Origin: Candidatus Methanomethylicia archaeon
Lineage (GTDB): Archaea; Thermoproteota; Methanomethylicia; Culexarchaeales; Culexarchaeaceae
Assembly (NCBI GenBank): GCA_038727515.1
Contig: JAVYVS010000002.1
Coordinates: 192,001-256,000, forward strand
Length of the DNA: 64,000 nucleotides
Direction of reading: 5' to 3'
The position numbers and the translations under genes are program-made. Shown in pieces: positions 1 through 64,000 of the stretch (within the stretch, counting starts at the first letter, position 1; each line of letters starts with the position of its first letter). The notes under the pieces are model-generated. The model was not told the origin of the DNA. It saw only the letters and a program-made list of their open reading frames with translations, and ran no database searches.

Positions 1-40
1 TCTTCTTCTTCCTATGGAATATCCTCCCAAATATGCTCAT
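1..40 (-). CDS. 5' end of an unidentified gene running off the window (MSIFGRIFHRKKK...)
   Basis: ATG at 40-38 on the minus strand, 47 nt downstream of the HAD gene stop, open to the window edge; too short to identify. Confidence 0.35.
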   Translation of the reverse strand, partial: MSIFGRIFHRKKK

Positions 41-87
41 TATATTCACTTCATCATCAAATTATATGGATATATTCAATTATAAAG

Positions 88-825
88 TTAATTATTTTTT
101 GCATTTAATTTTTCTTCAATTAATTTATTAGCTATCTCTATGAATCCATCTCCATAGGATTTGCTTGTTATTATCTTTGCAACTTTCTTCGCATTTTCAG
201 AAGCATTTGCAACTGCCACCCCTATTCCTGCTTCCATGAGCATTTCTACATCTACATCACTATCTCCAATTGCCAATACACTATCTCTATCCAGATTTAG
301 TATTTCCATAACTCTCTTTAGAGCTACCCCCTTATTCACCTTTTTATCTCCAATATGTATTGCTACTCCACTAAAAGTGATCTTTGCATTGGGTAGTTTT
401 TCACTAATAATCTTTAAAGTTTTGTTGTATGCATATTCCCAATCAATATTTCCTCTACGTTTAAAGGAGTAATCTACAATTCTATATTCACATTGCCAAC
501 TTTCAATCAATATATCATTTAACTCTTCTTTAACTATCCTTCTAGCTTCTTCACCTATCCTTTTATCTCCAAGAATTTCAATGTGATCTTCAAATCCTAT
601 TACTGCACCATTTTCAGCTACAACTAAATCTATTCCACCTATATATCTTGCAAGCCCCATTAATACTGGATATGCATTTCCAGAGGCTAAAACTACTTTA
701 ATTTTAAGTTTAGATTTTAATTCCCTCAATTTTTCCAATGCTTTTAAATCTAGTAATCCATTTTCATCGGTTATTGTTCCATCAATATCTACAACTATAC
801 AATTTATTTTTGAAAACATACTCAT
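88..825 (-). CDS. Cof-type HAD phosphatase (archaeal phosphoglycolate phosphatase-like)
   Basis: Motif I DIDGTIT, motif II LASGN, motif III/IV NKG...GDSDVD. Confidence 0.85.
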   Translation of the reverse strand: MSMFSKINCIVVDIDGTITDENGLLDLKALEKLRELKSKLKIKVVLASGNAYPVLMGLARYIGGIDLVVAENGAVIGFEDHIEILGDKRIGEEARRIVKEELNDILIESWQCEYRIVDYSFKRRGNIDWEYAYNKTLKIISEKLPNAKITFSGVAIHIGDKKVNKGVALKRVMEILNLDRDSVLAIGDSDVDVEMLMEAGIGVAVANASENAKKVAKIITSKSYGDGFIEIANKLIEEKLNAKNN

Positions 826-2714
826 TGTTTAATCCTCCAAATCATGATTTTTGACATGTATTCTGCAATTGGACAATTACTTTGACATTTACCACATCTT
901 ATACATTTCTCATTATTTATAGAGGGATGATCTTCAATTTTTATTGATTGTGTAGGGCATACATATTCACATGAATTACATTTTACACAGTACATTCCTC
1001 TAAGTATAGCCTTTAGTATATTGGTCATGTATTCCTCAGCTTTTTCTTCACTTTCAGTTATAATAGTTATTTGTCCATTTGATGTTAGTGTTGCATTTGC
1101 TTCTTTCATATTTACAGTTAAAATATTTAGTTTCTTTGAATATTTTACTTCTCCAATTATTGGTAGAACATCCTTTATAGAATCTAAATTTATCTTTACA
1201 TCTAGTTTTGCTTCTACACTGTATTTTCCTTGACATGGACTGTGCCCTATAATTTCAATTATTTTTGTGGGTAGTCTTCTTGAATCTACTTCTTCAATTT
1301 CCATTTTCATTTCTTTTGCCAATTTTCTCTGATCTCCTGGGATTTTAATCCATCTCCATAATCCCATATCAACCCATTCTCTACTATACCCTCTTTTCAT
1401 AGCCCATTCATACAGTTTATTTTCCCATTCACTCCATAGTTCTGGATGTACTTCTTTTACCAATTTAAATTCTGCAAGTTCACATGATGGACATAGCCAG
1501 CATCCAAGTCTATCAAATCCAATTTGGTATAGTGGGTTTGGATCTATTTTACTCCAAAATATGTATAGCCATACATGTAATGCAGACCAATCCATTATTG
1601 GACTTGCATTTATTGAATCTGGAAGCCATTTATTCTTCCATATACTTTGAGATTTAGCTCTAGTTAGAGATTCATATTTCCTTTGACCAACCAAGGTTAG
1701 TGAACCATTTGGATATTCATTTTTCATGGTTTTTAGTATTGGAATTAATTTACACATTTTACAACACCATCTATAATCTCTTGCAGGCGGTCCAAATATG
1801 TCCAAGGATTCCCAGAACGATTTTCCTGCATCTGCTTTTATCAATTCTATTCCTAATTTCTTTGAGATTTCATCTACATAACTTACTGTTTCAGGTAGTT
1901 CTAAACCTGTATCATTGAACAACATTTTCCCATCTGCTCCAGCCTGTATTGAGAGTATTAGTGTTGCTAAACTATCTTTACCACCTGAAAATGATATGCA
2001 AATCGGTTTATCATAATCTTTAGATACTTTAGATATGAATGCTATAGATCTCTTCTCTAAATTTTCTAGAGCATTTATATTTGCCTTTATGGCTTTTTGA
2101 ATATTTGATTTCTCCCTTATTATATGTGTGGTTTGAGGTTCCCATGCCTTTATAACTTTTATTTGATTGCCAATATATTCTCCTACACCTATGGATTTCC
2201 CTTCTTGTGTTCCAATAACTATGATTTTCCCCTCTTGATCTGGTATTTCCCCATCAATTACTTCTGATAAGCTTATTCTATCCCACTTTTCAATTCTACG
2301 CCTCTTAATTATACACCAGTATCCGGAGGCATTTGCAATTATCCTTGCAGATCCCTCTTCTACTGGTTTAAATCTCCATACTCCAATTTTTGGATTAAAG
2401 TATATTTGGCCTATTACTCTACCATCAATTATGATTTCATCAGCTTGATCTACGTGTGGTATCTTATTCAATAACACTATTTTATCCCTTTCAATTAATG
2501 TTTTTACAGCTTTTTCATCTTTAAATTCTCGTAGTATGGCTTTAATTATTCTCTTTATATCTTCTTGGAATGCTGGTCTAGCATCTATTGGTGGTGTTGC
2601 ATTTAATCTTCTACCAATTTCACCACATATTTCACATTTTGGAGTTATGAGTGGAACATTACAATTCTTACACCAATATATCTCTGCTTTTTCACGCCAT
2701 ATTCGATTCTTCAT
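822..2714 (-). CDS. PAPS-reductase-family (PP-loop) protein with N-terminal Zn-ribbon/PUA-like region and C-terminal 2x[4Fe-4S] ferredoxin domain
   Basis: SFSGGKDS PP-loop, RWCCKMCK, RLGCWLCP; N-terminal CxxC...CxxC; C-terminal CxxCxxCxxxCP twice; overlaps the HAD gene by 4 nt. Confidence 0.85.
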   Translation of the reverse strand: MKNRIWREKAEIYWCKNCNVPLITPKCEICGEIGRRLNATPPIDARPAFQEDIKRIIKAILREFKDEKAVKTLIERDKIVLLNKIPHVDQADEIIIDGRVIGQIYFNPKIGVWRFKPVEEGSARIIANASGYWCIIKRRRIEKWDRISLSEVIDGEIPDQEGKIIVIGTQEGKSIGVGEYIGNQIKVIKAWEPQTTHIIREKSNIQKAIKANINALENLEKRSIAFISKVSKDYDKPICISFSGGKDSLATLILSIQAGADGKMLFNDTGLELPETVSYVDEISKKLGIELIKADAGKSFWESLDIFGPPARDYRWCCKMCKLIPILKTMKNEYPNGSLTLVGQRKYESLTRAKSQSIWKNKWLPDSINASPIMDWSALHVWLYIFWSKIDPNPLYQIGFDRLGCWLCPSCELAEFKLVKEVHPELWSEWENKLYEWAMKRGYSREWVDMGLWRWIKIPGDQRKLAKEMKMEIEEVDSRRLPTKIIEIIGHSPCQGKYSVEAKLDVKINLDSIKDVLPIIGEVKYSKKLNILTVNMKEANATLTSNGQITIITESEEKAEEYMTNILKAILRGMYCVKCNSCEYVCPTQSIKIEDHPSINNEKCIRCGKCQSNCPIAEYMSKIMIWRIKQ

Positions 2715-2840
2715 TCTCCTTATACTCCAGATAATTTATTGTTTATCTAATATTTGAATTGTAATTTATCAATTGTTTTTGACTATTTTATCTAGGTTTT
2801 TAGTGTTAAATTTATGGTTTGTTTATGAGTTCATTTAAGT

Positions 2841-4082
2841 CTATTTCTTTTCATAGTATTTTAAAACCTTCTTTACTGCTTTAACTGTTTCTATGGTTTC
2901 ATCATCTGTTAATGATGGTTGTGTTGGTAAGGTTAATACCCTTTCACTAACATATTCTGCATTTGGACACATGCCCTTTCCATACCTTATAGTTTTATTA
3001 TAGTATTGACATTTCCATGGGCATCCCCTTCCATGTCCAATTAAATCTCTAAATATTGGCTCCATGTATAATGGTGTTGGATATGCTACTGATACATAGA
3101 CATTCTCCCTTCTTATGGCTTCATATATTTCATCTCTACTTTTACACAATCTCTCTATTTCTAGTAATATGTTATATATATGCCATACATGTTTAACATA
3201 TTTCTTCTCCATTGGCTTCTTTACAAGTTCAAATCCATTTAATTCATCATTATATATTTTGACTATTTCTCTCCTCCTCTCATTCAATTCTTCTATTCTC
3301 TTCAATTGTAGTAGTCCAATAGCTGCTTGTATTTCCGTCATTCTATAGTTGTATCCCAATGTTATATAGTGATATCTAGATATTTCTCCATGACTTCTCA
3401 TCAATCTAATTTTTTCAGCTAATTCATCATTATTTGTTGTAACCATTCCTCCCTCTCCAGTCGTTATATTTTTGCTAATGTAGAAGCTAAAGGCATTTAT
3501 ATCCCCTATACTTCCAACCTTTAAACCTCTATATTCAGCTCCAATTGCTTGTGCGCAATCTTCTATTAATACAATATTTCTTTCATTGCATATCTTCCTT
3601 ATTTCATCTAATTCTGCTGGTTGCCCACATAGATGTACTGCTATAACAGCCTTAGTTTTCTCATTTATTAACTTCTCTATACTCATTGGATCTATATTAT
3701 AATCTTCAATGTTTATATCTGCGAAGATCGGTATTGCATTTTGATGTATTATTGTTGATGCAGTTGCTATGAATGTGAAGGGTGTTGTTATAACTTCATC
3801 TCCAGGCCCTATTCCAGCTGCTCTTAGAGATAAATGTAATGCAGTAGTCCCATTGGATACTGCTATTGCATGTTTAACATTAATGTAATTCTTAAATTCT
3901 TCTTCAAATTCTCTTATCTTACTTCCTACACTCATAGTCCATCTTCCGCTTTTTAGAACTTTTACAATCTCATTTATTTCTTCATCAGTTAATTCTGGTA
4001 GAGCCATTATTGGTTTACTTCTAATGGGTTTTCCACCTTCTATGGCAGGTTTTTCTAATTCATACATTGATATCACTTTCAC
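2841..4082 (-). CDS. DegT/DnrJ/EryC1/StrS family PLP-dependent aminotransferase
   Basis: SNGTTALH, EDCAQAIG, SFYISKNITTGEGG (PLP lysine), GYNYRM. Confidence 0.9.
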   Translation of the reverse strand: MKVISMYELEKPAIEGGKPIRSKPIMALPELTDEEINEIVKVLKSGRWTMSVGSKIREFEEEFKNYINVKHAIAVSNGTTALHLSLRAAGIGPGDEVITTPFTFIATASTIIHQNAIPIFADINIEDYNIDPMSIEKLINEKTKAVIAVHLCGQPAELDEIRKICNERNIVLIEDCAQAIGAEYRGLKVGSIGDINAFSFYISKNITTGEGGMVTTNNDELAEKIRLMRSHGEISRYHYITLGYNYRMTEIQAAIGLLQLKRIEELNERRREIVKIYNDELNGFELVKKPMEKKYVKHVWHIYNILLEIERLCKSRDEIYEAIRRENVYVSVAYPTPLYMEPIFRDLIGHGRGCPWKCQYYNKTIRYGKGMCPNAEYVSERVLTLPTQPSLTDDETIETVKAVKKVLKYYEKK

Positions 4083-4183
4083 TAATATTTACTCTATTTC
4101 AGTTTATAACCTTTTTGACCTTATATTCCTAGGTTCTAATTTATAATTAAAATTATGGTTATTGTGTTATGTAAGATTTGATT

Positions 4184-4642
4184 TTATGATTCAATTCTAA
4201 AGTTTTCTTTTACTACACTTAATGCTATGCTTGTAACTGTTCTCTTTACATGTGGTATTGTTAATATTTCTTTTATTAGTTTATTTAAGTGTTCTCTATC
4301 CCTTAATTTTGCTATTACAGTTATATCAAATTCTCCAGTTACATCATATACACTCATATTTTCATCATATTTCGCAAGTATTTTTTCAATTTCAATTATA
4401 TGTGGGCCTTCAACTTGTAGCATTATTATTGCTGTTAAATCATAACCCATCTTTGAATAATCTATATCTACTGTGTATCTTCTTATAACTCCCTCTTCCT
4501 CTAATCTCTTTATCCTATTATATACTGTTCCAACTGATAGATTCATGGATTTCGCTATTTCTTTATATGTAATTTTAGAATTTTCTTTTAACATTCTTAA
4601 TATTTCCATGTCTATTTCATCAAATTTAACTTCTTTTTTCAT
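4184..4642 (-). CDS. Lrp/AsnC family transcriptional regulator
   Basis: N-terminal HTH (DEIDMEILRML...VYNRIKRLEEEGVI) and RAM domain (VYDVTGEFD); abuts the glutamine synthetase gene. Confidence 0.92.
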   Translation of the reverse strand: MKKEVKFDEIDMEILRMLKENSKITYKEIAKSMNLSVGTVYNRIKRLEEEGVIRRYTVDIDYSKMGYDLTAIIMLQVEGPHIIEIEKILAKYDENMSVYDVTGEFDITVIAKLRDREHLNKLIKEILTIPHVKRTVTSIALSVVKENFRIES

Positions 4643-5946
4643 TATGCCTTCACCAAATACCTATTTATCTCCCAATCAGTTATATCTTCATCATTTAACT
4701 TATTGTTTAATATATAGTTTAGATATTCCCTCCATTCTTCCCTCTTCATCTTTACAATTTCATTATGTAGTTCCTCACCTAAAATTTCCATTGTCAATTT
4801 ACTATTCTCAAATATACTTAATGCTTCTCCAAGATTTGATGGTACTTCAGTGTATTTCCCACTGATTTTATATGCGTTTTCTCTACATGGCTCTCCAGGA
4901 TCTATTTTATTTATTATTCCATTTACTGTTGATACCATTACTGCCATTATCGCTAGGTATGGATTGCATGAAGGATCTGGATGTCTATATTCTATTCTAC
5001 ATGTTTCTTCGTCTATTGCTATTGGAACTCTTATTAATGCTGATCTATTACCATAACCCCAACAAATCTTGTTTGGGGCTTCATAATTGGGTTTTAATCT
5101 TTTATATGAATTTACTGTTGGTGCTACTAGTATTGAAATTTCTTTAGAGCTTTTTAGTATTCCTCCTATAGCGTATAGTGCTTCTTGACTTATGTTATCC
5201 TTGGATTTATCGTAAAAAATGTTTCCTTCTTCATTTAATAGACTTATATGGATGTGCATTCCACTTCCATTCATATTTTTAAATGGTTTCGGCATGAATG
5301 TAGCTTCAAATCCATATTTCCTGACAATATCTTTCGTGACCATTTTTGCTATTACAATATTGTCTGCTGTTGTTAGTGGGTTTGAAGCTTTTATTGAATA
5401 TTCATATTGTCCTTCAGCAACTTCGTGGTGTGTTTTTTCTAATTCTATGCCAATTCTATTTAATTTCTCCATTATCTTCAATTGTATTTTCTCTGATTTA
5501 GTATATGGTGCTACTTCAAAATATTGATCTTTATCAAATGTTTCCAAACCATTCTTCTTCCTTCTTATTATGAAGTATTCTATTTCTACCCCAATTTTAA
5601 ATTTCCAATTTTGTTTTTCAAATTTTAGAATGTATTCCTTTAATTTGACTCTAGGATTCTTTTGATATGGTTCTCCATTAGTTTTTTCTACGTCGCATAT
5701 CACTATTTCCATGGTTCTTCCCCCTACGTTTATAGTTTTTATGGTTCTTGGATCTGGTTTCGCTATTAAATCGCTTTCTTCAACTTTTGCATGCCCCTTT
5801 ATTGAAGATCCATCAAAACATATTTTGTTATAGGTTGATATATTGCCCCTTAATATTAGTCCTCTAGGTTTTCCCTCTATGTCTATTATTAATGGTTTGA
5901 AATATCTTCCTTTTCCTTCTTCAATTTTATTTAATTTTTCAAGCAC
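4642..5946 (-). CDS. glnA: Glutamine synthetase type I family protein
   Basis: FDGSSI, ESD, GVEIEY, HHEVAEGQYE, ATFMPKP, NGSGMHIHIS, NSYKRL, YEAP, NRSALIRVP, IEYRHPDP. Confidence 0.85.
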   Translation of the reverse strand: MLEKLNKIEEGKGRYFKPLIIDIEGKPRGLILRGNISTYNKICFDGSSIKGHAKVEESDLIAKPDPRTIKTINVGGRTMEIVICDVEKTNGEPYQKNPRVKLKEYILKFEKQNWKFKIGVEIEYFIIRRKKNGLETFDKDQYFEVAPYTKSEKIQLKIMEKLNRIGIELEKTHHEVAEGQYEYSIKASNPLTTADNIVIAKMVTKDIVRKYGFEATFMPKPFKNMNGSGMHIHISLLNEEGNIFYDKSKDNISQEALYAIGGILKSSKEISILVAPTVNSYKRLKPNYEAPNKICWGYGNRSALIRVPIAIDEETCRIEYRHPDPSCNPYLAIMAVMVSTVNGIINKIDPGEPCRENAYKISGKYTEVPSNLGEALSIFENSKLTMEILGEELHNEIVKMKREEWREYLNYILNNKLNDEDITDWEINRYLVKA

Positions 5947-6085
5947 AAATTATTTGTTGGTTCATTTAATTTAAGGTTTTTCATTTATTTTTTTCATTTT
6001 TCTCTTTTGGTTGGTGAATATATTTCATTTACCTTATCATTTTGTATGGTTACTTCCATTTTTATTGTTAAATCTTTTTTAAATG

Positions 6086-6448
6086 TTATTTTCTAGTTAT
6101 TCTTGGCTCTATTTCGAGTATTATCTTTTTCAAACCTTTGATGGTTACTTTACCTCCTTCTTCAATAACTTCTTCTCTTTCTGGAATTATTATTTTACCT
6201 TTGTACATGCCGCTTGGATTGTTTAAATAGAAAACTTGTAGTGTTAGTATAGCTATATTTAATTTTTTAGTTCCATATTCCATTAATAATTCTTTTATTT
6301 CTCCTAGGGATATTCCAGTTCTCTTTTGTAGAGATTTCATGATTTCATCTGGATTTTCATCCATAACTTCAAGTATATCACTTATATTTAGATCATGTTC
6401 CTTTAAGAAATCTTTTAATGCATCTCTCAACCTTATATACATCTTCAA
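6086..6448 (-). CDS. Hypothetical protein (120 aa), co-oriented downstream of folD
   Basis: Protein-like composition, fills the gap, 27 nt from the folD stop; no recognised motif. Confidence 0.65.
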   Translation of the reverse strand: MKMYIRLRDALKDFLKEHDLNISDILEVMDENPDEIMKSLQKRTGISLGEIKELLMEYGTKKLNIAILTLQVFYLNNPSGMYKGKIIIPEREEVIEEGGKVTIKGLKKIILEIEPRITRK

Positions 6449-6475
6449 AATAAGTAAAAATAATTTGGGTTTTAT

Positions 6476-7339
6476 TTATTCTTTGTTTATTTTACTTTGG
6501 ATCTTGACTGCTTTTACTAGGTTTTTCATTAGTATTGCTATTATCATTGGTCCAACTCCCCCCGGCACTGGTGCTATTGCTGATGCTTTTGCTGATACTT
6601 CATCCATTTTTACATCCCCCACTAATTTATCCCCTATGTAATTGAATCCACAATCTACAACCACTACCCCTTCTTTAACCATTTCTCCAGTTATTGCTTG
6701 AGGTTTTGCTATATCCACTATTAATATGTCTGCATCTTTTGTGTATTTTGTTAAGTTTGGTGAATTGTATTCGCAAAGTGTTACATCTGCGCCTTCATTC
6801 AATAGTAATGCTGCTAATGGTTTTCCAGTTAGATCCGTTACTCCCACTATTACTGCATGTTTACCATTAACTTTTACTCCATACTCCTTAAATAATTCCA
6901 TGATTCCCTCAGCTGCAGGCGATACTAAGCATTCCTCTTTTAAATATAGTTTTCCAATGTTTATTGGATGTATTCCATCTATATCTTTTTCAGGTTTTAT
7001 TGTTCTTAAAATCTTCTTTTCATCTATATGTTTTGGTAGTGGTAGTTGAACTACTATTCCATGAACATTTACATCTTCATTTAATTTCTCTATTACTTTT
7101 AATAATTCTTCTTCACTTACATCCTCTGGTAGGTTTATTATTTCTGATTCCATTCCAAGCCTCTTTGCTCTTCTAGCTTTCATATTAACATATGATGTGG
7201 AAGCTGGGTCTTTTCCAACTAATACTAGAGTTATTTTTGGTGTTAACCCCTTTTCCACGAGTTTTTTAACTTCTAATTTTAGTTCTTCAAATATTTTATT
7301 TGATAATGTATTTCCATCTAGTATTATTGGATTTTCCAT
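6476..7339 (-). CDS. folD: Bifunctional methylene-THF dehydrogenase / methenyl-THF cyclohydrolase (atypical cofactor-binding residues)
   Basis: YVNMK (YxxxK), HGIVVQLPLP, KDIDG, PVPGGVGPM. Confidence 0.92.
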   Translation of the reverse strand: MENPIILDGNTLSNKIFEELKLEVKKLVEKGLTPKITLVLVGKDPASTSYVNMKARRAKRLGMESEIINLPEDVSEEELLKVIEKLNEDVNVHGIVVQLPLPKHIDEKKILRTIKPEKDIDGIHPINIGKLYLKEECLVSPAAEGIMELFKEYGVKVNGKHAVIVGVTDLTGKPLAALLLNEGADVTLCEYNSPNLTKYTKDADILIVDIAKPQAITGEMVKEGVVVVDCGFNYIGDKLVGDVKMDEVSAKASAIAPVPGGVGPMIIAILMKNLVKAVKIQSKINKE

Positions 7340-9001
7340 TTATCTTACCCCTATTATTTCTCCTGTTTCTGGGTCTAAATCTATATTTTCTGCTGCTGGT
7401 TCTGTGGGTAATGCTGGTAGTGTGCTTATTTCCCCACAATATGCTACTAAGAATCCTGCTCCTGCAAATACTTTTACATCTGTTACTGTTATTTTGAATC
7501 CTCTTGGTCTTCCAATTAATTTTGGATTATCTGTTAGTGACAATGGTGTTTTCGCCATATTTACTGGTAGATTTGCATATCCCCATCTAGTTATTCTTCT
7601 AATACTTGTTTTTGCTTCATCTGTGAATATTACATCATCTGCTCCATACATCTCTCTAGCTATTATCCTTATCTTCTCTTCTATTGGTATGTTTAAGTCA
7701 TATAGTGGTTTAAATTCAGATTTTCTATTTTTAATGGTTTCTAAAATGGTATTTGCCAGTTCTATTCCTCCTTCTCCACCCTTTGCATACACTTCTGATA
7801 ATGCTACTGGTACATCCCTCTGTCTACACCAATCCATTACATACTTTATTTCTTCCTCTGAATCACCTTCAAATTTATTTATTGCCACTACTGCTGGCAC
7901 TCCAAATTTCAATACGTTTTCTACATGTTTTTCAAGGTTTTCTATACCCTTTTTCACTGCTTCTAGATTTGGATTTGTATGATCTTTTGCTCCTCCATGC
8001 TCTCTTAAAGCTCTTATACTAACAACTATTACTCCAACATCTGGTTTTAATCCTCCTATACGACATGGTATATCACAGAATTTCTCAAATCCAAGGTCTG
8101 ATCCAAATCCTGCTTCAACTATTACGTAATCTGCAATTTTAAGTGCCATTTTTATTGATATTAGACTTGGTGATCCATGGGCTACATTTGCAAATGGAAT
8201 TCCATGTACGAATGCAGGTGTCCCCTCCATTGTTTGAACTAAGTTTGGTTTTAAAGAATCTCTCATTATTGCAGCCATGCATCCAGCACATTTAATGTCG
8301 TTTGCTTTAACGAGTTTCCCATCCTTACTTAAAGCTACAAGTATATTTCCGAGTCTCTCCTTTAAATCTCTATAGTTACATGCTAATGCATGTATAGCTG
8401 CTGTTTCACATGCTGTTGTTATTTCAAATCCTGTTTCCCTCGGTATTCCCCCCTCTTTTCCACCTAAACCTATAACTATATTTCTTAAGGGTCTATCCTC
8501 CATGTCTTGTACTCTCTTTATGAATATGTTATGTATATCTATTTGTGGTTCCTTCCCCCTGTATATGTGGTTATCTAACATGGCATTCATTAAGTGGTGA
8601 GCCATGGTTATTGCATGTGTATCTCCTGTGAAATGTAGATTTATTTCTTCCATGGGTAATATTTGTGATCTTCCTCCACCAGTGGCTCCACCCTTTATTC
8701 CAAAGGTTACTCCCATGGAGGGTTGTCTAACAACAACTATATTTTTTAAATTCATTTTCCACATGGCTTGCCCTAATCCTATTGCAGTTGTTGTTTTCCC
8801 CTCTCCAGCTTTTGTTGGAGTTATTGCTGTTATCACGATTAGTTTTCCATCTGGTTTATCCTTATTTCTCTCATAAACATGTAATTTCACTTTTGCCTTA
8901 TAATCTCCATACAATTCTATATCTTCACGTTTCAAACCTATTTTTTCAGCTACTTCTGTTATGGGTTTTAAATTGATTTTCTGACTCATCTCTATCACCA
9001 C
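7340..9001 (-). CDS. fhs: Formate-tetrahydrofolate ligase (divergent)
   Basis: TPTKAGEGKTTT, FGIKGGATGGG, INLHFTGD, KPNLVQT, PFANVAHG, EAGFGSDLG-EKF. Confidence 0.92.
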   Translation of the reverse strand: MVIEMSQKINLKPITEVAEKIGLKREDIELYGDYKAKVKLHVYERNKDKPDGKLIVITAITPTKAGEGKTTTAIGLGQAMWKMNLKNIVVVRQPSMGVTFGIKGGATGGGRSQILPMEEINLHFTGDTHAITMAHHLMNAMLDNHIYRGKEPQIDIHNIFIKRVQDMEDRPLRNIVIGLGGKEGGIPRETGFEITTACETAAIHALACNYRDLKERLGNILVALSKDGKLVKANDIKCAGCMAAIMRDSLKPNLVQTMEGTPAFVHGIPFANVAHGSPSLISIKMALKIADYVIVEAGFGSDLGFEKFCDIPCRIGGLKPDVGVIVVSIRALREHGGAKDHTNPNLEAVKKGIENLEKHVENVLKFGVPAVVAINKFEGDSEEEIKYVMDWCRQRDVPVALSEVYAKGGEGGIELANTILETIKNRKSEFKPLYDLNIPIEEKIRIIAREMYGADDVIFTDEAKTSIRRITRWGYANLPVNMAKTPLSLTDNPKLIGRPRGFKITVTDVKVFAGAGFLVAYCGEISTLPALPTEPAAENIDLDPETGEIIGVR

Positions 9002-9035
9002 TACTAATGTTCTTACTACCTTATTGTTGTGATTA

Positions 9036-9050
9036 CATATATAAAGTTAA
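9036..9050. promoter_or_regulatory. Putative overlapping divergent TATA boxes for fhs-folD and mtd
   Basis: CATATATAAAGTTAA reads TATATAAA on + and TTTATATA on -, near the centre of the 64-bp divergent gap. Confidence 0.45.
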
Positions 9051-9065
9051 GGCAGTAGATATTTT

Positions 9066-9932
9066 GTGGTGTTTTATATGGGTGTTGATAAGGTTAGAAT
9101 TGCAATTGTTAAGTATGGTTGTATAGGGAGTTCACCATTGCTAGAGATTATGCTTGATGAAAGGGCTAATAGAGAGGATATAATTGTAAGAGTGTTTTCC
9201 ACTGCTGGTAAAATGGAGGTTGAAGATTGTTTATCTATAAGTGATTATGTAGTGTCTTTTAATCCACATTTAATAGTAAATGTAACTCCAAATGCTTCTT
9301 TGGAAGGTCCCACTAAAGGTAGGATGGATTTAAAGGAGAAACTTCCTAAGACACCTATAATTGTAATTTCCGATGATCCTGCACGTAAAGTTATTAAGGA
9401 TATGGAGGATGCAGGTTTTGGATATATTATTGTTAGAGCTGATCCTATGATTGGTGCTAGAAGAGATTTTCTAGATTCCACTGAAATGGCTTTATTTAAT
9501 GGATATCTACTTGTGATTTTATCTGCTACTGGTGTTGTTAGAATGCTTGTATCTGAAATCGATAAAGTTATTGAAGCTATTAAATCTGGTGTTGAAGTTA
9601 AACTTCCAAGGATTGTGGGTGATGCTCTTTTCGTTGTTGAGAATTATGGTGGATTTAAGAATCCTTATGCTAAAGCTAAAGCTATAGCTAGTTATGAAGC
9701 TGCAGCTAGAGTTGCAGCTCTATCTACTGCTGGATGTTATACCTTGAAGGAGAGGGAACAATATATTCCAATGGTTGCAGCTGCCCATGAACTTTTGAGG
9801 TATGCTGCTTTACTTGCTGATGAAGCTAGAGAGATAGAGAAGTATGGTGATAGTGTTTATCGTACTCCACATTTATCGAGTGGTGAAGTTAGATTTAAAT
9901 TTAAGTTGATGGAAGAAGCTAAAAAAGGTTAA
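9066..9932 (+). CDS. mtd: F420-dependent methylene-tetrahydromethanopterin dehydrogenase
   Basis: LDERANRED, DPMIGARRDFLD-EMALFN, F-NPYAKAKA, AAHEL, ADEAREIEK, RTPH match Mtd along the full length; start may be ATG 9078. Confidence 0.93.
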   Translation: MVFYMGVDKVRIAIVKYGCIGSSPLLEIMLDERANREDIIVRVFSTAGKMEVEDCLSISDYVVSFNPHLIVNVTPNASLEGPTKGRMDLKEKLPKTPIIVISDDPARKVIKDMEDAGFGYIIVRADPMIGARRDFLDSTEMALFNGYLLVILSATGVVRMLVSEIDKVIEAIKSGVEVKLPRIVGDALFVVENYGGFKNPYAKAKAIASYEAAARVAALSTAGCYTLKEREQYIPMVAAAHELLRYAALLADEAREIEKYGDSVYRTPHLSSGEVRFKFKLMEEAKKG

Positions 9933-10006
9933 GCAATAACTTTTTATCTATATACATCACTTTTTTTACTTAAATATCTATTTTCAATGTAATTGGAGGT
10001 GTATTT

Positions 10007-11713
10007 GTGGGTAAATGGGTTGTATGTGCAGCTTGGCCTTATGTTAATGCTTTCCCTCATCTTGGAACTATGGTTGCATGTATAATTTCACCAGATGTAT
10101 TTGCAAGATATCTTAGGGCTAAGGGTGAAGAAATTGTGTTTGTTAGTGGATCTGATGAACATGGAACCCCCATTGAAGTTGAAGCTAGGAAGATGAATAT
10201 TCCACCTAAAAAGCTTACTGATGAACTTCACAATTATGTATTAAAGTTATATGAAAAATTGGGTGTTAGCTATGATAATTATACTAGAACTGAGAATCCT
10301 ATACATATAGATTTTGTTCAGAAGTTTTTCATGAAATTATATGAAAATGGATACATATACGAGAAGGAGGTTTCACTACCATTTTGCCCTAATTGCAATA
10401 TCTTCTTACCAGATAGATTTATTGAAGGTACATGTCCATATTGTGGTGAAACTAGAGCTAGAGGAGATCAATGTCCATCATGCAATAGGATTTTAGACCC
10501 AGTGGATCTACTGGAACCACACTGTGTCTTTTGTGGTTCTAAACCTGAAGTTAAAGTGACTAAACATTGGTTTTTTGATCTCCCTAAACTCTCAGATAAA
10601 CTTATGAATTTCGTTAATAATCATAAATTGTTTTCTGAGAGTATTAAGAATTATTGTAAGATGTGGTTTAAGGAGGGGTTGAAGGCTAGATCTATAACTA
10701 GGGATAACTCTTGGGGTATACCAGCACCCTTCCCAGGAGCTTCTGGAAAGACTATATATGTGTGGTTTGAAGCTTTATTGGGTTATCTCTCAGCAACTAA
10801 AGAGTATTTTATTAAGAAGGGATTTGAAGATTTATGGCTTGAATACTGGCTTAATAAAGATTCAAAGACTGTATACTTCATTGGTAAAGATAATATACCA
10901 TTTCATGCGATAATACTGCCAGCAATGCTCATGGCTTCTGGAGAAGGATATGTTCTTCCTTGGCAGATATCTTCAGTTGAATTTCTAATGTTTGAAGGTC
11001 AAGCTTTTAGTAAGAGTAGGGGTATAGGTGTTTGGATTGATGAAGCTTTAGAAATTGCCCCAGCAGATTATTGGAGGTTTGCATTAATACTAATGAGACC
11101 TGAAACTAGAGATTTAAATTTCACATGGGAATCTTTCCATCGTATCGTTAATGCTGAAATCAATGATAACCTTGGAAACTTTGTTCATAGAACTTTAAGC
11201 TTCATATACTCTAGATTTGATGCTAAGATTCCTAAACCATATGAACTTGATGATAGGGATAGATCAATGTTATATAAACTTAAGTTTGCACCTAAAAATA
11301 TTGGTGCTTTAATTGAAGATCTTAAGTTAAAGGCTGCTGCTGAATCTCTACTTGAATTCTCCTCCTCCGGTAATCAATATTTAAATGATAAAGCCCCTTG
11401 GAGAACTATTAAAGAAGATTTTGAAGTTGCATCTACAACTATGTGGGTTGCAGCTAATGTCGTTAAATCCTTAGCTATATTGATGGCACCCTTCATGCCA
11501 TTTTCCGCTGATAAAGTTTGGTATTATCTCAATTTAGGGGGCTCAGTTCACGAAGTTTGTTGGGATGATGCTTCAAAAGCAGATTTACAATATGGACATA
11601 GGATCAATAAGCCTGAGCCTTTATTTACAAAGTTTCCTGATGATTTTGTTAAAACTATAAATGATAGGTTGAAGGATGTGAGAATGCGTTTGAAAAGACC
11701 GGAGTTAGCTTGA
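10007..11713 (+). CDS. metG: Methionyl-tRNA synthetase (no C-terminal Trbp domain)
   Basis: AWPYVN..PHLGT (HIGH), SGSDEHGTPI, four CxxC knuckles, YVWFEA, IGKDNIPFH, AFSKSRG (KMSKS). Confidence 0.96.
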   Translation: MGKWVVCAAWPYVNAFPHLGTMVACIISPDVFARYLRAKGEEIVFVSGSDEHGTPIEVEARKMNIPPKKLTDELHNYVLKLYEKLGVSYDNYTRTENPIHIDFVQKFFMKLYENGYIYEKEVSLPFCPNCNIFLPDRFIEGTCPYCGETRARGDQCPSCNRILDPVDLLEPHCVFCGSKPEVKVTKHWFFDLPKLSDKLMNFVNNHKLFSESIKNYCKMWFKEGLKARSITRDNSWGIPAPFPGASGKTIYVWFEALLGYLSATKEYFIKKGFEDLWLEYWLNKDSKTVYFIGKDNIPFHAIILPAMLMASGEGYVLPWQISSVEFLMFEGQAFSKSRGIGVWIDEALEIAPADYWRFALILMRPETRDLNFTWESFHRIVNAEINDNLGNFVHRTLSFIYSRFDAKIPKPYELDDRDRSMLYKLKFAPKNIGALIEDLKLKAAAESLLEFSSSGNQYLNDKAPWRTIKEDFEVASTTMWVAANVVKSLAILMAPFMPFSADKVWYYLNLGGSVHEVCWDDASKADLQYGHRINKPEPLFTKFPDDFVKTINDRLKDVRMRLKRPELA

Positions 11714-11716
11714 TTT

Positions 11717-11722
11717 GAGGTG
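11717..11722 (+). promoter_or_regulatory. Shine-Dalgarno GAGGTG of hypD
   Basis: GAGGTG 5 nt upstream of TTG 11728, immediately after the metG stop. Confidence 0.65.
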
Positions 11723-11727
11723 GGAAT

Positions 11728-12845
11728 TTGGAGTTACATGGTTTATTGAGGGATAAATCTTTGGCTCTTAGAGTTGCTAAGTACATTGATGAACGATGTT
11801 TTAAGAGTAGATATTTAATTATGCATGTTTGCGGCACACAGCCTTTTAAGGCTGGCCGATACATGAATATACAATAACGCATTTTGGAATACGCAACTTA
11901 ATACCAAAGATCGATTTAAGAGCTGGACCTGGATGTCCTGTTTGTGTCGCTTCACCAGTAAATATTGATTTAGCAGTTAATCTATCTCTACATGAAAATG
12001 TTATTGTCACAACTTTTGGCGATATGTTTAGAGTTAGAGGCTCTAAATATTCTCTGATGGATGCTAAGAGTATGGGTGGTAGAGTTACCATTGTTTATAG
12101 TATAAATGATGCTATTGAAATTGCTAGGAAAAATCCTAATTTTGAAATTGTTCATTTCGCTATTGGTTTTGAGACTACAGCTCCCTCCACAGCCGCTATT
12201 CTTTTATCTAATCCTCCAAGAAATTTCTCTATAATACCTACACATTTATTGATACCTCCAGTTATGTCTTATCTACTCAATCTTGGTGAAATTGGTATTG
12301 ATGGTTTTATATGTCCAGGTCATGTTTCAACTATTATTGGTGTTAAACCATATTTAGAGATTTCAATTTCCAATAAGGTTCCAATGGTTATAGCTGGATT
12401 TGAACCTTTAGATGTTCTATTTGGAGTCGCAATGCTTATCGATATGATTAATAATGGTGAATTTACTGTTAAGAATGAGTATAGTCGTGCAGTTAAATTT
12501 GAAGGTAATGTTAAAGCTATTCAATTGATGAATGAAGTATTTAGGGTTTCTGATGCTTATTGGCGTGGTATTGGTTTAGTTCCCAATTCTGGTTTAGTTC
12601 TTAGAGAAGAATTTTCAGATTTTGATGCTGTGAAGAAGTTTGATATTGAAGTTGAAGAAGATTATAGTATGCCTAAAGGTTGTAGGTGTGGTGATGTACT
12701 TAGGGGTTTAATTATGCCTCATGAATGCCCCTTATTCTCAAAATCATGTACTCCAGATAATCCTATAGGTCCATGTATGGTTTCTTCTGAAGGTGCATGC
12801 TCTATATTGTATAAGTATGGTGGATACATGTATTTAAAACGTTAA
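11728..12845 (+). CDS. hypD: Hydrogenase maturation protein HypD, split gene: exon 1 11728-11837 and exon 2 11861-12845, 364 aa after removal of a 23-nt insert
   Basis: Exon 1 from TTG ends ...IMHVCGT; exon 2 continues HEYTITHFGIR...AGPGCPVCV...TTFGDMFRV, in frame with ORF 12024-12845 (GFETTAP, PGHVS, C-terminal CRCG...C...C, GPCMVSSEGAC). Confidence 0.93.
11838..11860 (+). other. Putative 23-nt bulge-helix-bulge (tRNA-type) mRNA intron in hypD
   Basis: Central helix CGGC(11832-35)/GCCG(11855-58); bulges ACA(11836-38) and ATA(11859-61); inner stem CAGCCT/AGGCTG with loop TTTA; cutting after nt 2 of each bulge restores the reading frame and CGTH. Confidence 0.85.
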
Positions 12846-12977
12846 TTTACTTTATTATCAAGTTAATTTAAATGTATAAAATATCCAAAACATTTATATT
12901 TAACTCAATGCAATCTACTATAATCTTTAGTTTAACTATTTAATTATGGTGTTTAGATATGGAGGTCGATATGTGAA

Positions 12978-14849
12978 ATGGGTTTAAGATCTCCCAGTAG
13001 TCCTCCTCATATTGGTCAGAGTTCATCTTCAAAACCATCAGATAAATATGTTAGTATTAAGACATTTGTTAGATTGTTTCCATATATTAAGCGTAATTGG
13101 AAGCCATTTTTAATATCTGTTGTGGCAATGTTTATTAGTTCTCAATTAACCACTATTGCTCCAACATATATGAGGAGTGCTATTGATAATGGTATTGTTA
13201 AAGGTGATTTTCAAATCGTTGTTTTCTATGTTTTATTAATAGTTTCTGTAACTCTCTTAAGTGGTTTAAGTAGTTTTTGTGAAAGATATTATAGTACTAT
13301 TTTCTCTCAAAAAGTTGCATTAAACTTTAGGAATGAAGTTTTTAAAGCTATTCAGAGGCAGTCTTTCTCATTTTTTGATGAAGTGCCCACAGGCCAACTT
13401 GTAGCTAGAATTACTGATGATGTTGAGAGAATTGGTAGATTCTTATCATTTCCATTTAGAAATCTTATTTCAACAATTTTCTTGGCTTCATTAGCTATTA
13501 GCTATATGTGGGGTATGAATCAGAAGCTTTCCATTATAGTTGGGGTTTTCATGATTGGGATTCTTCTTGTAAGCATATACTACAATATGATTGTTAGACC
13601 ATTAAATATGGAGGCTAGAAATCAATTGGGTATACTTACTTCAATAACTGATAATAATATAACTGGATTTAGAACTATTAAGTCACTAAGTGTTGAGGAG
13701 AATAGGATTAAAGCATTTGTGGATGAGAATAATAAGTTATGGTCGCTTTACGTTCGTATAGCCAGAATAGATGCATTTTACGGTAGAATCGGGCCACTCC
13801 TGCTAGTTACATCTAACATAATAATACTGTACATTGGTGGTTTAGAGATAATTAATGGTGCATTTACCGTTGGTGGATTAGCTGCATTTAATGCATATAC
13901 CATGCTATTGATGAGACCTGTCAGTTTTATAGGAAATTTTGTTGGTATGTTTTCAATAGCTATGACATCTGCAAAAAGGTTGTTTGATATTATGGATTTA
14001 GTTCCTGAGGTTTATGAGAAACCTGATGCCATTGAGCTTCCACCAATTAAGGGTGAGGTAACTTTTGAAAATGTATGGTTTAGTTATGTTAAAGGTAAAC
14101 CAGTTTTGAAGGGTGTTAATTTAAAGGTTAAACCTGGAGAGAAGATTGCTTTGATAGGTAGAACTGGTTCTGGTAAAAGTACATTGATAAGTTTAATCCC
14201 AAGATTTTATGATGTTGATTCTGGATCTGTAAAGATTGATGGTTATGATGTTAGAGATGTTAAATTGAAATCATTGAGGAGGCAAGTGGCTATAGTTTCA
14301 CAAGAGCCATTCCTTTTCGCAGGAACATTTAAAGATAATATTTCTCTACCAAAACCTGAAGCTTCTATGGATGAAATTATTAGTGCCTCTAAGATAGCTA
14401 AAATACATGACTTTATAGCTTCATTACCAAATGGCTATAATTCTTGGATTGGTGAAAGGGGGATAACTCTCTCTGGAGGTCAAAAACAGAGGCTTACCAT
14501 TGCAAGAGCTTTAGTGTCTGGTGCAAAGATAATAATACTGGATGATCCAACTTCAAATTTAGATGCTAAAACTGAAAGGGAATTTATTGATGATCTTAAA
14601 GTAATCCTCAAAGATCATACAGTGTTTATAGTTACTCAGAGATTACCATTGATAATGATGGCTGATAGAATAGCAGTATTAGATGATGGTAGAGTGGTGG
14701 AAGAGGGTACTCATGAAGAACTTATGGCAAAGCGTGGATTGTATTATAATATTTACGTTGAGCTTTATGCTAAACAAAGGGCTGAATTAGAAGCTTTGAA
14801 AGCTGAAGTTGAGGCTGTGGGTAATTCTGGTAAGGATGGTGGTAAATAA
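12978..14849 (+). CDS. ABC exporter half-transporter (TMD+NBD), degenerate-site subunit
   Basis: Multiple TM helices, GRTGSGKST, LSGGQKQR, Walker B LDD (E to D), switch H to Q (VTQRL). Confidence 0.92.
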   Translation: MGLRSPSSPPHIGQSSSSKPSDKYVSIKTFVRLFPYIKRNWKPFLISVVAMFISSQLTTIAPTYMRSAIDNGIVKGDFQIVVFYVLLIVSVTLLSGLSSFCERYYSTIFSQKVALNFRNEVFKAIQRQSFSFFDEVPTGQLVARITDDVERIGRFLSFPFRNLISTIFLASLAISYMWGMNQKLSIIVGVFMIGILLVSIYYNMIVRPLNMEARNQLGILTSITDNNITGFRTIKSLSVEENRIKAFVDENNKLWSLYVRIARIDAFYGRIGPLLLVTSNIIILYIGGLEIINGAFTVGGLAAFNAYTMLLMRPVSFIGNFVGMFSIAMTSAKRLFDIMDLVPEVYEKPDAIELPPIKGEVTFENVWFSYVKGKPVLKGVNLKVKPGEKIALIGRTGSGKSTLISLIPRFYDVDSGSVKIDGYDVRDVKLKSLRRQVAIVSQEPFLFAGTFKDNISLPKPEASMDEIISASKIAKIHDFIASLPNGYNSWIGERGITLSGGQKQRLTIARALVSGAKIIILDDPTSNLDAKTEREFIDDLKVILKDHTVFIVTQRLPLIMMADRIAVLDDGRVVEEGTHEELMAKRGLYYNIYVELYAKQRAELEALKAEVEAVGNSGKDGGK

Positions 14850-16678
14850 TGGGTTTTCATATGCATGGTATGTGGAGTTTTGGTGGAGAAAAAGTTGAGA
14901 CGCCTGCCACAATATTATTAAGAAAGCTTTTTAGGTATATGATGCCATATAAGCTTGCAGTATTTACTATTGTAACTTGTGTTGCTATAGTTTCTTTAAC
15001 CAATACGATTTCTCCATATTTACTTGGTTTAGCTATAGACAATTATATACTTGTGGGAGATCTATCTGGGCTTCTAAACATTTCTCTCTTATACCTCTTA
15101 GTAATGTTTGTGAATTGGATTGCAACGGTTATTCAAGGTTATGCTGTGGAGTGGACTGGTCAAAGATTGATTTATGATTTTAGGAATAAAATGATGGAGA
15201 AACTTATGTTTCAATCATACAAGTATTATGATGATAAACGTGCAGGTGAACTTATATCAATAGTTATAAATGATACTTCAACTTTAAGAGAATCCTTTAT
15301 TTCAGGTATATTCAACATTATTGGTGATATATTCTCAATGGTTGGTGTCATAATTGCCATGTTTCTATTAAATGTACCATTAACCCTTATAACTCTATTA
15401 ACACTTCCAGTAATGTTTCTAATAGCATATGTTTTTAACCGTAAGTTTAGAAAGGCTTATCGTAGGACTAGGGAGAAGATTGCTGAAGTAACCACTAGGG
15501 TTCAGGAAAGTGTTTCTGGGATTAGGGTTATACAGGCTTTTGGTAGGGAAGAGGATTCTCAAGCTAGATTTCAAATGAGCGCCCACGAGCAATTTGAAGC
15601 TCAAGTTCAAGCTGGAAAGCTTATGGCTATATTTTGGCCTATAATAAACTTTGTTGGTTCTATAGGTACAGTAACAGTTTTGCTTTATGGTGGATTTTTA
15701 AGTGCTGAAGGTAGACTTGAAATTGGTGTTTTAGTTGCTTTTCTTGCATATGTTACTAGGTTTATGAATCCAATAATGCAATTAACGAACTTCTATGATA
15801 TGTTGCAATCTGCACTTGCCGCTTCAGATAGGATATTCAAAGTTTTAGAGAGTGAAGTCGATGTTAAAGATTCTCCAAATGCTATTGAACTCCCAAAGGT
15901 TAGGGGTGATATAAGGTATAATAATGTTTGGTTTGAATATGTTAAGGGTATACCAGTTTTAAAGGGTATTAATCTTCATATAAGACCTGGAGAAAAGATC
16001 GCTATAGTTGGACCTACAGGTTCTGGTAAAACAACATTGGTTTATCTTCTTGCAAGATTCTATGATGTTACTAGTGGATCCATAACTATAGATGGTTATG
16101 ATATACGTAATGTTAAACAAGATTCTCTTAGACGTCAAATAGCATTTGTACCTCAAGATACATTTTTATTCCGTGGTACTGTAATGGATAACATTAGAAT
16201 TGGTAAACCTAATGCTACTGATGATGAAGTTATTGAAGTTTGTAAAAGACTTGGAATACATGATTTCATAATGAGACTCCCAAATGGATATTATACCGAT
16301 GCCGGTGAAGCCGGTAGAAAACTTTCAACTGGTGAGAGACAACTATTATCCTTTGCTAGAGCTTTACTTAAAGACCCGCCAATACTAATTTTAGATGAAG
16401 CTATTAGTGCTGTTGATCCTAAAACTGAATATATGATTAAATACGCCATAAGGAAATTGCTTGAAAATAGGACTTCAATAATTATTGCACATAGACTTAC
16501 ATTAGCAAGAGATTGGGATAGGATAATAGTATTACATAATGGAGTTATTGAAGAAGAAGGTACTCATGAAGAATTAATGCTTAAACAAGGATTCTACTAT
16601 CAATTATATACAACTCAGATTAGTGAGGAAATTGGTATAGAAGTTATTGGTAAAAATAATTCGAATTCTAAAAGTTAA
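14849..16678 (+). CDS. ABC exporter half-transporter (TMD+NBD), consensus-site subunit
   Basis: GPTGSGKTT, degenerate signature LSTGERQ, LDEA, IAHRL; start overlaps the previous stop (TAATG). Confidence 0.92.
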   Translation: MGFHMHGMWSFGGEKVETPATILLRKLFRYMMPYKLAVFTIVTCVAIVSLTNTISPYLLGLAIDNYILVGDLSGLLNISLLYLLVMFVNWIATVIQGYAVEWTGQRLIYDFRNKMMEKLMFQSYKYYDDKRAGELISIVINDTSTLRESFISGIFNIIGDIFSMVGVIIAMFLLNVPLTLITLLTLPVMFLIAYVFNRKFRKAYRRTREKIAEVTTRVQESVSGIRVIQAFGREEDSQARFQMSAHEQFEAQVQAGKLMAIFWPIINFVGSIGTVTVLLYGGFLSAEGRLEIGVLVAFLAYVTRFMNPIMQLTNFYDMLQSALAASDRIFKVLESEVDVKDSPNAIELPKVRGDIRYNNVWFEYVKGIPVLKGINLHIRPGEKIAIVGPTGSGKTTLVYLLARFYDVTSGSITIDGYDIRNVKQDSLRRQIAFVPQDTFLFRGTVMDNIRIGKPNATDDEVIEVCKRLGIHDFIMRLPNGYYTDAGEAGRKLSTGERQLLSFARALLKDPPILILDEAISAVDPKTEYMIKYAIRKLLENRTSIIIAHRLTLARDWDRIIVLHNGVIEEEGTHEELMLKQGFYYQLYTTQISEEIGIEVIGKNNSNSKS

Positions 16679-16731
16679 TTTACACTAAAAATAAATTTTA
16701 GTTTTCTTATATAATCACTTAGGGTGATTAT

Positions 16732-17274
16732 ATGTCTTGGCGTAAACGTTGGGAAGATCCTTTTGATAAATGGTTTAAAGAATTTTTTGAGGAAATTAGT
16801 AAACGTTTCTCTATACCTACTCCAGATGAATTGTTTGAAGAAATTGAGAAGGAATTTGAAAATCTAGATAAACGTGGTGTTAAAGGCCCATTTATATATG
16901 GCTTTTCCATGAAGATTGGACCTGATGGTAAACCTATCATAAGAGAATTTGGGAATGTTAAGAAGCTTTATGGTAGACCAACCATTGAAGAAGAGAGAGA
17001 ACCTTTATCGGATGTCTATGAAGATGAAAATACAGTTACAATCATAGTTGAAATGCCAGGTGTAAATAAGGATGATATTAAAGTTAAAATTGATGGTAGT
17101 AGAGTTATTGTTAGTGCACAAACTGGTGATAGAAAGTATTATAAGGAGATAACGTTACCTTCAAGAGTTAAAAAGGAGAGTGCTAAAGCAAGTTATAAGA
17201 ATGGTATTCTAGAACTTAAATTGGAGAAAGAAAAGGGTAGAAGAGAAGAAGGATATGAAATAAAGATTGAATAA
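16732..17274 (+). CDS. hsp20: Archaeal small heat shock protein Hsp20
   Basis: GPFIYGFSMKIGPDGKPIIREFGN, EPLSDV, EMPGV, ASYKNGILE, C-terminal IxI. Confidence 0.93.
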   Translation: MSWRKRWEDPFDKWFKEFFEEISKRFSIPTPDELFEEIEKEFENLDKRGVKGPFIYGFSMKIGPDGKPIIREFGNVKKLYGRPTIEEEREPLSDVYEDENTVTIIVEMPGVNKDDIKVKIDGSRVIVSAQTGDRKYYKEITLPSRVKKESAKASYKNGILELKLEKEKGRREEGYEIKIE

Positions 17275-17283
17275 ATTTTTACA

Positions 17284-17706
17284 TTATATAACTCTTAAAG
17301 ATTCTGAAAGTGGATGTCCTTTACAGTGTAATATAAATTCCTTATAGTATCCGAAGGGTGATTGTTTAACTTTTAAACCTTTTTCACTGAGGATTGTAGT
17401 AATTATCCTCAAAATTTTAATAGTGGTTTCTAATCCTCCAAGTTTATTTGATAAATGTGCATATGGATATATTATCACGCTTTTTACTCCAATTCTGGAT
17501 GAAACTTCAATTATTGATTCAACGGCTTTCATACATTTCTCTTCAAAATTTTCTTCATCATCCGCTTCAACACATGTAAATGCTACAAGTACATTTTCAA
17601 ATTCACCTTCAGAATTTTCACTGGTTATTTCATCTCTAATGGGTATTCTAACTGGTTTAGTAACCTTCCACCAAAATTTTTCTGCATGTATTAATAGAAT
17701 CCTCAT
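17284..17706 (-). CDS. Free-standing archaeal threonyl-tRNA synthetase editing domain protein
   Basis: MRILLIHA, IYPYAHLS, PFGYYK, CKGHPLSE. Confidence 0.9.
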   Translation of the reverse strand: MRILLIHAEKFWWKVTKPVRIPIRDEITSENSEGEFENVLVAFTCVEADDEENFEEKCMKAVESIIEVSSRIGVKSVIIYPYAHLSNKLGGLETTIKILRIITTILSEKGLKVKQSPFGYYKEFILHCKGHPLSESLRVI

Positions 17707-17750
17707 ATCCCATCATATTCTTTATCTATAAGTAATAATATAAGAATGAT

Positions 17751-18557
17751 TTGCTGATTATTATGCGTGTAGCTTCAGTTCAATTTAATGCATCTAAATC
17801 TAAGGATGAAAATTTAAAGAAGATCTTGAAATACATTGAGTATGCATCTAAATTGGGTATTGAACTTATAGTTTTCCCAGAGTATTCAATGTTCTTCCCG
17901 ATAAGTTATGAATCACGTAAATTTGCAGAATCTATTGATGGAAAATTTATAAATGAAATTAAATGTTATGCTAAAAATTTTGGTATTAATGTAGTTGTAA
18001 ATATCTCTGAAGTTTCCAATAAACCTAATGACGACAGAGTTTATGATACTTCAGTCTTTTTATCACGTGATGGTGAGATACTTTCAATTTATCGTAAAAC
18101 ACATTTATTTGATGCATTTAACATTAGGGAATCAGACCATATAATCCCTGGAGATTATCTTGTTAAACCGATCCCATTAGGTGAATTTAATGTTGGATTA
18201 CTTGTATGCTATGATTTACGTTTTCCAGAAGCCGCTAGAACATTGTCTTTAAATGGATGTACATTGATATGTGTTTCTTCAGCATGGTATAGTGGCGTTA
18301 TGAAGGAAATACACTTATTAACGATGATTTTAGCTAGAGCTATTGAAAATGGGGTATTCATTGTAATGGCCAATCAAACTCAACCTAGATTTTGTGGTAG
18401 AAGTTGTATTGTGGACCCCTATGGTGTAATTATGGCTGATGCTGGTGAACGTGAATGCATCATCTATACTGATATAAGTATTGATAGACTGAAGGAAGTT
18501 AGAAATAATCTACCATTATTATCTCAAAGAAGGCCTGAACTCTACAAAATAATTTAA
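17751..18557 (+). CDS. Carbon-nitrogen hydrolase (Nit1/nitrilase superfamily)
   Basis: E-K-C triad: FPEY, YRKTHLF, VCYDLRFPE; start probably ATG 17763. Confidence 0.9.
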   Translation: MLIIMRVASVQFNASKSKDENLKKILKYIEYASKLGIELIVFPEYSMFFPISYESRKFAESIDGKFINEIKCYAKNFGINVVVNISEVSNKPNDDRVYDTSVFLSRDGEILSIYRKTHLFDAFNIRESDHIIPGDYLVKPIPLGEFNVGLLVCYDLRFPEAARTLSLNGCTLICVSSAWYSGVMKEIHLLTMILARAIENGVFIVMANQTQPRFCGRSCIVDPYGVIMADAGERECIIYTDISIDRLKEVRNNLPLLSQRRPELYKII

Positions 18558-18560
18558 AAT

Positions 18561-19016
18561 TTATTGTTTTGAAAATACTTCACTTAATATCTTCTTAAGC
18601 CATTCTGCATCAATCTCATCAAAACTATTCAATTCATCACTATCTACATCAAATATAGCTATTATATCACCCTTTGAATTGAAAACTGGTAGTGATATTT
18701 CTGATTTCGATCTTGGATCGCATACTATATGTCCTGGAAACTTATCTACATCTGGAACTATTATTGCTTCTCTACGTTTATATGCAGTACCGCAAACTCC
18801 CGTGTATGCTATTCTTGCACAAGCTGGTGGACCTCTAGAAGGTCCAAGTTCTAGATATTCTTCCTTTGGAAAGTAAAATCCAACCCAAAAATAGTATGGA
18901 ATATTTCTCTTTAAAACTTCACATACAACTTCCATTTTCTCCTTTAAGCTCTCTTTATATTTCACTTTCTCCTTTATTTCTTCATAACATTTACTGTATA
19001 GTTCTCTTTTATTCAT
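18561..19016 (-). CDS. msrC: GAF-domain protein, free methionine-R-sulfoxide reductase-like
   Basis: WVGFY, LGPSRGPPAC, GVCG, DVDKFPGHIVCD, SKSEI, DVDS. Confidence 0.8.
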   Translation of the reverse strand: MNKRELYSKCYEEIKEKVKYKESLKEKMEVVCEVLKRNIPYYFWVGFYFPKEEYLELGPSRGPPACARIAYTGVCGTAYKRREAIIVPDVDKFPGHIVCDPRSKSEISLPVFNSKGDIIAIFDVDSDELNSFDEIDAEWLKKILSEVFSKQ

Positions 19017-19065
19017 AGGTATATCACTAAATAACTTTATAGAAGCAAATTGTTCATAAGTTTTT

Positions 19066-19923
19066 TTGATTTATATTAATATGGTTAAATTGTCAATTGA
19101 TATAATCTTCATAGGGACTGGTGGCGGAAGATTTTCAATGGCTACCCAGAAGAGAAGGACTGGGGGGATTAGAATCATTAGTCCTAAAGCTAATATACAT
19201 GTTGATCCAGGTCCAGGAGCACTTGTATATTCTATTGAAATGGGTTTAGATCCACGTAAACTTGATGGAATATTGGTTTCACATGCTCATCCAGATCATT
19301 CAAATGATGTTGCAGTTTTAATTGAAGCTATGAGTGAAAGTACAACTAAGAAGCGTGGTATTCTTCTTGCATCTACAAGTGTACTCTATGGTAATGAAGT
19401 TTGTGAAAAGATTTTATCTAATTATCATAAATCAATACCGTCTCAAGTTGTTGAAGCAAAGGTGGGTGTGTCTGTGGTGATCAATGATTTAGAGGTTAAT
19501 GTTTGTAAAGCTGTTCATAGTGATCCAAGTGCTGTTGGATTTAGATTTAAGACTGAATATGGTGATTTTGCATATATGCCTGATTCAGAGTATTTTGATG
19601 ATGTTGATAAGTATTATGGTGGTGTTAGATTAATTATATTATCAGTTTTAAGAGCTCATGGTGCTCCTTGGGCTGGGCATATGAGTACTGATGATGCTAT
19701 AAAGGTTATTGAGAAAATTAAACCTGAGTATGCTGTAATAACACATTTTGGTATGCATATGATAATGAAGAATCCAGAGTCTGAATCTAAATTGATAGAA
19801 AGTATGACTGGAGTTCCCACCATAGCTGCTAGAGATGGTATGAAGATAAGGTTTAGTAAAACAATTAGTTTCACTTATACTGGAAAGCAAATGGATTTGA
19901 GAAGTTTCTTTGATAAAAGTTGA
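19066..19923 (+). CDS. MBL-fold metallo-hydrolase
   Basis: GTGGG, VDPGPG, SHAHPDH, AVH, GH, THFG. Confidence 0.88.
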   Translation: MIYINMVKLSIDIIFIGTGGGRFSMATQKRRTGGIRIISPKANIHVDPGPGALVYSIEMGLDPRKLDGILVSHAHPDHSNDVAVLIEAMSESTTKKRGILLASTSVLYGNEVCEKILSNYHKSIPSQVVEAKVGVSVVINDLEVNVCKAVHSDPSAVGFRFKTEYGDFAYMPDSEYFDDVDKYYGGVRLIILSVLRAHGAPWAGHMSTDDAIKVIEKIKPEYAVITHFGMHMIMKNPESESKLIESMTGVPTIAARDGMKIRFSKTISFTYTGKQMDLRSFFDKS

Positions 19924-19933
19924 TTTATATATC

Positions 19934-20653
19934 TTATAATGACAAGTTTAATGTGATTTTCTGTATTTCCTTAAAAATTTCTGTTTTAATTAATTCTTCT
20001 ATATCTCCAAGTTTCTTTTCTATGTCATATTGAAATGGTATTTTACTTAATATCTTTACTTTTAATTTTTCTATCTCCTTTACTTCTTCTTCGTTTAAGA
20101 CCATATTTACTATTATTCCAATGATTTCTGCATTTTGCTCTAAAAGTAATTTTATCAGTTTATTTACTGTTTCCATTGCCAGTTTTGATGGTGTTGTTAC
20201 TATTATGAATTTTATATTCCATTCTATCCTTAACATATCTAGTATTATATCGCTTATTCCAGGTGGAGCATCTATTACTAAATAATCTAGAGACTTCCAT
20301 TTTGTTATTGTTAATATTTCCATTAATGCATTGGATATTTCTTTTCCACGTAATGGTATTGGATTATTTTGTGTATAATACGTTATTGACATGTACTTTA
20401 TTCCATATATTTCTGGTGGTATTATTCCTTTATCCTCTATTGGAGTTACATCTTTTACTCCAAGTATTACGTGTGTGGATGGACTTGTAAAATCCGTATC
20501 AAGTAATCCGACTTTATATCCCATTTTAGCTAATTGAATAGCCATTAATGTAGATATTATACTTTTACCAACTCCACCTTTACCACTAACTATTGCTATA
20601 ACATTTTTTATGTTTCTTACGTTGTTATTTATACTTGCTATTCTTGGATCCAA
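19934..20653 (-). CDS. hypB: Mrp/MinD-family ATPase; probable ATPase-type HypB (Thermococcales-like)
   Basis: DPR N-terminus, SGKGGVGKS, DAPPG; lacks the CxxC of Mrp/Nbp35; directly downstream of hypA. Confidence 0.75.
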   Translation of the reverse strand: MDPRIASINNNVRNIKNVIAIVSGKGGVGKSIISTLMAIQLAKMGYKVGLLDTDFTSPSTHVILGVKDVTPIEDKGIIPPEIYGIKYMSITYYTQNNPIPLRGKEISNALMEILTITKWKSLDYLVIDAPPGISDIILDMLRIEWNIKFIIVTTPSKLAMETVNKLIKLLLEQNAEIIGIIVNMVLNEEEVKEIEKLKVKILSKIPFQYDIEKKLGDIEELIKTEIFKEIQKITLNLSL

Positions 20654-21055
20654 TTATTTCACCCCAGTTATGCTATCTATCCATATTCCTCTTCCATCTA
20701 TTATTTCGAAATCTGGACTTCTGCATTTTGGGCATTTTATGAAGGCATGTGATACTTCTGGTATAAAGTGTATTGCTTCTTTAACACTATCCTCTAATTC
20801 TTCACCTTCAAACGTCCATGAAAATCCACATTTAATACATTTCATTTTTGCTTTTACAATTTCCATTTTGAAATCTGCATTTGCTAAGCCTTTTTCAACT
20901 TTTAATTCTAATAGAGCGAATTTGAATACTTCTAAATCTACTTGTTGTAATTCTCCAATTTTAATTACTACTTCCTTTACCTCTTTCAATTTATTTTCTT
21001 CTGCAAATTTTATTATAGTATTAACTACTGCTTCAGCCAAAGCCCATTCATGCAT
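20654..21055 (-). CDS. hypA: Hydrogenase nickel insertion protein HypA
   Basis: MHE N-terminus, GELQ, CxxC...HFIPE...CPxC. Confidence 0.93.
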   Translation of the reverse strand: MHEWALAEAVVNTIIKFAEENKLKEVKEVVIKIGELQQVDLEVFKFALLELKVEKGLANADFKMEIVKAKMKCIKCGFSWTFEGEELEDSVKEAIHFIPEVSHAFIKCPKCRSPDFEIIDGRGIWIDSITGVK

Positions 21056-21098
21056 TTAAATCCCATTCTAATTGATTAAGACTTATTTAAATTGATTT

Positions 21099-22127
21099 TT
21101 ATCTTAGCTCCTTATTTATGAAATCTATTAGATCTCTAAATTTTTCATCTTCAATCATACTGAATGTTTTTATTTCTATTTCATCTATCTTCATTTTCCC
21201 TAAACCTATTTCATATGCTCTTCTAATTTGCTCTTGTTCATGAACTTTTCTTTCAGTTAATCCCACGGAATTATAGTATTTTAATATTGCTGCTCCAATA
21301 GAATCAATTGCAACTCTATCTCCACCTGCAATTATTAATCCTGGTTCTGCTTCTTCTCCATGTGCTGGTCCACCTGAAATAAAACATTTCATTCCATCTA
21401 ATATTATCAAATCTGCTGTATATGCTAGGTTTATTTCAGCTATTAATTCACGCATTCCTGGGCTATTATGCATATATGATCTATCAGCTGGATTTATTAT
21501 TCCAACAGAATTCTTTAAGCTTAATGTGAATATTCCTCCAAATTGATGTGTTTTTAAGCATGGTAGTGATATTATTCTATCAGCTTCATAAACTGTTTTT
21601 GCAATTCTAAATCCATTAGGCCATGTTGTAGCTTTATCTGGTTTAACCCAAACCCAATCTTCTTCTTCAAAGAATGATACTTTTATATCGTATTCTTTGG
21701 CTACATTTAATATCCCATTTAATTCCATAGTCTTTTTAGTTGGAAGCCATGATGGTCCAGACATATCTCCAATTACAATCTTTTCCCTTGGAACACCATT
21801 CTTTATTAATAGTTCTAGAATTGTCTTTAATGTTTCTGGATGGGTGCTTGCTGGAAAGGGATCATGGCTATTACAATTTGGTTTTATGAGTATTCTCTCA
21901 TAAGTATTATTTAATATTTTGTTAATTCCACCAATGCCCTCTACAGCCTTTAATATACCTTCAATCCTATTGTTAGTTCTAACTATCGATATTATGCTTT
22001 TACCATTTATGGTATATACATTTCCCCTTTGTGGTTTACATTCTACTTTCTCCGCTTTCTCAGCTTTTTGTGCTGTTCTTCTAAATATTTCTCTACTTTC
22101 TGGGAATAACGTTCTTAATATATTCAA
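21099..22127 (-). CDS. DUF362 domain protein
   Basis: ILIKPN, STHP, LPCLKTH, TLSLKN, DG...GGP, DRVAID. Confidence 0.85.
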   Translation of the reverse strand: MNILRTLFPESREIFRRTAQKAEKAEKVECKPQRGNVYTINGKSIISIVRTNNRIEGILKAVEGIGGINKILNNTYERILIKPNCNSHDPFPASTHPETLKTILELLIKNGVPREKIVIGDMSGPSWLPTKKTMELNGILNVAKEYDIKVSFFEEEDWVWVKPDKATTWPNGFRIAKTVYEADRIISLPCLKTHQFGGIFTLSLKNSVGIINPADRSYMHNSPGMRELIAEINLAYTADLIILDGMKCFISGGPAHGEEAEPGLIIAGGDRVAIDSIGAAILKYYNSVGLTERKVHEQEQIRRAYEIGLGKMKIDEIEIKTFSMIEDEKFRDLIDFINKELR

Positions 22128-22191
22128 TTCACCATCCTAAATTACATTACAATTTTTCAATTTATAGCTATATTTGTTTTTAAATTTTACT

Positions 22192-23394
22192 TTATTCCTC
22201 TTTTATTGCTTGTGATAATCTACTTATACCTTCAATTATTTGCTCTTTTGTTGGATATGTGAAGTTTAATCTCATGGCATTCCTCACACTTCCATCGGGG
22301 TAGAATGGTCTTCCAGGGACATAGGCAACTCTATACTTCTCTATGGCTTTTTGAGCTATAACTTCTGTATCTACTCCCTCAGGAGCCCATACAAATATGA
22401 ACATTCCACCCACAGGTTTAACCCATCTAGATCCTTTGGGCATATACATTTCTAATGCATTCATCATAACATCCCTTTTCTCCCTATATATCTCCTTTAT
22501 TCTTGGTAGATGTTTCTCCATTAAACCAGTTCTTAAAACTTCTGCTGCAATATATTGACTTAATGGTGATGTACATAAATCTGCAACTTCCTTTGCTAAA
22601 ACTATCTTCTCAATTATTTTCTCATTTCCAGCCATCCATCCAACTCTAAGTCCTGGTGCAATCATTTTGCTAAATGTACTCATTAGTATAACTCTATCCT
22701 CTTTATCCATAGCTTTTAATGGTGTAGCTTCAACTTTTTCATAGAGGAAATAGCTGTATGGATCATCTTCTAAGATGAGTAGATCATATTTTGATGCTAT
22801 TTCCAATAAGTGCTTTCTTCTATTTAAACTCATGGAGTATCCTGAAGGATTTTGACATGTTGGTATTGTATATATGAATTTTATCTTCATTTTTCTCCTA
22901 ATATTTTCCCTTATCTTTTCTTCAAGTACTTCTGTCTTCATTCCTTCATCATCCAATGGTATTCCAATTATTCTTGGTTGTAATGGTATAAAGGCGTTTA
23001 GAGCGGCTAAATATGTTGGGGATTCAACGAATATTATATCCCCTGGATTTATTAGTATCCTAGCCCATAGATCTAATCCTTGTTGACTTCCAGTTAATAT
23101 TACAAGCTGTTCTTCATCTTTCAATTTTATTCCTTTTGATTCCATGAATTTCAATAACTCTTTTATTAGTATACTATTTCCTCTTGTAGGGCCATATATT
23201 AGTGCTTCTTCTCCATATTCTAGTATTATCCTTTTAGTTAATTCTGCCAATTCTTCTTTTGGTATATTTTTAGGGTCTGGTATTCCTCCTCCAAAACTAA
23301 TTATGTCTTTTTGAGTAGCCCATTTTAGTAATCTACGTATTTCAGATGGTTTCATCATTTTTGAGGTTTTTGAGAATAGTTTTTCATAATTCAA
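22192..23394 (-). CDS. Class I PLP-dependent aminotransferase (aromatic/2-aminoadipate-type)
   Basis: ISFGGGIPD, GSQQGLD, QNPSG, EDDPY, TFSKMIAPGLRVGW, RLNF; RBS GAGGTG upstream. Confidence 0.9.
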   Translation of the reverse strand: MNYEKLFSKTSKMMKPSEIRRLLKWATQKDIISFGGGIPDPKNIPKEELAELTKRIILEYGEEALIYGPTRGNSILIKELLKFMESKGIKLKDEEQLVILTGSQQGLDLWARILINPGDIIFVESPTYLAALNAFIPLQPRIIGIPLDDEGMKTEVLEEKIRENIRRKMKIKFIYTIPTCQNPSGYSMSLNRRKHLLEIASKYDLLILEDDPYSYFLYEKVEATPLKAMDKEDRVILMSTFSKMIAPGLRVGWMAGNEKIIEKIVLAKEVADLCTSPLSQYIAAEVLRTGLMEKHLPRIKEIYREKRDVMMNALEMYMPKGSRWVKPVGGMFIFVWAPEGVDTEVIAQKAIEKYRVAYVPGRPFYPDGSVRNAMRLNFTYPTKEQIIEGISRLSQAIKEE

Positions 23395-23515
23395 TTATGG
23401 GCACCTCAATAATCATGTATTTCCGACGACTACTTTAATTCAAAGTATTAATAAGGGTTTTGTTCTCTCAATTCTTGAATAAATTTTTCTTTTAGTTTAC
23501 TATTGCTTTTATTGT

Positions 23516-24907
23516 ATGAAGGTTGAAGATATTTTAAGGTATTATTCTATGGATTTTGTTAGGAGTGAAATTTTGAGTTATTGTGTTAAGCGTTGGGTTG
23601 CTGTTGAAGCTAAAGAAGATGATAAAAGGATTTTCTTTAGGTATATGTGGAGGAATGGTCCACCATTATCTTTTGTAGATGAAGATTCTTTCCAACACTT
23701 TATTGATAGGCATAAAGGTGTTAATATTAGAAGTTTTTATGCATCTATTAATGTTTATAATCGTTTAGATAAGCAGGATGATGTTGGAAATATTGATAAT
23801 ATTTTTAAATGCACTCCAATTTGGGATATTGATGGTTCACTTAATAATGTTAAATTGACTTTAGATGTTGCAAAGGTGATACTGGATTTTCTCGATAGTA
23901 AAAATGTTTCTAAGTCTGTTTATCTTAAATGGTCTGGTAGAGGCCTCCATATACATCTCCATGAAAATGCAATTTCAAGTGATGTTCTAAGTAAGATTCA
24001 TCCACTTGATATCGCATATGCTATTGTTGAGTATGCTATAAATGAATGTTTAGATGAAATTAGGAGTATTGTTTCAAAGGCTTCCAATTTAGATAGAGAA
24101 TTTAAAGTTGAGAATAAAGTAGATATTCAACGAGTATTTACATGTCCTTTATCACTTCATAGAGATTATGATATTGTAGCTGTCTGCTTCAAACCTGATG
24201 AATTAGATGATTTCGATATATGCTGGACTAATCCAGAATCTATTAAACATAATAAGGATTGGAGGATTTATGTGGAAGGTGAAGCTGATGAATTAGCTTT
24301 AGAAGCTTATAATAGAGTTGGTGGATACATAGTTAAAATGGGTAAGAAAACTAAAGCTAGTGGAGGTGACTTGAAACTTCTAAGTATTGTTAGAGATATA
24401 CCTAGAATTAGAGGGGGTATTGGTAGATTTCAAGTTATGGCTTTACTACAGGCTGCAAGATACTATGTTTTAAAGGGGGATTTAGATAGAGCTAAAAGTT
24501 TTGGTTTAAATAGAGCTATATTTTATGCATGGGCTAAGTATTATAAACCTAAATATGGATTCAGTAGGAGGGATAAGTTTGGCATAGGTTCTGAAGATAA
24601 ATACTCTTTTGAGAGTTTAGGAGATGAAAGAGTTCCAGTTTCAAGTGATGGTAGGTATATTATAGGTGGAGTTAAACAATCTTCAAAGGATTTTGATAGG
24701 GAAGTTGCAATTAAAATTAATTCTGTAGTTCCATTTGATCTAGCATGGGAAGCAGCTTTAGATTATGTTAAACGATTCTCAAAGAGTGTGTTAGAGAGTC
24801 AACAGGAATTTTATAAAAGGGTTTATGAACCTGTTAGAGATAGTTTTGTAAATATAGTTCAAGAATATCTAGCATTTAAGAAGCTTAAGGGTGATGGTAG
24901 AATTTAA
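23516..24907 (+). CDS. AEP (primase-polymerase) superfamily-like protein fused to a C-terminal domain of unknown function
   Basis: PIWDIDG (DxD), WSGRGLHIH (SGxGxH), VDIQRVFTCPLSLH; C-terminal block GRFQVMALLQAAR...GLNRAIFYAWAK. Confidence 0.65.
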   Translation: MKVEDILRYYSMDFVRSEILSYCVKRWVAVEAKEDDKRIFFRYMWRNGPPLSFVDEDSFQHFIDRHKGVNIRSFYASINVYNRLDKQDDVGNIDNIFKCTPIWDIDGSLNNVKLTLDVAKVILDFLDSKNVSKSVYLKWSGRGLHIHLHENAISSDVLSKIHPLDIAYAIVEYAINECLDEIRSIVSKASNLDREFKVENKVDIQRVFTCPLSLHRDYDIVAVCFKPDELDDFDICWTNPESIKHNKDWRIYVEGEADELALEAYNRVGGYIVKMGKKTKASGGDLKLLSIVRDIPRIRGGIGRFQVMALLQAARYYVLKGDLDRAKSFGLNRAIFYAWAKYYKPKYGFSRRDKFGIGSEDKYSFESLGDERVPVSSDGRYIIGGVKQSSKDFDREVAIKINSVVPFDLAWEAALDYVKRFSKSVLESQQEFYKRVYEPVRDSFVNIVQEYLAFKKLKGDGRI

Positions 24908-24917
24908 GTTGATATCT

Positions 24918-26117
24918 TCATGTTTTTAAATTATACTCTATTTCTAACCCTTCCACCTTTTCCTTATTCTCTTCTATCCATTTCTTAACATAGCTACATT
25001 CCACAATTACCTTCTTCCCCCTACTTTTAATGTATTTAATTGCTTCTTCAACTATTTTTGATGCTAATCCTAAACCTCTATATTCTGGTGGTGTATATGT
25101 ACTGAGCATTTTAATGACATCCTCTGATTCCTCAATTTTATGGTACGCTCTCTTTCCTTCTTCTAATTCTAAGTAGAATAATCCATTACTAAATTTTACT
25201 TCATTCATTTTTGATTTTATGACTCTAACATATTTTGCTGCTGAGAGTGCAGCCATACATCCATCTCCTACAGCTACAGCTACTTGCATTCCTCTTCCAG
25301 TTACATCTCCAGCTGCATAAACACCTCTAATATTCGTTTCTTGATTTAAATTGACATTTATGTATCCATTTTCATTTACATATATTCCTGCAGCCTTATA
25401 TATTTCGGTCTTCGGTTCTTCAACACCAACTATAAATACTGCTGCCACATTCAATTCCATTTCACCACTCTTTGATTCAATCTTTAACTTTAAATCATCA
25501 TTTACTTTTTGAATCTTCAGTATTTTCCCTTCTATAATATTAACTTTCTCATATTTTGATGTTTCATCAACAAGTTTCTTGGATGGTGCTTCCATTACCA
25601 CGTAGATCTTCTCAGCAAACTGGTTTAAAATAGATAATTCATTTATAACTTCCTCCTCATATCCCGTGATTATTACATTTTTCCCTCTATATAATGGAGC
25701 ATCACAAGTTACACAATAACTTACACCTTTACCTATGAGTTCGCTTTCTCCTTCAAATGTAATTTTCCCTCTTTCTCTCCCAGTAGCTATTATTATTGAG
25801 TAACCTTTATATTCTCCACTTTTGCATTTAACTTTTTTCACAATTCCATTTAATTCTAAACCTAAAACTTGTTCTGGGTAGATTATTTTTGCACCAAATT
25901 TTAATGCTTGATTATACATTTTCATACCAAGGTCTAATGGATTCATTAGGAATGTAATTCCAGGATAATTGTCCAAGTGCTTCATTTTCGTCAAATTTCC
26001 TCCAGGAGCCGTTTTCTCTACTACAAGTGTTTTTAATCCGATTTTTGATGCTTGTATTGCTGCAGATAATCCAGCTGGACCTGCTCCTATAATTATCAAA
26101 TCGTATATTTCATTCAT
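24918..26117 (-). CDS. Thioredoxin reductase-like flavoprotein fused to a C-terminal YjdJ-like GNAT domain
   Basis: IIGAGPAGL, GVSYCVTCD, YAAGDVTG; C-terminal TYTPPEYRGLGLA...ECSYV; start moved from 26183 to ATG 26117 to avoid overlap. Confidence 0.85.
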   Translation of the reverse strand: MNEIYDLIIIGAGPAGLSAAIQASKIGLKTLVVEKTAPGGNLTKMKHLDNYPGITFLMNPLDLGMKMYNQALKFGAKIIYPEQVLGLELNGIVKKVKCKSGEYKGYSIIIATGRERGKITFEGESELIGKGVSYCVTCDAPLYRGKNVIITGYEEEVINELSILNQFAEKIYVVMEAPSKKLVDETSKYEKVNIIEGKILKIQKVNDDLKLKIESKSGEMELNVAAVFIVGVEEPKTEIYKAAGIYVNENGYINVNLNQETNIRGVYAAGDVTGRGMQVAVAVGDGCMAALSAAKYVRVIKSKMNEVKFSNGLFYLELEEGKRAYHKIEESEDVIKMLSTYTPPEYRGLGLASKIVEEAIKYIKSRGKKVIVECSYVKKWIEENKEKVEGLEIEYNLKT

Positions 26118-26148
26118 ACTTATCACGATACATATTTCATGGTAGAAT

Positions 26149-26739
26149 TCATATTTCTTTTGGTTTAATAAACCTGTATCCAAGGGTTTTTAATGTTTCC
26201 ACTAGGTATTTCTGTTTGGAGTTTCTTTCCACGGCGCATATTGTTCTGTAAGCGTCCTCTAGATCCATCCCAACTGCAAAGACTCCGTGTCCTCTAACTA
26301 TTACAGCTTTATTTTTACCTATATTTTCAATTATTCTCCTACCTAATTCTATTGTTCCACTTTTCCCTTCAATAACCTTTATATTATCCATGGTATATGC
26401 AACTTCCAATTCTAATGGTTCTATTTCATTAAAGAAGTATGATAATGCTATTGAGTATGGCGGATGTACGTGTATAATTGCCTTGTAATCCGTATTTATG
26501 TATATTTCCCTATGTACAAGTGTTTCCGTTGATGCATATCTTTCGCCTTCACTCCCCCCATGTATTGATATACATATTATATCTCTAAATGTTAGATCTT
26601 CTAATGATGCTCCCCTACGCGTTATATACATGTTTTCATTGATTTTTACACTAATATTACCACCATGTCCACAAACAAAACCTTTCTCTGTAAGTTTTCT
26701 ACCATACTTTGAAATTTCAAAATAAATGGGATTCTGCAT
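26149..26739 (-). CDS. Class II aldolase/adducin family (fuculose-phosphate aldolase-like)
   Basis: GGNISV, ASTE..H, IHVHP, RGHGV. Confidence 0.88.
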   Translation of the reverse strand: MQNPIYFEISKYGRKLTEKGFVCGHGGNISVKINENMYITRRGASLEDLTFRDIICISIHGGSEGERYASTETLVHREIYINTDYKAIIHVHPPYSIALSYFFNEIEPLELEVAYTMDNIKVIEGKSGTIELGRRIIENIGKNKAVIVRGHGVFAVGMDLEDAYRTICAVERNSKQKYLVETLKTLGYRFIKPKEI

Positions 26740-26850
26740 ATTTCATCATAACAGAATTCTCTTTTATATCTTTAAAAATTATTTTTCTAGTTTATTAAGG
26801 GATGTGTTCAATGGCAACACATTTTTATATTCATATTTTTTTATTTAAGA

Positions 26851-28131
26851 TTGGTTAAAATGTTTGTCCATAAATATCGTCATATAATTTCAATTTTCTT
26901 CATGATATCTTACCTTTCTCTTTTAATATTTTCTAATTCAATTTATGCTTCAATGTATAGGGTTTACTATATTGAAGTTGATGCCGCTATTGATGCTGGT
27001 ACTGCTGAGTATATTATTAATGCATTATCTAAAGCTGAAGCCGCTAACTCACCTCTTATTGTTAGATTGAATACTTATGGTGGATATATGGATAGTATGG
27101 ATAATATTATTAATGCTTTTATGAGTTCTAAGGTTGATGTTGTGGTTTGGGTTGGTCCTCCAGGTGCTAAAGCTGTTTCAGCTGGTACTTTCATTGCTTT
27201 AGCTGCAAATTATCTTGTTATGTCTGAGGGTAGTGTTATTGGTTCATGTCAACCTAGGAGTACGACTGGTGAACCAGTTGATCCAAAGGTTTTGAATTAT
27301 GCTATTGAACGTATGAGGGCTATTGCTGAGAGGAAGTATGGTGTTAATGATAGTAGAGTTGATATTGCTGTTAAATTTGTTACTGAAAATCTAGATTTAA
27401 CTGTTGGTAAAGCTTTAGAACTCAAAATTGCAGATTTTAAAGCTAATACTTTCCATGAAGTGTTATCCATATTTGGTTGGGTTGATTATGAAGTTGTTAG
27501 AGTTGAGAGGAGTATTGCTTCTCAATTATATTCACTTTTAAATGATCCATTGATTGTTGGATTATTATTTGAACTTGGTTTTTGGCTTATCTTAATAGAA
27601 TTATTTACTGCTGGAATTCAACTTTATGGTTTTGTTGGTGCAGCAATGATCGTTTTATCTCTCTTTGGTATGGGTTTAATAGGTCCAAGTGCTACAGCTT
27701 TAGCTATGTTGATAATAGGCTCTCTACTTATACTTGTTGAATTGTATTTTCCAGGTATACAATTATTTGGCTTTTTAGGGTTGGTTATGTATGCATTGGG
27801 GATATTATTTATGTATAGGGAGCAACCATATATTGAAATTGGAGTTCCACAGTATGCCATTGTCTCTATGATTGCAATTATGGGTGGATTATTTATTGTA
27901 TATGTAAATAATGTTAGGAAAAGTTGGAGGAGGGCAAGAGGTTTGCTGGATCCGAAAAAGCTTATTGGTATGTCTGGGTTTGCTAAAACTGATATTAAAG
28001 CTGGTGGTACTGGTGTAGTTCATGTTTTCGGTGAAGAATGGACTGCATTTTCAGATGTAGATATTAGAAGTGGTCAGAAGGTGAAGGTAGTTGATGTTGT
28101 TGGATTAAGATTAAAAGTTATTCCAGAATAA
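26851..28131 (+). CDS. NfeD family membrane-bound serine protease
   Basis: Signal/TM segment, ClpP-like domain (NTYGG, AVSAG), TM bundle, C-terminal OB domain (GEEWTA). Confidence 0.88.
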   Translation: MVKMFVHKYRHIISIFFMISYLSLLIFSNSIYASMYRVYYIEVDAAIDAGTAEYIINALSKAEAANSPLIVRLNTYGGYMDSMDNIINAFMSSKVDVVVWVGPPGAKAVSAGTFIALAANYLVMSEGSVIGSCQPRSTTGEPVDPKVLNYAIERMRAIAERKYGVNDSRVDIAVKFVTENLDLTVGKALELKIADFKANTFHEVLSIFGWVDYEVVRVERSIASQLYSLLNDPLIVGLLFELGFWLILIELFTAGIQLYGFVGAAMIVLSLFGMGLIGPSATALAMLIIGSLLILVELYFPGIQLFGFLGLVMYALGILFMYREQPYIEIGVPQYAIVSMIAIMGGLFIVYVNNVRKSWRRARGLLDPKKLIGMSGFAKTDIKAGGTGVVHVFGEEWTAFSDVDIRSGQKVKVVDVVGLRLKVIPE

Positions 28132-28181
28132 ACATCAACCTTTTATTTACCATTGAACATAATTTATTTCTGGGTTTATAC

Positions 28182-29207
28182 ATGGTTTTATCCATAGGTG
28201 ATCACCCAAGAGTTAGACTTGTACGTTTTCCAACACCAATACAATATATGCCTAAGATTAGTGAAGAGCTTGGAGTTGAATTATATATTAAACGTGATGA
28301 CTTCATGGAATTAGCTTTTGGAGGTAATAAAGCTAGAAAACTTGAATATCTAATTGGTGATGCTATAAAAAGGAATTGTGATACCATTATAACCACCGGT
28401 GCTTTATGTTCCAATCATGTTAGATTAACTGCAGCTGCATGTAGACTATTTAATTTACATCCAATACTTGTTTTAAGTACTACTGGTCCAAAGAAGGTTA
28501 AGGGTAATTTACTTTTAGATGCCTTATTTGATGCTGAAATTAGAATTATTGATTTTGAAAGGAGAGATTCTCAGAAAGTTCTGGAAGAAGTAGCTAGAGA
28601 AGAGGAGAGTAAAGGTAGAAAGCCATATGTAATTCCAAGTGGAGGTGCAAGTAAGGTTGGCGTTTTAGGGTATTTGAATGCTTCTATTGAAATTTTACAT
28701 CAATTAAATGAAATGTGCGTTAAAATTGATTATATAGTTCACTCTACTGGTTCTGGAGGAACTCAAGCTGCATTGTGTTTGGGTATGAAGGCTTTGAATA
28801 GTGGGATTAAAGTTGTAGGGATTTCATGTGGTCCATCAAAAAATGTTATGCGGGAGCGTATAAGTAGGATTGCTAAAGAATCTATTGAATACTTGAATTT
28901 ACCAGTTAAACTTAGTGATGATGATATTATAGTTTATGATGAATACACTTGCGGTGGATATGGTATTGTCACTAAGGATGTTGTTGAAGTTATGAAGAAG
29001 GTTGCTAAATTAGAAGCTATACTACTCGACCCATTATATACTGGTAAAGCCTTCATGGGTTTAATGGATCTTATAGATAAAGGTGTATTTGAAAAGGGTT
29101 CTAGGATATTGTTTATACATACTGGTGGTTTACCATTGATATTCCAATATGAAGAAGATCTTTGGCGTTATGGTATTCACGTATCTGATCTAGAGAAGTT
29201 TATGTAA
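28182..29207 (+). CDS. D-cysteine desulfhydrase / ACC-deaminase family PLP enzyme (non-ACCD type)
   Basis: KRDD...GGNKARKLEY, SNH, GSGGT, DPLYTGK, HTGG. Confidence 0.88.
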   Translation: MVLSIGDHPRVRLVRFPTPIQYMPKISEELGVELYIKRDDFMELAFGGNKARKLEYLIGDAIKRNCDTIITTGALCSNHVRLTAAACRLFNLHPILVLSTTGPKKVKGNLLLDALFDAEIRIIDFERRDSQKVLEEVAREEESKGRKPYVIPSGGASKVGVLGYLNASIEILHQLNEMCVKIDYIVHSTGSGGTQAALCLGMKALNSGIKVVGISCGPSKNVMRERISRIAKESIEYLNLPVKLSDDDIIVYDEYTCGGYGIVTKDVVEVMKKVAKLEAILLDPLYTGKAFMGLMDLIDKGVFEKGSRILFIHTGGLPLIFQYEEDLWRYGIHVSDLEKFM

Positions 29208-29219
29208 TTCAATATATAC

Positions 29220-29540
29220 TCAACCCTTTTTATATCCTATGTAGAATCCCGCCATAAATGATCCTGTAAAAGGTATATTTGCTGTTATTTGACTTACTAT
29301 TGGTGTAGCTCCCCCAATAATATTTTTAGTTGCATTTTCTATCTTACCTATTAGGGTTGAGTAATCCACCTTTATTATCCCACTCCACTGTAAATATGCT
29401 AATACCAATAGAAATCCTCCCACTATCACTATTAATATCTTCATTAATTTCTTCAATGCATATCCAACTATAAATCCAGTTATTGCTCCAGTTCCAAGTT
29501 GAAATAATATTGGGTCCCATTCACTCATATATATCACCAA
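29220..29540 (-). CDS. FUN14 family membrane protein
   Basis: QLGTGAITGFIVGYALKK, YLQWSGII, F-AGFYIG. Confidence 0.8.
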   Translation of the reverse strand: MVIYMSEWDPILFQLGTGAITGFIVGYALKKLMKILIVIVGGFLLVLAYLQWSGIIKVDYSTLIGKIENATKNIIGGATPIVSQITANIPFTGSFMAGFYIGYKKG

Positions 29541-29624
29541 TTAATTCTCTCCTCACATATTTATACTATTTGATACATTTTTAATATAAAAATTAGGAAA
29601 TAATTGTATTTTTAAGTGAATTAT

Positions 29625-31229
29625 TTATTTAGGTCTTTCTAGAACTTTTCCAGGTAGTTTCCCTGTATGTTCTCCATCTTTTATGACTATTTCACCATTT
29701 ACTATTACATATTTTATTCCCTTTGGATATTGGTGTGGATTTTCAAAGGTTGCTGTATCAATTATAGTCTTTTTATCAAATATCACTATATCAGCGTAGA
29801 AACCTTTTCTTATTAATCCTCTATCCTTTAAACCGAGTTTATTTGCTGGTGTTGAAGTCATCTTTTTAATTGCTTCTTCAATACTTATCAGCTTCATATC
29901 TCTAGCATATCTACCAATTATTCTTGGGAAAGTTCCATAACTTCTTGGATGCGGTTTACCTCTTCCAAGAGGTTCATATGGTGCTATACTTGATCCATCT
30001 GTTCCAACCATTGTATATGGACTCTTCAATGCCTGTATCATATCTTCTTCCCTCATCATATGAAGTATTATCTGCACCCTCCCCTCTTCTTCTATTATTA
30101 AGTCAAAGGCTTGATCATAGGGATCTTTATTATTCATTTTTGCTATTTCACTTATACTTAATCCCTCATATTGCTTATTCTTTTCACATGAGGCTACAAT
30201 TATTCTATCCCATCCAGCTAGATTTGCAAGATTCTCCCATCCCTCCAGTTTCGTTTCTATATCTAGTTTAATTTTTGCTCTTTGCTCAGGGTCTTTTAAT
30301 CTTTTAATCATTTCTTCTATTCCACCCACATGTGCCCATGGTGGTATACATGCCGTTAAACTTGTACTTCCAGCTGTATATGGATAGAAGTCTGCTGTTA
30401 CATCTATTCCTTCTTCTCTTGCTTCTTCAATTAATTTTATTGCTTCATTAATCTTCCCCCAATTTCTAACTCCCGCTGATTTTAGATGTGATATTTCAAC
30501 TCTTATACCTGCTTCTCTACCTATCCTTATGGCTTCTTTTACTGCTTCTATTAAGTGATCTGCTTCACTCCTTATGTGCGATGAATATAATCCACCATAT
30601 TTTGCAGCTACCTTTGCTAATTCAATTATTTCTTCAGTTTCCGCATAGCTTCCAGGTGTATATATTAATCCTGTTGATAACCCGAAGGCTCCATCCCTCA
30701 TTGATTCATCTAATAAATTCTTCATTTCTTCAAGCTCCTCTTTTGTTGGCTTTCTATTTTCATATCCCATTACATTAATTCTAAGAGTTCCATGCCCTAT
30801 TAGTGGAGCTACGTTTAATGCTATTCCACTCCTATTAAGTTTTTCTTTATATTCTTTAAATGTCGACCAATCCCACGTTATGTATTGCGCTAATTCACCA
30901 AGTCTTTTTTTGAATATATCCCTCTTATCTGGTAGTATTGGTGCCATACTTGAACCACAATTTCCAATAACCTCTAATGTTACTCCTTGTCTAATTTTAC
31001 TTTCAGCTTTTGGATTTATGAGTAGAGTTGAATCTGAATGACTATGCATATCTATAAATCCAGGTGAAACTATTAATCCCTCAGCATCTATAACATGTTC
31101 ACCAATTTTAAATTTCCCTTTTCTCTTTATTTCCACTATTTTACCATTTCTTATTGCTATACTTCCATGATACCATGGGCTTCCAGTTCCATCAATTATC
31201 TTTGCATTGTTTATAATTATATCGTACAT
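29625..31229 (-). CDS. N-acyl-D-amino-acid deacylase (D-aminoacylase)
   Basis: PGFIDMHSHSD, GNCG, GLSTGLIYTPG, HIRSE, SHLK, YPYTAGST, GTDG, PHPRSYGTFPR. Confidence 0.9.
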   Translation of the reverse strand: MYDIIINNAKIIDGTGSPWYHGSIAIRNGKIVEIKRKGKFKIGEHVIDAEGLIVSPGFIDMHSHSDSTLLINPKAESKIRQGVTLEVIGNCGSSMAPILPDKRDIFKKRLGELAQYITWDWSTFKEYKEKLNRSGIALNVAPLIGHGTLRINVMGYENRKPTKEELEEMKNLLDESMRDGAFGLSTGLIYTPGSYAETEEIIELAKVAAKYGGLYSSHIRSEADHLIEAVKEAIRIGREAGIRVEISHLKSAGVRNWGKINEAIKLIEEAREEGIDVTADFYPYTAGSTSLTACIPPWAHVGGIEEMIKRLKDPEQRAKIKLDIETKLEGWENLANLAGWDRIIVASCEKNKQYEGLSISEIAKMNNKDPYDQAFDLIIEEEGRVQIILHMMREEDMIQALKSPYTMVGTDGSSIAPYEPLGRGKPHPRSYGTFPRIIGRYARDMKLISIEEAIKKMTSTPANKLGLKDRGLIRKGFYADIVIFDKKTIIDTATFENPHQYPKGIKYVIVNGEIVIKDGEHTGKLPGKVLERPK

Positions 31230-31323
31230 TTAATTCACCAAAACAATCTATACATTAAATTATATATTTCACTTCCGACTTGATATTTGGTTAAATTTAA
31301 ATTATGATTGTTGATAGATTTTT

Positions 31324-32949
31324 ATGATATTCATGGTAGGTTTAAATGCTGATTTAGTTTTGGTTAATGGTAAAATATATTCTATGAATGATAATAATGA
31401 TGTTTATGAGGCTTTAGCCGTTAAAGATGGTAAAATTGTTTTCACCGGTTCTTCTAGGGATGTTAAGGGTTTTATAGGTGATAAAACTCTAGTTATTGAT
31501 TTAAATGGTAAGACTGTTCTACCTGGTTTTATAGATACTCATATACATTTTGTTGGTGTTGGTCTTTCAATTATGATGATTGATCTTAGGGATGTTAAAT
31601 CTATTGGAGAGTTTAAGGATAAGGTTGAAAAAGTTGTTAAAGAAGTTGGAGAGGGAAAATGGATTTTAGGTAGAGGTTGGGATCAGGATAAGTTTATTGA
31701 GAAACGTTATCCCAATAGATGGGATTTAGATGAAGTAGCTCCGAGAAATCCAGTGTTTTTAAGGAGGGTTTGTGGACATATTGCAATAGCTAATTCTCTA
31801 GCTTTAAAACTCGCTGGAATTGATAAAAATACTCCAGATCCTGAAGGGGGTAAGATTGATAGAGATGAAGGAGGTGAGCCAACTGGTATTTTGAGAGAAT
31901 CTGCTATGAGGCTTGTATGGTCTAAGATCCCTCCTCCCTCAATAGATGATTATGTTAAAGCTATAGAGCTTGCATGTAATGAAGCTTTATCCCATGGTAT
32001 AACTACTGTTCATTTTGTTTCAACAACCCCCGAAGAGATTGAAGCTTTACAAATTGCTAGAGCTCTTGGGAAACTTAAAGTTAGAGTATGCCTATATATT
32101 TCAGCTGAATATTTAGATTATATATCTAAATTAAAATTGAAACGTGGTTTTGGAGATTACTTTTTAAAGATTAATGGTGTAAAAACTTTGGTAGATGGAT
32201 CTCTCGGTGCTAGAACTGCTGCTTTAAGAGCTCCATACAATGATGATCCAAAAACTAAGGGTATCCTAGTATTATCCTATGAAAAGCTTAAGGATATAGT
32301 ATTGAAAGCTAATAGCTGTGGATTACAAATTGCTGTACATGCTATTGGAGATATGGCTATTGAAATGGTTCTAAATGTTTTTAGAGAAGTTTTATCTATG
32401 CATCCCACCTATGATCATAGACATAGAATTGAACATGCATCAATAATTTCCCCAGAATTAATTGAACTTATGAATAAGCTAGGTATATGTGCATCTGTAC
32501 AACCTAGATTTATAATATCTGATTTTTGGGCTGTGGATAGAGTTGGAGTTGAAAGGGCTAAATGGGTTTACCCATTCAATAGCATGCTTAAATCAGGTTT
32601 GAAAATTGCAGGTGGATCTGATTGTCCAGTGGATCCATTAGACCCATTATATCAGATCTATTCAGCTGTAACTAGAGGTAAATATGAGAACATTGAATTA
32701 TACAATTATACTAGGGATGAATGTTTAACACCACTGGAAGCTATTAAATTGTTTACTAGGAATGCAGCATATATTGGTTTTGAAGAAGATGTTAAAGGTA
32801 GTATTGATGTGGGAAAGTTTGCGGATATGGTTATTCTGTCTGATGATCCTTTAACTGTTAATGAAAGTATGATTAAAGATATAAAGGTTTTAGCAACTTT
32901 TGTTGATGGAAAACTTGTTTACAAATCTAGTGTGGAATGTTTTAAATAA
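31324..32949 (+). CDS. YtcJ-like amidohydrolase (amidohydrolase_3)
   Basis: PGFIDTHIH, DGSLGARTA, HAIGD, RIEHAS, GSDCP, GKFAD. Confidence 0.9.
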   Translation: MIFMVGLNADLVLVNGKIYSMNDNNDVYEALAVKDGKIVFTGSSRDVKGFIGDKTLVIDLNGKTVLPGFIDTHIHFVGVGLSIMMIDLRDVKSIGEFKDKVEKVVKEVGEGKWILGRGWDQDKFIEKRYPNRWDLDEVAPRNPVFLRRVCGHIAIANSLALKLAGIDKNTPDPEGGKIDRDEGGEPTGILRESAMRLVWSKIPPPSIDDYVKAIELACNEALSHGITTVHFVSTTPEEIEALQIARALGKLKVRVCLYISAEYLDYISKLKLKRGFGDYFLKINGVKTLVDGSLGARTAALRAPYNDDPKTKGILVLSYEKLKDIVLKANSCGLQIAVHAIGDMAIEMVLNVFREVLSMHPTYDHRHRIEHASIISPELIELMNKLGICASVQPRFIISDFWAVDRVGVERAKWVYPFNSMLKSGLKIAGGSDCPVDPLDPLYQIYSAVTRGKYENIELYNYTRDECLTPLEAIKLFTRNAAYIGFEEDVKGSIDVGKFADMVILSDDPLTVNESMIKDIKVLATFVDGKLVYKSSVECFK

Positions 32950-32979
32950 TTCTATCACGATTTTATTTTGGTGTAGTTT

Positions 32980-34335
32980 ATGAGTGAACTCGATGTCCCT
33001 AAGATTGTAGTTACACCTCCAGGTCCAAAGGCTAAAATGATTATTGAGAATGATGAAAGATTTTTAATGCAATCTTTCGTACGTTGGTATCCCTTGGTAT
33101 TAGAGGAAGCTAAAGATTGTATATTAATTGATGTTGATGGTAACAAATATATTGATTTGAATGCTGGTATTGCTGTTACATCTGTCGGTCACTGTCACCC
33201 TAAAGTTGTAGAGGCTATTAAGAAGCAAGCTGAAAAATATTTGCATTATTCATTAACAGACTTTTATTATGATCCTGCAGTTACATTAGCTAAAAAGCTT
33301 ATTGAAATAACCCCTGGAAATTTCCCTAAGAAGGTCTTCTTCTGTAATAGTGGTGCTGAAGCTGTTGAAGGTGCATTGAAGGTTGCTAGAGGATATTTTA
33401 AGGGTTCTAGACCATACATTATTGCATATATAGGTTCATTTCATGGTAGATTATTTGGAACCATGGCTTTGACATCTAGTAAAATTGCTCAACGTAAAGG
33501 GTTTGCACCATTACTTCCATGTGTTGAACATGTCCCATATCCATATTGTTATAGATGTCCTTGGAAACAAAATTACCCTGAATGTGGTTATTGGTGTGTT
33601 GATTTCATTGATGAATACTACTTTAAGAAATTTGTTCCACCAGATGAAACTTGTTGTATAGTTTTCGAACCTATTTTAGGTGAAGGTGGATATGTTGTTC
33701 CACCGCCTGAATACTGGAATAGGATAAGGAAGTTATGTGATAATTATGGAATACTCATGATATCAGATGAAGTTCAATCTGGGGTTGGTAGAACTGGTAG
33801 ATGGTTTGCAATAGAACATTGGAATGTTGTCCCAGATATTATAACTGTTGCTAAGGGTATTGCAGCTGGACTTCCATTAGGTGCAATAATTGGTAAAAGT
33901 GATTTAATGTCTCTATCAAGGGGTAGTCATGCATCTACATTTGGAGGCAATCCAGTTTCATGTGCTGCTGCATCAACTGTTATTGATATAATTAGAGATG
34001 AAAAATTAATGGATAATGCTGTAAAAGTTGGAGATTACACTCTCAAGAGATTTAGAGAAATGGCTGAGAAAATCGAGCTTATAGGTGATGTTAGAGGTAA
34101 AGGCCTTATGATTGGAGTTGAACTTGTTAAAGATAGACGTAGTAAGGAGCCTGCTATTAAAGAGCTTGAAACTGTTTTAATGGAATGTTTTAAACGTGGT
34201 ATTGCAGTTATTGGTAGTGGTATTTCTTCTATTAGGATTTCTCCTCCATTAACCATATCCATTGAGCTCATGGATAAAGCTTTAAACATTATTGAATCAG
34301 TTTTATTTGAAGTGTCTAAAAAGTATTCAAAATAG
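32980..34335 (+). CDS. Class III PLP aminotransferase (ornithine/4-aminobutyrate omega-aminotransferase-like)
   Basis: NSGAEAVE, SFHGR, EPILGEGGY, DEVQSGVGRTG, AKG, STFGGNP. Confidence 0.9.
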   Translation: MSELDVPKIVVTPPGPKAKMIIENDERFLMQSFVRWYPLVLEEAKDCILIDVDGNKYIDLNAGIAVTSVGHCHPKVVEAIKKQAEKYLHYSLTDFYYDPAVTLAKKLIEITPGNFPKKVFFCNSGAEAVEGALKVARGYFKGSRPYIIAYIGSFHGRLFGTMALTSSKIAQRKGFAPLLPCVEHVPYPYCYRCPWKQNYPECGYWCVDFIDEYYFKKFVPPDETCCIVFEPILGEGGYVVPPPEYWNRIRKLCDNYGILMISDEVQSGVGRTGRWFAIEHWNVVPDIITVAKGIAAGLPLGAIIGKSDLMSLSRGSHASTFGGNPVSCAAASTVIDIIRDEKLMDNAVKVGDYTLKRFREMAEKIELIGDVRGKGLMIGVELVKDRRSKEPAIKELETVLMECFKRGIAVIGSGISSIRISPPLTISIELMDKALNIIESVLFEVSKKYSK

Positions 34336-35655
34336 TTCTTCTATCTTTCTTTTTATCTCATTTATATTTTTTGAAATATCTTTTTCGTTGATCTTCTTCA
34401 TATCCATAATTATACTTATAGCTTCTCTACCCCTCTCCATACCCTTAGGCATTCCATACATTTCTATTAATTCATTCTTCAATATGATCAATGCCATCAA
34501 CATTTTCTTCTTTAATTTTGCCTCTATTTCATATATCTTTAACCTATTATATCCATATTCTATTCCATCAATTATACTCTCAGTAAATTCTTCATATACA
34601 TTTATGGGTTTATAATATCCTCCATGGAGGCTTAATATTTCATCAAACATTTGAAAACCTTCTGGTGTATGTATTTGAGAAAGTATTTCTTGTGCATTTA
34701 ATATTGTGGTTCCTTTAACTTGATGGAAAACAAATTTTTCAGCTGAAGGTAGTGGATTCATAACATGCCATAATGCATAATACTCTTCCAATTTCATTTT
34801 TTCTAATTCCTTTCCACTAAGCTTTCTAGTTAAGTGGAAGTCTGTTATATATGTTTTATCAAATCCTACTACATGATTTGCTAAATGGGAATTTGTGTAA
34901 ATCCCCATTCCACTGGGATCTAGTATTGTTCCATGTATTATTCCATTATCATGTAGAAGTCTCAGATTGTATCCACATGATGAGCCAAGCCATTTTAGAT
35001 ATGCTTTAACTTCTTTGACATTAATGATTTTCTCAATTTTTGGGATCAATAATCCATAGAGAATTTCATCAACCCTTATATCGTTAATATTCCTATAGAA
35101 TACACATGCACCTTTAACTATCTTCTCTGATTTTTCAATTAACCTTAAGATTTCTTCTCGTTCACCACTTGCAATCTTATTTGCAAGTTCATATCTATTT
35201 TGCATTTCTAGTAACTTTATTTTTTCATATAATCCTATGCCTATAGGTTCTGGTGATGGTATATTAAGATCCTTTAGCATTAACATGTTCTCCACTTCTT
35301 TTTCTGCTTCATTGATGTCCATGAATCCCCATATTAATTGCCCTGTTCCAATGAATTCTTTCGTGAAATAATATGTGTATATGGTATTTTCCCTATATAT
35401 TGGTCTTACACCTTTAAATGGTATTCCAATACCCTTCAACTTTACTATATATTCATCGTAAACTTTAATTGTAGATCTAAATCCACTGGTAAACCCTTTT
35501 TCACTAGGTAATTTATCGCTTGTTTCACAAAGTATTGGTAGTTTATTTTTTTCATGAGGATACAATTCTGGTCTTATAAGTTTTGTTTCACCATCAATCA
35601 AATAATACTCTATTGGTTCCCCTCTAAGTTTTTGTATAATCCCCTTTAATTCCAT
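34327..35655 (-). CDS. Hypothetical protein with probable protein-kinase-like fold, catalytic Asp absent
   Basis: VKLKG (beta3 Lys), E-rich helix, IPSPEPIG, LHDNGIIHG...NSHLAN...ITDF. Confidence 0.55.
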   Translation of the reverse strand: MELKGIIQKLRGEPIEYYLIDGETKLIRPELYPHEKNKLPILCETSDKLPSEKGFTSGFRSTIKVYDEYIVKLKGIGIPFKGVRPIYRENTIYTYYFTKEFIGTGQLIWGFMDINEAEKEVENMLMLKDLNIPSPEPIGIGLYEKIKLLEMQNRYELANKIASGEREEILRLIEKSEKIVKGACVFYRNINDIRVDEILYGLLIPKIEKIINVKEVKAYLKWLGSSCGYNLRLLHDNGIIHGTILDPSGMGIYTNSHLANHVVGFDKTYITDFHLTRKLSGKELEKMKLEEYYALWHVMNPLPSAEKFVFHQVKGTTILNAQEILSQIHTPEGFQMFDEILSLHGGYYKPINVYEEFTESIIDGIEYGYNRLKIYEIEAKLKKKMLMALIILKNELIEMYGMPKGMERGREAISIIMDMKKINEKDISKNINEIKRKIEELF

Positions 35656-35737
35656 ATTATCTATCCAGTATATTATTTGGGTTTTAAATATTTGTTACGT
35701 TTATTTATTCATTTTAAGATATTTTTGGTGAATATAC

Positions 35738-36841
35738 ATGGGTAGAATTAGAGTTAGAGATTTTGGTTTAGAGATAGGTAGTTTGGATCCTGGTCCCACA
35801 AATTCAATAGTTGATGTTGAAGGGGTAATGATAGGTCATTGTACATTAATTTATGGTGAAGGTAAGTTAGAGCCGGGTAAAGGTCCTGTTAGAACTGGTG
35901 TAACCATTGTTTTTCCTCATGAAGATAAAAATGTATTTAAACAGAAGGTTTTTGCAAGTTCCTATGTCATTAATGGTTTTGGTAAACCTATTGGTTTAGT
36001 TCAACTTAATGAACTTGGGCAATTGGAAACCCCTATAGCTTTAACTAATACACTTAATGTTGGAATTGTTGCTGATGCCATAATAGAGTATATGCTTGAT
36101 TTAAATCCAGATATAGGTGTAACCACTGGTACAGTTAATCCAGTTGTACTTGAATGTAATGATAGTTTCTTAAATGATATTCGTGGTAGACATGTAAAGC
36201 ATCAACATGTATATGAAGCTATTAGAAATGCATCATCTAAACAAGTTATTGAGGGAGCTGTAGGCGCTGGTACTGGTATGTCTTGTTTTGAATTTAAAGG
36301 TGGTATAGGTTCTTCCTCTAGAAGACTCCCTAAAGAGGTTGGGGGATATACTGTTGGTGTACTTGTACTTTCCAATTTTGGTCGTAGGACTGATTTGATT
36401 ATAGCTGGAGTTCCAGTGGGACGTGAATTAAAGGATTATGGTTTATCTAAACCTCAAGATGGGGGGTCAATAGTTATAATTGTTGCAACAGATGCACCAT
36501 TAACCCCTAGACAGCTTAATAGATTGGCTAAACGTGCAACACATGGTCTTGCTCGAACTGGAAGTTATTCATCCCATGGAAGTGGTGATTTTGTAATTGC
36601 ATTTTCAACAGCTTATAAAATTCCACATTATGAAGAATCGATCACATACAATATTAATGTGTTAAGTGAAAGTTATATGTCGTATATGTTTAGAGCTGTT
36701 GTTGAAGCTGTTGAAGAAGCTATATTGAATTCAATGTTTATGGCGAAAACTATGGTTGGTAGAGATAACAATGTTAGATATGCTATACCATTAGATAAAG
36801 TCGAAGAAATACTTGTAAAATATAATGTTTTGAAACGTTGA
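35738..36841 (+). CDS. P1/S58 family aminopeptidase (DmpA-like)
   Basis: NSIVDVEGVMIGH, RTGVT, NGFGK, PVVLECNDS, GAGTGM, KGGIG, G-S autocleavage site (DGGSI), GSGD. Confidence 0.9.
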   Translation: MGRIRVRDFGLEIGSLDPGPTNSIVDVEGVMIGHCTLIYGEGKLEPGKGPVRTGVTIVFPHEDKNVFKQKVFASSYVINGFGKPIGLVQLNELGQLETPIALTNTLNVGIVADAIIEYMLDLNPDIGVTTGTVNPVVLECNDSFLNDIRGRHVKHQHVYEAIRNASSKQVIEGAVGAGTGMSCFEFKGGIGSSSRRLPKEVGGYTVGVLVLSNFGRRTDLIIAGVPVGRELKDYGLSKPQDGGSIVIIVATDAPLTPRQLNRLAKRATHGLARTGSYSSHGSGDFVIAFSTAYKIPHYEESITYNINVLSESYMSYMFRAVVEAVEEAILNSMFMAKTMVGRDNNVRYAIPLDKVEEILVKYNVLKR

Positions 36842-36847
36842 AAATAA

Positions 36848-38017
36848 CTAAATATTACCCCATTTTTCCGATATCTTTTTCAAATTTTTAAAAGCCATTA
36901 TTTTGCCCTTCTCATTTTTCCTTATAGCTTCTATTATTGTTCTTAATTCTAGTATTACATCATCATAATGCTTTTTGGATATTGGATATGGTACTCCATC
37001 TTTTCCACCAACTGCATAAGACCACTTTATTGGGTCGTATATATGGGTTACAGGATCTCTTTTTGATGGGGGGTCATTATATATTAGTTCTGAAATTAAT
37101 GATAAAGCCCTTAACATGCTTGGTCCCACTCCATGTTGCAATAAGAATTCCTTAAAATCTCTAACATTCACTTTATAGATTTCTTCAAGTTTCTTCCAAT
37201 TTATTTCCTTCTCATTAATTGGTTTGTAGAAAACTTTTATACGTATTGTTGTTTCATGGCCCCCTATATTATTAACCCATTTATCTAGTTTCTCACTTTT
37301 ATTTAGGATTCTATTTACTTCCATCAAATATGTCTTTATCCTATTTGGTTCTTCATTTATTAAATCCAGGATTGTCTTTCTAGTTTTATGGCTCTCTTTT
37401 GCCACTAGATTAAGTACTTCTTCAACTTTTATTGGGCATGATATTGCTGTATGTGGTTCTTCAACTAGATCCTTTATGTTTTTTGAATACCAATGATATC
37501 TTCTAGCAAATCTTGTTTCTATATTCATGCCTTGTTGGATTACACTCCAATCTCCACTTTTTGATATGAGCATTACATGATGATATAAGTTGAATCCATC
37601 TTGTACTGCTGAATTATCTATTTTTGCAACAAGTCTACTTACTTCTTTTAATTTATTTGTTAATTCTTCATTGAAATTGAACTTTTTAGATATGTTGTTT
37701 ATATCATCTAGTGTTTTAAGACTTTTCCTACCTTTACCACCAGCTATAGCTAAATTTATATCCATCTTTTCAAGAGCTTCCCTCAATACACCACATGTTA
37801 CAGTAGTAGATCCAGAAGAATGCCAATCAAATCCTAAAACATTGCTAAAGGCTTGAAACCAAAGGGGGTTACTAATTCTCTCCATTATCTTTATTTCCCC
37901 AAATTCATTATACATTATCTCAAGAATTTCAGAAGCTAAATTTACCATTCTATTAAATAACCATCGTGGAGCTACACCATAATGTAATGGTAATTCTGCT
38001 ATACCATATATTCCCAT
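36848..38017 (-). CDS. DUF763 domain protein
   Basis: LPLHYG, WFQAF, FDWHSSGSTT, QDGFNLYHH, QQGMN, ARRYHW, GGKDGVPYP. Confidence 0.9.
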   Translation of the reverse strand: MGIYGIAELPLHYGVAPRWLFNRMVNLASEILEIMYNEFGEIKIMERISNPLWFQAFSNVLGFDWHSSGSTTVTCGVLREALEKMDINLAIAGGKGRKSLKTLDDINNISKKFNFNEELTNKLKEVSRLVAKIDNSAVQDGFNLYHHVMLISKSGDWSVIQQGMNIETRFARRYHWYSKNIKDLVEEPHTAISCPIKVEEVLNLVAKESHKTRKTILDLINEEPNRIKTYLMEVNRILNKSEKLDKWVNNIGGHETTIRIKVFYKPINEKEINWKKLEEIYKVNVRDFKEFLLQHGVGPSMLRALSLISELIYNDPPSKRDPVTHIYDPIKWSYAVGGKDGVPYPISKKHYDDVILELRTIIEAIRKNEKGKIMAFKNLKKISEKWGNI

Positions 38018-38058
38018 AATAAATTTATCACACCTAAATTACTCTTACAATTTTAACT

Positions 38059-38460
38059 TTAAAACTCTTCTTCTAATATTCCAGATAATTCCTCTATTCT
38101 CCTCCTATCTTCTTCAAACATAGCCTTCCTAAGTTTATTCTTTAAAGTTTTCTCTATTGTTAAACCATATCCTTCAAGCAGCATTTCTATCTTTTTATTT
38201 AGTTTTTCTCCTTCTTCATCAAAATCCATTAATACCACTACTCTAAACCCCCTACACTTCTCTTTAATCTCTTCCACAATTTCAAACAATGGCTTATGCA
38301 TTTCTCCAATGGCTATTATCTGAGATTTGCATCCAAGCTTCATTAACACTTCTCTATCCCTTTTCCCTTCAACTATTATTAAATCAACATTTTCATCTAA
38401 AGTCTTTAAAATCTCCTCTATCTCCAATCTCCTCTCTAAAACCTTTCTTGATATCTTCAT
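38059..38460 (-). CDS. Small TOPRIM-domain protein (RNase M5-like)
   Basis: IIVEGKRD and LMDFDEEG TOPRIM motifs. Confidence 0.85.
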   Translation of the reverse strand: MKISRKVLERRLEIEEILKTLDENVDLIIVEGKRDREVLMKLGCKSQIIAIGEMHKPLFEIVEEIKEKCRGFRVVVLMDFDEEGEKLNKKIEMLLEGYGLTIEKTLKNKLRKAMFEEDRRRIEELSGILEEEF

Positions 38461-38991
38461 TTACTTCTTCCTCGCATGGTAGAGTATATGTTTAACTTCT
38501 GGGAAGAGTAGTTTCTCTAAAGCTAGCGTAACCGCTTTTTGCGATCCAGGTATTGCAGCTACTAATACTCCTTTAAATAAGCCTGCAATAGCCCTAGACA
38601 TTATTGCTGCTGCCCCTATCTCCCTATAACTTAACATTCTAAATATTTCTCCAAATCCATCAATTCTCTTATCCAAAATATTCTGTAATACTTCACATGT
38701 TACATCCGTTTGACTTAATCCAGTTCCACCTATGAATATTATCATATCACTCCCCATTTCAACCTTATTAAATAACTCTTCTCTAATCATTTTTTCATTA
38801 TCTGGAATTACTTCTTTACATAAAACTTTAAACCCATATTTTTCAGCTATTTTTACAGCTTCTTCTCCAGATTCATCTTTAAATTCTTCCCCACGGATCT
38901 TCTTTTCATATCTCGAAGTACTTACAACAATTATTGAAACCTTCACTTCTAAAACTTCTTTTAATGCTTCTTCTTTATGTTCCATCGACAT
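38461..38991 (-). CDS. moaB: MoaB/MogA molybdopterin adenylyltransferase
   Basis: DESG, GGTGLSQTDVT, GFGEIFR, SRAIAG, PGS. Confidence 0.88.
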   Translation of the reverse strand: MSMEHKEEALKEVLEVKVSIIVVSTSRYEKKIRGEEFKDESGEEAVKIAEKYGFKVLCKEVIPDNEKMIREELFNKVEMGSDMIIFIGGTGLSQTDVTCEVLQNILDKRIDGFGEIFRMLSYREIGAAAIMSRAIAGLFKGVLVAAIPGSQKAVTLALEKLLFPEVKHILYHARKK

Positions 38992-39951
38992 TTAATTACA
39001 CCTCCTATAAATCCTAGTTCCAGTTTTACCTTCTAAAGCTTCTAGAGCTTTTTCAAGTGAGGTTATTATTGCCAATTCCCCTCCCCACTCTATAAACCTT
39101 ATACATGCTTGGATTTTTGGACCCATGCTTCCTGGTGGAAAATGACCTTCCTCATAATATTTTTTCGCTTCTTCTAAACTCATTTCATCAATTTCAATCT
39201 CATTTGGTTTTCCAAAGTTTAGTTTAACCTTTTCTACATCTGTTAATATCAATAGTATGTCTGCATTAATCATTTCTGCAAGTTTTTCACCAGCTAAATC
39301 TTTATCTATTACTGCTTCTACTCCAACATAGTTTCCATCTTCTAATAATACTGGTATTCCTCCTCCACCAGATGCTATAACTATTACTCCTTCATCTACA
39401 AGTTTCTTTACAATCTTTCCCTCCAATATCCTTACTGGTTCCGGGGATGGTACAACCCTTCTATACACTTTTCCTTCTCCTGGTTTTACCTTTTTGATTA
39501 TTATCCCCCTTATTTCCATCATCTTTCTTTCAGCTTCTTTTAAATCATAGAATGGTCCTATGGGTTTTGTTGGGTCTTTAAATGCGGGGTCACTTTTATC
39601 TACTTCTACCTGTGTTATTATGGTTACGATATCTCTATGAATTCCATTCTTTACAAGGATGTTTCTTAAGGTTCTTTGTATTAAATATCCTATTTGTCCC
39701 TGCGTCATAGCCCCCAATACATCTAAGGGTTGTGGTGGTATTTCATTTGATGCTAATTCTTGCTGTATTAGTAAGTTTCCCACTTGTGGACCATTTCCAT
39801 GTGTTATTACTATATCATAACCGGCTTTTATCAATTTCATTAATTGTTCACATGTATTTTCAATATTTTTTAATTGTTCTTCGTAAGTTCCAATTTCTTC
39901 AGCTTTCTTTATTGCATTTCCACCCAGTGCCACTAGAACTCTCTTTTTCAT
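38992..39951 (-). CDS. arcC: Carbamate kinase
   Basis: ALGGNA, THGNGPQVG, PTKPIGP, RRVVPSPEP, GGGGIPV, EAVIDKD, GSMGPK. Confidence 0.95.
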   Translation of the reverse strand: MKKRVLVALGGNAIKKAEEIGTYEEQLKNIENTCEQLMKLIKAGYDIVITHGNGPQVGNLLIQQELASNEIPPQPLDVLGAMTQGQIGYLIQRTLRNILVKNGIHRDIVTIITQVEVDKSDPAFKDPTKPIGPFYDLKEAERKMMEIRGIIIKKVKPGEGKVYRRVVPSPEPVRILEGKIVKKLVDEGVIVIASGGGGIPVLLEDGNYVGVEAVIDKDLAGEKLAEMINADILLILTDVEKVKLNFGKPNEIEIDEMSLEEAKKYYEEGHFPPGSMGPKIQACIRFIEWGGELAIITSLEKALEALEGKTGTRIYRRCN

Positions 39952-40037
39952 TTATCAACACCTATAGTTTTGTTGAGACAAAATCATTTATTTTAATAGG
40001 AGTATATTAATGTTATAGTAGTAAAATGGTGAAATAA

Positions 40038-40361
40038 TTGTCTAAAGTTGGTTATGGGTCTATATCTATTGCCATAGTTTTTATATGCTCTGGACTTATT
40101 TTGATATTATCTTTTGTAGGTATTCCAATGGACTTCTTTACTTCCTTTTCAATTATTCTATTATCTCTAGCTTTTTGGACTTTGATTTATGGGTTTAAAT
40201 TTGGTGGTGGAGATAGATTTTGGATTGTTAATGGCTTATTTCTACTAATTCTTTCAGCTTCACTACTTTCATATTCTATTTTTCATTCTCTCATAGTATC
40301 GTTTAGCATATTATTGATATGCATTGGAGCAATAATAATTCTAGCTAGTCGTAGTAGATAA
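40038..40361 (+). CDS. Hypothetical 4-TM membrane protein
   Basis: 107 aa, four hydrophobic segments, GGTGA RBS upstream. Confidence 0.7.
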   Translation: MSKVGYGSISIAIVFICSGLILILSFVGIPMDFFTSFSIILLSLAFWTLIYGFKFGGGDRFWIVNGLFLLILSASLLSYSIFHSLIVSFSILLICIGAIIILASRSR

Positions 40362-41327
40362 TTACATTATTTCAATGGTTGTTTCTATGACTTTCTTAAC
40401 TTCTTTTGGTATCATCCTCCTCAATGTTATATAGTTTAATAATCTACTTTTAAATGATAATTTTATTTTAAATCCACATGCAAAGGGGTGTCCTCCACCT
40501 CCAAATTTCTCTGCTATTTTAAGTAAATTTATTTCTTTGCTTCTATCTCCTATGTATACTGATATTGCATTATCTCTTCTCCACACGATCATGAAATCCA
40601 GTTTTAATTTTTCTGATATTTTCCTTGAAAGCCAGCTCTTTGGGGTTTCACTCTTTCTTAGATCTACAAATCCAAATTTTAATCCACTTTTTGTATCAAA
40701 TATTTTAGTTTTCTTGTAGCTTTTGTTTAATTCGTTTTCAGCTTTCCTTTTAATTTTTTCTGCTCCTGATGATATTTCTTCATCCCAAAATATTCCTTTT
40801 GAAAATTTTCCTAGGAGTTTCTCTTTCCATTCATCTTTGAAACTTAAAGCTCGTAGTATGAAGCTTTCATTAAATCTATCTGTTAACGTATCTATATCGT
40901 CTGCGTATAAGCTGATTTTCTTAGATATATCATCTTTACTCATAAATTTCTCATATACTATTCTTGCTGAACTTGAAGTTTTATTTATCATTATTAAATC
41001 TATGAATTTCTCTAGGTCTTTTACATCTCCTTCTCTCCATAGATGATGATCAATCCAAAAGATTTTGTTTCCATCCATTTTTAAACGTTTTATTTCTCTT
41101 TTTATGTCTTCTGCATTTGTTGGATTCAATGAGATGTCTGTTATGTATATCAATGTTTCTTTAATGTTTACCATCTTCTTTAATTCTTCAAGTAGTGTCG
41201 ATGGTCCTGTGAAAACTACTTTTACATTTTCTCTGGGTATTTTAAATTCTACTTCAAGGTATCTTAGTATTATTGCTGCTGAAGCTATTCCATCTATATC
41301 TCCATGGGTTAGTATTATGCTTTTCAA
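40362..41327 (-). CDS. DHH/DHHA1 family phosphoesterase
   Basis: THGDIDG, TD, IDHH, GGGGH. Confidence 0.88.
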   Translation of the reverse strand: MKSIILTHGDIDGIASAAIILRYLEVEFKIPRENVKVVFTGPSTLLEELKKMVNIKETLIYITDISLNPTNAEDIKREIKRLKMDGNKIFWIDHHLWREGDVKDLEKFIDLIMINKTSSSARIVYEKFMSKDDISKKISLYADDIDTLTDRFNESFILRALSFKDEWKEKLLGKFSKGIFWDEEISSGAEKIKRKAENELNKSYKKTKIFDTKSGLKFGFVDLRKSETPKSWLSRKISEKLKLDFMIVWRRDNAISVYIGDRSKEINLLKIAEKFGGGGHPFACGFKIKLSFKSRLLNYITLRRMIPKEVKKVIETTIEIM

Positions 41328-41386
41328 TCTTTTTCCCTCAATTTCCTTGTTTAATACATACTGGTATCATGTATTACCTCCTACAT

Positions 41387-41557
41387 TTATACTCTCCTCT
41401 TCACTCCCCTCCTCAATTCATTTATTCCATTTATCAATAGTAATATTCCACCTATTAAGAGCACTAATATTCCAATATCTTGTTCTAATGTTAATAGTAT
41501 TATTCCAATGATCATCATAAATATGAATAGTATCGATGTTAGAGCCCTTTCACTCAT
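41387..41557 (-). CDS. Small 2-TM membrane protein (56 aa), missing from the ORF track
   Basis: MSERALTSILFIFMMIIGIILLTLEQDIGILVLLIGGILLLINGINELRRGVKRRV*; start overlaps the end of the upstream gene. Confidence 0.65.
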   Translation of the reverse strand: MSERALTSILFIFMMIIGIILLTLEQDIGILVLLIGGILLLINGINELRRGVKRRV

Positions 41558-42125
41558 ATATCATCATCTCCATGAGCTCACTCTTTTTAATGGTATCAAT
41601 CATATTCTTCATTCTATCATAGATCTTTTTTAATGCTTGTAGATCATCGTAACAATGTTCTATTATTAAGTTTATTGCATCTTGATCTCCAGAGATCGCT
41701 CTCATATAGTATGGTGGCATATCCCTCCCCTTTAATTCCACCTTCTTCTGTATGTTCATGTATTTTGCAACTGAATCTAGACTGTACTCACTTAATCTTA
41801 GCAATTTCTTTGCATATCTGTATAAGTCTATGTGTTCCTTTTCAATTAATGGTGTTGGATCTATATCATGTACTATTGCTCTTGACACCAACATTGGGAT
41901 GTCAAAGTTCAATCCATTCCAAGTTACTATTCTCTCCACATCGCTTAGTTTTTCCATAATTCTTTTTATCAATTCCCTTTCCCCATCTATTATGCTTCCT
42001 TTTAAAAATTCATGATCCCATGATCCATCTTCAAACATTATTCCAACTCCAACTATGAATCCGCTATCTGCAGATAGAGATGTGGTTTCTATATCCAGGA
42101 ATACTGTTTTTGGCATTTTAATCAA
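41550..42125 (-). CDS. RNase H-like DEDD exonuclease (YprB-like)
   Basis: FLDIETT, TWNGLNFDIP, HIDL, HCYDDL. Confidence 0.85.
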   Translation of the reverse strand: MIKMPKTVFLDIETTSLSADSGFIVGVGIMFEDGSWDHEFLKGSIIDGERELIKRIMEKLSDVERIVTWNGLNFDIPMLVSRAIVHDIDPTPLIEKEHIDLYRYAKKLLRLSEYSLDSVAKYMNIQKKVELKGRDMPPYYMRAISGDQDAINLIIEHCYDDLQALKKIYDRMKNMIDTIKKSELMEMMIYE

Positions 42126-42147
42126 AAATTAATATTGCTCTTGATAT

Positions 42148-43248
42148 TTATGTTGTTTTCCATTGAATTTCATGTTCAAAGAATTTAGGTAATCTATCTA
42201 TATTCTCCTTACGTTTCCTATTATGTTCTTCAACATATTCTATTAAGGTTTTAGTTAATTTGTTTTTACATTCTCCACAAATTATTTCTCCATATGTACA
42301 TTTATTGTAATGTTCTTTTATTTCCTTTAGATTTTTGAAGTGGAATATAGATAACCATTCATATACAATACACTTTTCAGGTTCCCCCCCAAATTTTCTC
42401 TGTTCTTCTATTGTTGCTCTACCACCAGTAAAAGCAGCCCATATCTTCCTTTTAATGACTTTCGGTGAATCTGTTATGAATATCGATGTTTCTGGTTTCG
42501 AAGCTGACATAGGCTCTCCAGTTAAACCTCTAATGAATTTTAAGTATATTGATGCAGGTTTAAATATCTTCATTTTTCCAGCTATATCTCTACTTAATCT
42601 CATATATGGATCTTGATCCATCCCTATTGGAACTAGCACTGGATAATTATACATTATTGTAGGTCCAAGTATATGTGATGCTTGTACTGCTGCATAGAAT
42701 ATTTCACCTATATTTGTTTCTTCTTCAAATCCAAATGTTGCCTTCACTGTATTATATGTTAGATTTCTAGAGAAGTTTATTGCAAGTCTATAAACCCATT
42801 CACTTCTTGTTGATATGTATAGTTTTGTATCTTCTTCCTTAAATCCAAGTGATATTATACTTAGGGCATTGCTTAAAGCATATTTATACGCTTTTTCTAA
42901 ACTATCAACCTTTTGAAAAACGTATTTTTCATCATCTGATAATGGTATGAATACTTTTGCATTTAATTCTTCTTGAAGATATCTTATGAATTCAAAGAGG
43001 CATAAGTGTCCTAAATGTAATTCTTCTGATGGTCCTCTACCTGATACTATTGCAACGGTTTTCCCACCTTCCTTTTCCTTTAGGTATTTATCGAAATCTC
43101 TATGTGCAAATACCATATTTAATTGTAGAAATACATGTTTCTCTCTAAATTTATTTGCTATTTCTTCAGTGAAAGGTGAAGCTCCAAATACTTCTATGAG
43201 CTTACTATATTCTGCACTTTTCTCTAATTCCTTTATCTCACCAAACAC
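42148..43248 (-). CDS. trpS: Tryptophanyl-tRNA synthetase (archaeal type)
   Basis: HRDF, SGRGPS..LHLGH, SDDEK, PIGMDQDPY, PMSAS, AFTGGR. Confidence 0.95.
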   Translation of the reverse strand: MFGEIKELEKSAEYSKLIEVFGASPFTEEIANKFREKHVFLQLNMVFAHRDFDKYLKEKEGGKTVAIVSGRGPSEELHLGHLCLFEFIRYLQEELNAKVFIPLSDDEKYVFQKVDSLEKAYKYALSNALSIISLGFKEEDTKLYISTRSEWVYRLAINFSRNLTYNTVKATFGFEEETNIGEIFYAAVQASHILGPTIMYNYPVLVPIGMDQDPYMRLSRDIAGKMKIFKPASIYLKFIRGLTGEPMSASKPETSIFITDSPKVIKRKIWAAFTGGRATIEEQRKFGGEPEKCIVYEWLSIFHFKNLKEIKEHYNKCTYGEIICGECKNKLTKTLIEYVEEHNRKRKENIDRLPKFFEHEIQWKTT

Positions 43249-43310
43249 TATCCCTCATGGAGATCCTAATAATTATATTATTGATTTCGTTTTTATATTT
43301 TATCTTGGGA

Positions 43311-44237
43311 TTGACTTTGAAGGTTGCATACTCCTTTTCTCCAGCATCTATATCAAGCTTTTTTGCACCTTACATTGTTAATGATCCATTAAGATGTGGA
43401 GCTATTGGTGGAGGAGTTCCATTAAATGTTGGTGTTAAGGTTGCCGTGAAATTAGAGGAATCTAATTGTGGACTTTTATTGAAGTCTAGAATTAATGGTA
43501 AAAGTTTTGATTCATTTATTGTTAAGAAGGTTTTAGAATTGTTAAGTATAAATCGTGATTTGAATTATATTATTGAAGTTGATCAATTTATTGATGTTCC
43601 TATTGGTTGTGGTTATGGAACTAGTGGTGCAAGTGCATTGGCTGTTACCATGGCTTTATGTAAAGCATTAAATATTAACATGACATTTATGGGTATGGCT
43701 AGAATTGCACATTTAGTTGATTATTATTGTGGTACTGGACTTGGAACTGTTAGTGGTATTTTTGGTTGTGTTGGTGGAATTAGATTGATTGTTTCTCCAG
43801 GTGGCCCTGGATATGCTGTGGTGGATAGAATCTTTATTCCAAGAGATTGTTATATTGTTTCTGCAGCTTTTGGTCCTATTGATAAAAGGGATATTTTAAG
43901 GGATTCAAGTAGACTTAGTTATATTGAATCTCTCGGTAAAATGACATTAAATGATATTTTAAGAAATCCATCAATAGATAATTTCTTTAACTGTTGTAGA
44001 AATTTTGCATTTAAAGCTGGGTTTATGTCTCCACATTTGAAGAATTTATTTATGGATTTAGAGAAGGCTGGATTTTACTTGTTTACTCAAAATATGATTG
44101 GAGATGCTCTACATATACTTGTATATCCAGAAGATTTAGATAAAGTTAAAAGTATTTTAGTAAAATACTTTAGTGTTGATAGTATAATTACAGCTAGAGT
44201 GGAAGATCGTGGTCCTAGATATCTAGATCGTTTATGA
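43311..44237 (+). CDS. Pantoate kinase (GHMP family)
   Basis: FSPASISSFF, GAIGGG, VPIGCGYGTSGA, TGLGTV, GGPG, QNMIG; ORF track start 43257 is probably too far upstream, TTG 43311 or 43317 more likely. Confidence 0.8.
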   Translation: MTLKVAYSFSPASISSFFAPYIVNDPLRCGAIGGGVPLNVGVKVAVKLEESNCGLLLKSRINGKSFDSFIVKKVLELLSINRDLNYIIEVDQFIDVPIGCGYGTSGASALAVTMALCKALNINMTFMGMARIAHLVDYYCGTGLGTVSGIFGCVGGIRLIVSPGGPGYAVVDRIFIPRDCYIVSAAFGPIDKRDILRDSSRLSYIESLGKMTLNDILRNPSIDNFFNCCRNFAFKAGFMSPHLKNLFMDLEKAGFYLFTQNMIGDALHILVYPEDLDKVKSILVKYFSVDSIITARVEDRGPRYLDRL

Positions 44238-44246
44238 AGATGTGGC

Positions 44247-45554
44247 GTGATGATCTTGGACGCCAGTAAAATTGCTAGAAGCATGGATTTAAAGGTTAAT
44301 AGTGTTTTATGGGTTGCTGGACCTGCTAAAATAAGTGTTATTAGTGGTCTTATTGAAATTTTCGGTGCGAAAATTAAAGCTGGAGAATCTGTTATTGTTA
44401 AGAGGTATAAATCTATTTACGTTAAAGCTTTAAATGATTCCAAATTGAGTATATCCTCTGAAGCATATGTTAAGAATGTAGATAGTGATGGTATACCTGA
44501 TGATTGGCGTAAACTTTCTCTTCAAATTCTCAATTTTAAAGGTAAAATTATGGTTTTAGGTGGTATTGATTCTGGTAAAAACACTCTTATCACCTTCTTA
44601 TCGAATCAATTATTTGATTTAGGTTTTAAAATAGGTGTTCTAGATGCTGATGTAGGTCAGAATGAATTAGGGCCTCCAACAACGTTAGCTTTAGGTTTAG
44701 TTAATCGTCCATTAACTTCCTTAGATAGATTGGAATTATTGAAGTGTATTTTTGTAGGTTCAACTTCTCCTGCATATGTTTATAAACGTTTATTTAATGG
44801 TTTGAATAAGCTTATTGCTGCATCTAGAAATTTCAATTTCGATTATCTCTTTATAAATACCACTGGATGGATATCTAATGGTGGTGTGAAGTTTAAAATT
44901 GAGAAGATTAAATTGGTAAAGCCTGATGTTATAATTGGTATTCAACGTGAGAATGAACTAGAACCTATATTTAATTCCATTGGTGATGAATATGTAGTTT
45001 TCAGAGTTTCAGCATCACAAATGGTTAGAGCTAGAGATAGATCTGATAGGAAGATGATTAGACAGATGAACTATTTTAAGTGGTTTACTAATGCAATGAA
45101 TAAGAAGGTTTTAATTGATGAATTGTATGGGATTGAACCTAACATTTTTAGTGGCTATCCATTGGATGATTTAAAGTTTAAACGTATTAGTGAACTTTTA
45201 GGTGTAAATATAATTTCATCTTTAATTGCAAATGATAATAAACTTGTAGCCATCACTACCAATGATATTGAAGTTGATAGTACTGTTAAAGATAAAATTA
45301 TAAGTGAATTTGGGGTTAAGGAAGTCATCCTCTTATCCTTCTCCAATCTAATACCACTTTTAATTGCCTTTGAAGATATTAATGGTGATTTTGCTGGGCT
45401 TGGAATAATTACAAATATGGATTTAAAGAATAAATGGATACAAGTATATACTAATGTGAGTATACCATGGAATAAACTCAAATTAATCTTAGGTTTAGTT
45501 AAAATAGATCCATTAAATTTCGATGAGATTGGTTTTTCCAATATCCCAATTTAA
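44247..45554 (+). CDS. Clp1/Grc3-family polynucleotide 5'-hydroxyl kinase
   Basis: N-terminal GPA...G.IEIFGA domain, P-loop GGIDSGKNT, LDADVGQ, GPPTT, INTTGW, RxxxR lid. Confidence 0.85.
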   Translation: MMILDASKIARSMDLKVNSVLWVAGPAKISVISGLIEIFGAKIKAGESVIVKRYKSIYVKALNDSKLSISSEAYVKNVDSDGIPDDWRKLSLQILNFKGKIMVLGGIDSGKNTLITFLSNQLFDLGFKIGVLDADVGQNELGPPTTLALGLVNRPLTSLDRLELLKCIFVGSTSPAYVYKRLFNGLNKLIAASRNFNFDYLFINTTGWISNGGVKFKIEKIKLVKPDVIIGIQRENELEPIFNSIGDEYVVFRVSASQMVRARDRSDRKMIRQMNYFKWFTNAMNKKVLIDELYGIEPNIFSGYPLDDLKFKRISELLGVNIISSLIANDNKLVAITTNDIEVDSTVKDKIISEFGVKEVILLSFSNLIPLLIAFEDINGDFAGLGIITNMDLKNKWIQVYTNVSIPWNKLKLILGLVKIDPLNFDEIGFSNIPI

Positions 45555-45598
45555 CCATTTTAACAATACCTTTTATTACTGTTTAAGCTTATTTTATT

Positions 45599-46348
45599 AT
45601 GGTAATTATGACTTTAAGACTTTATCTGGAGGATTCCTATATTAGGAGCTTTAAAGCTAAAGTTTTACGTATCGATAATTTTAATGATTTATTCCATGTG
45701 ACTCTGGATAAAACAGCCTTCTATCCCATTAGTGGTGGTCAAGATCATGATACTGGGATCATGAAGGGATTAAATGGACTATTTAAAGTTGTACGTGTTG
45801 AAGAATTAGAAGATGGGAATATAATTCATAAAGGGGTTTTAGATGGTTATATTAATGTTGGAAGTGAAGTTGAATGCTCTTTAGATTGGGATAGAAGGTA
45901 TAAATTGATGAAGATGCATACTGCAGCACACATAATAATACAATCAGTTAAGAAGTATTTTAATCAAAATGTTAATTGTGTGAGTGCAAATAAGAGTGTT
46001 AATGGTGGGCATCTTGACTTTCAAGCTCCTATACAGAGGGATATGTTGAGTAAAATTGAAGAAATTGCCAATACTATTATACGTGAAAATAGACCAATTT
46101 TAATTCATTATATGAATTTTGATGAGGCTGAAAGATATATTTCAAAGTTTGGTGAAAGTCTGGATTTATACTTAAGGAAGCATACAGTTAAAGGACCTAT
46201 TAGGATTGTAGAAGTTAAAGATTGGATTGCTATTCCATGTGGAGGTACCCATGTAAAGTTTAGTGGTGAGATAGGAGGTGTGAAAATTTTAAAGAGGGAG
46301 AGTAAGGGTAAAGGGGTTGTGAGAATATATTACAATGTTATTGAATAA
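45599..46348 (+). CDS. alaX: AlaX alanyl-tRNA trans-editing protein
   Basis: LYLEDSY, TAFYPISGGQ, HTAAH, CGGTH. Confidence 0.9.
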   Translation: MVIMTLRLYLEDSYIRSFKAKVLRIDNFNDLFHVTLDKTAFYPISGGQDHDTGIMKGLNGLFKVVRVEELEDGNIIHKGVLDGYINVGSEVECSLDWDRRYKLMKMHTAAHIIIQSVKKYFNQNVNCVSANKSVNGGHLDFQAPIQRDMLSKIEEIANTIIRENRPILIHYMNFDEAERYISKFGESLDLYLRKHTVKGPIRIVEVKDWIAIPCGGTHVKFSGEIGGVKILKRESKGKGVVRIYYNVIE

Positions 46349-46361
46349 TTTTGCATTTTAT

Positions 46362-47279
46362 TTAAGCAAATAATTTTATCTTTGCTAGTAGGCTTTTCAT
46401 AGAGTATTTCAATGAGTAATGTAGTTCTGGACAATAATACTTCGTTTCCAACCCTCTTTCCCTATACCTCCTTCTTAATTCCATTAGACTTAACCCTAAT
46501 ACATTTATACTATCTGAAGCATATGTAAAAGTCCATTCACCACCGAATGATGGTACATAACTTGAGTATATCCCAACATATTTGAATAATTTCTTTAAAG
46601 ATGTCTGTATATCTAATATTACCCTTGGATACATTTCATATCCTGATGTTTGCGTTAATAGTATTCCACCATTATTCAATAGTCCCTTTATTTTTCTGAA
46701 AAATTCTATCCTATACAATTCTATTGCAGGTCCAGTAGGCTCTGGATCTGTTAAATCCATTAATATTACATCAAATTTTTCATGAGCTCTTTCAACATAT
46801 ATTTTGCCATCTTCAATTATTATCTTCACTCTTGGATCTTCAAAAGCTCCTCTTGGTATATTTGGTAGATAGTTTTTAACGGTTTTTATAACTTCTTCAT
46901 CTATTTCCACTATTGTTACCTCCTTTACGGTTTTATGTTTTAATACTTCTCTTAGAACTCCTCCATCTCCTCCACCTATTATCAATATCTTCTCCGGTTT
47001 TTCATGGCTTATTAATGCTGGGTGAACGTGCATTTCATGGTATAAACATTCATCTTTTTCAGATAATTGTATTAGATTATCTAATACTAGGCATTTACCA
47101 TACTCCTCGAACTCTATAACTTCTATTTTTTGATATTTAGATTGTGTATACGTTATTTTATCTTTTACTTCTAGCATTTTATATGTGTGTGGTGATGTTC
47201 TTTCTAGATAGTACTTTCCAAGTTTATACTCATCTGAAAAATCCATGTTTATCACTTTGATAATATTGGAATAATTCAA
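46362..47279 (-). CDS. speE: Polyamine aminopropyltransferase (spermidine synthase)
   Basis: SKYQ, YHE, IIGGGDGGVLRE, VEID, DG, DLTDP. Confidence 0.9.
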   Translation of the reverse strand: MNYSNIIKVINMDFSDEYKLGKYYLERTSPHTYKMLEVKDKITYTQSKYQKIEVIEFEEYGKCLVLDNLIQLSEKDECLYHEMHVHPALISHEKPEKILIIGGGDGGVLREVLKHKTVKEVTIVEIDEEVIKTVKNYLPNIPRGAFEDPRVKIIIEDGKIYVERAHEKFDVILMDLTDPEPTGPAIELYRIEFFRKIKGLLNNGGILLTQTSGYEMYPRVILDIQTSLKKLFKYVGIYSSYVPSFGGEWTFTYASDSINVLGLSLMELRRRYRERGLETKYYCPELHYSLKYSMKSLLAKIKLFA

Positions 47280-47303
47280 ATATAACTGTTATCATTAAGT
47301 TAA

Positions 47304-47678
47304 TTGGTGATTTTCATTAAGAAGTTTTCATTTATTTTTGTGAATGAACTTGCTGGTGATATAGTTAGGGTTTTGGCTCTCTCTCTTGGTAGACTTTGGT
47401 TTAGTGAGCTTGTTGCAGAAGTTAATGCATTTAGGTCTACTTTGGGTATTAGTGAAATTGTAGATGAAGATAGTATTAGAAATTCTTTGAAGTTTCTTGA
47501 ATCTAATGGTATTGTTTATTGTGAAGATAGATTGAGAAGTCAATTACTTGGTGAAAGTGTTAAAGATACTTTGGTTTCATTGTTGAATTATGATTCTATA
47601 ATTAATGAGCTTAAGAATGATGAAAGGTATAATGCCTATATCTCTAAGTATCGTTCTTCATTTCTAAGTTTTACATAA
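47304..47678 (+). CDS. Hypothetical protein, possible winged-helix
   Basis: LWFSEL...SIRNSLKFLESNGIV pattern. Confidence 0.6.
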   Translation: MVIFIKKFSFIFVNELAGDIVRVLALSLGRLWFSELVAEVNAFRSTLGISEIVDEDSIRNSLKFLESNGIVYCEDRLRSQLLGESVKDTLVSLLNYDSIINELKNDERYNAYISKYRSSFLSFT

Positions 47679-49026
47679 AATTGTTTTGTTGAATTATCCT
47701 CCTTTTTTCCTCAATGATCTTCATTATTTGTTGTGGATTTGGTGATCCAATATTACCTTTTATATTAATGTATTCTTGTACTCTTGTTGGTATCTTATTA
47801 GTTAACCCAATTTTTCCACTAATAATTCTTATAGCTTCATAAATATCGCTCTTCGCTTCTTTCAATGCTTCAGCCATGATTTCATGTGCCTTCCTATGTG
47901 GTATACCAAATTTTGTTGAGATATATTCCACTACTTCTGCTGCTATTATTGGATTGTTTTCGGCATCTTGCCTCATTCTTCTAGCATTTATTTTCATATC
48001 TTTTATTGCATCACTAATAACTTTTAGAGAGTTTTTGAGGTTTCTAGTTATATTCCATAGATGTTTTGTTGCTTCTTGTAGATCTAAATTGTATCCTGAG
48101 GGTAATCCCTTTATTATACTCATTATGGCTGTATTTTCCCCTATTGCTTCACCTGCCTGTGCCCTCATTACTTCCATTGTTACAGGGTTCTTTTTATGTG
48201 GCATTAAACTACTTGTTGCAAGATGTCCATCTGGTAGTTGTATGTAGTTGAATTGATTTGTTGACCATATTATTAGGTCTTCTGCTATTCTACTTAATGT
48301 TACTTGTAGTGCTGTTAATATTGATGATACTATTATCATAAAGCTTCTACTACCAGTAGCTTTAATGGTGTTTACATCTATGTTTTTCATTCCAAGGTTT
48401 TCTGCCATTCTAATTCTATCCATATTTACTATGCTTCCAGCTATAGCTCCTGAGCCTAAGGGTGATTTATCAATTATTTCATTTCTTATGTATTCCAATA
48501 TTTTTTGATATTCTTCCATTTCCTCCTCTATGTATAGTAGATAGTGGGCTAGTGTTATTGGTTGTGCTGATTGTAGATGTGTAAAACTTGGCATTATTGT
48601 TTCAATATTTTCTTCAGCTTTTCCCAGCAATATTATTCTTAATCTTATTATTTCGCTTATTATCGTATTTAATTCACTTTTTATATGTAGTTTTATTGCT
48701 GTAGCTACATGGTCATTTCTACTTTTCCCTAAACTTATAATTTTTGCTTCTTCTCCAAGTATTTTCTCCAATTCTATTTCAATAGCTTCATGTATATCTT
48801 CAGCTTCATTTTTAAATATCCTATCTTGCTCTTTCTCCAATATTTCTAATGCTTTAATGATTTTTTCACATTGTTCTTCACTTATCAATTTTTGTTCTTT
48901 TAATTCCTTTACATGTACTTTTAATGTAGTTATAACTTCAAGTGTTATTTCTCTATCTTCTTCCATGGAGCTTTCATATTCCATAAGCCATTTTTCTTGT
49001 TTTCCCAATAATCCTCTTCTATACAT
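47671..49026 (-). CDS. argH: Argininosuccinate lyase
   Basis: EDIH, GKSRND, FTHLQ, SPLGSGA, TSSLMPHKKNP, GYNLDLQ. Confidence 0.94.
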   Translation of the reverse strand: MYRRGLLGKQEKWLMEYESSMEEDREITLEVITTLKVHVKELKEQKLISEEQCEKIIKALEILEKEQDRIFKNEAEDIHEAIEIELEKILGEEAKIISLGKSRNDHVATAIKLHIKSELNTIISEIIRLRIILLGKAEENIETIMPSFTHLQSAQPITLAHYLLYIEEEMEEYQKILEYIRNEIIDKSPLGSGAIAGSIVNMDRIRMAENLGMKNIDVNTIKATGSRSFMIIVSSILTALQVTLSRIAEDLIIWSTNQFNYIQLPDGHLATSSLMPHKKNPVTMEVMRAQAGEAIGENTAIMSIIKGLPSGYNLDLQEATKHLWNITRNLKNSLKVISDAIKDMKINARRMRQDAENNPIIAAEVVEYISTKFGIPHRKAHEIMAEALKEAKSDIYEAIRIISGKIGLTNKIPTRVQEYINIKGNIGSPNPQQIMKIIEEKRRIIQQNNFM

Positions 49027-50217
49027 CTATTTTACATCCCTCAACTTTTGATTTGCCATTACTGTTTGCATACCCCATATTTCCACAAATCCTTCAGCCA
49101 TTTTCTGATTGAATGTGCTCCAAGCTTCATATGTCGCTATTTCTTTACTATATATGCTGTATTCAGATCTCCTACCAATACATATGATACTTCCCTTATA
49201 CAACTTTAATTTCACATCTCCATAAACTCTCTTTTGAGTTTCATTTATGAAGGCCTCTAAAGCTTTTCTAAGTGGACTCATCCATAAACCTGCATATGAT
49301 AGGTATGTCCATTCATCATCCACTATTTGTTTAAATCTTAATTCTTGTGATGTCAAAGTTAATTTTTCTAGATCTTTGTGTGCTTCTATTAATGTTATTG
49401 CTGCTGGTGCTTCATATACTTCTCTAGATTTTAATCCAACAATCCTATCTTCTATGTGGTCTATTCTTCCTATACCGTGTTTTCCAGCTAAATGATTTAA
49501 TTCAATTATTAAATCTTTGAATCTCATGTGTTCATCGTTCAGTTTTATTGGTTTTCCATTTTCAAAAGTTATTTTTATGATTTCAGGGGTTTCATTCGCT
49601 TTTTCTGGACTTACAGTTAATTTAAATATTTCTTCCGGTGGTTCTTGGTATGGATCTTCTAATACTCCGCACTCTATACTTCTACCCCATAAGTTTTCGT
49701 CAATACTGTAGGGGCTTTCACTTATTTTTACTGGCAGATTTCTTTTCTTAGCATATTCTATTTCCCAATCTCTTGTTAATCCCAGTTCTCTCACTGGTGC
49801 TATTACTTTTATCTTTGGATCCAATGATTTTATTGTTACATCAAATCTTATTTGATCGTTACCCTTTCCAGTACATCCATGTGCTACAGCATCAGCCCCC
49901 TCTTTTTTAGCTATTTCCACAAGTTTCTTTGCTATCAATGGTCTCGATATTGCACTTGATACTGGATACTTCTGTTGGTATAGTGCGTTTGCTTTTAATG
50001 CTGGGAGTACATATTCTTCTGCAAATTCTTCTCTTGCATCTATATTGTAGTGTTTTATTGATCCTGCTTTTATAGCTCTTTCTTCTATTTCTTCATAGTC
50101 TTTTTCTTGTCCAAGATTTAATGTTAAAGTTATTACTTCTGCATTATACTTTTCTTGGAGTATTTTTAGGAGTACTGTTGTATCTAATCCTCCTGAATAT
50201 GCTAATACAACTTTCAT
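49027..50217 (-). CDS. argG: Argininosuccinate synthase
   Basis: LAYSGGLDT, HGCTGKGNDQIRF, SIDENLWGRSIE, KSREVYEAP. Confidence 0.96.
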   Translation of the reverse strand: MKVVLAYSGGLDTTVLLKILQEKYNAEVITLTLNLGQEKDYEEIEERAIKAGSIKHYNIDAREEFAEEYVLPALKANALYQQKYPVSSAISRPLIAKKLVEIAKKEGADAVAHGCTGKGNDQIRFDVTIKSLDPKIKVIAPVRELGLTRDWEIEYAKKRNLPVKISESPYSIDENLWGRSIECGVLEDPYQEPPEEIFKLTVSPEKANETPEIIKITFENGKPIKLNDEHMRFKDLIIELNHLAGKHGIGRIDHIEDRIVGLKSREVYEAPAAITLIEAHKDLEKLTLTSQELRFKQIVDDEWTYLSYAGLWMSPLRKALEAFINETQKRVYGDVKLKLYKGSIICIGRRSEYSIYSKEIATYEAWSTFNQKMAEGFVEIWGMQTVMANQKLRDVK

Positions 50218-50274
50218 TTAAATCCTTAAAGGTGAATTTCACATTAATTTTTTATAGTTTTTGTGTTTTTTAAA

Positions 50275-50994
50275 TCATTTTCTTTTCTGTAATGTTACAT
50301 TTGTTCTATGTTTCATTATCATGTTTTCCACAACGTTATATGCTTTTTGAGCATCTCTTCTATCTACTATTAGTATTGTGTCTTCGTAGCATGATATTAT
50401 TTGAGTTATGTTTATTCCATTCCATGCTAATTGTGTTGTTACATATGAAACAAATCCCGGTACTTCTATAACTTCTACTGGACTTATTAGTATTATTGCT
50501 GATTGTTCATCTATTAATTTCTCTATGTTTTCTTCCCCTACTTCTCTAATTACTTCATCCATCACCTTTTTATCAAAGCTTAGTGTAAATGTTCTAGTAC
50601 CTTGACTTAATTGGAAGAATCTTGATTTAGATGCTATTTTCATTATTTCATCTAATCTATTCATTACTGCATTTTGCTTTACTGTTATCACAACTATATC
50701 GCTTTTTAATTCAATAGTGCTATTTTTAAGAAGCCAACTTATTCTATCCTCTAAGATATTCTCTTTCTCAGAAATTTCCTGTGAGAATCTTATTAAAGCT
50801 ACTTTTATAGCTTCTTCTCTTACTTTGCTTTTTTGAACAGCTTCTTCTACTTCACTCTTTATTTTTGATGCTAATGCAGAATAATTTATGATATCCATTT
50901 TTATGCAGTCTATTATGCTTGGATGATGTAAAATGATGTTCTTTGTGGCTTCAGCTATGGATAGTTCCTTCCTCTCCTGCTTCAAATTTATCAC
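50275..50994 (-). CDS. ACT-domain-containing protein, putative amino-acid-responsive regulator
   Basis: IINYSALA...AIKVALIR N-terminal helical domain; C-terminal ACT-like PGFV...GINITQIIS. Confidence 0.75.
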   Translation of the reverse strand: MINLKQERKELSIAEATKNIILHHPSIIDCIKMDIINYSALASKIKSEVEEAVQKSKVREEAIKVALIRFSQEISEKENILEDRISWLLKNSTIELKSDIVVITVKQNAVMNRLDEIMKIASKSRFFQLSQGTRTFTLSFDKKVMDEVIREVGEENIEKLIDEQSAIILISPVEVIEVPGFVSYVTTQLAWNGINITQIISCYEDTILIVDRRDAQKAYNVVENMIMKHRTNVTLQKRK

Positions 50995-51047
50995 TTTAAT
51001 TGATTTGTGTTTCTTATCTTTTTAATAAATATTATTATTTTGTTATT

Positions 51048-51356
51048 TTATGGTAGTATTGCTATAGCTTCTATATTCTCCTTACTAGTCTTCTTTATTC
51101 CCTGTTTAACATTTGGTGGGATTATTAAAATTTCTCCTGCCCTTACTTCTTTTTCCCAATTTTCAAATATTATAATGCCTTCACCCTTCAATACGATTAT
51201 AACTTCTCCCTTTGGATGTGAGTGAGGTGTTACTTCTCCCTCTATAACTACATATCTAACGGTTATTGGAACTCCAAGGTCTAAATTCACTAAAGTTTTC
51301 CTTTTTCCATATTCAGTCTTCTCCCATTCTATTTCATCAATATTCTTTATACTCAT
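51048..51356 (-). CDS. Cupin domain protein
   Basis: PHSHPKGE..VLKGEG, GEILIIPPN. Confidence 0.85.
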   Translation of the reverse strand: MSIKNIDEIEWEKTEYGKRKTLVNLDLGVPITVRYVVIEGEVTPHSHPKGEVIIVLKGEGIIIFENWEKEVRAGEILIIPPNVKQGIKKTSKENIEAIAILP

Positions 51357-52600
51357 TTCTTCATCTCCTCAAATTCTCTCTTAACTTCTTTCATTAATTT
51401 TTCATCTAATAATAAGTCCATGGCACTACCAACAAGAACTTTTGTGGATAATATAGTTCTTCTCCTTCCTTCATCAGTCATTGTTGCATCTGCAAATTCT
51501 TTTGAATGCCCAGGTATAATTTCATTGGTTATTGGTATGGATGCTGATATGGCTGGTACAACTTGTGTTACATTTCCAAAATCTGTTGAAGCTACAGGTC
51601 CACGTCTAATAAGTTCTTCCATTGAAATTAATTTGAATCCATGTTCTATGAGATTTCTATCAACTATATCTGCAAGTTTATGGTAGATCTTCTTTTCTCT
51701 ATATAGTGGACCTACTTCTTCCACTTCATATTTCGTTTCAGTCATTATTGCAGCTCCCCTTATACAATTTAAAACCTTTTCCTTTAGAATATTGAAATAT
51801 TCTAAGTCTGCAGCTCTTATGCTTACCCTTGCTTCTGCATAATCTGGAATAATATTTGATGCTTCACCACCCTTTAATATTATCCCATGCATCCTTGCAT
51901 CCTTCCTAATATGCTGTCTTAAAGCATCTATACCTCTGAACATTATCATTACTGCATTTAATGCGTTTATCCCTAATTCTGGGTTTGCTGCTGCATGTGC
52001 AGTTTTACCTCTAAATACTACTCTAAAACTTTGTACTGCAAGAGCTTCAGTTCTAGTTGAAGCTTTTCCTCCACTCGTTGGATGCATCATTAAGACTGCA
52101 TCTATATCATTAAAAATACCCTTTTCAACCATCATTATTTTGCTTCCAGCATAAGGTCCATTACCTTCTTCAGCTGGTGTTCCTATAACTATTATTTCAC
52201 CATTTATTTTATGTATAACCTTTGATATTGCTATTGCAGCTCCAACAGCTGTAGCTGCTATTACATTATGTCCACATCCATGTCCAATTCCTGGTAATGC
52301 ATCATATTCCGCTAGAAATGCTATTTTAGGTTTTTCACTCATTCCTTTAAATGAAGCTTTAAAAGCCGTTTTCATACCTAGCAATTCTTCATCAACTTTA
52401 AATTCATGCTTCTTTAGAATTCCCGTTAAAAGATTGTATGCCTTAAATTCTTCACTTCCCAATTCCGGGTTTCTATATAGGTATTCACTTATAAAGAGTA
52501 TTTCATCTCTAAGTTTATCAACCCATGTAAGTGCTTCCGATTTTAATTCGTGCTTCATATTTAACTCTCCATTTAATTTTACTTTTAGCTTATATTTCAT
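51353..52600 (-). CDS. M20 family amidohydrolase (AbgB/PM20D2-like)
   Basis: PELGSEE, AEYDALPGIGHGCGHN, GTPAEE, MMHP, STDFGNV. Confidence 0.88.
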   Translation of the reverse strand: MKYKLKVKLNGELNMKHELKSEALTWVDKLRDEILFISEYLYRNPELGSEEFKAYNLLTGILKKHEFKVDEELLGMKTAFKASFKGMSEKPKIAFLAEYDALPGIGHGCGHNVIAATAVGAAIAISKVIHKINGEIIVIGTPAEEGNGPYAGSKIMMVEKGIFNDIDAVLMMHPTSGGKASTRTEALAVQSFRVVFRGKTAHAAANPELGINALNAVMIMFRGIDALRQHIRKDARMHGIILKGGEASNIIPDYAEARVSIRAADLEYFNILKEKVLNCIRGAAIMTETKYEVEEVGPLYREKKIYHKLADIVDRNLIEHGFKLISMEELIRRGPVASTDFGNVTQVVPAISASIPITNEIIPGHSKEFADATMTDEGRRRTILSTKVLVGSAMDLLLDEKLMKEVKREFEEMKK

Positions 52601-52636
52601 ACAATATTTAACTATTCCTATTCATAATATTATCAT

Positions 52637-53320
52637 GTGGATGTTATGTCTGTTTTTATATCGCAGGAGGTTAAAAGTAGTTTTCCAGATATAAAGTTGT
52701 GTACTGCTTTAGTTTCAGATGTGGATGTAAATGTACATACACCTTTGCTGGATGAAGAGTTTCTCAATATTGAAAGAGAGATTAAAGGTAAATTATCATT
52801 GGATTCTTTGAAGGATTATGGTAATATTAGGATTTATAGAGATTTCTATTGGCGTATTGGTATTGATCCAACGAAACAGAGACCTGCAGCTGAAGCTTTG
52901 ATTAGACGTATTCTTCAAGGGCGTTCTATACCAAGAATAAATGCTGCTGTAGATTGTATTAATCTTGCTTCAATAAAATTTATGGTTTCAATTGCTGCAT
53001 ATGATTTCGATAAGATCGTTGGAAAGATAAATCTAAGATTTTCTAGAGATGGAGAATTATTTCTTGGTATTGGTGAATCAGAGTTTAAACCTATACCTAA
53101 ACAACTTGTTTTAGCTGATGATGAAAAGATAGTTGGATTGTATCCCCATAGAGATTCTGAACTTTCAAAAATAACTCCTTTAACTAAGAATATCATTATG
53201 ATTTCTTGTGGTGTTCCAGGGATCTCCATCGATGTATTATTTAATGCTATTGATTTTGCATCTAAACTTCTAGAGAATTATTGTCATGGTAAAACTCTAT
53301 GGATTAAACCTGTATATTGA
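52637..53320 (+). CDS. Free-standing B3/4 domain protein (PheRS-beta editing-like)
   Basis: YRDFYWRIGIDPTKQRPAAEAL.RR, INAAVD, YDFD. Confidence 0.85.
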   Translation: MDVMSVFISQEVKSSFPDIKLCTALVSDVDVNVHTPLLDEEFLNIEREIKGKLSLDSLKDYGNIRIYRDFYWRIGIDPTKQRPAAEALIRRILQGRSIPRINAAVDCINLASIKFMVSIAAYDFDKIVGKINLRFSRDGELFLGIGESEFKPIPKQLVLADDEKIVGLYPHRDSELSKITPLTKNIIMISCGVPGISIDVLFNAIDFASKLLENYCHGKTLWIKPVY

Positions 53321-54029
53321 TTTTATACCATAACTCCCTTAGTACTGGTATCTTTGAAATCTTACTTTTATCTATTAAATTCCAATATATCCCCTTAGGT
53401 TTTTCCCTTATCCTATTTGTTGTTATGATCTTTGTTGGTGTTACTATGATATCTACTGGAACATCATATGGATCTACTTTAAAATCGTAATCTACAATTT
53501 GTATATCGTGAACTGTTGTTATAACTGGAGTTTCCTCTTCAACTTTCCCATATTCTCTAGCTAAACCCCATTCTATTTCAGAGTATCCTTCACCCTTCCC
53601 TATCCTATTACCACGTTTATTTACAGCTACACTTCCAACTATCACTAGATCTATTTTTGGTAGGTCCTCCGGTTTTACTTCCACACCATACTTAAATGCA
53701 CCTTTAATTGTAGATGCATAATCATAATTTTTCCTTTCAATTTTATTTGGATCTAGCAGTAGGAATCCATTGGAAATTCTTGGGGTTGGCATTATCAATA
53801 TCTTACCCCAATTTAATGCTAATCTCCTAACACTTTTCTGCGGAGAATCAGGATTCACCTTAACTACTCTAGCCCTCTTCCATATTTCCAATGTTATTAA
53901 TTTTTCTGCTGCTTTTTCAGCTCCAATGAAGTTTGGTATTCTACCATAAGCTCCTGGGAAAACTGCTATTCCTTCCTCCTCCATTTTCCTCCATATTTCC
54001 TCTCTAATCTTTTGTTTTTCATAGATCAT
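53304..54029 (-). CDS. 5-formyltetrahydrofolate cyclo-ligase family protein (COG0212/MTHFSD-like)
   Basis: [41 protein letters not shown]. Confidence 0.85.
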
Positions 54030-54035
54030 TGATTA

Positions 54036-55844
54036 TCACTTTGAAATGGTTTTCATTGATATAGTTATTATTCTTATGGAATTGTTTATTGCATCCAAAA
54101 GCTTTTTCCTTTCTCTTAATATTTTTGTCTCCCAAAGCCTCATTTCATCATCCTCTATATTTAAATCCATTATCTTATTGATTATACTGTATAATACTGG
54201 TATTGGCTTCCCAGTTAGATAATATCCATATGGATCATAATCATATCTTCCAGCTTCAGTTGTAAGTATATGTGAAAGTTCATGGCTTATTCTTATTAAA
54301 GCTTTATTTATTATATTTAATTTGAAATTCACTTCATCTACCAATCCTTTAATTTCATATTCCCTTTTCACATCTTCTTTACATTTTTCAAATTCTTCTA
54401 ATACTTCATAAAGTATTTTTGCTCTTTCTATTGTATCGTTAATGCTAATATTAGTTTTTGTTTTTATAATGTCTTCATAGTATTCTAGATTTCTCAGTAA
54501 ATTTTTTACAACAACCATATGGTTGTATGGTATTATTATTGAATTGCATAGTCTGAATATAAGTTTTAGATAGAATTCCATGTGTTTCTCATATAGTTTT
54601 AGATCTATTTTGTCTATTGTGTCAGCTTCACTATGTAACCATGGACTTAGTGTAGCATAATTCAATTCTTTAACTTTTTCCTCCGTATATTGTGTGCTGA
54701 AGGATATGTATGGTATCCCAATACCCATGAAGGATTCGTCTCCACCCATATATGGTTGCTTCCAAACACCATCAACACCCCAAACTTCTCTAACAACTTC
54801 TAATGCGAAATCTCTTAATTCCAATGAACATCTAACTGTTGGTACCTCTGTCCCAATTATTCCAGGATTATCAATATTTACATATGCTATGCAATTCTCA
54901 TCTAATATACTCCAATACTTATCTACAAACCATGCTGAACCTGCTGCTTCAGCTATTTCATGCCCATCCCAAAATCCAAATATAACATTTCTATTCAACT
55001 CCCCTTTATACTTCGATAGAACTTTTGCAATTTCCATCATCATAGCATTTCCACTGGAATTACATATTGCAGTTTTACCCCATGCTTCCAAATGTCCACC
55101 TACAACTATAAACTCCTCTTTTCCATTATTTATGTCTACCATTGGTTGTGTTGCTTTCACCCATAAATTTTCCGAAGCTCCATATAACCAAACTTTTACT
55201 TCCCCTTTCTCCCTTATCAACTTCTTTAGATATTCTCCAGCCGCCCTCGTTATGCTTATAACGGTTATTCTTGGAATTTTAAGCCAACCTTCAGGTGTCG
55301 GATTTCCCCATACAGATTTTATAGCACCCTTTTGTATAACAGGATTTTCCATAGTTCCCCAATTCATTATTATCAATGCTTTTGCACCTAATTCATATGC
55401 TATTCTAGCTTTTTCAGGTCTTGGAGGATCCCAACTCATTTCTGCTAATACTATTTTATTCCTAACATCTTTACCTCTATAATCTTCGTAGCTTCCAGGT
55501 CCAACGTAAATTAGTGATCCACTTATTCCTTCTTCTAATGTTGATAATATATGACCACATGGTTTTGCTTCTATAATCCTTTGTTCTGGTTCTAAAACTT
55601 TTAGTATTGCTTCCTTTGGGTAGCTGTGATATATTGGGAATCTTTCAACCCATGTACTTAAATTATATTTAGATAATTCTTCAACAATATACTTCGCGGC
55701 TTTTTCTATTTCCATGGTTCCAGCAATTCTCTCTCCAACTTCCTCCACTAAATATCTCATATATTCAAAGGCTTTTTGTACTGATGCATCTTTAAGGATT
55801 TTTCCTTCAATTTCTTGTTTTATTACAATGTTTTTCATCATCAA
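54036..55844 (-). CDS. M28 family peptidase with PA domain (non-canonical metal ligands)
   Basis: RIAGT, PA domain, GHLEAW, CNSSG, DGHE..GS, NID, GGD, HSEADT. Confidence 0.75.
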   Translation of the reverse strand: MMMKNIVIKQEIEGKILKDASVQKAFEYMRYLVEEVGERIAGTMEIEKAAKYIVEELSKYNLSTWVERFPIYHSYPKEAILKVLEPEQRIIEAKPCGHILSTLEEGISGSLIYVGPGSYEDYRGKDVRNKIVLAEMSWDPPRPEKARIAYELGAKALIIMNWGTMENPVIQKGAIKSVWGNPTPEGWLKIPRITVISITRAAGEYLKKLIREKGEVKVWLYGASENLWVKATQPMVDINNGKEEFIVVGGHLEAWGKTAICNSSGNAMMMEIAKVLSKYKGELNRNVIFGFWDGHEIAEAAGSAWFVDKYWSILDENCIAYVNIDNPGIIGTEVPTVRCSLELRDFALEVVREVWGVDGVWKQPYMGGDESFMGIGIPYISFSTQYTEEKVKELNYATLSPWLHSEADTIDKIDLKLYEKHMEFYLKLIFRLCNSIIIPYNHMVVVKNLLRNLEYYEDIIKTKTNISINDTIERAKILYEVLEEFEKCKEDVKREYEIKGLVDEVNFKLNIINKALIRISHELSHILTTEAGRYDYDPYGYYLTGKPIPVLYSIINKIMDLNIEDDEMRLWETKILRERKKLLDAINNSIRIITISMKTISK

Positions 55845-55901
55845 TATATCTTTATGGATAGCTTCATATAAGCATTTCCAAATAATAATTATTGATTTAC
55901 T

Positions 55902-57278
55902 ATGGATTACAATGAACTTCTAAAATTTGTAGATGATTCTTCTAGTGAGATTATCTCCTTCCTTAGATCTATTATACGTTTTAATACGTCTAATCCTCCT
56001 GGAAATGAACTTCCATTAGCTCAATACATATATGATTTCCTTTCACGTGAAGGTTTAAATTGTGAAGTTATTGAATCTAGTGAAGGTAGGGGGAACGTTA
56101 TTGCATATCTCCCTGGTGAAGATGATTCAAAACGTCTATTATATCTATCACATTTAGATGTTGTTCCACCTGGAGATTTATCGCTTTGGAGTTATGATCC
56201 TTTTTCAGCTAATATGGATGGAAATTGGATTTATGGTAGAGGAGCTTTAGATTGTAAAAGCCTAGTTACTGCAGAAGTTTTTTCTTTGGTTTTACTTAAA
56301 CGTTTAGGTATTAAACCAAAGTATAAGATAATTTTAGCTGCTACAGCTGATGAAGAAACTGGTGGTTATAGAGGTATTGGATGGATAGCCTCTAAATATC
56401 CTGAGAAGGTTAAAGCTGATTATGTTATTAATGAGGGTGGTGGATTGCCCATTAGAGGTAGGGGTGGTAAACTAGTGTATTTAGTGGATGTATGTGAAAA
56501 GGGTTATTGTAATGTTAAGATTAAGGTTAGTGGTAGAGGTGGGCATTCTTCAGTTCCATATACTAGTGATAATGCATTATATTTAATGAGTTTAATTGTT
56601 AAGAGATTATATGAATGTGAACCACCAACATATAAATTTGAAATTGTGGAGGAAAGTTTTAAAAAGATTTTTAAACATTTTGCTGGTTTTCTAGGTTCTA
56701 TATTGGCGTCAATGATATTTTCTCCACTACGTGGATTAGCCTTTAAACTTATCTCAAAATTTGAACCTAATATGGTTAATTTTATTAAATCGCTTATGGG
56801 TATGACCATAGCTCCAACCATTGTTAGAAGTGGTGAAAAGGAGAATGTTATTCCAAGTTCAGCTGAAATTACAGTTAATTGTAGACTTTTACCGGGACAA
56901 GATGATGGATACGTAAAATCAGTATTGAAAGAAGTTTTAAAGGGATTTGAGAAGGTTGATATAAATGTTTTAAGTTGGTTTCCAGCCTCCTACTCCCCTA
57001 TAGATTCAGCTTTCTTTAATGTGATGGAATCTACATTAAAATTGATATTACCAGGCTATGATGTTAGCATAGCTCCATTTGTTATGCCTGGATCTTCTGA
57101 TAGTAGATTTTTAAGGGGTTTAGGAGCGAATGTCTATGGTTTTTCACCATTAAACCCAAAATTGAAGTATAGTGAATTAATGAATTTAGCCCATGGAGTT
57201 AATGAGAGGATTGATGTTGAAAGTTTAATTCTATCCACAAAATACTTGACACTTTTACCATTAAAATTAAATTTTTGA
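55902..57278 (+). CDS. M20/M25/M40 metallopeptidase (ArgE/DapE-like)
   Basis: SHLDVVP, GRGALDCK, ADEETGG, NEGG, GGHSS, AHGVNER. Confidence 0.9.
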   Translation: MDYNELLKFVDDSSSEIISFLRSIIRFNTSNPPGNELPLAQYIYDFLSREGLNCEVIESSEGRGNVIAYLPGEDDSKRLLYLSHLDVVPPGDLSLWSYDPFSANMDGNWIYGRGALDCKSLVTAEVFSLVLLKRLGIKPKYKIILAATADEETGGYRGIGWIASKYPEKVKADYVINEGGGLPIRGRGGKLVYLVDVCEKGYCNVKIKVSGRGGHSSVPYTSDNALYLMSLIVKRLYECEPPTYKFEIVEESFKKIFKHFAGFLGSILASMIFSPLRGLAFKLISKFEPNMVNFIKSLMGMTIAPTIVRSGEKENVIPSSAEITVNCRLLPGQDDGYVKSVLKEVLKGFEKVDINVLSWFPASYSPIDSAFFNVMESTLKLILPGYDVSIAPFVMPGSSDSRFLRGLGANVYGFSPLNPKLKYSELMNLAHGVNERIDVESLILSTKYLTLLPLKLNF

Positions 57279-57743
57279 TTTTAATTTATTATCTTCACAT
57301 ATTATTTCCATTAATATTTTTATGGTATCTTCAACGAATTTCATACATTTCTTCTCCTTTAAATTCTCTATTCTAAATTTTTCTCTATCCTCTTCCTTTA
57401 TTAGTTTTAAGCCTATTAGCTTTTCACAGTGTATTTCACCATGTATTTTTCGGAATTTGCATATTAACTCCTGAACTTTCTCCATACATTTTTCATATGT
57501 AATTAAATCCTCTGGGATATCTCTACCATATATTGCACTTATAATCATTATTCCTGCACCTATTGCTCCACATACTTCTCCAATTCTACCTATCCCAGCT
57601 GAGAATCCTGTAGCTATTCGTGGTGTTAACCATTCAGGTATTTTTGCTCTTTTATTTAATGCTATTATTACTGATTCTGCACATGAATACCCTTTTCTCA
57701 TCCCATTTAAAGCTTCATCTAATACTTCCCTATCTATCTCCAT
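57267..57743 (-). CDS. C-GCAxxG-C-C family putative redox protein
   Basis: SCAES, CGAIGAG, HC, KC. Confidence 0.85.
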   Translation of the reverse strand: MEIDREVLDEALNGMRKGYSCAESVIIALNKRAKIPEWLTPRIATGFSAGIGRIGEVCGAIGAGIMIISAIYGRDIPEDLITYEKCMEKVQELICKFRKIHGEIHCEKLIGLKLIKEEDREKFRIENLKEKKCMKFVEDTIKILMEIICEDNKLKSKI

Positions 57744-57791
57744 TGAAATTAGTTAATGTTAAGTTATATATAGTATTTACCCTATCTATTA

Positions 57792-59189
57792 TTGATGGAT
57801 ATGTTTTCTCTAGATGAAATTCTAAGTATCATAGATAGTGTTTTTGAAAAACCAATAAAATCTGATTTTACTGAAGTGAGATTTCATGGGCGTAGAGAAC
57901 TATCTGTTTTAGTTAGGAATGGTGAGGTTGAAAGGATTGGTCATGGTTTTATAGCTGGATTTTGTGCTAGAAGCCTTGTTAATGGAAGTTGGGGTTTTTC
58001 TTCTACAACTAAATTGTCTCTTGATGATGTTAAATCAATTATTGATGCTTCAATTAATTCTGCGAGAGCTTCACGTAAATATATGGGTAGAAGGATTTCT
58101 TTGGGTGATAGAAAAAGTTTTAGAGATACTTACGTTACACCCATGAAGAAGGATCCAGTTAATGTTGATGTTAATGATATTGTTAGAGAAGCTCTTAATG
58201 TTCATGAACATGTTAGGAGTATATCGCCATTAATAACTCTTGATACTATTAGTATTGGATTTGTTGATGATTATCTTGCTTATGCTAGTAGTGATGGCTC
58301 ATTTATTATTCAGAGGATTGTTAGATGTTCTGGTACATGTTCTGTTGCTGCTAGGGAAGCTGGAAATATAGCTTCTGGATTTGAGAGTGTTGGAGCTCAA
58401 TCTGGATTTGAAATATTTGATGAAACTCCTCTATTAAATGCTGCTGAAACTGCTGCTAAGCGTGCCGTTAGACTTGTAAATGCAGGTTTACCTAAAGGTG
58501 GATATTCCACAGTAGTTTTGGATAGAGATATCGTTGGCTTATTAGCTCATGAAGCTGTTGGTCATACTGCTGAAGCAGATCTAGTTTACTCTGGTAGTTA
58601 TTTGGCTGGTAAAATTGGTGTTGAAATTGCTTCTCCATTAATAACTCTCGTTGATGATGGTAGATTTGAAAGAGGTTTTGGAACTATGATGTATGATGAT
58701 GAAGGAACCCCAACCCAAAGAACTGTGATTATAGAAAGGGGGATTTGTAAAAGCTATATGCATTCTAGGGAGACAGCTTATGAAATGGGTTTTGAACCTA
58801 CTGGTAACGCTAGGGCATGGACCTTTGAATATGATCCAATAATACGTATGCGTAATACGTATATTGAAGCTGGTGATCATAGTCTTGAAGAATTAATTGA
58901 AGGTGTAGAGCATGGATATCTATTAATTGGTGGGAGAGGTGGTCAAGCTGATTCAACTGGTGAATTCATGTTTGGTGTTCAAGAAACCATAGAGATAAAG
59001 AATGGTAAACTTGGAGATCATTATAGAGGGGTAACTATTAGTGGAAATGCATTTGATGTTTTAAAGGCTGTAGATGCTGTTGGTAAAGATTTTGCTTTAA
59101 GGAGGGGTATGTGTGGTAAAGAGCAGCCTAATTATGTTGGTATGGGTGGACCAAGTATTAGAACTAAGGTTATTGTGGGTGGGAGGTGA
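57792..59189 (+). CDS. tldD: TldD metalloprotease subunit
   Basis: HEAVGH, DDEG, TGNAR, RMRNT, CGKEQ. Confidence 0.9.
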   Translation: MMDMFSLDEILSIIDSVFEKPIKSDFTEVRFHGRRELSVLVRNGEVERIGHGFIAGFCARSLVNGSWGFSSTTKLSLDDVKSIIDASINSARASRKYMGRRISLGDRKSFRDTYVTPMKKDPVNVDVNDIVREALNVHEHVRSISPLITLDTISIGFVDDYLAYASSDGSFIIQRIVRCSGTCSVAAREAGNIASGFESVGAQSGFEIFDETPLLNAAETAAKRAVRLVNAGLPKGGYSTVVLDRDIVGLLAHEAVGHTAEADLVYSGSYLAGKIGVEIASPLITLVDDGRFERGFGTMMYDDEGTPTQRTVIIERGICKSYMHSRETAYEMGFEPTGNARAWTFEYDPIIRMRNTYIEAGDHSLEELIEGVEHGYLLIGGRGGQADSTGEFMFGVQETIEIKNGKLGDHYRGVTISGNAFDVLKAVDAVGKDFALRRGMCGKEQPNYVGMGGPSIRTKVIVGGR

Positions 59190-60541
59190 AGGTTATGTCT
59201 TCACTATTTGAGATTGCTGAGAAATCTGTTAAAATTGCTTGTAGGGAAGGTGCAAATGAAGCTGAAGCTTATGTAGAGCGTAGTAAAGTCTTAGAAGTCT
59301 TCTTAGAACGTAATGATTTTAAGACTGTTAGAGTTAAGTGGCATATGGGTATTGGTGTTAGAGCAATTTATGATAAGAGGATTGGATTCGCATATGCTTC
59401 AAGTCTTAAACCTTCAGATATTGATTGGGTTTCTAAGAAGGCTGTTGAAAATTCTAAGTTATCTCCAAAATTGAAGGATTGGGTTTCACTTCCACATCCA
59501 ATGCCTCTACCAAGAGTTGAGGGAACATTTTGTAATGACATTGCAAATATATCTGAAGAACAACTTGTGGATTTAGCTAAGAGAAGTTATGATGCTATTT
59601 TTGAAGCTGATAAGAGAGCTAAATGTGATGATGGTAAGATCTCAGCTGTTATTGAGGAGACTGTTATAGCTAATAGTAATGGTATTCTAGTTGGTGAAGA
59701 AGGTACTGCTATTAGTGGTTATATTGTTTGTGTAGCTTCTGAAGCTGGTAAAACCTCTAGTTTCGCCACTGGAATTAGTAATGCACGTTTACTATCTCAA
59801 TTTAACCCTGAAGATATGGGTCGTGAAGCAGCTCTATTAGCTGTTAGATCTCTTAATCCACGTAAAATTGGGTCTTTTACTGGTGATGTTATATTGGAGT
59901 GGACGCCAGTATCAAGTATACTAATACCTGTTATCAATTTTAGTGTTAATGCAGATATGGTTCAGAGAAAGAGTAGTTTATGGGCTGGTAAGATTGGTGA
60001 AAAAGTTCTTTCTGATGTTATTAATATCGTTGATAATGGTGTAATACCTGGTGGAATGGCTACATCTATGTTTGATGGTGAAGGTGTAGCTAGAAGGGAA
60101 ACTGTATTGATTTCTTCTGGAATTTTAAGGAATTATCTTTATGATTCATATACTGCTTTTAAAGAATCTAAGGAAAGTACTGGTAATGCTGGTAGACCAT
60201 CTTATGCATCTATACCTTCAATTTCACCATCAAATCTAATAATGTATGAAGGTTCTAAAAGTATTGATGAACTCATTTTAGAAGTAGATAAGGGATTGCT
60301 TGTTGGTAGGTTTAGTGGTAATATTGAACCTGCTTCAGGTCTATTTTCTGGAACTGTTAAACAAAGTGTTTATATTGAGGATGGAGAAGTAAAGTTTGCT
60401 GTTGAAGAGACTATGATATCTGGAAATGTATTTCAACTTTTAAATAGAGATGTTATTCTTGGTAAACCTAGGAGAGTTATTGGTAATACCCAAATTCCAC
60501 CAGTATTATTGAGAGATGTAAATATAATATCAAAAACATAA
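59186..60541 (+). CDS. pmbA: PmbA/TldE subunit
   Basis: TldD/PmbA fold without HExxH; FDGEG, STGNA, ISGN; overlaps tldD. Confidence 0.88.
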   Translation: MKVMSSLFEIAEKSVKIACREGANEAEAYVERSKVLEVFLERNDFKTVRVKWHMGIGVRAIYDKRIGFAYASSLKPSDIDWVSKKAVENSKLSPKLKDWVSLPHPMPLPRVEGTFCNDIANISEEQLVDLAKRSYDAIFEADKRAKCDDGKISAVIEETVIANSNGILVGEEGTAISGYIVCVASEAGKTSSFATGISNARLLSQFNPEDMGREAALLAVRSLNPRKIGSFTGDVILEWTPVSSILIPVINFSVNADMVQRKSSLWAGKIGEKVLSDVINIVDNGVIPGGMATSMFDGEGVARRETVLISSGILRNYLYDSYTAFKESKESTGNAGRPSYASIPSISPSNLIMYEGSKSIDELILEVDKGLLVGRFSGNIEPASGLFSGTVKQSVYIEDGEVKFAVEETMISGNVFQLLNRDVILGKPRRVIGNTQIPPVLLRDVNIISKT

Positions 60542-60583
60542 TTTTATCGCAACATTTTTCTATTATTTTAATCAAATGAGTAT

Positions 60584-61075
60584 TTGAGTTACATGTTTGT
60601 TATACATATATTGAATGTTAAAGATTGGTTTAACTTTTTAAGTGAATTTGAAAAATTTATTAAGAGTGATGAATTTCGTAGAGTTTCAAAGTTTTCCAAT
60701 ACCTATATTAAGATGCGTTTTCATGGTACATTACTATTGGATGTTGATGGAATTAAGAGTGTTGGTGATTTTGAATATTGGGATATTTATGGTGATGGTA
60801 ATCTCATTGGATATTTAGAGGTTGCATATATGGATCAACACTTCTTTTCATTATCTGTTGAAGCTATAGATGCCCTTTTAAGCGATGAGGATTTAAAGGA
60901 GTTTATGTTGAGTGGTGCTCGTTGGGCTTCCCCCGTCTCTCCAATATCTTTATCCTTAAGCTTTGATGTTTCTGATGAAGTTAAAAACTTGATAAATGTT
61001 TTTGTTTCAAATTATCGAGATGATTACCCCAATCAAATTGCTATGAAATTTGCTCCTAGAGCTATTATATGTTGA
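60584..61075 (+). CDS. Hypothetical protein
   Basis: 163-aa ORF filling the gap, no recognised motif. Confidence 0.6.
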   Translation: MSYMFVIHILNVKDWFNFLSEFEKFIKSDEFRRVSKFSNTYIKMRFHGTLLLDVDGIKSVGDFEYWDIYGDGNLIGYLEVAYMDQHFFSLSVEAIDALLSDEDLKEFMLSGARWASPVSPISLSLSFDVSDEVKNLINVFVSNYRDDYPNQIAMKFAPRAIIC

Positions 61076-61084
61076 TGGTTTATA

Positions 61085-61933
61085 CTAAATTTTAATCCAT
61101 TTTCTACCCTTTTCCTCTAGATATCTTATTGTCATTTCTCTATGGTTTCTTTTTAAACCCTTCCATTCTATTAATACATAGTTCACTTCTTCATCATTTC
61201 TTTTAATTGCCATTTCCAGCTCCCTTTCAGTTATCTTGTCATATACATATTCAGGTATTATATGTCCTATAGCATATTCTGTTTCAAGGATTTTCCTTGT
61301 AAATGTTGGTGCATAATGTGGTCCTCCAAGTCCTATGGCAACTTTATATTCATTACATTTCATTTTAAATCTGTTTTCTATAACTTTAATTATTGCTTCT
61401 GAAACTATGTATGCTGCTCTTTCATCCCTCCAATTTTCTTCTACGCTTCCAAGTTCTATGAATATTGTTGGTGTATTTTCTACGTATGGGCCGTGATGAG
61501 TTACTTCTAATCCAACTTTATACTCACTTAGATTATTTTCTCTAGTTAATTTCTCCATTTCATTTACAGCTATTTTCAGAGCTTTTGGAGATGCTATTGC
61601 TATTTTTCTTGATTCTCCACCTAAACTTGTATCTTCAGTCCAATTTCCAGGTGTATGCGATAGTAATGCTGGTATCCTACTTTCTGCTGAGTGTCTAGAT
61701 GCAAATATAAATAATTCTGCTTTAAATTTATCTTCAAGTTTTTCAGCATATATTGAATCTACTGGTATTTCTACAATTAATGCTTCAATATTTTTGTTAC
61801 GATATACCTTTATGCCACTTGAATACTCCATTTTAAAATTATGATTTCTAATTAACTGATTTTTTATGTTTTGTGCCGCTATATCATTTATTGATGCAAA
61901 TACTATTACCCTTGATTCTATTATTATAGTCAT
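61085..61933 (-). CDS. dtdA: D-aminoacyl-tRNA deacylase, archaeal DTD2 type
   Basis: FASRH, HTPGN, EVTHHGP, FIELGS, GGPHYAP, GHIIP. Confidence 0.92.
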   Translation of the reverse strand: MTIIIESRVIVFASINDIAAQNIKNQLIRNHNFKMEYSSGIKVYRNKNIEALIVEIPVDSIYAEKLEDKFKAELFIFASRHSAESRIPALLSHTPGNWTEDTSLGGESRKIAIASPKALKIAVNEMEKLTRENNLSEYKVGLEVTHHGPYVENTPTIFIELGSVEENWRDERAAYIVSEAIIKVIENRFKMKCNEYKVAIGLGGPHYAPTFTRKILETEYAIGHIIPEYVYDKITERELEMAIKRNDEEVNYVLIEWKGLKRNHREMTIRYLEEKGRKWIKI

Positions 61934-61964
61934 TTAATTTCATTAATTGATTGTCCATCTAGAT

Positions 61965-63218
61965 TTAAATCATTTTCCCAGTTCTAAATAGCCTTGGGAA
62001 TGAAACTGCATCTCTTATATGCTCTAGTTTACAGATCCACCATGTTAATCTATCTATACCCATTCCAAATCCTGCGTGTGGTACAGATCCATATCTCCTC
62101 AAATCTAAGTACCAATCATAATTTTCTGGGTTAAATCCTTCAGCCCTTATCCTACTCACCAATTTATCTATATCATCTTCCCTTTCTCCTCCGGTTGCCA
62201 TTTCCCCATAACCTTCTGGTGCAAGTAAATCTACTGTAGCTCCCATTCCAGGTTTATCCTTCATTTCCTTCACATAAAATGGTTTATACTTTAATGGGTA
62301 ACCCACTAGGAATATGGGTTCTTTAAGTTGATTTGTTAAGAAATATTCTTCATCTCCACCAATTTCATCTCCAATTTCTATTTTTACATTTAGTGTTTTC
62401 AATTTCTCTATGGCTTCTTCATAACTTATCCTTTTGAATGGTGTTTTTATCTCCATTAATTCGTTTGGATCTCTACCTAGAAATTTAAGTTCATATTTAC
62501 ATTTTTCAGCTACTGATTGGCATATGTATGATAGGAGTTCTTCTTCTAGCTTCATTAATCCATTGAGATCCATCCATGCAGCTTCAGCTTCTAAATGCCA
62601 GAATTCTGCTAAATGTCTTCTAGTCCTAGATTTCTCAGCTCTAAATGATGGCGCTAAACACCAAACTTTTTCATACGTAAATATCATTACTTCTAGGTAT
62701 AATTGTGAACTTTGAGTTAAATATGCTGGTGTATCAAAGTAATCTATTTTGAAGAGTGTAGCCCCCCCTTCACATGCTGTTGTCACTATTATTGGTGGTG
62801 AAACTTCTATGTATCCATTGTTTATAAAGAATTCTCTACTTGCCTTCAGTATCTCACTTCTAACTTTAAATATTGCTTGGTATCTCGGTCCCCTTATAGC
62901 TAAATGTCTTTTCTCCATTAATACTTCAGGTGAATGCTCCTTTTTCCCAAGTGGATATGGTGATTCTGCTAAATGAACTATCTCTAGATTTTTAACAATG
63001 AATTCTTTACCTCTTGGAGCTCTATCTTCAATCTTCCATTCACCATGTAATACTATACTTGATTCTTGAGTTAATTTTTCAGCTTTACTCCAATTTTCCT
63101 CGTCAACAGATTCCCTTCTTACAATACATTGAGTTATTCCTTCTCCGTTCCTTAAATCTATAAATATTATTCCTCCATGCTCTCTCTTCCTCAAAACCCA
63201 TCCACGTATTTCCTCCAT
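61965..63218 (-). CDS. asnS: Asparaginyl-tRNA synthetase
   Basis: OB fold (RGWV), CEGGATLF, LTQSSQLYLE, FRAEKSRTRRHLAEFWHLE, YGSVPHAGFGMG. Confidence 0.92.
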   Translation of the reverse strand: MEEIRGWVLRKREHGGIIFIDLRNGEGITQCIVRRESVDEENWSKAEKLTQESSIVLHGEWKIEDRAPRGKEFIVKNLEIVHLAESPYPLGKKEHSPEVLMEKRHLAIRGPRYQAIFKVRSEILKASREFFINNGYIEVSPPIIVTTACEGGATLFKIDYFDTPAYLTQSSQLYLEVMIFTYEKVWCLAPSFRAEKSRTRRHLAEFWHLEAEAAWMDLNGLMKLEEELLSYICQSVAEKCKYELKFLGRDPNELMEIKTPFKRISYEEAIEKLKTLNVKIEIGDEIGGDEEYFLTNQLKEPIFLVGYPLKYKPFYVKEMKDKPGMGATVDLLAPEGYGEMATGGEREDDIDKLVSRIRAEGFNPENYDWYLDLRRYGSVPHAGFGMGIDRLTWWICKLEHIRDAVSFPRLFRTGKMI

Positions 63219-63390
63219 ATTTTCATCCTCAAACTACATGTTACATTATCTATAGAGCTCTTCTACTTAATTATTTTATCTATTTTTTATTGAAAAAAAA
63301 TATTATAAGTTTATTTACTTGTGAATTTTTATATGATTTCTTCAATCTTTTTTCATGAATTTATTGTTTAAAATAAAAAAATTTTTGTTT

Positions 63391-63615
63391 TTATCCACAT
63401 GAACTATGCTTTATTGCTCCACGTGGACATGCAACCACACATGCACAACACTGTATACAATTATCTATATTTTCCGCAATTGATTTTCCACCTTCTAACC
63501 TATATACGGATGTAGGACAAACCCTCACGCATTCACCTTCCCCAGTACACTTATCATAGTCTATTTCTATTGTTATCCCAAGACCTTCACTTTTCCATAC
63601 TTTCACATTTGCCAT
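63391..63615 (-). CDS. Dicluster ferredoxin
   Basis: CTGEGECVRVCP and CIQCCACVVACP. Confidence 0.9.
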   Translation of the reverse strand: MANVKVWKSEGLGITIEIDYDKCTGEGECVRVCPTSVYRLEGGKSIAENIDNCIQCCACVVACPRGAIKHSSCG

Positions 63616-63753
63616 TTTAGGTCAAGAAACATTATTGTGTTTAATATATATTAAGTTTTTGAAATCAATACCATGATAAATTACAGGATGTATTAATAGT
63701 AAAATTTTTAATCGTATTTTGTATTCATTAAGTGTAATCATAGGTGTGTTTCA

Positions 63754-64000
63754 ATGGTTGGCGATTTAAAACATCAAATGGTCTATACATTTGAAGAAGC
63801 TGATCCATCAGATGTGAAATTGCTTGGAGGTAAAGGTGCTGGTCTTTGTTTAATGATTCAACAAGGACTTCCAGTTCCACCTGGAATAATAATTACCACA
63901 GAAGTTTGTAAAGCCTTTTATGAAGCTGGTGAGCAACTTCCAGATGGTTTAATGGATGCTGTTAAAGAGAAAATACGTTACATTGAGGAGGAAACTGGTA
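63754..64000 (+). CDS. ppdK: Pyruvate, phosphate dikinase (5' part, runs off the window)
   Basis: MVGDLKHQMVYTFEEADPSDVKLLGGKGAGL...GLPVPPGIIITTEVC; RBS AGGTG upstream. Confidence 0.88.
   Translation, partial: MVGDLKHQMVYTFEEADPSDVKLLGGKGAGLCLMIQQGLPVPPGIIITTEVCKAFYEAGEQLPDGLMDAVKEKIRYIEEETG

What the first reader, a model, noticed from the sequence alone, without database searches (positions are those of the whole stretch)
11821..11877. Candidate bulge-helix-bulge mRNA intron splitting the catalytic CGTH motif of hypD
Seen in sequence: hypD starts at TTG 11728 (RBS GAGGTG) and reads ...IMHVCGT. It then hits a 23-nt insert that shifts the frame, giving a stop at 11875-77 and a 49-aa product. 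It resumes in another frame with HEYTITH...GPGCPVC. The insert is about 52% GC in an AT-rich genome. It folds with the exons into a BHB: a 4-bp central helix CGGC/GCCG (11832-35/11855-58), two 3-nt bulges ending in A (ACA 11836-38, ATA 11859-61), an inner stem CAGCCT/AGGCTG, and a weak outer exon-exon helix (UG/CA, or CAUG/CAUG with a loop). Cutting after the second nucleotide of each bulge removes exactly 11838-11860 and joins GGC AC|A CAT GAA = G-T-H-E, restoring a 364-aa HypD. The exon codons forming the helix are TGC GGC, GC-ending against the window's strong AT-ending bias, which suggests selection on the RNA structure. Established: archaeal tRNA/rRNA introns are cut by EndA at such motifs and ligated by RtcB; the cbf5 intron of Crenarchaeota is the classic mRNA case. 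Inference: this is a spliced mRNA intron in a metabolic gene, which standard pipelines would call a truncated gene or pseudogene.
Basis: partly seen in the sequence, partly recalled or inferred. Interest (0 to 1): 0.95.

Follow-up and report, generated by a model that had tools for sequence, protein, structure and literature searches.

The report
tRNA-type intron splitting archaeal hypD
The hydrogenase-maturation gene hypD of this uncultured archaeon is broken inside its essential Cys-Gly-Thr-His motif by a 23-base insert shaped like a tRNA intron. 21 other archaeal sequences keep such an insert at the same spot with matching changes in its stem, so the mRNA is very probably cut and rejoined by the tRNA-splicing enzymes. 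In the papers I could search, this is reported inside a coding region only for cbf5.

Summary
A 23-nt insert (11838-11860) splits hypD at CGT|HE. Removing it gives a 364-codon HypD. [quoted passage not shown]

- **Comparative evidence.** 22 hypD sequences carry 20-33 nt inserts at exactly this site: Culexarchaeales-like, Nezhaarchaeales and Bathyarchaeia. Every insert shifts the frame or carries an in-frame stop.
- **Structure.** The stems covary (94.7% of cells paired against 28-38% in slid controls). RNAalifold independently returns the canonical helix-bulge-helix-bulge-helix fold.
- **Selection.** Exon 2 is intact in all 22, with dN/dS about 0.04-0.13 in most pairs, as in intron-less orthologs.
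- **Need for the gene.** In five relatives the interrupted gene is the only hypD found, beside [NiFe]-hydrogenase genes.
- **Machinery.** The genome has two EndA subunit genes, RtcB and intron-bearing tRNAs. Its cbf5 also carries a 19-nt BHB insert.

Splicing itself is inferred; I found no transcript data. I found no paper describing a hypD intron. This scan has already noted the same kind of insert in hypD on other DNA (Asgard and hot-sediment archaea). I class it as a new member of a known kind.

The parts
11717..11722 (+). Shine-Dalgarno-like GAGGTG, 5 nt before the TTG start of hypD; the stop of the upstream MetRS gene is at 11711-11713
   Evidence: Read from the sequence. The MetRS-hypD-ABC transporter order is kept in a relative.
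11728..11837 (+). hypD exon 1 (110 nt), encoding ...IMHVCG plus the first two bases of the Thr codon
   Evidence: The start position agrees with the 365-aa intron-less ortholog P0003.
11838..11860 (+). 23-nt BHB intron (equally 11839-11861), 52% G+C
   Evidence: Same-site inserts of 20-33 nt occur in 21 other sequences.
11861..12845 (+). hypD exon 2 (third base of the Thr codon, then HEYTITH...GPGCPVC... to the stop TAA at 12843-12845)
   Evidence: Pfam HypD 434.6 bits, model positions 29-351 of 351. dN/dS 0.08-0.13 against most relatives, 0.25 against L008.
11828..11831 (+). 5' strand of the outer (exon-exon) helix, UUUG: 2 Watson-Crick pairs, one U.U mismatch and one U.G pair in this genome
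   Evidence: Alignment columns 14-17 pair with columns 58-61 in 96% of cells across 19 sequences.
11832..11835 (+). 5' strand of the 4-bp central helix, CGGC (from codons TGC GGC)
   Evidence: These codons are rare in this genome.
11836..11838 (+). Bulge 1 (ACA); predicted 5' cut after 11837
   Evidence: Unpaired in the MFE fold and in the RNAalifold consensus. The cut position follows the rule published for cbf5 and tRNA (PMC2738675).
11839..11854 (+). Inner stem-loop: CAGCCU, loop UUUA, AGGCUG (6 bp)
   Evidence: All five aligned inner pairs show changes on both sides among relatives.
11855..11858 (+). 3' strand of the central helix, GCCG (inside the intron)
   Evidence: Invariant in all 19 aligned sequences.
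11859..11861 (+). Bulge 2 (AUA); predicted 3' cut after 11860
   Evidence: The third bulge base varies among relatives, but the spliced codon is always ACN = Thr.
11862..11865 (+). 3' strand of the outer helix, CAUG (His codon plus the first base of the Glu codon)
   Evidence: The third base of the Val codon and the third base of the His codon covary (GC 10, AU 4, GU 2, unpaired 3).

Best explanation
The 23 nt at 11838-11860 are a genuine bulge-helix-bulge intron inside the hypD coding sequence.

**Proposed mechanism.**
1. hypD is transcribed with the insert, probably together with the MetRS gene that ends 14 nt upstream.
2. The exon codons UGC GGC pair with the intron's GCCG to form the 4-bp central helix. 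Two 3-nt bulges (ACA and AUA), an intron hairpin and a short exon-exon helix flank it.
3. The splicing endonuclease EndA cuts after the second base of each bulge. This genome has one catalytic-type and one structural-type subunit gene, which suggests the crenarchaeal (alpha-beta)2 kind.
4. RtcB joins the exons as ...UGC GGC AC|A CAU GAA..., restoring Cys-Gly-Thr-His-Glu and a 364-residue HypD.
5. Unspliced mRNA would give only a 49-residue peptide.

**Shown here:** the structure, its conservation and covariation, the intact and selected exons, and the presence of the enzyme genes.

**Inferred:** the cleavage and ligation themselves, and which enzymes perform them.
For: **Anatomy**
- The fold gives the central helix, bulge 1 and the inner stem at -19.6 kcal/mol, z = -3.5.

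**Conservation at one site**
- 22 hypD sequences carry inserts of 20-33 nt at exactly this codon. They come from the window's genus-level relatives, Ca. Culexmicrobium, Nezhaarchaeales and Bathyarchaeia.
- Every insert is either not a multiple of 3 or carries an in-frame stop.
- The spliced codon is always ACN = Thr.

**Covariation**
- 94.7% of cells are paired, against 28-38% when the partners are slid.
- Six pairs change on both sides, and 0 of 500 shuffles reach the observed covariation score.
- RNAalifold independently predicts a 4-bp outer helix, a 4-bp central helix, two 3-nt bulges and an inner helix.

**Function is kept**
- Exon 2 is open for 324-334 codons in all 22 sequences.
- dN/dS is 0.079 against the 95% relative and 0.04-0.13 in most other intron-bearing pairs (0.25 for the window against L008). 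The intron-less pair gives 0.095.

**The gene is needed**
- In G006, G009, G018, G026 and G024 (93-99% complete) the interrupted gene is the only HypD-family match.
- The four of these that were checked have 5-6 matches to the [NiFe]-hydrogenase large-subunit family.

**Machinery in this genome**
- Two EndA genes. The first best matches crenarchaeal heterotetramer chains 3P1Z_B and 3AJV_B. The second lacks the catalytic His by eye.
- RtcB at 605.8 bits.
- 13 of 47 predicted tRNA genes carry introns.
- cbf5, the one gene with a published spliced coding-region BHB intron, also carries a 19-nt BHB insert here, at GTL|DP.

**Selection on the RNA**
- TGC is 20.7% of Cys codons and GGC 5.3% of Gly codons in this genome.
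- Intron-less orthologs from AT-rich genomes use TGT GGT/GGA at this site.

**Specificity**
- A pattern that ignores structure and asks only for an insert at this site matched 13 of 401 genomes of the phylum. All 13 have the BHB.
Against: - No transcript, cDNA, circular-intron or peptide evidence was available. In the 5.8-billion-protein collection, the entries matching intron-bearing loci are all N-terminally truncated gene calls, and no spliced form was found.
- In this genome the outer helix has only two Watson-Crick pairs in the canonical register, and the MFE fold prefers another pairing.
- This genome, unlike the five relatives checked, has a second, intact hypD in a hypE-hypC-hypD cluster. 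So the interrupted copy is not strictly required here.
- The related sequences are not independent, which inflates the shuffle statistics.
Confidence: 0.9

Rival explanations
1. The window's hypD is a decaying pseudogene. A small hairpin-forming insertion inactivated it, and the intact paralog on contig 11 does the work.
For: A second, uninterrupted hypD lies in a hypE-hypC-hypD cluster on contig 11. The unspliced ORF stops after 49 codons.
Against: - dN/dS is 0.079 against a relative with dS 0.28, the same range as intron-less orthologs.
- Exon 2 is intact in all 22 intron-bearing sequences.
- The same-site insert persists across three lineages with compensatory changes.
- In five relatives the interrupted gene is the only hypD found, and the four of them checked for [NiFe]-hydrogenase genes have these.
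Confidence: 0.03
2. The insert is not removed from the RNA but skipped during translation, by ribosomal bypassing or hopping as in phage T4 gene 60, with the hairpin promoting take-off.
For: A stable hairpin sits directly after the Thr codon, and the product would be the same protein.
Against: - There are no matched take-off and landing codons. Landing on the ACA at 11861-63 would put TGA next.
- The last three bases of the insert vary freely among relatives (AUA, AAA, ACU, AGU, AUC...).
- What is conserved and covaries is the BHB geometry: a 4-bp helix between two 3-nt bulges, and an exon-exon helix. Bypassing does not require this geometry.
Confidence: 0.03
3. The gene is expressed as two separate polypeptides (a split HypD), or the hairpin is a terminator or attenuator and only a truncated C-terminal protein is made, as public annotation has it.
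For: Gene callers annotate 273-345-residue proteins that start in or after the insert.
Against: - The first in-frame start for exon 2 listed in the window is the ATG at 12024, beyond GPGCPVC.
- The annotated starts in relatives read out of frame through the insert (MYAAH..., MRHTA...).
- These products lack the conserved Cys of the CGTH motif.
- Neither idea explains the conserved bulge geometry or why removal always restores the reading frame.
Confidence: 0.02
4. The insert is a sequencing or assembly artefact.
For: None beyond the fact that the genome is a 12-contig draft, apparently metagenome-derived.
Against: - An independent Logan assembly (SRR32459164) of a 95% relative has the same 23-nt insert with one loop substitution.
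- JGI and Logan assemblies of 86% relatives have a 27-nt version.
- 19 distinct versions occur in independent public genomes.
Confidence: 0.01

Closest known systems
BHB intron in the cbf5 pre-mRNA of Crenarchaeota (Watanabe 2002; Yoshinari 2006; Yokobori 2009, PMC2738675)
   Same: - A short intron inside a protein-coding sequence (cbf5: 16-44 bp; here 20-33 nt).
- Predicted cuts between the second and third bulge residues.
- Often a relaxed motif, linked to the hetero-oligomeric EndA.
- Lineage-specific precise losses (here).
- This genome's own cbf5 also carries a 19-nt BHB insert.
   Different: - A different host gene (a metallocentre-assembly protein, not an RNA-modification enzyme) and a different insertion site.
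- No sequence relationship between the two introns was seen.
- Different taxa (Methanomethylicia and Bathyarchaeia).
- cbf5 splicing has cDNA and in vitro cleavage evidence; the hypD intron has none yet.
Archaeal tRNA (and rRNA) BHB introns cut by EndA and joined by RtcB
   Same: Same hBHBh' geometry: 4-bp outer helix, 4-bp central helix, two 3-nt bulges, inner helix. The size is within the tRNA intron range. The same genome holds intron-bearing tRNAs, EndA and RtcB.
   Different: The exon strands are codons, not an anticodon arm. There is no tRNA body to help recognition, so the motif must be recognised on its own. That is published for crenarchaeal heterotetrameric EndA (PMC2738675).
BHB intron in the 5' UTR of Haloferax volcanii HVO_1309 (Schwarz 2020, PMC7714728)
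   Same: An mRNA substrate of the archaeal splicing endonuclease, confirmed by circRNA-seq and in vitro cleavage.
   Different: That intron lies in an untranslated leader and does not interrupt a reading frame. Here, splicing is needed to make the protein at all.
Ire1/RtcB unconventional splicing of HAC1/XBP1 mRNA in eukaryotes (from general knowledge; PMC13149111 names it)
   Same: A small, spliceosome-independent intron cut at RNA stem-loops by a protein endonuclease and rejoined by a tRNA ligase. Removal changes the reading frame and switches on production of the active protein.
   Different: A different endonuclease (Ire1, not EndA) and a different recognition motif. It is stress-regulated, and no regulation is known here.

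Membership tests
Archaeal BHB intron (EndA substrate) | A 4-bp central helix flanked by two 3-nt bulges on opposite strands | tested here: met
   CGGC 11832-35 pairs with GCCG 11855-58, with bulges 11836-38 and 11859-61. The central helix is paired in 98.7% of cells across 19 sequences. The RNAalifold consensus gives the same layout.
Archaeal BHB intron (EndA substrate) | Flanking helices on both sides (h and h') for the strict motif; one is enough for the relaxed motif | tested here: met
   The inner helix is 6 bp in the window. The outer helix has only 2 Watson-Crick pairs plus U.U and U.G in the window, but is 4 bp in 16 of 19 aligned sequences. The window's copy therefore fits the relaxed form at least.
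Archaeal BHB intron (EndA substrate) | Cuts after the second base of each bulge give a functional joined product | tested here: met
   The join gives GGC AC|A CAU = G-T-H and a 364-codon HypD. In all 22 sequences the join gives ACN = Thr. Intron-less orthologs read exactly as the predicted spliced sequence.
Archaeal BHB intron (EndA substrate) | Base pairs maintained by compensatory change among relatives | tested here: met
   Six pairs have changes on both sides. Covariation score is 0.376 against 0.185 in shuffles and at most 0.125 in slid controls.
Archaeal BHB intron (EndA substrate) | The host encodes the splicing endonuclease (a broad-specificity type for non-tRNA contexts) and the RtcB ligase | tested here: met
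   Two PF01974 genes (106.6 and 70.6 bits) and RtcB at 605.8 bits. The first EndA best matches heterotetramer catalytic chains. Calling it the (alpha-beta)2 type rests on having two genes, one without the catalytic His by eye; that is an inference.
Archaeal BHB intron (EndA substrate) | Demonstrated cleavage and exon ligation (cDNA junction, circular intron, in vitro assay) | not testable with these tools
   No transcript data were available. No spliced-form protein was found in the protein collection.
HypD (Pfam PF01924), [NiFe]-hydrogenase maturation protein | Full-length match to the family model, including the N-terminal CGxH motif, GPGCPVC and the C-terminal Cys cluster | tested here: met
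   Exon 2 alone matches model positions 29-351 of 351 at E = 3.5e-130. GPGCPVC, GFETT, PGHVS and the C-terminal Cys-rich stretch can be read. CGTH exists only after the insert is removed. Exon 1 alone gave no Pfam hit (37 aa).
cbf5-type mRNA intron (homolog of the published intron) | Located in cbf5 at the published site | tested here: not met
   The host gene is hypD. The genome's cbf5 has its own separate 19-nt insert. The hypD intron works like the cbf5 intron but is not the same intron.

The most novel reading that the evidence does not exclude
The hypD intron is old and vertically kept, shared by several archaeal classes. Earlier notes of this scan (not tested here) also place same-site inserts in Asgard hypD. 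On this reading it persists because splicing gates HypD production: the cell makes the hydrogenase-maturation protein only when EndA/RtcB activity or RNA folding (for example at growth temperature) allows. That would be an archaeal counterpart of XBP1/HAC1-type regulated unconventional splicing, and a sign that EndA-dependent mRNA splicing is a wider layer of archaeal gene expression than the single published case suggests.
Probability: 0.15. Interest if true: 0.9.

Novelty: new member of a known kind. Interest (0 to 1): 0.8.

Why it matters
- **A rare class gains a member.** In the papers I could search, a BHB intron inside an archaeal coding sequence is reported for one gene, cbf5. PMC7714728 (2020) says so explicitly. 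A second one, in a metabolic gene and conserved over at least three lineages, suggests that mRNA splicing by the tRNA machinery is a recurring part of archaeal gene expression.
- **Annotation is affected.** Public annotation calls these genes as N-terminally truncated HypD proteins that lack the conserved Cys of the CGTH motif. Metabolic reconstructions may therefore wrongly score hydrogenase maturation.
- **The substrate is easy to test.** It is about 40 nt with clear predicted cut sites, so it suits work on how EndA recognises a BHB outside a tRNA.
- **It shows how exons and introns co-evolve.** Codons of an invariant protein motif serve as the exon strands of the helix, and this shapes synonymous codon choice.

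Tried and rejected
- **Search for a spliced product.** I searched the 5.8-billion-protein collection with exon 2. The entries matching intron-bearing loci (at 91% identity or more) are all truncated gene calls, and none is full-length. This is uninformative about splicing.
- **Rfam.** A scan of 11500-12200 at E up to 1 gave no family.
- **tRNA scan.** ARAGORN found no tRNA in the window.
- **First genome-wide scan.** The BHB-plus-ORF scan was too permissive (1285 candidates) and was discarded.
- **Stricter filter.** Requiring each exon to lie in the longest of the six frames dropped hypD itself, because a 75-codon antisense ORF overlaps the short exon 1. That filter was discarded too.
- **Final scans.** The strict scan gave 15 candidates and the relaxed scan 33. 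Only hypD and cbf5 had junction peptides that I recognised as conserved motifs. I judged the other candidates by eye as gene-boundary or off-frame artefacts and did not check them by homology.
- **Scan sensitivity is low.** A variant of the scan loosened to a 2-bp inner stem recovers a BHB of the predicted length for only 3 of 12 ARAGORN-predicted tRNA introns. Other mRNA introns may have been missed.
- **Translational bypassing.** Considered and rejected; see the rival explanations.
- **Outer-helix control.** The Val/His third-position pair is formed in 18 of 22 intron-bearing sequences and 10 of 19 intron-less ones (my count). This is suggestive only, because the sequences are related.
- **Literature.** Searches for hypD with intron or BHB terms found no paper.
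- **Not tested.** The Asgard occurrences reported in earlier notes of this scan.
Full report
**The observation.** The window holds a hypD gene directly after a methionyl-tRNA synthetase gene. A TTG at 11728, preceded by GAGGTG, opens a frame reading ...IMHVCGT. That frame runs into a stop at 11875-77 after 49 codons. From 11862 another frame reads HEYTITHFGIR...GPGCPVC... to the stop at 12843-45. This second frame matches Pfam HypD at 434.6 bits over model positions 29-351 of 351.

The two frames are separated by 23 nt, 11838-11860 (or equally 11839-11861). The insert is 52% G+C in a genome of 32.9% G+C. Removing it gives GGC AC|A CAT GAA, that is G-T-H-E, and 364 codons.

**The structure.** Folding 11815-11880 gives -19.6 kcal/mol against -10.9 +/- 2.5 for shuffles (z = -3.5). 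The fold contains:
- the helix CGGC/GCCG;
- the unpaired ACA;
- the 6-bp stem CAGCCU/AGGCUG.

On the exon-exon side the canonical register has only G:C, U:A, a U.U mismatch and U.G. The minimum-energy fold uses an alternative CAUGU/ACAUG pairing instead. Taken alone, the window's motif is a strong central helix, bulges and inner helix, with a weak outer helix.

**Relatives decide the case.**
- A protein search of 41 related genomes found hypD orthologs. Reading the DNA upstream of the HE codons showed inserts at exactly the same codon in many of them.
- A DNA pattern found the insert in 13 of 62 genomes of the class and in 16 records of the species-level genome collection.
- Record titles name these as Ca. 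Culexmicrobium thermophilum and C. cathedralense (same order as the window's genome), Nezhaarchaeota/Nezhaarchaeales, and six Bathyarchaeia.
- Three further assemblies close to the window carry it. A 95%-identical Logan contig has the same 23 nt with one loop substitution. Two 86% relatives have a 27-nt version.

In all, 22 sequences have inserts of 20-33 nt. Those of 21, 27 and 33 nt contain in-frame stops, and the rest shift the frame. In every case, cutting after the second base of each bulge gives ACN, which is Thr. Intron-less orthologs read exactly like the predicted spliced sequence.

A structure-blind pattern asked only for any 11-47 nt insert at this site. It matched 13 of 401 genomes sampled from the phylum, and all 13 have the BHB.

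**Covariation.** I aligned 19 distinct sequences and counted the BHB pairs.
- Pairing: 94.7% of cells are paired, against 28-38% with slid partners.
- Compensation: six pairs have changes on both sides.
- Shuffles: 0 of 500 reach the observed covariation score.

The central helix is nearly invariant (C:G or U.G at its inner end). All five aligned inner-stem pairs covary. The third outer pair is formed by the third base of the Val codon and the third base of the His codon. It is G:C in 10 sequences, A:U in 4, G.U in 2 and unpaired in 3, one of which is the window.

RNAalifold was given no structure. It returns exactly a 4-bp outer helix, a 4-bp central helix, a 3-nt bulge, an inner helix and a second 3-nt bulge. 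The sequences are related, so the shuffle numbers overstate independence. The slid controls and the different stem sequences in the three lineages do not depend on that.

**The gene is alive.**
- Exon 2 is open for 324-334 codons in all 22 intron-bearing sequences.
- Pairwise dN/dS is 0.079 for the window against its 95% relative (dS 0.28).
- It is 0.04-0.13 for most other intron-bearing pairs (0.25 for the window against L008), and 0.095 for an intron-less pair.

It is half met: a second hypD, 46% identical, sits in a hypE-hypC-hypD cluster on contig 11. Selection on the window's copy, however, is not relaxed.

In five relatives that are 93-99% complete, the interrupted gene is the only HypD-family match. 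The four of them that I checked have 5-6 matches to the [NiFe]-hydrogenase large-subunit family.

**The machinery.**
- The genome has two EndA-family genes.
- The 188-residue EndA best matches the catalytic chains of solved heterotetrameric enzymes (3P1Z_B, 3AJV_B, 2CV8, 2ZYZ_B). It shows Tyr, His and Lys at the expected places by eye.
- The 174-residue EndA lacks that His. This fits the (alpha-beta)2 type, which is published to cut relaxed motifs outside tRNA (PMC2738675; PMC5829648 abstract). The type assignment is an inference.
- RtcB is present at 605.8 bits.
- 13 of 47 ARAGORN tRNA predictions carry introns.

**Codon evidence.** TGC is 20.7% of Cys codons and GGC 5.3% of Gly codons in long open frames of this genome. 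Yet all 22 intron-bearing sequences use TGC for Cys, and 21 of them use GGC or GGT for Gly (one Bathyarchaeia sequence has GGA). Intron-less orthologs from AT-rich genomes use TGT GGT/GGA.

**History.** I built a maximum-likelihood tree of 40 exon-2 proteins.
- All intron-bearing genes fall in one group of 25 (support 87/80).
- Two intron-less lineages are nested inside it: three genomes of the window's own family and one genome of family f3.
- The fewest changes are three, for example one gain and two precise losses.

There is a caveat. The Bathyarchaeia rows were found through the intron pattern, so intron-less Bathyarchaeia genes are missing and the history is not settled.

**Genome-wide context.** A crude BHB scan of both strands found 904 motifs scoring at least 27, allowing inserts up to 130 nt.
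- Only 15 of these join two open frames, and hypD is the best-scoring and shortest.
- A second scan limited to inserts of 60 nt or less found only 15 motifs in the genome that reach hypD's score of 33.
- A relaxed scan without an outer-helix requirement also picked up cbf5.

In cbf5, a 75-codon N-terminal ORF ends in ...KAGHAGTL. A 19-nt insert follows, with a CCCU/GGGG central helix, a GCCU/AGGC stem and 3-nt bulges. The frame then resumes as DPKVSGVLPIALENATK. So this organism also carries an intron in the one gene for which archaeal coding-region splicing is published.

The scan's sensitivity is low. I therefore cannot say that these two are the only such introns in the genome.

**What is known.** The searchable literature reports BHB introns in tRNA and rRNA, in the cbf5 coding region of Crenarchaeota, and in one haloarchaeal 5' UTR. 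PMC7714728 states that cbf5 was the only other mRNA case. Searches combining hypD with intron or BHB terms found nothing.

Public databases hold these genes as truncated HypD proteins. They start out of frame inside exon 1 (MYAAH..., MRHTA...) or downstream of the insert.

Earlier notes of this scan describe the same kind of insert in hypD of Asgard archaea and of a hot-sediment archaeon. I did not test the Asgard cases. One note's remark about many interrupted genes prompted my genome-wide scan.

**Verdict.** The insert is a real, conserved BHB intron in a protein-coding gene, and it is a new member of the known but very small class of archaeal mRNA introns. Splicing by EndA and RtcB is the best-supported mechanism (about 0.9). 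It remains inferred until a spliced junction or in vitro cleavage is shown.

Noticed in passing
Outside the window: G000 contig 2 about 9290-9330, minus strand (locus L066 about 1795-1835, minus strand): The cbf5 gene (pseudouridine synthase) of the same genome is split at GTL|DP by a 19-nt insert. The insert has a CCCU/GGGG central helix, 3-nt bulges and a GCCU/AGGC inner stem. Removing it joins a 75-codon N-terminal ORF to the 236+ codon remainder. This looks like the published cbf5 mRNA intron, in a lineage (Culexarchaeales-like) outside those studied in PMC2738675.
   Followed up: partly
Outside the window: G000 contig 11, locus L002 1-2580: A second, uninterrupted hypD (353 aa, 46% identical to the window's copy, on a very long branch in the tree) lies in a hypE - small Cys-rich ORF - hypC - hypD cluster. 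The relatives checked have only the interrupted type.
   Followed up: partly
Loci L004-L006 (genomes G003-G005, same family) and L010 (G007): These orthologs are nested among intron-bearing ones, lack the insert and read exactly like the predicted spliced sequence (TGCGGTACA CATGAA). This suggests two precise intron losses.
   Followed up: partly
Public proteins P0007-P0009, P0014, P0061, P0090, P0110 and others: 18 of the 120 best database homologs are N-terminally truncated at the CGxHE position. Several start with MYAAH/MRHTA/MYAVH, which is exon 1 read out of frame through the insert. NCBI names some of them 'hydrogenase formation protein HypD'. These look like systematic mis-calls caused by the intron, and they hint at more intron-bearing hypD genes than the 22 examined.
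   Followed up: partly
Outside the window: G000 contig 2 about 108305-108345, plus strand: The highest-scoring BHB-like motif in the genome (24 nt, 7-bp inner stem, 5-bp outer helix) lies inside an uninterrupted open frame that matches the [NiFe]-hydrogenase large-subunit family. Its length is a multiple of 3 with no stop, so the sequence alone cannot say whether it is ever removed. It may be chance.
   Followed up: no
Outside the window: G000 contig 6, 21518-22361, minus strand: ARAGORN calls a tRNA-Phe(AAA) with a 755-nt intron. This could be a spurious call or a tRNA with a very long intron.
   Followed up: no
Bathyarchaeia loci L049, L051, L052, L055, L056: The Bathyarchaeia version of the hypD intron is 33 nt and always begins TGAC (an in-frame TGA). 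It has a longer 8-bp inner stem that covaries within the group. L060 has a 28-nt version with an A.G mismatch in the central helix.
   Followed up: partly
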